Assembly: GCA_027366115.1 (NCBI GenBank)
Contig: DAHXLH010000215.1
Span: forward strand, 1 to 35,594
Reading direction: 5' to 3'
From: Phycisphaerales bacterium
GTDB taxonomy: Bacteria > Planctomycetota > Phycisphaerae > WQYP01
DNA length: 35,594 bases
Under the pieces are notes generated by a model. That model did not search any database and was not told the origin of the DNA. It worked only from the letters and a program-made list of their open reading frames with translations. A program made the translations under genes and the position numbers. This document shows positions 1 to 35,594 of the stretch, in pieces (the first letter of the stretch is position 1; every line of letters begins with the position of its first letter).

Positions 1-550
1 GCAAATTGAGGTGGCTTTTGATATTGATGTCAACGGCATTCTCAATGTGAAAGCCAAGGACAAAGCCACCGGCAAGGAAAGCAAGGTGGAAATCAAGGGC
101 CATAGCGGTTTGTCCAAGGATGAAATCGAACGCATGAAGAAGGAAGCGGAGGCTCATTCGGCTGAAGATAAAGCTCGTCGTGAACTTGTTGATTTAAAGA
201 ACCGCGCCGAGGCAGTTACTCTGCAGGTGGAACGTGAATTGCAGGAACACGGCAACAAGATTACACCGCAGGAACGCGGCGATCTTGAATCTGCGGTGAA
301 TCAGTTGAAGGAAGTCACGAAACAGGAAGATAAAGCCGCCATTGAAAAGGCCTTGGAAAACCTGAATCGTGCCCGGATGAAACTAGGCGAAGCGGCCTAC
401 AAGGCCGCCTCCGAAGCCGGGGCAGCGGGTGCTGTGGGCACCGGGGCCGGCGAAGGTCCCACGGCCGGTGGCGCGGCGGCACCCGATGCTGCGGCTGATC
501 AGGGGAAAAAGCCGGACGATGTTATTGATGCGGAATACGAGGTCAAGTAA
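1..550 (+). CDS. dnaK: Molecular chaperone DnaK (Hsp70), C-terminal fragment; the 5' end lies outside the window
   Basis: The frame is open from base 2 to the window edge. The translation [47 protein letters not shown] matches the conserved end of the Hsp70 substrate-binding domain and the helical lid. It is followed by the usual Ala/Gly-rich tail ending [10 protein letters not shown], with stop TAA at 548-550. Confidence 0.95.
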
Positions 551-616
551 CATCGAATGGTCGTTTGCCGCACTGCCGAAAGGCGGGGAAGCAATATAAA
601 CGCCTTAAAAACTCAA

Positions 617-652
617 GGGGCCGAGGACATGTTCTTCGGCCCCTTTTTTTTT
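617..652 (+). terminator. Rho-independent terminator after dnaK, between convergent genes
   Basis: GGGGCCGA (617-624) pairs with TCGGCCCC (636-643), followed by a run of nine T (644-652). It lies between the dnaK stop (550) and the stop of the minus-strand GH2 gene (685). Confidence 0.7.
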
Positions 653-684
653 CGCATTGACTTTATCTGGTGTTATGCAAGGCG

Positions 685-2946
685 TCAGCGATACGTTGCA
701 TGATGCACCGTACGCGGGTCATATACCACCATGCATGCATCCTCGACGTGTCCGTCGCTGTGGCGTCCTATGGCACGGATATGGTTCTGGCCTTCCTTTA
801 GCTCTGTCTCAGGCCAGACAAATACCCCATTGACGCCTTCGCGCGTGCCTAAGGATCGGCCGTTGAGCGACAATTCTACGCTTGGGCAATTCCCATAAAC
901 TTTCAGAACCGCGTGTTTATCCGGGCGGCAATTAAATCGCCGGTCTGTGATATAAACAAAAGGCTCTTTGGTCCATTGGGCTTTGTAAAAATAGTAGGCG
1001 TCCTTGCGGGTTTTCCGGTCGCGCGTCACGAGACCTTTATCAGTTTTGCCGGGATGCTCACCCTCGTGTCGTGTAGACGATGCAAAGTCGAACATGACCC
1101 ATAGAAACGTGCCCCACAGCCACGGACGATCTTTAATGGCCGCCCATGCGTGTTCGTGCAGGAGTGCCTGATATTCTTCGGGATGCCAATACGCTCCGGG
1201 ATTGGGCTGGGTCACATGCGATTCATGTTGGAAAATACTGGCACCGGCTCCATATTCACTCATGCCGATACATCGGCCGGGAGCTTTGGCCTCCACAACT
1301 TTGCGAATGCCGTCCAAAATGGTGGGAAAGTCCGTCATTTTTCCGCCGTACCAACCCGGATAACGGTTGAATGCGATAATATCGGTAATATAGCCGATAT
1401 GGTTGTATTGGGACTGATCATCCCCCGCTGTGGTAGGGCGCGTGGGGTCCAGTTGTTTTGCCTCGGCGTTAATTTTTTTTACAAGATCATAGCCAAGATT
1501 CTGCTGGCCATTATTACCCAGTTCGTTATACATGCTCCAGAAAAAGATGGATGGATGATTAAAATTCTGTTTGATCAGTTCGCGCACCTGCTGGAGCTGA
1601 TTGTTGTCAAATTCCTCGTTATGCGACACGCCGTTAACTAAGCCGTCTTCCGCCCAGACCACAAGGCCCAGTTTGTCCGCGGCTTCATACGATGCCTGCG
1701 CATGTTGATAATGCGCCATGCGCACGCAGGTGGCCCCAATTTCATAAATAAGATCTAGATCCTGGCGATAATCCGCATCGCTCACCGCACGGCCCTTATT
1801 GGGACGGTCCTGATGCGTGCAGACGCCCCGTAACGGATAGGATTTACCATTCAGGAAAAAGCCCTTGTCGGGATCAATATGAAAAAAGCGCAACCCTAAC
1901 GGTTGCGTAATACCGTCGGTTCGTTTGCTGCCGTCAAAAACCTCTACTGCCGCCTGATACAGATACGGATCTTCCCGGCCATTCCAAAGATGGGGATTCG
2001 CCAAAGTGATATTCTGCACGCATCGTACCGTTTGGCCAGCCGGCACACTATGTGCGGCCGAAGCGGTCAGGACCACTTTCCCCGCATGATCGGAGATGCT
2101 GTATCCGACGCCTGCGGTTTTTTCTTCCGAAGATGCGTTGCTTAGCAACGTAGTAATTTCCAGTTCCGCTTTCTCCGGCGTGATATTTACTTGTTTAAAG
2201 TAAACGCCGGGGCCGCCATCGTCCATCGGACTGATACATAAGGTATCGAGCACCAGCAGGCGAACATGACGATATAATCCACCATCCAGATTAAAGTCTC
2301 CGTTCAAAGGAGCAATGTGATCGTTGTAGGCGTTATCCACGCGTACCGCGATGAGGTTTTTTCCCGTGGGGTTGATAAACTTGGTGATGTCCACACAAAA
2401 ACCGGCGAATAGCCCAATGTGGCCGCCGGCGCGATGGCCGTTGCAGTAGACCTCGGTGGTGATGCCGGCCCCTTCAAAATATAGAAAAACCTGTTTGTCC
2501 GCACCTTTGGCGGCTTGCGGCAGTTCCAGTTCCTTGCGATACCAGGCCGGGCCACGGTAATACGGTGCGCCGGTTTGCGCATCCAGGCCGTTATAGGTGT
2601 GCGGCAGTTCCACGCTCGTCCATGAAGCGTCATTTAAATCGGGTTCTTGTGCACCGGGCAAACCATGCTTAAGGAACTTCCACGCCTGATCAATACGCAT
2701 ATCCGTCCGGGCAGGCGTTGAATCGCCCGTCCGGCCGGCCAGGGCAGCAGGTCCCGCGGAATTCATGCCGTTGGTACTACATCCGGCCAAGCCACTGGTT
2801 GCCGCCAGGGCCAAAGCGCCGAATTTTATGACATCGCGCCGTGAGGGCATAAGCGTATCCTGGGCTGGATGTGATTGTTGCACCGTTGGCCCCTGTTTTT
2901 CGACTACGGCTGGGCTTGCTGCTGTACGTGATGGATGCTGGGTCAT
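685..2946 (-). CDS. Glycoside hydrolase family 2 (beta-galactosidase/beta-glucuronidase-like), Tat-signal lipoprotein
   Basis: 753-aa ORF. The N-terminus carries a twin-arginine motif SRRDVIKFGALALAA and a lipobox LAGC. GH2-type motifs are present: NAYNDHIAPLNGDFNLDGGLYRHVRLL in the sugar-binding/Ig region, WSMYNELG (acid/base NE) and MSEYGAGA (nucleophile EYG). ATG 2946 is preceded by AAGGTGGA; an alternative ATG at 2850 (MPSRRDV) is preceded by AGGA. Confidence 0.85.
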   Translation of the reverse strand: MTQHPSRTAASPAVVEKQGPTVQQSHPAQDTLMPSRRDVIKFGALALAATSGLAGCSTNGMNSAGPAALAGRTGDSTPARTDMRIDQAWKFLKHGLPGAQEPDLNDASWTSVELPHTYNGLDAQTGAPYYRGPAWYRKELELPQAAKGADKQVFLYFEGAGITTEVYCNGHRAGGHIGLFAGFCVDITKFINPTGKNLIAVRVDNAYNDHIAPLNGDFNLDGGLYRHVRLLVLDTLCISPMDDGGPGVYFKQVNITPEKAELEITTLLSNASSEEKTAGVGYSISDHAGKVVLTASAAHSVPAGQTVRCVQNITLANPHLWNGREDPYLYQAAVEVFDGSKRTDGITQPLGLRFFHIDPDKGFFLNGKSYPLRGVCTHQDRPNKGRAVSDADYRQDLDLIYEIGATCVRMAHYQHAQASYEAADKLGLVVWAEDGLVNGVSHNEEFDNNQLQQVRELIKQNFNHPSIFFWSMYNELGNNGQQNLGYDLVKKINAEAKQLDPTRPTTAGDDQSQYNHIGYITDIIAFNRYPGWYGGKMTDFPTILDGIRKVVEAKAPGRCIGMSEYGAGASIFQHESHVTQPNPGAYWHPEEYQALLHEHAWAAIKDRPWLWGTFLWVMFDFASSTRHEGEHPGKTDKGLVTRDRKTRKDAYYFYKAQWTKEPFVYITDRRFNCRPDKHAVLKVYGNCPSVELSLNGRSLGTREGVNGVFVWPETELKEGQNHIRAIGRHSDGHVEDACMVVYDPRTVHHATYR

Positions 2947-2984
2947 GTTTCCACCTTTCAGTTAGGACCGGCTTGGAAAAGCGA

Positions 2985-3013
2985 ATCATAATCAGCGCGA
3001 TGCATTTGTTCAA
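2985..3013 (-). promoter_or_regulatory. Candidate sigma-70 promoter for the GH2 gene
   Basis: On the minus strand, TTGAAC (3013-3008), an exactly 17-nt spacer and TATGAT (2990-2985) lie about 40 nt upstream of ATG 2946. This is pattern match only. Confidence 0.35.
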
Positions 3014-3051
3014 AGCGGAGGGAATATTTTTATGGGCCCCGTGCAACTGTT

Positions 3052-3528
3052 TTATCGTGCAGTGCGGCGGCCCGGACGCTTGGTGCCGCTGGTCGGCGGT
3101 TGACACAATGTCATCGGCTGATGTTTAGATTTTGATTCCATCAGATCGGCGATGGTGGAATTGCGCAGAATTGTTTCGATGCCGTTGATGGCCTCATCCA
3201 GCCTGCTATGCAGCGGGCATAGGTGCTTGCCGTGCGCCATCAGGGCCAGCGGACAGCTTTCAATGCGGCGTATGGGATCGACACACTGTACGACGTCATA
3301 AAGGGTCAGTATTTCCGGATCTTTCGCCAGCACCGTGCCGCCATGGAGGCCGCGCTGGGATTTGACCATTCCGGAGCGGGAAAGTGTCTGCAGCACCTTG
3401 GCGAGGTAGCCTTGCGGCACCAGCGTGCCGGCGGAAATATGCCGATTGGTGACTGGCCGGCCGTTGGAGCCTGCCAGAAATACAATGACTCGCAGGGCGT
3501 ATTCGCTGGTTTGAGAAAACATAATCAC
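3052..3528 (-). CDS. Rrf2-family transcriptional regulator (IscR/NsrR-like winged helix)
   Basis: The N-terminus MFSQTSEYALRVIVFLA...YLAKVLQTLSRSGMVKSQRGLHGG is the typical Rrf2 wHTH. The C-terminal part carries Cys82, Cys92, Cys104 and His107. The ORF starts at GTG 3528; ATG 3522 is an alternative start. It is divergent from cydAB. Confidence 0.85.
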   Translation of the reverse strand: MIMFSQTSEYALRVIVFLAGSNGRPVTNRHISAGTLVPQGYLAKVLQTLSRSGMVKSQRGLHGGTVLAKDPEILTLYDVVQCVDPIRRIESCPLALMAHGKHLCPLHSRLDEAINGIETILRNSTIADLMESKSKHQPMTLCQPPTSGTKRPGRRTAR

Positions 3529-3555
3529 CTGAGCTATAAGTTTGACATCTCAATC

Positions 3556-3584
3556 TTGAAGTCCGATTTTACTAATCCTATACT
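3556..3584 (+). promoter_or_regulatory. Candidate sigma-70 promoter for cydAB
   Basis: TTGAAG (3556-3561), a 17-nt spacer and TATACT (3579-3584) lie about 87 nt upstream of the cydA ATG. This is pattern match only. Confidence 0.45.
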
Positions 3585-3605
3585 ATTGGTCAAGGCGGCA
3601 AGATG

Positions 3606-3670
3606 GTAATACTGCGGGTGCCACGGTATTAGAATCATGCTGTCCCTAAGTTGGGCCCGGAGTAATACTG
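3606..3670 (+). promoter_or_regulatory. Candidate operator motifs in the cydA leader
   Basis: GTAATACTG occurs twice, at 3606-3614 and at 3662-3670; the second copy sits between the GGAG RBS and the cydA ATG. The first copy forms an imperfect palindrome TAATACtG-N9-CgGTATTA (3608-3631). Confidence 0.25.
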
Positions 3671-5050
3671 ATGAATACCCTGATGCTGTCACGCATTCAG
3701 TTTGGCTTGACCATCTCGTTTCACTATATATTTCCGATGCTGAGCATCGGCCTGAGCGTCATGATGGTGGTCATGGAAGGGATGTACCTTAAAACCCGCG
3801 ACAAAAAGTGGGAACAGATGACGCGATTCTGGACCGGCATATTTGCTCTGGCATTTGGCATTGGCGTCGCTACCGGAATTGTCATGGAATTCGAATTTGG
3901 CACCAACTGGGCGAATTATTCCCGGTTTGTAGGAGATGTATTCGGCGCGCCGCTGGCTGCGGAAGGAATTTTTGCCTTTTTTCTGGAATCGGGATTTCTT
4001 TCCATTCTGCTGTTCGGCTGGGACCGTGTGAAACCGAAGATGCACTTTTTCGCCACGGTCATGGTGTGTTTTGGCTCCATTTTCAGCGCAGTATGGATCA
4101 ACGTGGCCAATTCCTGGATGCAGACGCCCGCGGGCTTTGCCCTGCTAAAAAATGCCCAGGGTAAAGTCATTGGTGCCAAGATGATTAACTTCTGGCAGGT
4201 GGTGCTGAATCCTTCGACCATCGACCGTCTTGAACATGTGCTTACCGGGGCGTTTCTGTGCGGGGCTTTTCTGGTGATGAGTGTGGCCGCCTGGTATTTA
4301 CTGAAAAATCGTCATCTTCAGATCGCCCGCTCCTGCATGAAACTGGGTTTAATAGTTGCGATTGTCTGTTCGCTTTTGCAGTTGCTTACCGGAGATTTTA
4401 ATGCCCGCATGATCGCGAAATACCAGCCGGCGAAACTGGCGGCCTTTGAAGGGGCATTTCCCGCGGATGCGCCGGAGGGACTGGGAATTGTGGGTTGGGT
4501 GAATCAGTCACGGCAAAAGGTCTACGGCCTGAAAATCCCAGGCATGTTAAGTTGGCTGCTTTACGGCAGCACCACGCACGGCGTGGAAGGTCTTGATGCG
4601 TTCCCCGCAAAAAACTGGCCGCCTGTTAACCCGGTTTTTCAATCGTATCATTTGATGGTGGCTCTGGGAATGTTCCTGATCGGTATCAGTTTTCTAGGGG
4701 CATTTTTCTGGTGGCGTGATAGTCTCTGGACCAAGCGATGGCTTTTGTGGATATTCGTCTTTTCCGTTGTCGCGCCCTTGGCCGCCAATGAACTTGGCTG
4801 GTTCTCTGCCGAGGTCGGGCGTCAGCCCTGGATCGTCTATGGAATTCTGCGGACCAGTCAGGGCGTTTCACCCGGTTTGCCGGCCGGTGATGTGCTGGGC
4901 AGTATCATCATGTTCGGCATTTTGTATGCGTTGCTTTTCGCCTTGTTTGTCTTCATGCTGAACCGGAAAATTCAGCATGGTCCGGACGACACCCCGCTGC
5001 ATCTGTCAGACGGGCAGCCATTGCCGCAGCATGGTCGGATGGATGCGTAA
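3671..5050 (+). CDS. cydA: Cytochrome bd ubiquinol oxidase subunit I (short Q-loop type)
   Basis: 459-aa polytopic membrane protein. The N-terminus LSRIQFGLTISFHYIFPMLSIGL and the conserved GWFSAEVGRQPWIVYGILRT motif are typical of CydA. GGAG lies 9 nt upstream of the ATG. Confidence 0.95.
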   Translation: MNTLMLSRIQFGLTISFHYIFPMLSIGLSVMMVVMEGMYLKTRDKKWEQMTRFWTGIFALAFGIGVATGIVMEFEFGTNWANYSRFVGDVFGAPLAAEGIFAFFLESGFLSILLFGWDRVKPKMHFFATVMVCFGSIFSAVWINVANSWMQTPAGFALLKNAQGKVIGAKMINFWQVVLNPSTIDRLEHVLTGAFLCGAFLVMSVAAWYLLKNRHLQIARSCMKLGLIVAIVCSLLQLLTGDFNARMIAKYQPAKLAAFEGAFPADAPEGLGIVGWVNQSRQKVYGLKIPGMLSWLLYGSTTHGVEGLDAFPAKNWPPVNPVFQSYHLMVALGMFLIGISFLGAFFWWRDSLWTKRWLLWIFVFSVVAPLAANELGWFSAEVGRQPWIVYGILRTSQGVSPGLPAGDVLGSIIMFGILYALLFALFVFMLNRKIQHGPDDTPLHLSDGQPLPQHGRMDA

Positions 5051-5098
5051 GCCTTGCTTTAACAACTTGTGGAATTCCGTTTTCCGATAGGATTTATT

Positions 5099-6115
5099 AT
5101 GGTTCTGCAAATCACATGGTTTATTCTTCTCGGCGTGCTGTTTACGGGATATGCGATTCTGGACGGATTTGATTTCGGCGTAGGAATGCTGCACCTGCTG
5201 GTTAAAGACGATCAGGACCGCCGCCTCCTGCTTAACAGCATCGGACCAGTGTGGGATGGCAATGAAGTGTGGCTGGTTACCGGGGGCGGGGCAATGTTCG
5301 CGGCGTTTAAGGATATGTATGCCACCGTGTTCTCCGGTTTTTATCTCGTGTTTATGATGCTGTTAATGGCGCTGATCTTCCGGGCGGTGTCAATTGAGTT
5401 TCGCAGTAAGGAGCCGATGCGCTGGTGGCGGAGCTTTTGGGACGGCTGTTTTTTTCTCGGCAGCCTGTTGGCCGCGCTGCTGTTGGGAGCATTTGTCGGG
5501 AACATCGCGCGTGGAGTGCCGCTCAATGCCGCCGGAACGTTTGCTGGAAATTTTCTCACGCTCCTGAATCCGTACGCCCTGATGATTGCGGTAACGACTG
5601 TAGCGCTGTTTCTTATGCACGGATCAATTTACCTGGTCATGAAGACGGAAGGGGCCTTGCATGATCGCGTGCGTCTGTGGGTGAATAATTCAATTATTTT
5701 CTTTATTATGTGCGCCATTTCCACCACCATGGTGACCCTGATTTATTACCCGCGCCTGGCTGATCCGTTTCGTGCCCACCCGGCGTGGTTTATTGTGCCG
5801 TTACTGATGATGCTGGCAGTTGCCAATATACCTCGAGAAATTTCACTGAAAAAAGATTTTTTGGCCTTTATCTCCAGTTCCGCGGCCATTGCACTGCTTT
5901 TGGCAACCCTATCGATTGGTCTGTTTCCGAATTTGCTCTACGCCACCAACAAACCAGCCTATAGTCTCACCATTTATTCCGCCTCTTCTTCCCAATATAC
6001 ATTGCGTATTATGCTGATTATTGCGATTATCGGCATGCCGATTGTTATCACGTACACGGCCTACGTGTATTGGATATTCCGCCACAAAACCAAATTGGAC
6101 GCGCACAGCTACTGA
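5099..6115 (+). CDS. cydB: Cytochrome bd ubiquinol oxidase subunit II
   Basis: MVLQITWFILLGVLFTGYAILDGFDFGVGMLH is the typical CydB N-terminus, and the protein is polytopic. The ORF is open from GTG 5069, but ATG 5099 is preceded by TAGGA at 6-nt spacing. It immediately follows cydA. Confidence 0.92.
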   Translation: MVLQITWFILLGVLFTGYAILDGFDFGVGMLHLLVKDDQDRRLLLNSIGPVWDGNEVWLVTGGGAMFAAFKDMYATVFSGFYLVFMMLLMALIFRAVSIEFRSKEPMRWWRSFWDGCFFLGSLLAALLLGAFVGNIARGVPLNAAGTFAGNFLTLLNPYALMIAVTTVALFLMHGSIYLVMKTEGALHDRVRLWVNNSIIFFIMCAISTTMVTLIYYPRLADPFRAHPAWFIVPLLMMLAVANIPREISLKKDFLAFISSSAAIALLLATLSIGLFPNLLYATNKPAYSLTIYSASSSQYTLRIMLIIAIIGMPIVITYTAYVYWIFRHKTKLDAHSY

Positions 6116-6128
6116 GCTAACGACCCGC

Positions 6129-6150
6129 ACGCATGAATTCGTGCGTTTTT
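6129..6150 (+). terminator. Candidate rho-independent terminator after cydB
   Basis: ACGCAT (6129-6134) and GTGCGT (6141-6146) pair around the GAATTC centre, followed by TTTT (6147-6150). A second hairpin, GACAGTT-gtgta-AACTGTC (6215-6233), followed after 3 nt by TTTTT (6237-6241), lies downstream. Confidence 0.5.
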
Positions 6151-6269
6151 GTGCTTGATTTTCGTGTTTCGGAGGTGAATAATCAGTGAGTAGTGGTGTG
6201 ATACACTCAAGTGCGACAGTTGTGTAAACTGTCCGCTTTTTCGAGCCATCTATTTTCAGGAGTCTTATT

Positions 6270-6599
6270 ATGACTGATATACTTACAACCCTGCCAAACA
6301 ATGATGATGTCACCACCCCAAGCGCTCACGCTGAGACACTGAGAAAAAAATACGTGGTGGCGAAAACCGCAGTGGCTGATCTGGCCGGCGAGGTCAGTAA
6401 GACCGCGAAAGATCAGGTTGGCGATATAAAATCCCAAGCCTCTGACTGGGTCCATGACAAAGCCAGTCTGCTGAAGGAACAGGCGGCGGATTCGCAGGCC
6501 GCGATGATTACTCTGGTCCGGCGTAATCCGGTAAAGGCGGTAGCCATTGCCGCGGGGGCTGGCTTGCTGTTGGGATTGTTGCTCCGCCGGCGCGATTAA
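6270..6599 (+). CDS. DUF883 (YqjD/ElaB/YgaM-like) tail-anchored membrane protein
   Basis: 109 aa with an AGGAG RBS. A soluble helical N-terminal part is followed by the family-typical C-terminal anchor RRNPVKAVAIAAGAGLLLGLLLRRRD. Confidence 0.8.
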   Translation: MTDILTTLPNNDDVTTPSAHAETLRKKYVVAKTAVADLAGEVSKTAKDQVGDIKSQASDWVHDKASLLKEQAADSQAAMITLVRRNPVKAVAIAAGAGLLLGLLLRRRD

Positions 6600-6680
6600 C
6601 CTTGCAACAAGCTCCCGAATAGTACGGTATACTGCCATCAGGCACGCGGGCGAGTTGGGTTACCTTTAGGAGTTGCTGTC

Positions 6681-7091
6681 ATGGCTGTGAATACCGCGGA
6701 AGATCACACGACAGAGCCTGTGCAGCCGTCGGCTGCGGGCGTTGGGACAGCCTACGGCAGCCGGATCCTTCGCGCATTCCTGGATGTTATAGAACTTGAA
6801 GCGCAGATTATTACTCTGAAGCTCTTGGCGGCTATGCGCGATGCCGCGGTGCGGGCATGTCTCGTGGCGGCGGGAATTATGCTGGCCGCTGCGGGATTGG
6901 TTTTTATGGAAATTGCCGTATTCCAGACAATCGAGCGGCTCATCCCGACAGTCTGGGTATTTTTTGTTTTTGCCGTCACGCATCTGGTGCTGGCCGGAGG
7001 GGCGGTTTATCTGGCTTCCCGTCCGATGAAATCAGGGCATAGCGGCATCGCCGATAGGTCCAACCCATCGGATAAAATTGGAGGCTCCTGA
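6681..7091 (+). CDS. YqjE-like / phage-holin-family (DUF1469-like) membrane protein
   Basis: 136 aa with an AGGAG RBS and two clear hydrophobic helices (ACLVAAGIMLAAAGLVFMEIAVF and VWVFFVFAVTHLVLAGGAVYL). Its position directly after a DUF883 gene matches the E. coli yqjD-yqjE order. Confidence 0.6.
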   Translation: MAVNTAEDHTTEPVQPSAAGVGTAYGSRILRAFLDVIELEAQIITLKLLAAMRDAAVRACLVAAGIMLAAAGLVFMEIAVFQTIERLIPTVWVFFVFAVTHLVLAGGAVYLASRPMKSGHSGIADRSNPSDKIGGS

Positions 7092-7093
7092 TC

Positions 7094-7591
7094 ATGAGTA
7101 TTGATGGCAAGTTAGCTGAGTTGGAGCAGCGCCGCAATGCGGTGCTTCAGGAAATCGGCGACGACGCCGCGCATCTCTCGGAATACTTAAAAAAACAATA
7201 TTCCCCGGTGAGCGTATTACGACGGCACATCGGACCGGCCATCGGTATTGCCGCCACTTTGGGTACACTGGCCGCCGGTATCAAATCGCCCCGCTGGGGG
7301 TTCATGCGGCTGATTGGGTCTCAATTATTTAATCGCCATGCGAATCATGCACATGGAAACCAATCTTCCGGCGGAGCGGTGCCACGTCAGTCTTCGGCGG
7401 GTGCCGCACCGGTGGCCCACGCGGCGAGGGACGCACGGGATTCGCATCGTGCCGGGTTGCGGGATATGGCCGAGCCGATCATCACCAATATTCTCCTGGA
7501 TGTGGCGCAGTTGATTCCCTGGAGCAGCTTAATACAGCGCGCCAGGGAAAAGCCGAAAAGCCGTGATGGGCGGACCGATCACGCCGATTGA
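7094..7591 (+). CDS. Hypothetical membrane protein, YqjK-like by position and architecture
   Basis: 165 aa. The ATG lies 2 nt after the upstream stop, with GGAGG 10 nt upstream. An N-terminal coiled-coil-like segment (KLAELEQRRNAVLQEI) is followed by one TM helix (IGPAIGIAATLGTLAAGI). No family motif was recognised. Confidence 0.5.
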   Translation: MSIDGKLAELEQRRNAVLQEIGDDAAHLSEYLKKQYSPVSVLRRHIGPAIGIAATLGTLAAGIKSPRWGFMRLIGSQLFNRHANHAHGNQSSGGAVPRQSSAGAAPVAHAARDARDSHRAGLRDMAEPIITNILLDVAQLIPWSSLIQRAREKPKSRDGRTDHAD

Positions 7592-7703
7592 TTTCTATCG
7601 TAAGTATCCACAAAAAACCTTGGCGGGGGAAGCATTGGCGAGACAGCGGGTTAATAAGCGTATAGAATCCCCGTCGTTGAAGGCGTGACGGAAAAATTCA
7701 GGT

Positions 7704-8756
7704 ATGAATGAAAAATTGCGAAATACGATTGTCGGATTGACCATTATCGGGGCATTAGTTCTTATTACGTGGGGTGCATTTTTGCTCGGTCGCGTGCCGG
7801 GTTTTGGGCCTAACGCGCCCTATGATGTCACGCTGCTTGCGCCCAGTGCGGATGGTCTGGTGTATGGGGATCTCGTATCCTTTAACGGCGTTACCGTGGG
7901 TACGGTTCAGAGCGTGGCTTTAACGCCGGATATGCAAACAGCGACCATTATTATCGGTATATACCGCACCGTTCATTTGCCGGACAATACTGTAGCCCAG
8001 ATCGGTTCTAAAACCATCGGCGCTGCATACGTCTCGCTCTACGTTTCCGGAAGGGCCGATACTAAAATGCTCCCGATGGACGGCAGTGCACAACTGAAAG
8101 CCAAAGTGGCATCTTCGAGCCTGATTCCAAGTTCCGTGGTGAAAGATTTCTCTTCGTTGAAATCACAGTTTGGGGTGCTTAGCAGCAAACTGGACCGCGT
8201 TGCCGACGATCTGCACGCCCTGCTTAAACCAGTTGCGCTAACCAAAGCGCAGGCAGATGGTTCGCAAGCCAATACGTCAGATATGAATAATATCAGTGCT
8301 TTAATTCAACGATTGAACGTTACGGTTAATTCAATCAACGCCTTGGTCGGCAGCGGGAAGCTCCGCGGTCAAGTGCGGGAAATTCTGGCTAATGTTGCAG
8401 TCTCTTCCAGCGAGTTAAAGGGCGTTCTCAAGCAATTGTCCTCAACCGTAGCCGGCTTTAACGGGGTTATCGCCAAGGCTGGCACGACGGCCACCGATAT
8501 CGATACCGTGGCGAAAACCGCCCAGCAAAAGATTATTGTGTTAAGTGTTAAGCTCACAGACGTGCTGTCAAATGTGAATGCGATCACCGAATCCATTGCG
8601 CAGGGGCACGGCACAGCGGGGCGACTGGTGAAAGACCCCCGTCTGTATAATTCGCTGCTGCAACTCACGCGCCGCATTAAAGGAACAGTGGATAGTCTCC
8701 ATGGCTTGGTAAAGCAAATTAAAGCCGAAGGGTTTGATATGAAAGTTGGATTCTGA
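7704..8756 (+). CDS. MlaD/MCE-domain protein with a long helical C-terminal extension
   Basis: 350 aa. An N-terminal TM anchor (IVGLTIIGALVLITWGAFLL) is followed by an MCE-like beta-barrel region (YDVTLLAPSADGLVYGDLVSFNGVTVGTVQSV...). A roughly 200-aa Ala/Ser/Leu/Val-rich helical region comes next. The protein ends with the family-typical GHGTAGRLVKDPRLYNSLLQL. Confidence 0.8.
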   Translation: MNEKLRNTIVGLTIIGALVLITWGAFLLGRVPGFGPNAPYDVTLLAPSADGLVYGDLVSFNGVTVGTVQSVALTPDMQTATIIIGIYRTVHLPDNTVAQIGSKTIGAAYVSLYVSGRADTKMLPMDGSAQLKAKVASSSLIPSSVVKDFSSLKSQFGVLSSKLDRVADDLHALLKPVALTKAQADGSQANTSDMNNISALIQRLNVTVNSINALVGSGKLRGQVREILANVAVSSSELKGVLKQLSSTVAGFNGVIAKAGTTATDIDTVAKTAQQKIIVLSVKLTDVLSNVNAITESIAQGHGTAGRLVKDPRLYNSLLQLTRRIKGTVDSLHGLVKQIKAEGFDMKVGF

Positions 8757-8839
8757 TTCGCGCTGACAGGAAAAAAATCCTCGGACGGGCCGCTATCCAG
8801 ACAGCCCGCCGTTGCCACGTGAACTCTTGAAGGGCGCGT

Positions 8840-9652
8840 ATGCCGCATCAACCATCAGGTAATCCTGCAGCTATGCCCGAACAAGATGTACTAGATGCAC
8901 GGGCGAAAGCGTGGCAGACTCGCCCATTGCTGCGGCTGGTGTATCACGGTTATTTCCAGTCCATGGCGGAGCAGTTTGTACGGCGATCGGTGGAGGGCGG
9001 AAAACCGCATGGCGTGGTGGTGGAAATTGGCGGGGGGGCTGGACACTTCAAAGCGTTTTATCCGGAAATGATCGTCACCGATCTGGTGCCGACGCGCCAT
9101 ATTGATTTGGCAGCCGATGCCTTGCACCTGCCGTTTGCGGACGGTAGCGTAGATAATCTGGTTATGCAGGATGTGCTGCACCATATTGCATATCCGCTAT
9201 CTTTTTTCTCCGAAGCAATCCGCATTTTATCTCCCGGTGGCCGCCTGGTGATGGTTGAACCATTTATTTCTCCCCTCTCACATGTACTATATAAGCTTTC
9301 GCATCCCGAGCCTGTCAATATGCGGGCAAAGATTTTCCGCGAGCCGGGGGATGCGTCGGGGGCTGATCCGGCGGCATTTGTCGGCAGTGGTGCGTTCGAC
9401 GCTAATCAGGCAATTCCGACTCTGCTGTTTTTTCGGTATGCTGAGAAATTTAACCGCCGATTTCCCAATTTGGTCATCCGCGAGCGTAAAGTTCACAGTA
9501 TGATTGCCTATCCCTTATCCGGGGGCTTTTCCAAACCCGTACTCCTGCCGATGATGGCGGTGCCCGCTGTGCGCGTGTTGGAAAATCTTCTCTCGCCACT
9601 GGCACCGTGGCTGGCATTTCGTATGCTTATTGCGCTGGAGAAGGTTCCCTGA
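8840..9652 (+). CDS. Class I SAM-dependent methyltransferase (Methyltransf_11-like)
   Basis: Motif I is VVVEIGGGAGHF. Downstream come LPFADGSVDNLVMQDVLHHI and ILSPGGRLVMVEP, typical of the small-molecule methyltransferase fold. Confidence 0.8.
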   Translation: MPHQPSGNPAAMPEQDVLDARAKAWQTRPLLRLVYHGYFQSMAEQFVRRSVEGGKPHGVVVEIGGGAGHFKAFYPEMIVTDLVPTRHIDLAADALHLPFADGSVDNLVMQDVLHHIAYPLSFFSEAIRILSPGGRLVMVEPFISPLSHVLYKLSHPEPVNMRAKIFREPGDASGADPAAFVGSGAFDANQAIPTLLFFRYAEKFNRRFPNLVIRERKVHSMIAYPLSGGFSKPVLLPMMAVPAVRVLENLLSPLAPWLAFRMLIALEKVP

Positions 9653-9731
9653 AAACCGACCTCGCGCCAACACGGGACACTCCGGCGGGAAAGCACTATA
9701 ATCGATTGGAGATGTTAATTCGGAGTTATCT

Positions 9732-10235
9732 GTGATTATTGACAGTACGGTTGAACCGGTTCTTCCACTTTTGCGGGCTGTAGGCAAGATCCCCAGTGGG
9801 TTATTTATTCTTGTGACAGGTGAAGGCCCGCAGTTATCGGCCATGCTGGTGTCATTTGTCCAGCAGTTAAGTTTTGAGCCGCTGTGCATTGGCGTGGCGA
9901 TTCACAAAGACCGGGAGATCGGTACCCGTATTGAAAAATCGGGCTTTTTTACCCTCAATATATGTTCCGCCGGGGATAAAGGACTGTTGCGCAAATACGC
10001 CCGCCAAGCCCTGACGGGAGACGCGGCATTGGCCGAGGTGAGGCACCACAAATTGCCGGACGGGGGGATCGTCCTGCCTGAAGCCTGCGGGTTTGTGCAT
10101 TGCCGATATTTTGCCCGCGTGAACTATCACTCCGATCATGAGTTGTTTATTGGCATAGCCCAGGATGGGGATCTGACCGCTGATTCTGTGGCCAAGCCGA
10201 TGATTCATACACGGCACGACGGCTCAAAGTATTAG
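9732..10235 (+). CDS. Flavin-reductase-like (FMN-binding split-barrel) domain protein
   Basis: 167 aa with a GTG start. IPSGLFILVTGEG...SAMLVSFVQQLSFEPLCIGVAI and HELFIGIAQDGDL resemble the flavin reductase-like domain pattern. Confidence 0.65.
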   Translation: MIIDSTVEPVLPLLRAVGKIPSGLFILVTGEGPQLSAMLVSFVQQLSFEPLCIGVAIHKDREIGTRIEKSGFFTLNICSAGDKGLLRKYARQALTGDAALAEVRHHKLPDGGIVLPEACGFVHCRYFARVNYHSDHELFIGIAQDGDLTADSVAKPMIHTRHDGSKY

Positions 10236-10251
10236 TTGAACTGCCCGTTGG

Positions 10252-11469
10252 ATGAATCACCTCAAGCCGACTGCCCCAACCGGACCGCTTGATTGTGGAC
10301 TTAAAACTCCTAAAATGCCATTTATGACAACCACGCAACTGCAACATCAATCGTGTCCATTGGAACTTGGCGACCCTGTCAATGCGGCGATACTCTCAGT
10401 ATCGGAAGATCGCATTCAGGGTTTTCACCGCAATCCATTGGGCGAAATCGCAAGGCTTTCCGGCATTCCCGTTCAACAGGTTGTTGAGCGCATCGCTGCG
10501 CTGTTACGCGCCGGCGTGATCCGCCGGGTGCGCCAGACGCTCCTGGCTACTAATTTGGCTGCAGGAGCGTTAGTGGCGTGGGAAATACCGGCGGCTAATT
10601 TGAGTTCCGGCTTCGATTATCTGTTTGAAAAAGATCCGTTTTCCGGGCATGTGGTGATTCGTTCCACCGACGGCGAAACCACCGGTTCCAAATATCGTCT
10701 GTGGACGACGCTGAAAGTACCGCAGGGCTTTTCGCTGGAAAAACATTGCAATTTTTTAATGAAAGCAATTGGGGCGGGGGCGTTCAAGATTATGCCGGCC
10801 AAACGGTTATTTGCGCTGGGCGTGGGGCACGTGCGGCGCCGCGGTATGCAGCCGGGCAGTAAATCAGATGTTCTCGCTGAAGTGCTGGAAACGAAAACCG
10901 TGGAGCTTTCTGATCTGCAATGGCAGGTGCTCACCGCTCTAAAACGCGAGTTTTCCCCGGAGGAATTGGTTGAGAATATATGGGAGGCTCGGGCCACCCA
11001 GGCGGGTGTAAGCTTGGAAGAGTTTTACACCGTTGCAGAGCAGTTGCATTCGCTGGGCGTAATTGGCCGCTTTTCAACCTTTCTGGAACATGTCAAGCCC
11101 TTGGCCACCGGAGAAAAAGTCACGCAATACAACGCGTTATTCCACTGGGCCGTTCCCCTTGGCAGAGAAATTGATGCCGGCCAGCAGGTGGGGCGGTTCC
11201 ATATTATGACCCATGCCTACTGGCGAGAAGGCGGGACAGAATTTGGAAATGTTAATATCATGGGCGTGGCCCACGGCAAAGATAAAAACCTGCTCCTGGC
11301 GCATAAGGCTGCGATGGATGCGCATTTGGCTTCCGTTGGAATTCCCGTTTCCTATACCAATGTTTTCTGGGGCGGTCGTAGCGAAATAAAGCCCAGCGAA
11401 ATTGTGCCGCAGGCCTATCTGGAGTGGTGCCGGGAACAGGGCATCGACCCCGACGCAATGCGGCTCTAA
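10252..11469 (+). CDS. Tandem AsnC/Lrp-like protein resembling fused siroheme decarboxylase subunits (AhbA-AhbB / NirD-NirL type)
   Basis: 405 aa containing two consecutive modules, each an HTH-like segment plus a C-terminal alpha/beta domain. Module 1: IARLSGIPVQQVVERIAALLRAGVIRRV ... GALVAWEIP ... SGHVVIRS ... YRLWTTLKVP. Module 2: VSLEEFYTVAEQLHSLGVIGRFSTF ... NALFHWAVP ... MTHAYWRE. The pattern matches the AhbAB/NirDLGH family by eye and was not confirmed by search. Confidence 0.5.
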   Translation: MNHLKPTAPTGPLDCGLKTPKMPFMTTTQLQHQSCPLELGDPVNAAILSVSEDRIQGFHRNPLGEIARLSGIPVQQVVERIAALLRAGVIRRVRQTLLATNLAAGALVAWEIPAANLSSGFDYLFEKDPFSGHVVIRSTDGETTGSKYRLWTTLKVPQGFSLEKHCNFLMKAIGAGAFKIMPAKRLFALGVGHVRRRGMQPGSKSDVLAEVLETKTVELSDLQWQVLTALKREFSPEELVENIWEARATQAGVSLEEFYTVAEQLHSLGVIGRFSTFLEHVKPLATGEKVTQYNALFHWAVPLGREIDAGQQVGRFHIMTHAYWREGGTEFGNVNIMGVAHGKDKNLLLAHKAAMDAHLASVGIPVSYTNVFWGGRSEIKPSEIVPQAYLEWCREQGIDPDAMRL

Positions 11470-11554
11470 TGGCTTGCGAATTCAGGCCTGTAAAATAACC
11501 CGCAATCAATACAGTCGCACCGGCGCAATCTGTTCCGGTCTTTTTCAGGAGTGA

Positions 11555-13462
11555 ATGATGCTGAAACGTCGGGATTTTATAAAGTTTGGCTTTCCAGTTG
11601 CAGCCGGACTTATGTTCGGACCTGAAAAGGGCTGGACCTCCGAAGCGGCGGGGCCATCGAATGACTACGTATTTAAAACGCCATTTTACCGGGTGGCCCT
11701 TTCGGCAACGGGCCCGGAAATTACGGCCATGAGTTTTGATTCTCTGGGCCACGGCGGTAAGCCGGTCAATCCCATCATCCCCGTTCCTGCTGCCGCAGAT
11801 CGGCAGACGTGGCATGTCGTAAAGACGTTGCATTCTGTAACTTATCGCCTGGTGCGACATGGCCAGATAACTAACGCGGGCTGGCGGTTTGATTTTCAAC
11901 CGCGCGGCATGAGAATCCGCTGTACCGTCGAGCCGGGAATTCAGCCCGACCCGCTGACGCTGAAGTTTGATCAGTACATCAATCACGTCACCTTGCTTGG
12001 CCGCATGAAGAAATCGCCTCAGGAAATGCTTTGTCCCTGCCTTTTGCATATGCCGGATATGGGAACTGCGAGCCTCACATGCAGCATGCCCAAGGCCGGT
12101 CTGGGCTATGATGCTCTGCGCTGGGTGGACGACCAGCAATATGTTAAAATCATATTCCCCGTCGCATCCGCACACCGCAACACGATTGACTACACGCTAG
12201 AGGTCACCTCCATATATCCGCACCTTCCGGGGATAGAAAAAGATCCTCGTTTTGACGGTTTTCGCCGAAACTTTTTGAATATTTTTCAGATCAACCCGCG
12301 TTTGCGGGCGCTGGCGAACAACGCCTCCAGTGACACTTGCGCCTTTACCGTGTATGAGTACGCGATGGTGGCGGCTCAATGCCCGCCGCTGGCTCGCGGA
12401 TTGACCGCCCTGGATATTCTCCGCGATACACTTGACCGTTATTGTGACGGTATGGTGGCCTACGGCATGGTCGGATATGGAGCCAATTATGACGGTGCCA
12501 AGACCGGCATCTGGCGATCTCCATTCGACGCGCTGGATTCTCTGCCTTCACTAATTATTGCGGCCTGTACCTATATATCCTCATCGGGAGACTGGCGATG
12601 GGCCCGCAGGCGTTTTGCCGTGCTCGACGGATGGGGACGTAAAATGATGCAATCGGACACCAATCATAATGGTCTGATCAAATACCCCATGAGCGGCAAC
12701 CACGGCTGCTACTCGACGGGTCATCCCTACCGTCCCAGCAACTGGTGGGACACCATCGGGTTTGGTCATGAGGACGCCTATGCCAATGCTCTGGCCTATC
12801 GCGCCTGTGCCATGCTGGCGCATGTGTCGGATCATATCGGCCGCACCTCAAGGGCGGATTTCTTCCATACCAGCGCCCGTAAACTCCGCAGCGTTTATTA
12901 TCACACCTTCATCAATCCGCAGACGGGCCTGCTGGCTGGATGGAAAAGTGCCGACGGAGAATTGCATGATTATCAGTTTCTCTTTGTCAATTCCGTTGCG
13001 GTATGTTTCGGCCTTCTGGATGACAGCGAAGCTCGCGCCGTCATGAAACAACTGCTTAAGAAAATAAAGGTCGCCGGATACTCCAACTTTCGGCTTGGAC
13101 TGCCGGGCAATCTGATACCCGTACCGGTCGAAGACTACTTTCGCAGTCCCCGCCGTTTTGGTGGAGGCGGGGCGAAGGGATTTCAAATCTACGAAAACGG
13201 CGGCGCTACTGCCTGCTTCAGTTATTTTACCGTCGAAGCCCTTTTCCGCACGGGCTTAACAGTGGAAGCCAGAAATATTCTCTACCCCATGCTGGAGAGT
13301 TTCAAAGATGGATCATTTTCCGGCAAAGGCGCCGATGGAATGACGCGGGACTGGAAAACCTGGAGCGGCAAGTGTTACGGTTACGAGGGATTTCTGGTTG
13401 ATGGATATCTGGCTCTTCTGGCCGTGCTTACCGACCGTCATGCCGCCGGAGCCAAAACGTGA
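11555..13462 (+). CDS. Tat-exported protein of unassigned family with a probable (alpha/alpha)6 six-hairpin glycosidase-like C-terminal domain
   Basis: 635 aa with AGGAG upstream and a twin-arginine signal MMLKRRDFIKFGFPVAAG. The C-terminal half shows helical-repeat motifs of six-hairpin glycosidases (NWWDTIGFGHEDAYANALAYRACAML; ENGGATACFSYFTVEALFRTGL). The family was not identified. Confidence 0.55.
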   Translation: MMLKRRDFIKFGFPVAAGLMFGPEKGWTSEAAGPSNDYVFKTPFYRVALSATGPEITAMSFDSLGHGGKPVNPIIPVPAAADRQTWHVVKTLHSVTYRLVRHGQITNAGWRFDFQPRGMRIRCTVEPGIQPDPLTLKFDQYINHVTLLGRMKKSPQEMLCPCLLHMPDMGTASLTCSMPKAGLGYDALRWVDDQQYVKIIFPVASAHRNTIDYTLEVTSIYPHLPGIEKDPRFDGFRRNFLNIFQINPRLRALANNASSDTCAFTVYEYAMVAAQCPPLARGLTALDILRDTLDRYCDGMVAYGMVGYGANYDGAKTGIWRSPFDALDSLPSLIIAACTYISSSGDWRWARRRFAVLDGWGRKMMQSDTNHNGLIKYPMSGNHGCYSTGHPYRPSNWWDTIGFGHEDAYANALAYRACAMLAHVSDHIGRTSRADFFHTSARKLRSVYYHTFINPQTGLLAGWKSADGELHDYQFLFVNSVAVCFGLLDDSEARAVMKQLLKKIKVAGYSNFRLGLPGNLIPVPVEDYFRSPRRFGGGGAKGFQIYENGGATACFSYFTVEALFRTGLTVEARNILYPMLESFKDGSFSGKGADGMTRDWKTWSGKCYGYEGFLVDGYLALLAVLTDRHAAGAKT

Positions 13463-13913
13463 TTTGCGGCCATTCGTCGACATCGACAATTATTACGCTC
13501 TTTCATCTTGGCTGTTGATATGCGGAAAATTCAATACTGATTGCCGGTTTAGGGGGGCTGTGGCATGGTGTTTGCATTCATTGCTTTTAACCACTCCCAC
13601 CGGAATTAAATCAGGTTATTTGTATAATTCTATTGGCATCCACGGCGTACCGATGCTAAAATGATTGGTTCGGATTTGGCTACCCCTTGATGAAGGGAGT
13701 CGCGGACTCCGACGGATTTTCATCGCGGAAGGTGAAAATTCAGAGAACCGGACCAGAATGATGCACCGGGCTTAATTGCGAGTTTTATTCTGCCGCATAA
13801 TGGGTTGTTGGTCCGATGAATGACATGGTGCGTATGGAAAGACGTATCGTGGAAATATTGATAATGTTATTGGCTTCTTGAGTTAATTGTAATTCGATGA
13901 AGACTTAATTGGG

Positions 13914-15788
13914 ATGCTCCGTCCATCTGTATTGGACGTTCAGGAGAACTTTGTGAGTCACGTCACCCATTCGCAGGTACAACCGCCCGCTGCGGTCAGC
14001 ACGGTTCCATTGGCCAACGCCAGTGCTAATATTCAATTGCTAATAGAAAAAGGAAAATCGCAAGGTTATCTAACCTACGAAGAGCTTAATGAACTTTTGC
14101 CGGATGATGCCATTGCCCCCGACCGTCTTGATGCGCTGATGCAACGCTTTGATGAAATGGGTGTGGAACTGCTTGATGAAGCGGAGGGAAATAAACACAT
14201 TGCCGCCCCTGCCGCGGATGATCCCGACGAATCGCTGATGCGCGAGGCCGAGGAAGAAATCAACTCCATCAAGGATGAAGATGAGGTTGCCGAGGTTGGC
14301 TCCAAGCGCATTGACGACCCCGTGCGAATGTATCTGACTCAGATGGGTGAAATTCCGCTTCTGACACGGGATGAGGAAATCCGTCTGGCCAAGAAGATCG
14401 AGTTAACCCGCATGGCCTTCCGCCGCAAGGTGCTCGAGAGCGATTACTGCATTCAAAGTGCGGTAGACATCCTGGCGCAGGTTGAGTCTGGTGAACTACC
14501 TTTCGACCGCACCATGCGTATTTCCACCGCTGAAGTGGATGCCAAGGGAACCATCAGCAAACGCATTCCCCAGAATCTGGGCACCATTCGCAAAATTCTG
14601 GTCCAGAATCGTGATGAATGGGATAAAATCCAGGAGGCGTCCTCTACGGAATCCATCAAAGAGGAAATCCGCCGCCGGATGCGTAATCGGCGTCGCAAAG
14701 CTGTCACGCTGCTGGAAGAGCTTTCGCTCCGCACCAGCAAAGTTATTCCGCTGATGAAAAAACTCCAGTCCATCAGCACCAAGCTGACGGAACTGCATCT
14801 GGAACTGCGCAGCAAAACTGCTCGGCTTTCTGAAGATGATCGGCAAGCCATGACCGATGAATACATGGGCCTGATGGATCTGGTACTGGAAGACGCTGAG
14901 GCACTGCAACGGCGCTGTCAGAGTATTCAGTTGGTATTTAATGAATACGAAGACGCCAAACGTAAACTTTCCGGCGGCAACCTTCGATTGGTGGTATCGA
15001 TCGCGAAGAAATACCGGAACCGCGGCTTGTCCTTTCTGGATATTATCCAGGAAGGCAACACCGGTCTGATGCGGGCCGTTGACAAATATGAATATCGACG
15101 CGGTTACAAATTCAGTACCTACGCCACCTGGTGGATTCGTCAGGCGATTACCCGTGCCATCGCGGATCATGCCCGTACCATCCGTATTCCGGTACACATG
15201 ATTGAAACCATGTCCAAGTTGCGCAATATCAGCAAAAAGCTGCTCCAAGACCTGGGCCGGGAGCCAACCATTGAAGAAATTTCAAAGGAAGCCAAAATGC
15301 CGGTAACCGAATGCCGGCGCGTCCTGAAAATCGCCCGGCACCCGATATCGCTGGATCGGCCGGTCGGTGAATCTGAGGATTCTTATTTTGGCGACTTTAT
15401 TGAAGACGAGGCGGCGGAAAATCCCGTGGAAACCGCCACGCAGGAAATGTTGCGCGAACGTATTGATCAGGTCCTGAAAACCCTGACATACCGGGAGCGT
15501 GAAATTATTAAACTGCGCTATGGTATTGGGGATGGCTACACCTATACGCTGGAAGAAGTCGGGCGGATATTCAAAGTGACACGCGAACGCGTCCGTCAGG
15601 TAGAAGCCAAGGCCCTGCGCAAATTACAACATCCGGTACGCTCACGAAAACTTGAAGGTTTCCTGGATGGATCGATTTTGGCTACGCTGGGTGTCATTCC
15701 CCCTGGCGCACCGGCTGGATCTGAGGCTACTGAGGAAGATGCGGAGGCTTCAGTGGAAGGCGGCGATGCCGATAGTGATGATAAATAA
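13914..15788 (+). CDS. rpoD: Primary RNA polymerase sigma factor RpoD (sigma-70)
   Basis: Region 2 reads [73 protein letters not shown]. Region 4.2 reads [30 protein letters not shown]. An acidic region 1.1 is present. A likelier start is GTG 13953, preceded by AGGAGA (13942-13947). Confidence 0.95.
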
Positions 15789-16007
15789 ATAAACTCGGAC
15801 AGGCACCTGGGCACGGCAGCAGCCACGGTGATCCCTTCCGCTGTTTTAAGGACGCTTTAATTCCGTGCGCCCCAGTTATGGGTACTAAAAATTCTTGGCT
15901 GTCGGCATTTCTACCGATATAAGCATTGTGACCGCAGAGCGTGTTTAAAAACGTGGTCCGTGCGGCTTCTGGAAGCAGGCTCTGCCAGTATTTGAACGGA
16001 GGAGCCG

Positions 16008-16868
16008 GTGCTCTACGATCATGAGTCCTCAGCACATAATGATTTAACCACGCGGGACATGTGGCGGGTGTTTCGGATCATGGCTGAATTCGTGGAAGGC
16101 TTTGATGCCTTGGCTAACATCGGGCCGGCGGTGACCATTTTCGGATCAGCGCGAACGCCGCGCAAAGATCCCTATTACAAGAAAGCCCGACTCTTTGGCG
16201 CGATGCTGGCGCGAAAAAAATTTGCGGTCATTACGGGCGGCGGACCGGGAATCATGGAGGCCGCGAACTCCGGGGCGCACGACGCGGGTGGAGTTTCGGT
16301 GGGGCTTAACATCAGCTTGCCGCATGAACAACGCGCTAACCCCTATCAGACCATTACTTTGAACCACCACTATTTTTTCGTACGCAAGACGATGTTTATC
16401 AAATATTCCCACGCCGTGGTCTGCTTCCCCGGCGGCTACGGCACCATGGATGAATGTTTTGAAACACTCACGCTGATCCAGACGCTTAAAATTGATCCGC
16501 GCCCGGTGGTCCTGATAGGTAGAGACTACTGGCAGGGATTGATTGACTGGTTAAAGAAAACCATGCGCAATAAATTTCACACTATCGGCACCGAAGATCT
16601 TAAGCTATTTCGCCTGACTGATGATCCTGCCGAAGCTTGCGATATCATTGTCCAAGCTGAAGAGGGCCGGTGCTGGGAGCCGCCAACACCCACTTTTTCC
16701 GGAGTGAATCCTGCCCGGCGGATGAGTCCGGAGGGAACCCGGATGGGCGTGGCGCCCCGAGTCAGCGGCGAAAAAATCGCGCAGCCCCAACTTCCCGTGG
16801 AATTAAATCACCGCAAGCCGCGGAAAACATCACGGCGTGCGGCCAAGTTGTCGAAGGCGGAAAAATAA
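16008..16868 (+). CDS. LOG-family (TIGR00730-type) nucleotide phosphoribohydrolase-like protein
   Basis: VTIFGSARTP...AVITGGGPGIMEAANSGA...FFVRKTMFIKYSHAVVCFPGGYGTMDECFE includes the LOG signature PGGxGTxxE. The start is uncertain: GTG 16008 or ATG 16059. The C-terminal ~64 aa are a basic, low-complexity extension. Confidence 0.85.
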   Translation: MLYDHESSAHNDLTTRDMWRVFRIMAEFVEGFDALANIGPAVTIFGSARTPRKDPYYKKARLFGAMLARKKFAVITGGGPGIMEAANSGAHDAGGVSVGLNISLPHEQRANPYQTITLNHHYFFVRKTMFIKYSHAVVCFPGGYGTMDECFETLTLIQTLKIDPRPVVLIGRDYWQGLIDWLKKTMRNKFHTIGTEDLKLFRLTDDPAEACDIIVQAEEGRCWEPPTPTFSGVNPARRMSPEGTRMGVAPRVSGEKIAQPQLPVELNHRKPRKTSRRAAKLSKAEK

Positions 16869-17142
16869 TCTCCCGTTTGGCGGGAGGTCTTTAACATATC
16901 TGGAAGTGCACAGAAACTCCTTGTGAATTTTGCCGCTGCGGTAGGCCGACTGCCTCCACCGTGAGCCAATGGAAACTCCTTTTAATTCTTATTTGTGAAA
17001 AAATTTGGAAACTGAGCGCCTGATCATAAAGCGTCTTGGGTGCCTGGGGATTCTGGCTGGCAAATTAAAAATACGTAAAGAGCGATTAAAAAAGCGCAAA
17101 GTTAAAATAAATTAACGGAAATATGCATTTCTGTTGCGATGC

Positions 17143-17171
17143 TTGTAAATTTGCGTTTTTTTAGGTATATT
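17143..17171 (+). promoter_or_regulatory. Candidate sigma-70 promoter abutting the folC ORF
   Basis: TTGTAA (17143-17148), a 17-nt spacer and TATATT (17166-17171) sit in an AT-rich 300-bp spacer. The predicted start site falls at about 17178-17180, on the first ATG (17180) of the folC ORF. Confidence 0.3.
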
Positions 17172-18715
17172 TGAGCCATATGATTACCGCGAAAAAACGC
17201 AAGTTATCGGTGTCTCCTGCCAAGCGCAAACGTGAGAAAGCATCTCGCGGTAAAGTGAAGCGTCATAGCTTCGTTGTTCCGGTTGGGAAAAAGTCATCCC
17301 ATCGCAAAAATCCCCCGGTTGTGGTGAAGGTGGCCCCGGTATTGCCGCCAGAAAATAAAGCTTACGCCAAAGCCATCGATTTTCTCATGAGCCACACCGA
17401 CTACGAGCGCATGCGTGTGGTCCGATATAACACCACGACATTTAACCTTGATCGCATGAGGCAATTTCTTGAGGCACTGGGTAATCCACAGCAGGCGTAC
17501 AAGACCGTCCACATCGCCGGAACCAAAGGAAAGGGCAGCACCTGCCACATGGTTGCTGCAATGTTGCGCAGTGCCGGCTTCAAAGTTGGTTTATATACCA
17601 GCCCTCACTTGTTGAATTTGCGTGAGCGGATATGCGTCAATGGGCAGCATATCAGCGAGGATCAATTCGTAGCGCTGATGAAGCGCGTCGAGTTGGCGGT
17701 TAAAAAGCTGGGATCCAATAAGCCGACATTCTTTGAAATTCTCACGGCTATGGGTTTTGCGCATTTTGCTGATGAACACGTAGATATTGCGGTGATTGAA
17801 ACCGGCCTGGGCGGACGCTTGGATTCCACCAATGTGATCACTCCGGAAGTCACGGCAATTACCCATATAAGTTACGATCACATGGCGGTGTTGGGAAATT
17901 CCTTAACTAAAATTGCTGAAGAAAAAGCGGGAATTTTCAAGAAAGATGTGCCAGCTCTTTCCTGCCTTCAGGAGCCGGAAGTCGCAGCCACACTTAGCCG
18001 CGTTGCCCAACAGGTGCATGCGCCGCTGGAATTTGTCGGAACGGATATTGAATTCAGCCATCGCTTTGAAGTTACACGCCCCGTAGGCCCGCATGTGCGC
18101 GTATCTTTAACCACTGTGCGGTCGCATTTTGAGCATTTGACCGTGCCCTTAATTGGGGAGCATCAGGCCGTCAACTGCGGTTTGGCGCTGGCCATACTGG
18201 ATAAACTCAAGGCCCGCGGACTGCAGTTCAGCGACGCCAAGGCCGTGGCCGGACTCCAGGATGTCGATTTGCCGGGCCGCATCGAAACGGTTTGGCATGA
18301 TCCGCGCGTGATTATAGATGGCGCACACAATGCCGCGTCGGTTAAAGCGTTATTCCGCGGAATCAGCCAATATATTCCCTATGACAGCATGGTTGTTATC
18401 TTTGGCTGCAATTGTGATAAAGACATTGACGGCATGTTGGAGCAGGTATCGCTGGGGGCTGATAAAGTTATTTTCACGCGGTCGCACAACAATCCTAAAA
18501 GTGCCAGCCCCGACGAGCTTTCCGCCCGTTACGTTGATCGCTTTGGAAAAATGGCCCAGGCGGCGGAAACCTTTGCCGATGCCATGGACATTGCCGCCCG
18601 CGCTATTTCCCGTGAGGACCTGGTCGCGGTAACCGGTTCGTTTTATCTTATCGGAGAAGCGAAACGCCTTTTCATGGGCCGCACCGCCTCAAACAATCGC
18701 AGCACGGCGTTATAA
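17171..18715 (+). CDS. folC: Bifunctional folylpolyglutamate synthase / dihydrofolate synthase
   Basis: Mur-ligase P-loop HIAGTKGKGST, plus VIETGLGGRLDSTNV, GEHQAVNCGLA and IIDGAHNAASVKAL. The ORF opens at TTG 17171 and the first ATG is at 17180. About 60 Lys/Arg-rich residues precede the recognisable FolC N-terminus (AYAKAIDFL). Confidence 0.9.
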   Translation: MSHMITAKKRKLSVSPAKRKREKASRGKVKRHSFVVPVGKKSSHRKNPPVVVKVAPVLPPENKAYAKAIDFLMSHTDYERMRVVRYNTTTFNLDRMRQFLEALGNPQQAYKTVHIAGTKGKGSTCHMVAAMLRSAGFKVGLYTSPHLLNLRERICVNGQHISEDQFVALMKRVELAVKKLGSNKPTFFEILTAMGFAHFADEHVDIAVIETGLGGRLDSTNVITPEVTAITHISYDHMAVLGNSLTKIAEEKAGIFKKDVPALSCLQEPEVAATLSRVAQQVHAPLEFVGTDIEFSHRFEVTRPVGPHVRVSLTTVRSHFEHLTVPLIGEHQAVNCGLALAILDKLKARGLQFSDAKAVAGLQDVDLPGRIETVWHDPRVIIDGAHNAASVKALFRGISQYIPYDSMVVIFGCNCDKDIDGMLEQVSLGADKVIFTRSHNNPKSASPDELSARYVDRFGKMAQAAETFADAMDIAARAISREDLVAVTGSFYLIGEAKRLFMGRTASNNRSTAL

Positions 18716-18802
18716 GGTCTCTGATTGTTTGCAGCAGTTCGCCGCCATGGCCCGCCTCATTTCAATTATGGATTACCTCCGGTTCACTGCTACAATACAG
18801 GA

Positions 18803-20230
18803 ATGACAGCACCCCGAAAGCCATATTATCTCTGCGGAAAGCCTGAATTCCGCGACACCGCGCGCACGGTTAAATCTCTGCACGACGGCAGCGTTCTGGC
18901 GGAAGTAGCGTCTGCGGATGCCGCGGCAATTCAGCACGCCCTTGCCGCCATGACTGATGTCATGCCGAAATTGCGAAAACTTAGCGCCATACAGCGGCGA
19001 AAAAACTGTGAGGTTGTTTATACCGGTTTACTCGATCGGGCCGAAGAATTTTCCAGGCTCATCGCCCAAGAAGCCGGTAAACCCATTAAGACCGCCCGGG
19101 CGGAAGTGGCCAGAGCGCTGACAACTTTCCGCCTGGCCATGGAGGAATCAACGCGCATCAGCGGCGTGCAGCTACCCGTGGATATTGATGAGCGTTCCGA
19201 GGGATATTACTGCGTGGTTGAACGAGTAGCGGCGGGGCCGGCGGTATTTATTACTCCGTTTAATTTTCCTTTAAATCTTGTAGCCCATAAAGTGGCACCG
19301 GCGCTGGCCTGTGGTTGTCCCTTTTTATTAAAGCCCTCTGATCGTACCCCGCTGACGGCGTTGCTGCTGGGCGAACTGCTGAAGTCGGCGGATTTGCCGC
19401 ATGGCTCGTGGAGTATTCTGCCGTGCGACGTGCAGCATGTGTCGGCCATGGTTCAAGATCCGCGCGTGCGAATTGTATCATTTACTGGATCCGTCAAAGT
19501 CGGCTGGGAATTGCAGAGCAAGGCAGTTGGCAAGCGCATTCTGCTGGAACTGGGATCCAATAGCGCTGTGGTCGTTGAGCCGGAGGTGGATATCACCGAG
19601 GCGGTTTCCCGCATTGTGCCGGCGGCATTTGGATATGCGGGGCAAAGCTGCATCAGCGTGCAGAGAATATTTTTGCATCAACGCATTGCAACCCAGGCCA
19701 CTCAACAACTCGTTGAGAAAACCTCTGCCCTGTGCGTTGGTGCGCCGCTGAATGAAAGCACCGATGTTTCCTGCATGATCGACCAGGCCGCCGCCGAGCG
19801 TGTAGATCAGTGGATGCGGCAGGCGGTGGATGGGGGCGCAAAAGTATTATGCGGCGGCCGTCGCGACGGAGCCTATTACCTGCCGACACTTTTAACCCAC
19901 GTGCCGCCCAATGCCCATCTGGCCTGCGAAGAAGCGTTCGCCCCCGTGGCGATTATAGAAGAATATGACGATTTTTCGCAGGTACTGACAAAAGTGAATC
20001 AATCCTCACTGGGGATTCATGTGGGAATATTTACCCGAGATTTATTCAAGGCCCGGCAAGCGTTTGAAACACTGGAGGTCGGGGGCGTGATTATAAATGA
20101 CGTGCCGACGGTACGTATTGATGCCATGCCGTACGGGGGTGTCAAGCAATCCGGACTGGGTCGCGAAGGAGTGCGTTTTGCCATTGAGGAATTTTGCGAG
20201 CTTAAGACCCTGCTGGTACGCTACGCATAA
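18803..20230 (+). CDS. NAD(P)-dependent aldehyde dehydrogenase family protein
   Basis: ALDH motifs are present: FITPFNFPLNL, SFTGSVKVG, the catalytic Glu region LELGSNSAVVV, the catalytic Cys region GYAGQSCISVQRIF, and EEAFAPV. The ORF is open from TTG 18725, but the ALDH alignment begins near ATG 18803 (MTAPRKPYYLCGKPEF). Confidence 0.88.
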   Translation: MTAPRKPYYLCGKPEFRDTARTVKSLHDGSVLAEVASADAAAIQHALAAMTDVMPKLRKLSAIQRRKNCEVVYTGLLDRAEEFSRLIAQEAGKPIKTARAEVARALTTFRLAMEESTRISGVQLPVDIDERSEGYYCVVERVAAGPAVFITPFNFPLNLVAHKVAPALACGCPFLLKPSDRTPLTALLLGELLKSADLPHGSWSILPCDVQHVSAMVQDPRVRIVSFTGSVKVGWELQSKAVGKRILLELGSNSAVVVEPEVDITEAVSRIVPAAFGYAGQSCISVQRIFLHQRIATQATQQLVEKTSALCVGAPLNESTDVSCMIDQAAAERVDQWMRQAVDGGAKVLCGGRRDGAYYLPTLLTHVPPNAHLACEEAFAPVAIIEEYDDFSQVLTKVNQSSLGIHVGIFTRDLFKARQAFETLEVGGVIINDVPTVRIDAMPYGGVKQSGLGREGVRFAIEEFCELKTLLVRYA

Positions 20231-20367
20231 GCCGCAGTGCTCATGCGACACGCGGCGGCAAACCTGCTATAACTTCCGCACGGGAAAAGCTCGCCGTTGA
20301 AATACGGCGGGAAACGATGCGCCGTGCCGCGACGGCTTTGAGTTGACAAGTTGGTACAGGAAACATC

Positions 20368-21459
20368 ATGGAAGTTGGAATTGTCGGATTGCCAAACGTC
20401 GGAAAATCGACGTTGTTTAATGCTTTAACCAATGCCGGCGCTCTGGCCGCCAATTATCCGTTTGCCACCATTGAACCCAATGTGGGGGTCGTCGCGGTGC
20501 CGGATCGGCGACTGGAACAAATCCGGCAGCTTATCGAAACGGAGAAAACGGTACCCGCGCTTCTGAAGGTTGTGGATATTGCGGGTCTGGTGAAGGGGGC
20601 CAGCACCGGAGAAGGATTGGGTAATAAATTTCTTTCGCATATTCGGGAAGTGGACGCCATCCTGCATGTTGTGCGCTGTTTTTCTGATGGCGATGTCATG
20701 CACGTGGATGGAAAAGTTGATCCGCAGCGCGACATTGAAACCGTGGAAACCGAGCTGATGCTGGCGGACTTGGAAAGCCTTGAAAAAACCGTTGATAAGC
20801 AGCGCCGCAACGCCCGCGCCGGTGATAAAGAAGCTGTCGCATCTGTGGAGGTTATCGAAAAACTCGTTGAGGCGCTTAAACTTGGTAAGCCTTTAAGATC
20901 GCTGGCTCCGTGGAAACCCGACGACTGGAAAATTATCCATAATCTCGGCCCGATTACCGCCAAGCGGGTGTTGTATATTGCCAATGTGGATGAATCTGAT
21001 CCACACGGCCAGGGGCCGCTGGTGCAAGTGGTGCGCCGCCGGGCGGAATCTGAAGGCTCCGTCGTGGTGCCGGTATGCGCTAAACTGGAAGCGGAACTCG
21101 CCGAACTTACCGCGGAAGATCGCGCCGCCATGCTCGCTGATTTAGGCATGACGGAACCCGCCTTGGAGACCGTCGCCCATGAGGCCTACAAACTCCTGGG
21201 CTTGCAAAGCTATTTCACCGCCGGCCCCAAGGAAATCCGAGCGTGGACGATTCCCATTGGAGCCACCGCTCCCCAAGCGGCCGGCGTGATTCACAGCGAC
21301 TTTGAAAAAGGTTTTATCCGGGCGGAAATTTACAACATCACCGATTTACTGACCCATAAAAATGAAGCCGCCATTCGCGCCGCCGGCAAGCTTCGATCAG
21401 AAGGAAAAACCTACATTTTCCAGGATGGCGATATCGCCCATTTTCTCTTTAACTCCTGA
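20368..21459 (+). CDS. ychF: Redox-regulated ATPase YchF (Obg-family)
   Basis: The N-terminus [21 protein letters not shown], the [10 protein letters not shown] motif, and a C-terminal TGS-like domain ending IAHFLFN match YchF. The length of 363 aa is typical. Confidence 0.95.
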
Positions 21460-21654
21460 AGTCAAGACATGACCGCTTGCGGCCGCCCTGATCAGGTATG
21501 GCCGGGATTATCGGTTACGTAAAATCCGTGCATCGGGCAATTGAATTATCGCCGGAGCGTTGGCACAATAGAGCATTCAGACGCGAATGGATTGTTCTGA
21601 ATTAATACCACGGATGGACCGCCGGGAGATTGTGGGCGAAACGCTTCCACCTTT

Positions 21655-23664
21655 GTGAAGCGTAAAGTGAATCGGAAGGTTATTGGCTTTATGCGAACGG
21701 CGATTGTTTTTCGGCGTATGAAGCTGCCCGTTCCGAAGGTGGAAACGGTTTTCTGGGGCATGCTTCTGATTCTGGCGGTTATCGCTCTGGGAATATTGGT
21801 CATTCGTCAGGATGCACGCACGTTGGCGGCACAGCAGCGCGAACGCCATGCGGACGCAATTATTGAATCCGCGGATTCCATTCTTATCGGCTTACAGAAT
21901 ATTGAAACCGGCCAACGCGGATACGTGATTACCGGAAATTTGAGCTATCTGGAGCCTTACCATCGCGGCAGTGTCTCTATTGACCAGCGCATCCGGCGGC
22001 TTGGCCGGCTTTTACCGGCAACTCCCGCCAACGCCAACCTGATTGCGACGATGCGAACTTTGGCGGCCCGGAAAATTGCGGAAATTGATCAGACAATTCA
22101 TGTTCGCACTAAGCATGGCTTCAGCGCTGCCGCCAATATCGTGCGTACCAATGTGGGTAAGCAATTGATGGATATGCTGCGCGCCGAGCTTTCCAGCACC
22201 AGAAACCAATATCATCGTGCGGCGGTTTATGAGCACGTGCTCGTAGAGCGTCGATTACGAATGACCCAGATCGCGGCAGGGGGCTTCATCGTTGCCCTGC
22301 TGGTGACATTGTTGGGAATGTATTGGCGTGTTGTCCGCGTCGTACGCCGCAGTAAAAAAATGACGGATCATCTCGCCCACAACGCCCACAACGACCCTTT
22401 AACGACTTTGCCCAACCGCGGCATGTTTATGAATTGGCTAACCTATGGATTGGCGCAGGCCCAGCGGGTAGATGGTAAGGCAGCCGTGCTGTTTTTAGAT
22501 CTTGACGGCTTCAAGCCGGTGAATGACCGCCTGGGGCATTCTGCCGGAGATCATGTGCTGTGCGAAGTAGCACAACGCTTCAAGCAAAGCGCCCGCACCG
22601 GTGACATGATCGCGCGCATCGGCGGCGATGAATTTGCCGTTTTCATTCCCGCGGTTTCTAATGAAAGTGATCCTGTGGAATTGGCGCACCGCCTGATCGA
22701 AGCTATGCGGCAACCCATTGTGGCCGATGGTTCCGTGGTGTATGTCGGCGTGAGCATCGGTGCGGCGATGTATCCGCGCAATGGAAAATCCCCGGAAGCC
22801 CTGCTGGAGGCCGCGGATCAGGCCATGTACCGTGCCAAGCGGGAAGGGGGGCGTAAACTGGCTTTCCACAATTCGGCACTGACCGACCAGATTACGCGCG
22901 AGGCACGCCTGCGGGGTGGGTTGCAACACGCCCTGCAGGCCAAAGAATTTGAGTTTCATTATCAACCATTACTGGACGCGCAAACGCTTAAGCCTGTGGC
23001 TGTGGAAGCCCTGTTGCGATGGCGGCATCCGGAATTGGGGCTGCTGGTCCCCGCTGAATTTCTCCCCGTTGCGGAACGCAGCGGATTTATGCGAAAGCTT
23101 GGACCGGTGCTGCTGCAAAATGCCGGAGAACAAATGGCTCATTGGCGGCGGCAAGGAATACATTTGCGCTTGGCGTTTAATGTTTCCCCATTTCAGTGTT
23201 CCGATCAGAATCTCATATCGGCTGTGGAAAGTATGTTGGTTTCCAGCGGTATGGAACCACAAAATCTTTATCTTGAAATCACTGAAACCGGCCTCCTCCA
23301 AGCCGATGCCCAGCCGATTCTGCGGAATATAAGGAAAATGGGTGTCGGATTGACCCTTGATGATTTCGTCGGCGGCAGCGGGGGGCTGGCGTGTTTGCGC
23401 CAACTGCTTATTAGTCAAGTCAAATTTGATCGCCGATTTATTACGGGTTTGCCGCACTCTACCGCCGATATGGATTTGCTCTCGGGCCTTACTGACCTCA
23501 CCCATCGCCTTGGTATACAAGTCACCGCCGGCGGTGTGGAAACACAGGATCAGGATGTAGTTGTCCGCCGATTGGGTTGCGATCTGGTCCAGGGAAACCT
23601 TTACGCCGGTGCCGGCAGTCCTGAGGATGTGACAAATCTGCTCCATCAGTGGAAGGCTGCATAA
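21655..23664 (+). CDS. Membrane sensor with CHASE3-like, GGDEF and EAL domains (c-di-GMP turnover or signalling)
   Basis: A TM helix is followed by a CHASE3-like region (LIGLQNIETGQRGYVITGNLSYLEPYHRG) and a second TM helix. The GGDEF domain has an intact RIGGDEFAV and an RxxD I-site (RTGD) five residues upstream. The EAL domain contains EALLRW, NVSP, LEITET and VQGNLY. The start is uncertain: GTG 21655 or ATG 21691. Confidence 0.9.
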   Translation: MKRKVNRKVIGFMRTAIVFRRMKLPVPKVETVFWGMLLILAVIALGILVIRQDARTLAAQQRERHADAIIESADSILIGLQNIETGQRGYVITGNLSYLEPYHRGSVSIDQRIRRLGRLLPATPANANLIATMRTLAARKIAEIDQTIHVRTKHGFSAAANIVRTNVGKQLMDMLRAELSSTRNQYHRAAVYEHVLVERRLRMTQIAAGGFIVALLVTLLGMYWRVVRVVRRSKKMTDHLAHNAHNDPLTTLPNRGMFMNWLTYGLAQAQRVDGKAAVLFLDLDGFKPVNDRLGHSAGDHVLCEVAQRFKQSARTGDMIARIGGDEFAVFIPAVSNESDPVELAHRLIEAMRQPIVADGSVVYVGVSIGAAMYPRNGKSPEALLEAADQAMYRAKREGGRKLAFHNSALTDQITREARLRGGLQHALQAKEFEFHYQPLLDAQTLKPVAVEALLRWRHPELGLLVPAEFLPVAERSGFMRKLGPVLLQNAGEQMAHWRRQGIHLRLAFNVSPFQCSDQNLISAVESMLVSSGMEPQNLYLEITETGLLQADAQPILRNIRKMGVGLTLDDFVGGSGGLACLRQLLISQVKFDRRFITGLPHSTADMDLLSGLTDLTHRLGIQVTAGGVETQDQDVVVRRLGCDLVQGNLYAGAGSPEDVTNLLHQWKAA

Positions 23665-23780
23665 ACTTCAACTCTGCTCTGTGCATCCGCGCCGGCCTGC
23701 GGTAAACTAAATGGATGAATATTCCAGCGGACGGCGATCTGGCAATGCCGCGCTGACAGGCGTGGTAGTCATAGGAATCA

Positions 23781-24674
23781 ATGATCTTGGAAAAAATGGA
23801 AAAACAATCAGGCTGCATCGGCGATGCTACCAGCCCTATTGGCGTTTTTGATTCGGGGCTTGGTGGCCTGACCGTTGTACAGGCATTGCACCGGCATTTA
23901 CCCGCTGAATCCTTGATTTATTTTGGTGATTCGGCCCGGTTGCCTTATGGCACAAAATCTCCCCGCACCGTGCTGCAATTTGCCCGCCAATGTCTGCGGT
24001 TTCTCATGCAGATGAATCCTAAGCTTCTGGTTGTTGCCTGTAACACCGTTAGCGCCACCGCCCTGCCCGAGCTGCAAAATGAATTTTCCGTACCCGTTAT
24101 CGGCGTACTGGAGCCGGGGGCCGAAGCGGCGGTGCGCCTTGCACGAAAGCAGCGGCCCACCGGTGACTGCGCCATAGGCCTGCTAGCCACGGAAGCCACG
24201 ATTGCCAGTAGAGCGTATGTGATGGCGGTCAGTCGGCGAGATTCAGCCCTGCATCTGGTCGGGCGGGCCTGTCCGTTGCTGGTGCCCATGATTGAGGAGG
24301 GCCGTGCGGAAGACAGCCCCGTGGTGCAGGCGGTGCTGGCGGAATATCTGGCACCTCTGAAATCATTAAATCCGCCGGCGTTGATCCTTGGTTGCACACA
24401 TTATCCCATTTATGCCAAAACGATCAGCCGTCTGATTGGGCATTTGACAACGTTGGTTGATTCAGCAGACCAGACTGCCTTGGTCGTTCGGGAAAAGCTT
24501 CATACAATGGGCGCACTGCATCCCGGTGCGCCCGATGGCAGTAACCTGACTTGTTATGTGACAGATCAGGGCCAGAGATTTGAAAGCCTGGCCAATCGGT
24601 TTCTGGGAAGGTCGATTGCCCAGCCGGTATGGGTGGACCCTGAAATGCTTGAAACGGCGGTAACGGAAAAATGA
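23781..24674 (+). CDS. murI: Glutamate racemase
   Basis: IGVFDSGLGGLTV, the first catalytic Cys motif VVACNTVSA and the second catalytic Cys motif LGCTHYP are present. Confidence 0.93.
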   Translation: MILEKMEKQSGCIGDATSPIGVFDSGLGGLTVVQALHRHLPAESLIYFGDSARLPYGTKSPRTVLQFARQCLRFLMQMNPKLLVVACNTVSATALPELQNEFSVPVIGVLEPGAEAAVRLARKQRPTGDCAIGLLATEATIASRAYVMAVSRRDSALHLVGRACPLLVPMIEEGRAEDSPVVQAVLAEYLAPLKSLNPPALILGCTHYPIYAKTISRLIGHLTTLVDSADQTALVVREKLHTMGALHPGAPDGSNLTCYVTDQGQRFESLANRFLGRSIAQPVWVDPEMLETAVTEK

Positions 24675-25402
24675 TCAGCCACTATCGAAAAGTAGTTCGC
24701 GTTTCGTATCGCTTATGTGTCATCGGCGGCATTGTTGCCGCCGTCGCGACGTTGCCGATGCTGCTGGCAGGCTGCTCCTCCGGCAATAACGATCCGCAAA
24801 ATTTTAATTCTCTGGTGCAGAACTGGATGAAGCGTATGCAGGGGGGCCATTCCGTCGTTACGCAAGCCCGAAATCTCTTTGCCACTGAAAATCCCGACAC
24901 CCAGCGTGCCGCGATTGCCTGGATGTCCCGGCAGAAATGGGGCCATGAAAAACCATATATGGATGCCTATCGCCTGGCGGAAAATTCCCCCTCACCGCTG
25001 GTGCGTGGGCAGGCGTTGCTGGCATTAGGTACTTCCGGGCAGCCCTCGGTAGCACCTGATTTGCAACGCGGTTTGACTGATCCTTCGCAGTTTGTGCGTC
25101 TGTGCGCAGTCATGGCGGCCACGTATGTACACAATCCGATATTGATCCCGGATTTGATTACCCGGCTACATCATGATTCTAATGCGCAGGTGCGCATTTA
25201 CGCCGCTGAAGCCCTCAAGCCCTACAAAACGCGATTGGTTATTGAAACCCTCATTAACGCGCTTGATGACAGCAACGTCGCAATCGTTCAGGCCGCCTGG
25301 GATGATCTGACCTTTCAAACCGGCCAGAAATTTCCCCAACACTCCGGCCCCTGGCAACTATGGCTGCAAGCCCACCGGCAAGAATTCCGAGCCACCGGGT
25401 AA
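24671..25402 (+). CDS. HEAT-repeat lipoprotein
   Basis: The signal peptide has a lipobox (LLAGCSSG). Repeated HEAT/PBS-lyase-like units follow (VRGQALLALG, FVRLCAVMAA, AQVRIYAAEAL, VAIVQAAWDDL). Its ATG overlaps the murI stop (ATGA, 24671-24674). Confidence 0.7.
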   Translation: MISHYRKVVRVSYRLCVIGGIVAAVATLPMLLAGCSSGNNDPQNFNSLVQNWMKRMQGGHSVVTQARNLFATENPDTQRAAIAWMSRQKWGHEKPYMDAYRLAENSPSPLVRGQALLALGTSGQPSVAPDLQRGLTDPSQFVRLCAVMAATYVHNPILIPDLITRLHHDSNAQVRIYAAEALKPYKTRLVIETLINALDDSNVAIVQAAWDDLTFQTGQKFPQHSGPWQLWLQAHRQEFRATG

Positions 25403-25564
25403 TTGCCGCGCAGATGCGTCAATATTTCCTGACATCCCGTCGTGCGGAGCCATCGCGGCCCGTCCTTCGGACAAATGCCCGGGCTACATTTCAAACCCAA
25501 TTGTCCCAGCCATTACTGCCGCGTGCCCGCAGCTTTCATAGAAATATCCTTGCTATACCGACCA

Positions 25565-27550
25565 TTAGCCCGACACGCCCTGGACCGCCGTTTGGGCGGT
25601 GTCCGTATTTGCCACCGGTAGTTTCCGCCACCAGAATATATACATCCCGGCAACTCCAACGATAAACAGCGGCAGCGTGAGCCAGAATGAACGGTAATCC
25701 TTCATCACCAACTGCATCGGCAGCAGGAACAAGGTGACCTGCCACAACAGCGCGAAGGGCACTGTGAGAATATCATTGCGGTGCTCTACTGCCAGAGCTT
25801 TCTGTTCTTCGATGGAAAATATTCCCCGCACCGGCCCCCACAGCCCGAATGGCCGGGTGACTCGGTAAAATTGTTCCGTTACCGACGTCGGTGTCGGAGC
25901 GGTCAGCAGCGATACCACAATGGTTGCAAGGAAAGATATGCCCGTCATGATGACAAACTGCTTCCATTCCAGCAGGTCAGGAGCGGAAAATCGTTGTACA
26001 ATCGCCGCTGATCCGCCTGCAAATGTTCCCGCCGCCACACCCCACGCATTGCAGCGCCACCAGTAAAGCCGCAGTACCATGGGGCCCAAGGTTCCGGCCG
26101 TTAGTCCCATGATAATCCAACCCCACAGGTTGTTAATACTTTCCGCCTCAACCCCCATGACAAAACCAATTCCCACGATGATCAGCGTTCCGGCATAAGC
26201 TGTAAAAATCAGCTCCCGACTTTTCGCGTTGCGTCGGAGAAAATTCTTGTATAGGTCATTGACCAGTAACGCTGTTGCGGTATTTACCTGCCCGGTCAAG
26301 GAGGTCATCATGGTTGCCAGCATCGCAATAAGCAGTAAATCCTGTATGCCCGGAGCCATGATGGACTTGAGCACTGCCGGAAGAATGAGTTCCGGATCCA
26401 CCGTGCCGGTATAGCCAACCAGCGGCAAGCGGGACTGCCAATGATTTCCTAGAATGTGCCGCAGTCCGGCAATGAGTCCGGCGGGGTAGCGTTGCGGATC
26501 ATGTCCGATGCGCCCCAGCAGATCCTGCCAGAACGCCGGGGTAGTTTGTGGATAATAATGGTGAATCAGCACGGACGCCCTGTGCACAAAAGCCGTGTTC
26601 GGATACATGTGATGGACCAGCAGAATCCCCAAAATGGCGTAGCCGATCATCATCGGCCAGCGGAACATCAGCGTGAGGGCCTGCAGCAAAGATAGTAATC
26701 CGCAATCCCGGTCACTGCGGGCGGCAAAGTAGCGTTGCTCGGCCCCGCTGCCCAGACCCCCGATGACATTTCGTAACAGATAAAAAGATACAATAAATAT
26801 CAGATAATGGTAGGGGCCATATCCCGGTGGCGTGTGAACTTGCCAAGAGGGAGCGGAACTAGTCCACTGCGAATTGCCGGTTACCCAATGTGCGGTTTGA
26901 GAAAGTATTGCAACATTAGCAAAGCTGTGCCAGGCAATGACCGCCACTGTAATGCACGCCGCAATCAGCACCACGCCGTGAATCACGTTGGTTACCACGA
27001 CACCGTAATATCCTGAGAACATCGTATAAAGCGTCGCCACGGCAATAACTACCGCGGTAGTAAGCAGGGGTGAAAACGGTGAAAACATGCCCAGAAAAAG
27101 ACTGGCCCCACGCACCAGATAAGCCAGCATACCAATGGCTAAAACAATCCCCATCACGGCGGTCAAGAACCGCACCAGTTCCGCCGCGCGCCCCTCGCCG
27201 AAGCGGAAAGTGTACCATTGTGCGGCCGTCAGGCACTGCGATCTCCGATGCCACTTGCCGGTAAACGCCAGCATAAACGCCAGCACCAGCACCGCGCCGC
27301 CGCGAAATTCAATAAACAACCCCCGCGGCCCCAGCATGTATAAAAAAGATGTAATGAGCATGGTGCCGGTCAGATCAAACCACAGCGCCATGCCGGAAAT
27401 TCCCAGCAGCACCCATGACAATGATCGCCCCGCAAGAAAATAACTCTCCATCCCTTGCGCCGCCCGGCGGCTCATCAACAGCCCGGTAATCACAACCAGT
27501 GCGAAGTAACCGCCGATTACCAGCATATCAACAGGGCCGATTGTCGCCAT
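25565..27550 (-). CDS. Sodium:solute symporter (SSS) family transporter
   Basis: The N-terminus MATIGPVDMLVIGGYFALVVITGLLMSRRAAQGMESYFLAGRSLS is typical of SSS, and many TM helices follow. The ORF opens at TTG 27565, but ATG 27550 is preceded by GGGAGA. Confidence 0.85.
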   Translation of the reverse strand: MATIGPVDMLVIGGYFALVVITGLLMSRRAAQGMESYFLAGRSLSWVLLGISGMALWFDLTGTMLITSFLYMLGPRGLFIEFRGGAVLVLAFMLAFTGKWHRRSQCLTAAQWYTFRFGEGRAAELVRFLTAVMGIVLAIGMLAYLVRGASLFLGMFSPFSPLLTTAVVIAVATLYTMFSGYYGVVVTNVIHGVVLIAACITVAVIAWHSFANVAILSQTAHWVTGNSQWTSSAPSWQVHTPPGYGPYHYLIFIVSFYLLRNVIGGLGSGAEQRYFAARSDRDCGLLSLLQALTLMFRWPMMIGYAILGILLVHHMYPNTAFVHRASVLIHHYYPQTTPAFWQDLLGRIGHDPQRYPAGLIAGLRHILGNHWQSRLPLVGYTGTVDPELILPAVLKSIMAPGIQDLLLIAMLATMMTSLTGQVNTATALLVNDLYKNFLRRNAKSRELIFTAYAGTLIIVGIGFVMGVEAESINNLWGWIIMGLTAGTLGPMVLRLYWWRCNAWGVAAGTFAGGSAAIVQRFSAPDLLEWKQFVIMTGISFLATIVVSLLTAPTPTSVTEQFYRVTRPFGLWGPVRGIFSIEEQKALAVEHRNDILTVPFALLWQVTLFLLPMQLVMKDYRSFWLTLPLFIVGVAGMYIFWWRKLPVANTDTAQTAVQGVSG

Positions 27551-27723
27551 AATTCTCCCAGGCAATTCGCATCGCCGATTCCATCAGCGCCGACGATGGC
27601 CGTATTTTATATCATAATCCCAACCTTGTCGGCTAAATGCCCATCTGCTCTGTTGGGCCGCAATAAGATGTGCCAAATTCAATCTGCGGGTATACTTCAT
27701 GCTTTGCTTATGGAGAAGCCTGA

Positions 27724-28836
27724 ATGTCTGAAGCTGTCCCACAACCTCCGGATTATATTTTACAACGCTGGCAGGCGGCGCGCGCTGAATTAAAAAAGCC
27801 CAAAGCCGATGCCCTGCTTGTAACGTATTTTCCTGATGTAAGTTGGCTGACAGGCTTTGAAGGGGATGACTCCTGGGCGTTACTGACGGCTGATCAGGTG
27901 TGGTTGATCAGCGATTTTCGATATGCCGAACAAATCGCCCGCGAATGTCCGTGGGTTCACGCGATCATGCGAAAAAAGCGGCTGTCGGAGGAATTAATCA
28001 AAATCTGCAAAAAATGTAAAATTCGCACCTTGGCGGTACAGGAAGAAAGCGTGTCGCTGCGGCAACAGGCGGCCATTAAGGAATTCACTGTTCCGGCAGG
28101 CATTCGTCTGAAGGCGGTGCTGGAGATACTGGTCAAGCTGCGCAACATTAAAGATAGCCATGAAATCGCCTTGATCGAACAGGCGGTTACCATTGCTGAG
28201 CACAGCTTTGAAGCGATGAAAGCCCATCTGAAGGCGGGGCAGACGGAAAATGAAATTGCCGGACTGTTGGTTTATGAAATGCGGCGTCGCGGGGCCTCCA
28301 ACGCCAGTTTTGATCCGATTGTTGCTGCCGCAGCCAACGGAAGTCTGCCCCATTATCGCCCCGGCGCGGTAAAAATGCAGAATAACTCGGCGCTGCTGGT
28401 GGACTGGGGTGCCTTATACAACGGCTACCGATCTGATCTCACACGCATGATTTTCATGGGCGAACCACCGCGAAAAATCCGGGAAATTTATCAGATTGTT
28501 CTCGAGGCGCAGCAATCCGCGATCGCCGCCATTAAACCCGATGCACCCGGAAAAAAAATTGATAAAATAGCCCGCGACATTATTACCAAGGCGGGGTATG
28601 GCAAATCCTTCGGCCACAGCCTGGGCCACGGGGTGGGGCGGGATATTCATGAGCAGGTCTCGCTTTCCCAACGCGGTGATGTTATTCTGAAACCGGGTAT
28701 GATTGTCACCGTCGAGCCGGGAATTTATCTTCCAGGTGTTGGCGGTGTGCGGATTGAGGACGATATACTGGTTACTCAGACAGGCTGCCGCGTGTTAAGC
28801 AGCCTTCCTAAAACTTTGAATTCGGCTTGGCTATAA
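27724..28836 (+). CDS. M24-family Xaa-Pro peptidase (aminopeptidase P / prolidase type)
   Basis: An N-terminal creatinase/prolidase-type domain is followed by a pita-bread domain with metal-ligand motifs: LLVDWGALYNGYRSDLTRM, GHSLGHGVGRDIHE and VTVEPGIYLPGVGGVRIEDD. A GGAGAA RBS is present. Confidence 0.9.
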   Translation: MSEAVPQPPDYILQRWQAARAELKKPKADALLVTYFPDVSWLTGFEGDDSWALLTADQVWLISDFRYAEQIARECPWVHAIMRKKRLSEELIKICKKCKIRTLAVQEESVSLRQQAAIKEFTVPAGIRLKAVLEILVKLRNIKDSHEIALIEQAVTIAEHSFEAMKAHLKAGQTENEIAGLLVYEMRRRGASNASFDPIVAAAANGSLPHYRPGAVKMQNNSALLVDWGALYNGYRSDLTRMIFMGEPPRKIREIYQIVLEAQQSAIAAIKPDAPGKKIDKIARDIITKAGYGKSFGHSLGHGVGRDIHEQVSLSQRGDVILKPGMIVTVEPGIYLPGVGGVRIEDDILVTQTGCRVLSSLPKTLNSAWL

Positions 28837-28879
28837 CCCACGTGTTGTGCGGCGGGTGGCTTTCGGAGAATCAATTATT

Positions 28880-29365
28880 ATGGCGACCAAGGAAACGTTT
28901 ACCGACAATAAGCGTGTCAAAGACCTTATTAAGCTCATGTCTGATCACGGCCTGACGGAAATAGAGCTGGTGGAAGATAAATCTAAAATCCGCCTGAAGC
29001 GAGATTTTGCTCCTGTCGGCGTGCCCGTGCCCGGCGCACCGATGATGGCCCAGCAGCCCATGATGGCACCGCAAGGGGCCAACGCCGCCCCTGCCCCTGC
29101 CGCGGAGCCGCCGGTGGACGAAGGTCTTGTCGCCATCAAATCCCCTATGGTTGGCACTTTTTATACTGCGGCCAATCCGGACTCGGAACCGTTTGTAAAA
29201 ATCGGGTCAACGGTCGGTAAAGAAAGCGTTGTCTGCATCATTGAAGCCATGAAGGTATTTAACGAAATCCGCGCCGAAGTCAGTGGTGTCGTAACTAAAA
29301 TGCTGGTGCAGAATGGTCAGGTGGTCGAATTCAATCAACCGCTGTTCATGGTAAAAAGCCGGTAA
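28880..29365 (+). CDS. accB: Acetyl-CoA carboxylase biotin carboxyl carrier protein
   Basis: A Pro/Ala-rich linker is followed by a biotinyl domain with the EAMKVFNEI motif. ATG 28880 is preceded by GGAGAA; the ORF is open from 28847. It lies directly upstream of accC. Confidence 0.93.
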   Translation: MATKETFTDNKRVKDLIKLMSDHGLTEIELVEDKSKIRLKRDFAPVGVPVPGAPMMAQQPMMAPQGANAAPAPAAEPPVDEGLVAIKSPMVGTFYTAANPDSEPFVKIGSTVGKESVVCIIEAMKVFNEIRAEVSGVVTKMLVQNGQVVEFNQPLFMVKSR

Positions 29366-29395
29366 ATTCCCTGGCTGGGCATCGTAGAGGAAGAT

Positions 29396-30742
29396 ATGTT
29401 TTCCAGAATTCTTGTTGCCAATCGCGGCGAAATTGCTTTGCGCATTATCCGGGCCTGCCGGGAATTAGGGGTTGAGGTCGTGGCGGTTTACTCCGAAGCT
29501 GATCGCGATGCCGCCTACCTGAAACTTGCGGACCAGGCGATCTGTATTGGGCCGGCGGCGGCGGGGGAAAGTTATCTCAATATTCCCCGCATTATTTCCG
29601 CCGCGGAAGTTGCTGATGTGCAGGCGATTCACCCGGGCTTTGGGTTTTTATCAGAAAATGCCCACTTCGCGGATGTTTGCCGCAGTTGCAAAATTGAATT
29701 CATCGGCCCGTCAGTTGAATCCATGAAGATGCTGGGTTCCAAATTGGCGTCGAAAGATTTAGCCAAGCAATGCAAAGTCCCCCTGACCCCCGGTAGCGAC
29801 GGCCCGATTCAAACAGAAAAAGAAGCGGTGGACGTGGCCAAGAAAATCGGCTATCCGGTCATCATTAAAGCCTCCGCCGGCGGGGGTGGCAGGGGCATGC
29901 GCGTGGCGCACAATGAAATCACTCTTAAAAGCTCGCTGAATGCGGCCCGGGCTGAAGCCGAGGCCGCTTTTAAGGATGCCACGGTCTTCATTGAAAAATA
30001 CCATGAAGAACCGCGCCATGTGGAAGTGCAGATTCTGGGCGATAAACATGGCAACGTCGTGCACCTCTTTGAGCGCGACTGCTCCATTCAACGGCGTCAT
30101 CAGAAACTGGTCGAAGAATCACCTTGTCCGGTTATTGATGAAGATACCCGCCAGGAACTCTGTGAAAGTGCCGTTCGCCTGGCCAAAGCCGCTGGCTATT
30201 ACTCAGCCGCAACGGTTGAATTTGTCATGGACAAGCAGAAAAAGTTTTATTTTCTGGAAGTGAATACCCGCATTCAAGTGGAGCACCCGGTGACGGAATC
30301 CGTGACCGGGCAGGATTTAATCCAGTGGCAGCTGCGCATCGCCGCGGGAGAAAAGCTCGATATTTCCCAGAAAGATATTCGCATCAATGGGGCCTCCATT
30401 GAATGCCGAATTAACGCCGAGGACCCGGATCGCAACTTCGCGCCCTCTCCGGGATTGCTGGAGGAATTCGCCCCGCCGGGTGGCCCGGGCGTGCGCCTGG
30501 ATACCCACGCGTATCAGGGGTATCGCATCGGACCGAACTATGACAGTATGATCGGCAAATTGATCGTGCATCGGCCCACACGTGATCAGGCCATCGCCAC
30601 CATGCGCCGGGCACTGGATGAATTCCGCGCCGGACCCGTTAAGACTACGATTCCACTGCACCGCTTTATTATGAATTCCCAGGATTTTCGGGAATCTCGT
30701 GTGGATACCGGCTGGATTGAGCGAACCCGCCGCTCCAGTTGA
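29396..30742 (+). CDS. accC: Acetyl-CoA carboxylase biotin carboxylase subunit
   Basis: [25 protein letters not shown], the ATP-grasp segment [19 protein letters not shown] and [14 protein letters not shown] are present. The length of 448 aa is typical. Confidence 0.96.
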
Positions 30743-30778
30743 AAATTTGAATTTATGCCGCAAACAATTGGGTGAACC

Positions 30779-31543
30779 GTGGCCCTGCGAATGCTAAACT
30801 TGTGCATCTTTGCTTGTGCCTGCGCCCTGCTTTTGCCCGTGTCCGCCCCGGCGGTTATGGCGAAAGCTTCCATCACCCTGACCGGGCGCATCAGATCCTC
30901 GCACCGCATCATCCGTATCGAAGCCGTTGAGCGTAACCGAGCGAACGTGCTGGCATTAAGCACCAATAAACCCACCGCCTGGGTGTTTCCAGGAAAAATT
31001 AATTCCGCCGGAACATTTCGTATTCCGGGCATTATTCCAGGTCACCGTTATGACCTGATTGTTTTTACCGCCAAGGCCCGCTGGGAAGGCGTGAATATGA
31101 ATTATTACCGCCCGGTTGAACCCGGCCCTCCGATGACCCCCGGCGATCTAAAACAAATTGTCAATTTCATTGAAAAAATTCCCCGCTTTACCAATTACAA
31201 CCGTCCCCTTTGGATTGCGGGCGATCATAACCATGCCACACTGGTGGTAGAACAGATTCGGAGCCATTCATTTTATTCTGGCCATCAGGGATCAATTATT
31301 TTTCGCGTGGCTGTATGGTATTTTGAACGCTATTACGCCGGCTGGCAGAAGGTCAGTAATCTCGGCAAGGTGATGACGCGATGGCGCGGCCCGGCAAATC
31401 AAATTACCAATCCGTGGCAATATCTTCCGGCGCTAGGGGATATTGCGGTTTCAAGTGCCGGCACATTCAAGCCCATTGATGTCACGCTGCCCACGCCCAG
31501 CCCGCATCATGGCCTGGATGGTGCAATCCCCGCGGGGAAATAA
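30779..31543 (+). CDS. Secreted hypothetical protein
   Basis: 254 aa. The signal peptide is MALRMLNLCIFACACALLLPVSAPAVMA-KA. The N-terminal part (TLTGRI...GTFRIPGIIPGHRYDLIVFT) resembles a carboxypeptidase-regulatory-like beta-sandwich. The rest was not recognised. Its stop overlaps the start of the next gene (TAATG). Confidence 0.55.
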   Translation: MALRMLNLCIFACACALLLPVSAPAVMAKASITLTGRIRSSHRIIRIEAVERNRANVLALSTNKPTAWVFPGKINSAGTFRIPGIIPGHRYDLIVFTAKARWEGVNMNYYRPVEPGPPMTPGDLKQIVNFIEKIPRFTNYNRPLWIAGDHNHATLVVEQIRSHSFYSGHQGSIIFRVAVWYFERYYAGWQKVSNLGKVMTRWRGPANQITNPWQYLPALGDIAVSSAGTFKPIDVTLPTPSPHHGLDGAIPAGK

Positions 31544-33003
31544 TGTTTTATCAGAGGTATTTTGCCGCCATGCCCAAGACCAGCATCGACCGCATTTTGA
31601 ACTGGAGTATTCGAATTTTGCTTGGCGCGGTGGTGCTTTTCGCAGCGATCGGCCTGTTTCGTCACTTTGACCACAATGCGGATTCCCGCTCCGCTGATGG
31701 TCAATATAATGTCAAGAATTTCGGAGCCGCCGGTAACGCTGTAACCTTGGATACAGCCGCAATTCAGCGGGCTATCGACACATGCAGCCGCTATGGCGGC
31801 GGAAAAGTGGTGTTTCCCGCCGGAACGTATTTGTGTGGCACACTGCAATTAAAAAGTAACGTGACACTGGACCTGCAAACCGGCTCGGAGATATTCGGTT
31901 CTCCCGATATTAAAAACTACCATACCGTTGATCCTTTTATTGACGGCGACGGGCAGGCCTTTGGCTACTGCTTAATTGGCGCAAATCACGCCGATAATAT
32001 CGGAATTGAGGGTACCGGTGCCATCAATGGTGACGGCGTAGGCTTCCGCGGCAATCGGCCTTTTTTAATCCGCCTGGCGCATTGCAACGGAATAACCGTG
32101 CGCGATGTGACGCTTGAACAGTCGGCCGCATGGGGCCTGAATTTGTACCGTTGTCGGCAGATTCTCGTGGATCATGTACATATCTGGAACCATGCTAATT
32201 ACAACAATGACGGCATTGATGTGGATTCCAGCGAACTGGTGCATATCACGCATTGCGATATTAATTCCGAGGATGACTGCATTTGTCTTAAAACCACCAC
32301 ACCCACCAGTTGTTCACATATTCGAGTGGATCATTGCCGTTTAAGCAGCCAGTGCGCGGCGGTAAAATTTGGCAGTGAAACCATGGGTACGATGCGCGAT
32401 ATTCATGTCAAGGACTGTTACGAGTATGACACCCGCCTGGGCGGAATTAAAATTTTATCCGTGGATGGTGCCCATATCAGCAATGTTCGATTCGACAATA
32501 TTCAAATGAGAAATGTGGACATGCCTATATTCATCCGCCTTGGCGGCCGGCTTTCCACATTTCATCCGGGGCAAGACCCCCGGAATGTGGGCAGCATCAA
32601 CAATATCGTCATTCGTAATGTCACCGCGCAGGCATCCAATCAGGGGCGATTGCTATTTCCCACTGGAATATTTATTACGGGTATTCCCAACTATGATGTC
32701 GGCCACGTTCTGCTGGAAAATATTTCCATTACTCTTTCCGGCGGTGCACCGGCGGGCGCCGCAAAAATACAGGTGCCTGAAAAAATCACCGCCTTCCCGG
32801 ACTTTTTCCTCTTCGGCTTATATCTGCCGGCTTATGGCATGTACGCCCGGCACGCCGATGATCTGGTACTGAACAATGTCCGCTTTCAACTCGAAAACCC
32901 CGACGCCCGGCCCGCCATTCTCTGTCAAAACGTCAAGCGCATTGCATGGACCAATGCCCCCGCCCCCGTGATGCAGACCCTGCCCCCGGCCAATCCGCGT
33001 TAA
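31543..33003 (+). CDS. Glycoside hydrolase family 28-like (polygalacturonase/rhamnogalacturonase-type right-handed beta-helix), N-terminally anchored
   Basis: An N-terminal TM segment (IRILLGAVVLFAAIGLF) is followed by YNVKNFGAAGNAVTLDTAAIQRAIDTC..GGGKVVFPAGTYLCGTLQLKSNVTL, the pectate-lyase-3-type start. The catalytic-region motifs NNDGIDVDS and NSEDDCICLKT are present, as are repeated beta-helix turns. Confidence 0.8.
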   Translation: MFYQRYFAAMPKTSIDRILNWSIRILLGAVVLFAAIGLFRHFDHNADSRSADGQYNVKNFGAAGNAVTLDTAAIQRAIDTCSRYGGGKVVFPAGTYLCGTLQLKSNVTLDLQTGSEIFGSPDIKNYHTVDPFIDGDGQAFGYCLIGANHADNIGIEGTGAINGDGVGFRGNRPFLIRLAHCNGITVRDVTLEQSAAWGLNLYRCRQILVDHVHIWNHANYNNDGIDVDSSELVHITHCDINSEDDCICLKTTTPTSCSHIRVDHCRLSSQCAAVKFGSETMGTMRDIHVKDCYEYDTRLGGIKILSVDGAHISNVRFDNIQMRNVDMPIFIRLGGRLSTFHPGQDPRNVGSINNIVIRNVTAQASNQGRLLFPTGIFITGIPNYDVGHVLLENISITLSGGAPAGAAKIQVPEKITAFPDFFLFGLYLPAYGMYARHADDLVLNNVRFQLENPDARPAILCQNVKRIAWTNAPAPVMQTLPPANPR

Positions 33004-33012
33004 CGCCGCCCG

Positions 33013-33066
33013 AAACAAAGGTACCTGACACCTTTTCCTAAAAAAAGGTGTCAGGTACCTTTGTTT
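33013..33066. terminator. Bidirectional rho-independent terminator formed by a perfect 24-bp-stem palindrome
   Basis: AAACAAAGGTACCTGACACCTTTT (33013-33036), a 6-nt loop CCTAAA, and AAAAGGTGTCAGGTACCTTTGTTT (33043-33066). There are T-rich tracts on both strands. It lies between the convergent stops at 33003 (+) and 33069 (-). Confidence 0.85.
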
Positions 33067-33068
33067 TA

Positions 33069-35201
33069 TTAAATCGCCTTGTTCAGGCCTTCGTGCCGGA
33101 CGTTCCAGGAGCCGTCCTGGGGGAAACCTGGGGCATTGTGTTGCGGACCGCCGTCCCAACCTGCGGCCAGAAATGCCGCTGCATAAAGTAAAGCGCCGTC
33201 TCCCGGAATATAGGGGCATGGACCGCCGGTGTTGATGCCGCGAATATCAAAATGATTGCCGTGAACTTTTGCGGTCAGGGCCGCAATCGCAATCCGCGGT
33301 TCACCAACCCGCGCCGCCGCCATGGCCATCCATGGCAAATCCCATCCATATTCATGATTACCCGCCCAGTCCCAGGATTTCCAGGTTTTCAATACCGTTG
33401 CATGAGCTGTTGCGGGGTCCACCCCGGCAATCCGCGGTAACATGCCGTAAACTCCGATCATATCGGGATGATTACTGCGTATGGTCGTGTAGGTCGCTTT
33501 GGCCCACTGCTCGGAAATCACATAAACGCCCTGATCCATAGGCAGGGGGGCCAAATGTTTCAGGACATGCGCCCAACGGGCTTCCGGGGGTAATCCCATG
33601 CGGTGCCTCCATGTTTGAGCGGTAGTTAATGCGAACCGCCAATAGGCCAATTCATAAATACTGTTGCTGGTAACGCCATGTTCACACGCCGGCATAACAG
33701 GCGTAAGATCGTAACGCTTCAGCGTGCGGTTCCATGTTGGAAAGCTGGCCACGTAATCCGCGGTGGAAAAAATAATATCACGCCATAGCTTAAGCGTTCC
33801 GGAGGTCGGGGACTGACGGTAATGCAATTCGGCAAAAAAGATCGGATGCGGCTGCTGCCAAGCCAGAATATTATCTCCAAACCACGGGACATTCCGCCCG
33901 CCGGGGCCGGTGCGCTTGGGCCATTTGACGCCGTGATAATTCAATTGCCTGGCCAGCGCCCGCGCTACCGGCTTGATCCGCCAATAGAAAGCCAACTCGC
34001 GCATCGCTAATGGCCAGCGGTTCCACAACGCATAATGTCCGATATGCCAGACCGCCATTTCCATGTTAGCCTGACTGCTCCATTGATCCAGCCCCATTAA
34101 ACCGATTTCCGCGCCAGGCATATCCCCGGCTTCCTGCACAGCCATCTGATATTGCGCCAGCACAATCCGCCGTTCGAGTTCCGGTGCCGCAGGGTTACTG
34201 CTGCCGGAAAGATCAATGGCTCCGCCACTGTTCCAAAACCGTTCCCAATGATTGGCCGCGGCCTTTTCCGTTTCCGGAAAGCTCTGGTGCCCCTGTGCCA
34301 AATTCACGGAATCGGGGGCGAACCGGCAGGTCAATTCAATTGTGTTCTGGCCCGTCAGCGGAACAAGCCGCCACGTGTGAGGAAGTGTATCGGGATAAAT
34401 GGCCGCATGTTTTCCGGTGAACATAACGCCATAACGTGACGAATCCGCGACGCGCTGCAAATGCACCCAATTGTCCGCGCGTCGCACGACCAGCGTCTGA
34501 TGTTTTCCCGTGGCATGAAAATCTCCAACCCAAGGCCCCTGGGTGCGATCCGGATAAGGAAAGTCCAGGATGATCCAGAAACGCCCGGTAGCCAGGGCGG
34601 AAGATGTTATCCGCACAGCCAGTCTATCGGCTTCCGCGTCGCAAAGGCTTTCGACTACGACGCGTTGCTGGTGCAACCGGAATACCGCACGTTGTTTACC
34701 AGTAAAAATGTCAATATGTCTATCAATCCCTGAGATATCTTCCGGCTTCAGCGGTGCGCCGTCGGCATGTACCATCCGCAGTCGCCCCAGATTCATGCGA
34801 TGCGGATTCTCCCGCATCCAGTGGTATAGTGCGTTTTCCGCGGCCGGCCAGATTTGCGGGCCTGTAAGGCGGCCGCGCTCGTACGTGCCGGTAATCGGGA
34901 CATCCGCCCGCGTATAACCGGCCGGCATCGGCGACCAATTCCAACCCCAGTCCGTCATGATGTTACCGGCAAAGGTTTGCAATCCGGTGGCATCACAATT
35001 AAACACGGCACCGCCATTACCGAGTTGGAAAACCCCATCCAGTTGATTGTATTGAAAGTTATGCCGGGTGACCAAGGCTTTGCGATCAAGTTTTGACGTG
35101 ATCCTGCGCCCGGAAGCCGGCCGCTTGGGTGCCGTGGCCAATGTCACGGCACCAAGAAGTAGATCCCGCCGTGAGCAATCCTCTGTGGTACGTCCAGCCA
35201 T
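33069..35201 (-). CDS. Large Tat-signal protein of unassigned family, glycoside-hydrolase-like (beta-sandwich N-terminal region plus helical C-terminal region)
   Basis: 710 aa with a GGAGAA RBS 7 nt before ATG 35201 and a twin-arginine motif CSRRDLLLGAVTLATA. GNG-containing N-terminal motifs (FQLGNGGAVFNCDATGLQTF) recall the super-sandwich domains of GH65/GH95-type enzymes. The helical C-terminal half (NSIYELAYWRFALTTAQTWRHRMGL) recalls (alpha/alpha)6 barrels. No family was confirmed. Confidence 0.55.
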   Translation of the reverse strand: MAGRTTEDCSRRDLLLGAVTLATAPKRPASGRRITSKLDRKALVTRHNFQYNQLDGVFQLGNGGAVFNCDATGLQTFAGNIMTDWGWNWSPMPAGYTRADVPITGTYERGRLTGPQIWPAAENALYHWMRENPHRMNLGRLRMVHADGAPLKPEDISGIDRHIDIFTGKQRAVFRLHQQRVVVESLCDAEADRLAVRITSSALATGRFWIILDFPYPDRTQGPWVGDFHATGKHQTLVVRRADNWVHLQRVADSSRYGVMFTGKHAAIYPDTLPHTWRLVPLTGQNTIELTCRFAPDSVNLAQGHQSFPETEKAAANHWERFWNSGGAIDLSGSSNPAAPELERRIVLAQYQMAVQEAGDMPGAEIGLMGLDQWSSQANMEMAVWHIGHYALWNRWPLAMRELAFYWRIKPVARALARQLNYHGVKWPKRTGPGGRNVPWFGDNILAWQQPHPIFFAELHYRQSPTSGTLKLWRDIIFSTADYVASFPTWNRTLKRYDLTPVMPACEHGVTSNSIYELAYWRFALTTAQTWRHRMGLPPEARWAHVLKHLAPLPMDQGVYVISEQWAKATYTTIRSNHPDMIGVYGMLPRIAGVDPATAHATVLKTWKSWDWAGNHEYGWDLPWMAMAAARVGEPRIAIAALTAKVHGNHFDIRGINTGGPCPYIPGDGALLYAAAFLAAGWDGGPQHNAPGFPQDGSWNVRHEGLNKAI
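34425..34508 (-). repeat. Proximal arm of an exact 84-nt inverted repeat, inside the 710-aa gene (codons 232-259)
   Basis: Base-by-base comparison shows 34425-34508 is the exact reverse complement of 35511-35594. Confidence 0.95.
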
Positions 35202-35510
35202 GACAAGCTTCTCCGCAGTTAATTAATTTGCCATTTGATATTCTGGACACGACCGATGAAATTTTATCGCATCTTGATCGAACCGCAATGGCATTACTGC
35301 ATAACTGGTTTGGCAACCGCGATTTGTTTACTGATGACACCCCAAAGCCCTGGAGCATGGGGTGTTATTGGTCAAGCCTGCGCCACACCGCCGTTTTCGG
35401 CCTTTCCGCAAGATATGGCAACCTCCAGCAGGATTGTTAAATACAATAGTAAAGCGGTTCAAGCGTTAAAAAGTGCTAAATAACTGGCTGTTTATAGGAT
35501 CAGTCGGGCT

Positions 35511-35594
35511 GGAAAACATCAGACGCTGGTCGTGCGACGCGCGGACAATTGGGTGCATTTGCAGCGCGTCGCGGATTCGTCACGTTATGGCGTT
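35511..35594 (+). repeat. Distal arm of the exact inverted repeat, truncated by the window end
   Basis: The last 84 nt of the window are the reverse complement of 34425-34508. Identity starts abruptly at 35511 (35510 does not match) and is still perfect at the final base. Confidence 0.95.

Follow-up and report, generated by a model that had tools for sequence, protein, structure and literature searches.

At the right-hand end of a 35,594-nt stretch of DNA from a Phycisphaerales bacterium (hereafter, the window), part of a gene for a glycoside-hydrolase-like protein reappears in inverted orientation and without a single mismatch, and the question that this locus raises is whether the repeat is a genetic switch, the trace of a genuine rearrangement, or a product of sequencing and assembly. 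An earlier note, headed by a possible intragenic inverton, presented the switch, a dead inverted duplication, and an artefact as equally viable. The evidence presented here shifts this balance clearly in favour of an artefact, and the inverton headline is not supported. In our estimate, the probability is about 0.65 that the distal arm of the repeat is a terminal fold-back (strand-switch) chimera or a misjoin, with no second copy of the segment in the genome.

Geometry of the inverted repeat

The two arms match at 84 of 84 nt (100% complementarity) across a spacer of 1002 nt (Table 1), exactly as the earlier note described, and they form the only pair of inverted repeats of at least 25 nt in the entire 35.6-kb window. 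The chance expectation for such a pair is approximately 1.7e-42, so chance cannot explain the repeat. Identity sets in abruptly: position 35510 is T, against a G in the reverse complement of 34509, whereas from 35511 onward the match is perfect and is still perfect at the last base of the window, 35594. The proximal arm encodes residues 232-259 (GKHQTLVVRRADNWVHLQRVADSSRYGV) of the minus-strand open reading frame (ORF), and the distal arm is read on the plus strand in the codon phase of the protein, downstream of an in-frame TAA; the nine codons between this stop and the arm (LAVYRISRA) include no ATG, GTG, or TTG. In all these particulars, the earlier description of the repeat proved accurate. 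The distal arm is identical to the gene in the window itself, compared with only 88-91% nucleotide identity to the genes of the relatives, and so derives from the same genome.

Table 1. Features of the repeat-bearing end of the window
Feature	Position	Strand	Description
710-aa gene	33069-35201	-	Uncharacterised glycoside-hydrolase-like protein; ORF and translation
Proximal arm	34425-34508	-	Codons 232-259 of the 710-aa gene; genuine gene sequence
Segment between arms	34509-35510		1002 nt; codons 1-231, start codon 35199-35201, and 309 nt of upstream non-coding DNA
Native upstream non-coding region	35202-35510	-	Aligns with L003, L004, and L005; 13-nt and 1-2-nt indels
75-aa ORF	35256-35483	+	Its stop is TAA 35481-35483; no Pfam match
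Distal arm	35511-35594	+	Reverse complement of 34425-34508 without mismatch; extends to the end of the window
Breakpoint microhomology	35511-35516	+	GGAAAA, of which only GG is certain; gene interior GGAAAACAT versus native intergenic sequence of relatives GGTAAAAAAAA

Related loci and the break at the junction

Six related loci, denoted L001 to L006, differ in how far they reach toward the junction. L004 and L005, from metagenome-assembled genomes of Phycisphaerales/Planctomycetota, encode proteins with 87% amino acid identity to the 710-aa protein, and L006 encodes one with 86% identity. L003 is equally close (86%), but its contig starts at the equivalent of approximately 35385, short of the junction, and is uninformative in this respect. 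In L001 and L002, where the proteins are 73% identical, the upstream regions are too diverged for alignment, and both loci contain an unrelated 107-aa ORF there.

In blastn comparisons, L004 and L005 align with the window at approximately 85-86% nucleotide identity from the gene through its upstream region, and the alignment ends at 35516, that is, at the junction and in the middle of intergenic DNA, where the sequence of the relatives is continuous; the upstream alignment with L006 reaches only 35270. Beyond the junction, L004, L005, and L006 all share an intergenic sequence that includes a T-run, TTGACA, and the palindrome TTTAACCGGTTAAA, followed, approximately 110 nt further on, by the start of a divergent gene for a PEP-CTERM protein of 319-358 aa. 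The window lacks both this conserved A/T-rich intergenic region and the PEP-CTERM gene, and carries in their place the reverse complement of its own gene. The proximal-arm segment is present once in each of the six loci, at 88-91% nucleotide identity to the window, and no second copy or comparable inverted repeat was detected in the five related loci with flanks, nor any comparable inverted repeat within several kilobases in L001, L004, L005, and L006.

Read in the sense of the gene, the junction is ...TTTTTTTTACC|AGCCCGAC in the relatives and ...GATGTTTTCC|AGCCCGAC in the window. The microhomology at this point is certain only for GG at 35511-35512 (2 nt), and GGAAAA fits the GGTAAAA of the relatives only if one base is skipped. 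The repeat that could belong to the native genome comes down to GG(T)AAAA, at most 6 nt. On the gene side, the GGAAAA hexamer is not conserved, being replaced by CAGAAG in L003, L004, and L005. An exact search of genome contigs with the 38 nt preceding the junction gave no match and thus no conspecific sequence past 35510, and the junction-adjacent motif common to the relatives, CCGAMTGATCCTATAAAC, was found in nine metagenome loci, none of them related to the window; the public collections searched thus yielded nothing conspecific.

The intergenic DNA on the near side of the junction also bears on what the segment between the arms might do. The earlier note placed the promoter of the gene in this segment, but a sigma-70 promoter scan of 35202-35510 found no sigma-70-like site. 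The 75-aa plus-strand ORF that ends at the in-frame TAA was considered as a real divergent gene and rejected, its frames in L003, L004, and L005 being broken by stops and frameshifts; judged by its lack of conservation, it is probably not a gene.

A real, strain-specific inverted partial duplication is one rival reading of these observations. Under this scenario, template switching during replication at TTTTCC/GGAAAA, or some other event, would have placed a copy running from codon 232 onward 309 nt ahead of the gene, and the assembler would have halted on meeting repeat sequence already incorporated; what was inserted would be a pseudogene fragment lacking a start codon. The exact identity of the arms would fit a very recent event, the origin of the copy in the same genome is what a duplication requires, and the missing start codon and the stop ahead of the copy are as expected of a dead fragment; moreover, contigs do end at unresolved repeats. 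However, none of the related loci with flanks contains such a copy, its insertion would disrupt or push aside the conserved promoter region that serves the divergent PEP-CTERM gene, and no more than 84 nt of it are visible. Long perfect inverted repeats 1 kb apart are, in addition, recombinationally unstable. Taken together, these considerations make a real duplication unlikely.

The gene product, recombinases, and the proposed switch

The 710-aa protein has no sequence match in Pfam, NCBIfam, or the PDB (a PDB profile search returned only 6w0p, E 0.75), and an exact-protein look-up showed that this very protein is absent from the records. It belongs, nevertheless, to a large family, with more than 2700 homologues of approximately 700 aa, PF14498 being recorded for only a few of these; a GH28 gene adjoins the gene in the window. 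The AlphaFold2 model of the protein (pLDDT 85.9, pTM 0.88) consists of an N-terminal beta-sandwich (residues ~40-300) and an (alpha/alpha)6 barrel (~308-700), with the boundary near 300-308. The top Foldseek match of this model is the GH65 alpha-1,2-glucosidase 7fe3 (E 2.8e-21, TM 0.68), and other matches include GH95 fucosidases and GH65 phosphorylases, with 4ufc, 2rdy, and 4ktr alongside 7fe3 at E 1e-20 to 1e-21. The product is thus predicted to adopt a fold of the GH65/GH95/GH139 type, sharing with these hydrolases and phosphorylases the predicted beta-sandwich and (alpha/alpha)6 barrel (Foldseek E 1e-18 to 1e-21, TM 0.6-0.68), but only 11-14% sequence identity. Its N-terminus carries an RR motif, SRRDLLLGAV, and the Tat signal attributed to it by the earlier note is not confirmed: the motif resembles a twin-arginine motif by eye, but no Tat-signal model of Pfam or NCBIfam matches at E <= 0.1. 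An Rfam search of 33000-35594 yielded only sub-threshold hairpin matches, at the palindrome 33013-33068.

In the structural model, residues 232-259 make up three beta-strands inside the beta-sandwich (E234-241, E245-252, E255-264). Given that the predicted domain boundary lies at ~300-308, the arm is not a sensible place for a module swap. This bears directly on the layout that the earlier note likened to hsdS-type and shufflon-type switches, in which the distal arm would begin a silent alternative C-terminal cassette, to be joined to the promoter and the N-terminus when the arms recombine. The distal arm is indeed in the codon phase of the protein on the plus strand and start-less, as a silent cassette would be, and the start codon, the N-terminus, and the upstream DNA all lie between the arms. 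However, there is a single pair of repeats, the segment common to both arms falls in the middle of the beta-sandwich rather than between domains, the more than 2700 homologues are single proteins of ~700 aa, no cassette accompanies the gene in the five relatives with flanks, and the copy replaces conserved native sequence exactly at the microhomology breakpoint. We know of no precedent for swapping the catalytic barrel of a two-domain glycoside-hydrolase fold.

Both an inverton and a cassette switch would be expected to come with a recombinase gene nearby. The earlier note saw no recombinase gene in the window, and a Pfam search of its 27 ORFs agrees, with no recombinase, integrase, or invertase in the 35.6 kb. 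The flanking DNA, which the same note proposed as a place to look for a tyrosine or serine recombinase, was searched in the relative L005 over the 10 kb upstream of the gene and yielded none. With no recombinase to add to the points above, we give the cassette switch the slimmest chance of all the readings considered here.

The same search weighs on the possibility that the segment 34509-35510 is inverted, without any duplication, in a subpopulation of cells, and that the contig walked into the corresponding branch of the assembly graph. Such an inversion could be spontaneous and microhomology-mediated, or else programmed, in the latter case as a partial intragenic inverton that acts as an OFF switch by detaching codons 232 onward from the promoter and the first 231 codons. 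The geometry fits, because the junction of 35510 with the reverse complement of 34508 is the same as that of 34508 with the reverse complement of 35510 on the other strand, and TTTTCC (34503-34508) and GGAAAA (35511-35516) would constitute a minimal inverted repeat, provided that GGAAAA is also the native sequence. Partial and intragenic invertons do exist in other bacteria, and the one in thiC has a repeat of 11 nt (PMC10028968). Here, however, the candidate repeat is at most 6 nt, is interrupted by a T in all three relatives, lies far below the size of known recombinase sites, and is expected by chance; its gene-side hexamer is not conserved in L003, L004, and L005; no invertase gene is present in the window or in the 10 kb upstream in L005; no relative has a repeat at this place; and the second junction that an inversion should produce is not visible. 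We therefore regard an inversion variant as distinctly unlikely. The more specific proposition of a genuine inversion of 34509-35510 that recurs in some of the cells, as a partial intragenic inverton in a Phycisphaerae-like member of the Planctomycetota that uncouples the promoter and the first 231 codons of a secreted GH65/GH95-fold glycoside hydrolase from the catalytic barrel, or else of a copy that is real and diverges so as to allow a C-terminal swap, appears very improbable.

Origin of the junction and comparison with known systems

We favour the terminal fold-back because the alignment with the relatives breaks exactly at the junction and nothing follows the copy in the sequence, because the apparent microhomology at the junction amounts to only 2-6 nt, because no second copy or repeat occurs in the five related loci and no recombinase was found, and, over a switch, because the arm lies inside the beta-sandwich, off any domain boundary. 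In form, the junction is as expected of a fold-back: past position 35510, the sequence continues with the reverse complement of 34508, in the same locus and 1002 nt away, so that the molecule's own sequence is copied, and native DNA that runs on unbroken in the relatives is interrupted. Among the 15 other loci compared, none ends in a terminal fold-back, in a sample too small to provide a background rate.

The sequence would, under the favoured reading, leave the gene for the native upstream intergenic DNA, switch strand at 35510/35511, and re-enter the gene 1 kb away, with the read-back ending 84 nt later. The likeliest origin would be one or a few strand-switch chimeric molecules, formed during amplification or library construction when a nascent 3' end re-annealed, at TTTTCC/GGAAAA, to the other strand of its own fragment; alternatively, the assembler may have taken a wrong branch. 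Either event could extend a contig at a point where coverage of the true continuation was poor; that continuation would be intergenic DNA rich in A/T and in homopolymers, and is expected to resemble GGTAAAAAAAATAATTAG. A simple de Bruijn k-mer tail was also considered and is not supported, the repeat length of 84 being even and matching no k or k±1 for 55, 77, 99, 127, or 141; this mismatch leaves the artefact reading standing.

We infer, then, that the junction is of technical origin and that the end of the window is the end of a contig. The window begins within a 3' fragment of dnaK, which fits its being a whole, fragmentary contig; if it were instead cut arbitrarily from something longer, the repeat may extend past 35594 and be genuine. 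The break in the alignment with the relatives and the halt of a short-read assembler would equally follow from a real rearrangement, which could likewise leave microhomology at the junction.

If the artefact reading is right, the biology of the locus is ordinary, and the lesson is that, before an inverton is called, any exact inverted copy of nearby sequence that closes a contig should be checked against relatives and reads. Should the junction turn out to be real and recurrent, it would point to a phase-variable carbohydrate-active enzyme in Planctomycetota, a phylum in which, to our knowledge, no invertons have been described; at present, there is little support for this possibility. The uncharacterised family of the 710-aa protein, with its more than 2700 members and GH65/GH95-like fold, offers enzyme discovery a lead that is modest but on firmer ground.

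Of the known systems that the locus calls to mind, hsdS (the specificity subunit of type I restriction-modification) and the shufflons share with it an inverted copy that lies beside an expressed gene, repeats part of it in frame, and has no start codon. Those systems, however, have more than one repeat or cassette and a tyrosine recombinase encoded next to them, their repeats mark the boundaries between modules, and they are conserved from strain to strain; nothing of this kind was found here. The likeness to intragenic and partial intragenic invertons (Chanin et al., PMC10028968) consists in one repeat arm lying within coding sequence, such that the 5' part of the gene would flip. Known invertons have short repeats, require an invertase, and show up in reads in either orientation, whereas the 84-nt "repeat" in the window is the flank of a gene copied at the sequence end, with a candidate core of at most 6 nt, no invertase in sight, and no counterpart in the relatives.

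The closest parallel is with chimeric reads. In multiple displacement amplification (MDA), the main artefact is the inverted chimera, in which an intervening stretch is deleted and the joined ends are complementary over 2-21 nt (Lasken & Stockwell 2007, PMC1855051), and ordinary library preparation also yields strand-split or inverted chimeric reads (Haile et al., PMC6344851; PDSM model, PMC10908179). These papers describe single reads, whereas the junction reported here sits in assembled sequence, and its 1002-nt spacing presupposes either that the fragment exceeded 1 kb or that the amplification product was branched. In other respects the resemblance is close: two positions 1 kb apart in one locus are joined on opposite strands, the apparent complementarity at the junction is short, and the inverted sequence, set off by an intervening gap, is a copy of the molecule's own.

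The terminal inverted repeat

The window closes with an inverted repeat whose arms, by a reading of the sequence, a repeat finder and a direct string test alike, are exact reverse complements; it is the only inverted repeat of at least 25 nt in the 35,594 nt, and the chance expectation for such a pair is about 1.7e-42. The proximal arm corresponds exactly to codons 232-259 of a minus-strand ORF (33069-35201) for a 710-aa protein, and the distal arm extends to the window's final base. Identity ends at 35510, where a T is present and a G would be needed; an in-frame TAA (35481-35483) precedes the distal arm, with no ATG, GTG or TTG between them. Since the three approaches agree, the facts set out in the earlier note on this DNA (arms, coordinates, coding content, the T, the TAA) are correct, save for the Tat signal, where an SRRDLLLG motif can be spotted by eye but Tat-signal models gave no match, and the promoter placed within the spacer, as a scan of 35202-35510 for sigma-70-like sites gave none. 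By ORF annotation, the window otherwise consists of ordinary chromosomal DNA, and the dnaK fragment at its start suggests a fragmentary contig, broken within a conserved gene.

Features of the window and of the related loci beyond its end
Feature	Position	Strand	Details
Inverted repeat arms	34425-34508 (proximal) and 35511-35594 (distal)		84 nt each; spacer 1002 nt
dnaK (Hsp70) 3' fragment	11-550	+	matches profile positions 470-598; window begins inside gene
Other window genes			GH2 enzyme, Rrf2 regulator, cytochrome bd subunits I and II; MlaD, RpoD-like sigma factor, Mur ligase; aldehyde dehydrogenase, YchF, GGDEF-EAL protein; SSF transporter, M24 peptidase, BCCP, biotin carboxylase, GH28
254-aa ORF	30779-31543	+	between biotin carboxylase and GH28; no Pfam or NCBIfam match
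Perfect palindrome	33013-33066		24-nt arms AAACAAAGGTACCTGACACCTTTT, 6-nt loop; between convergent GH28 gene and 710-aa gene
Perfect 14-nt palindrome TTTAACCGGTTAAA beside TTGACA	L004 ~9620-9660; L005 ~9620-9660; L006 ~9760-9800		beyond window end

Related loci across the junction

Scanning a single genome for each species yielded three loci that encode proteins 86-87% identical to the 710-aa protein and that each include 10 kb of flank upstream: L004, from a Phycisphaerales MAG, and L005 and L006, from Planctomycetota MAGs. A further relative, L003, ends short of the junction, and the upstream regions of the more distant L001 and L002 are too diverged for alignment. In blastn, the window gives a single alignment with L004 and with L005, at about 85-86% nucleotide identity, that starts just beyond the stop codon, covers the gene and the non-coding DNA upstream of it, and ends at 35516, the junction; the upstream alignment with L006 reaches window 35270 only. 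In the gene sense, L005 reads ...GATTCTAATTATTTTTTTTACC up to the junction and AGCCCGACTGATCCTATAAAC after it, and the window reads ...CAGCGTCTGATGTTTTCC followed by the same AGCCCGACTGATCCTATAAAC. Left of the junction, L004, L005 and L006 still agree with one another; common to all three there are a T-run, a TTGACA hexamer and the perfect palindrome TTTAACCGGTTAAA, with a divergent gene for a PEP-CTERM protein of 319-358 aa starting about 110 nt further on. None of these is present in the window, where instead the interior of its own gene follows in reverse complement up to the last base. The native and the replacing sequence overlap in GG(T)AAAA alone (window 35511-35516; 2 nt certain, 6 nt at most). 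The distal arm matches the window's own gene at 100% identity and the genes of the relatives at 88-91%; it was therefore copied from that genome itself, and a co-assembled strain is not its source.

We favor a terminal fold-back artefact, with a probability of about 0.65, and the 84-nt feature is most likely no property of the genome. Any real rearrangement would likewise break the alignment with the relatives at a microhomology. A real, recent inverted partial duplication we consider unlikely. No exact match to the 38 nt preceding the junction was present in the species-representative genomes, and a metagenome scan with a motif that the window shares with the relatives returned unrelated chance matches only.

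The comparison also points to elements around the gene. Except for 13-nt and 1-2-nt indels, 35202-35510 can be aligned with its counterparts in L004 and L005, being covered by the ~85-86% blastn alignment that also spans the coding sequence; Rfam gave no match in this segment, a candidate for a conserved leader or regulatory region. The palindrome TTTAACCGGTTAAA with TTGACA, kept in L004, L005 and L006 in the intergenic region that separates the 710-aa gene from the divergent PEP-CTERM gene, could be an operator or promoter. The palindrome beyond the gene's 3' end has the appearance of a bidirectional terminator. Its core, AAGGTACCTGACACCTT, recurs at the corresponding site in L005 (2 copies) and L006 (3 copies) with different flanks, and the palindrome could represent a conserved hairpin or a REP-like element. 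Rfam returned sub-threshold hairpin matches alone, at 33013-33068. The L004 contig (DAHVEJ010000076.1) ends 85 nt past the gene's stop codon; since the window, L005 and L006 hold the hairpin there, it may be the cause of that assembly break.

The 710-aa protein and the proposed switch

The exact 710-aa protein is not on record, and Pfam, NCBIfam and PDB sequence searches gave no match. The family is large (more than 2700 homologues of ~700 aa at E <= 0.001), yet lacks a curated family model or a solved relative by sequence. A structure model built on 41 homologues (pLDDT 85.9, pTM 0.88) has an N-terminal beta-sandwich (~residues 40-300) and, after it, an (alpha/alpha)6 barrel, and Foldseek matched it to the GH65 alpha-1,2-glucosidase 7fe3 (E 2.8e-21, TM 0.68) and further to GH95 fucosidases, GH65 phosphorylases and GH139. 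The fold is thus confidently predicted to be GH65/GH95/GH139-like and the protein, on this model, a glycoside-hydrolase-like enzyme of an uncharacterised family. The GH28 gene adjoins it in the window and also in L001 and L002, and this proximity suggests that the enzyme takes part in degrading pectin or rhamnogalacturonan. In the same two loci, a 254-aa gene takes the position of the window's 254-aa ORF.

The earlier note had raised the possibility of an inverton. In L001-L006, the arm sequence is single copy, inside the gene, and no comparable inverted repeat was found within several kb in L001 or L004-L006. The gene-side breakpoint hexamer GGAAAA is CAGAAG in L003, L004 and L005; a conserved recombination site is absent there. 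The window encodes no recombinase, integrase or invertase; nor does L005, a proxy for the window's unseen side, carry a recombinase within 10 kb upstream of its copy of the gene. In the model, residues 232-259 form three mid-sandwich strands (E234-241, E245-252, E255-264), away from the sandwich/barrel boundary, so that the repeat is not positioned where a module swap would make structural sense. An hsdS- or shufflon-type switch, with the distal arm as a silent alternative C-terminal cassette, is very unlikely, the least probable of the readings. A 75-aa plus-strand ORF ending at the in-frame TAA was rejected as a gene, the relatives carrying stops and frameshifts there; by this comparison it appears to be a chance ORF in non-coding DNA. 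The repeat is real as sequence; the inverton interpretation is unsupported, given the relatives' alignment, the lack of a conserved site and of a recombinase, and the mid-domain arm.

What the junction could represent

Read on the other strand, the junction from 35510 to the reverse complement of 34508 is one from 34508 to the reverse complement of 35510. A simple inversion of 34509-35510 would have just this as its left junction, a point new with respect to the earlier note. Because the two are equal, the 84-nt second copy need not occur twice in any one molecule: the contig would walk A-B, then take a branch from B to the reverse complement of A, displaying the copy. Such a branch could stem from chimeric strand-switch molecules made in vitro, from a real inversion carried by some of the population, or from a real inverted duplication. 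A real inversion variant would account for the junction as it stands, but no conserved repeat or recombination site was found in the relatives compared, and no recombinase in the window or the 10 kb of L005; we regard it as quite unlikely and mostly spontaneous, its programmed share being very improbable.

For the fold-back artefact, a source is at hand, as strand-switch molecules made in vitro are documented as common (PMC1855051, PMC6344851, PMC10908179). The true continuation, judged by the relatives, is an A/T-rich intergenic stretch with many homopolymers, where a low-coverage metagenome assembly would likely run out of reads, and a single chimeric extension might then stay as the sole way forward. 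The arm length of 84 fits no usual k-mer size, so that it points to no particular assembler mechanism. Strand-split chimeric reads also arise in standard library preparation (PMC6344851), which likewise yields chimeric reads containing inverted-repeat sequences (PMC10908179). Among chimeras formed during MDA, more than 85% are inverted sequences in which the stretch in between is deleted, most of them intramolecular, and the junctions show 2-21 nt of complementarity (PMC1855051); the junction in the window, with an overlap of 2 nt for certain and 6 nt at most and a passage to the opposite strand, can be set beside these. In switches of the hsdS or shufflon type the repeats lie at module boundaries; the arm in the window falls within the predicted beta-sandwich.
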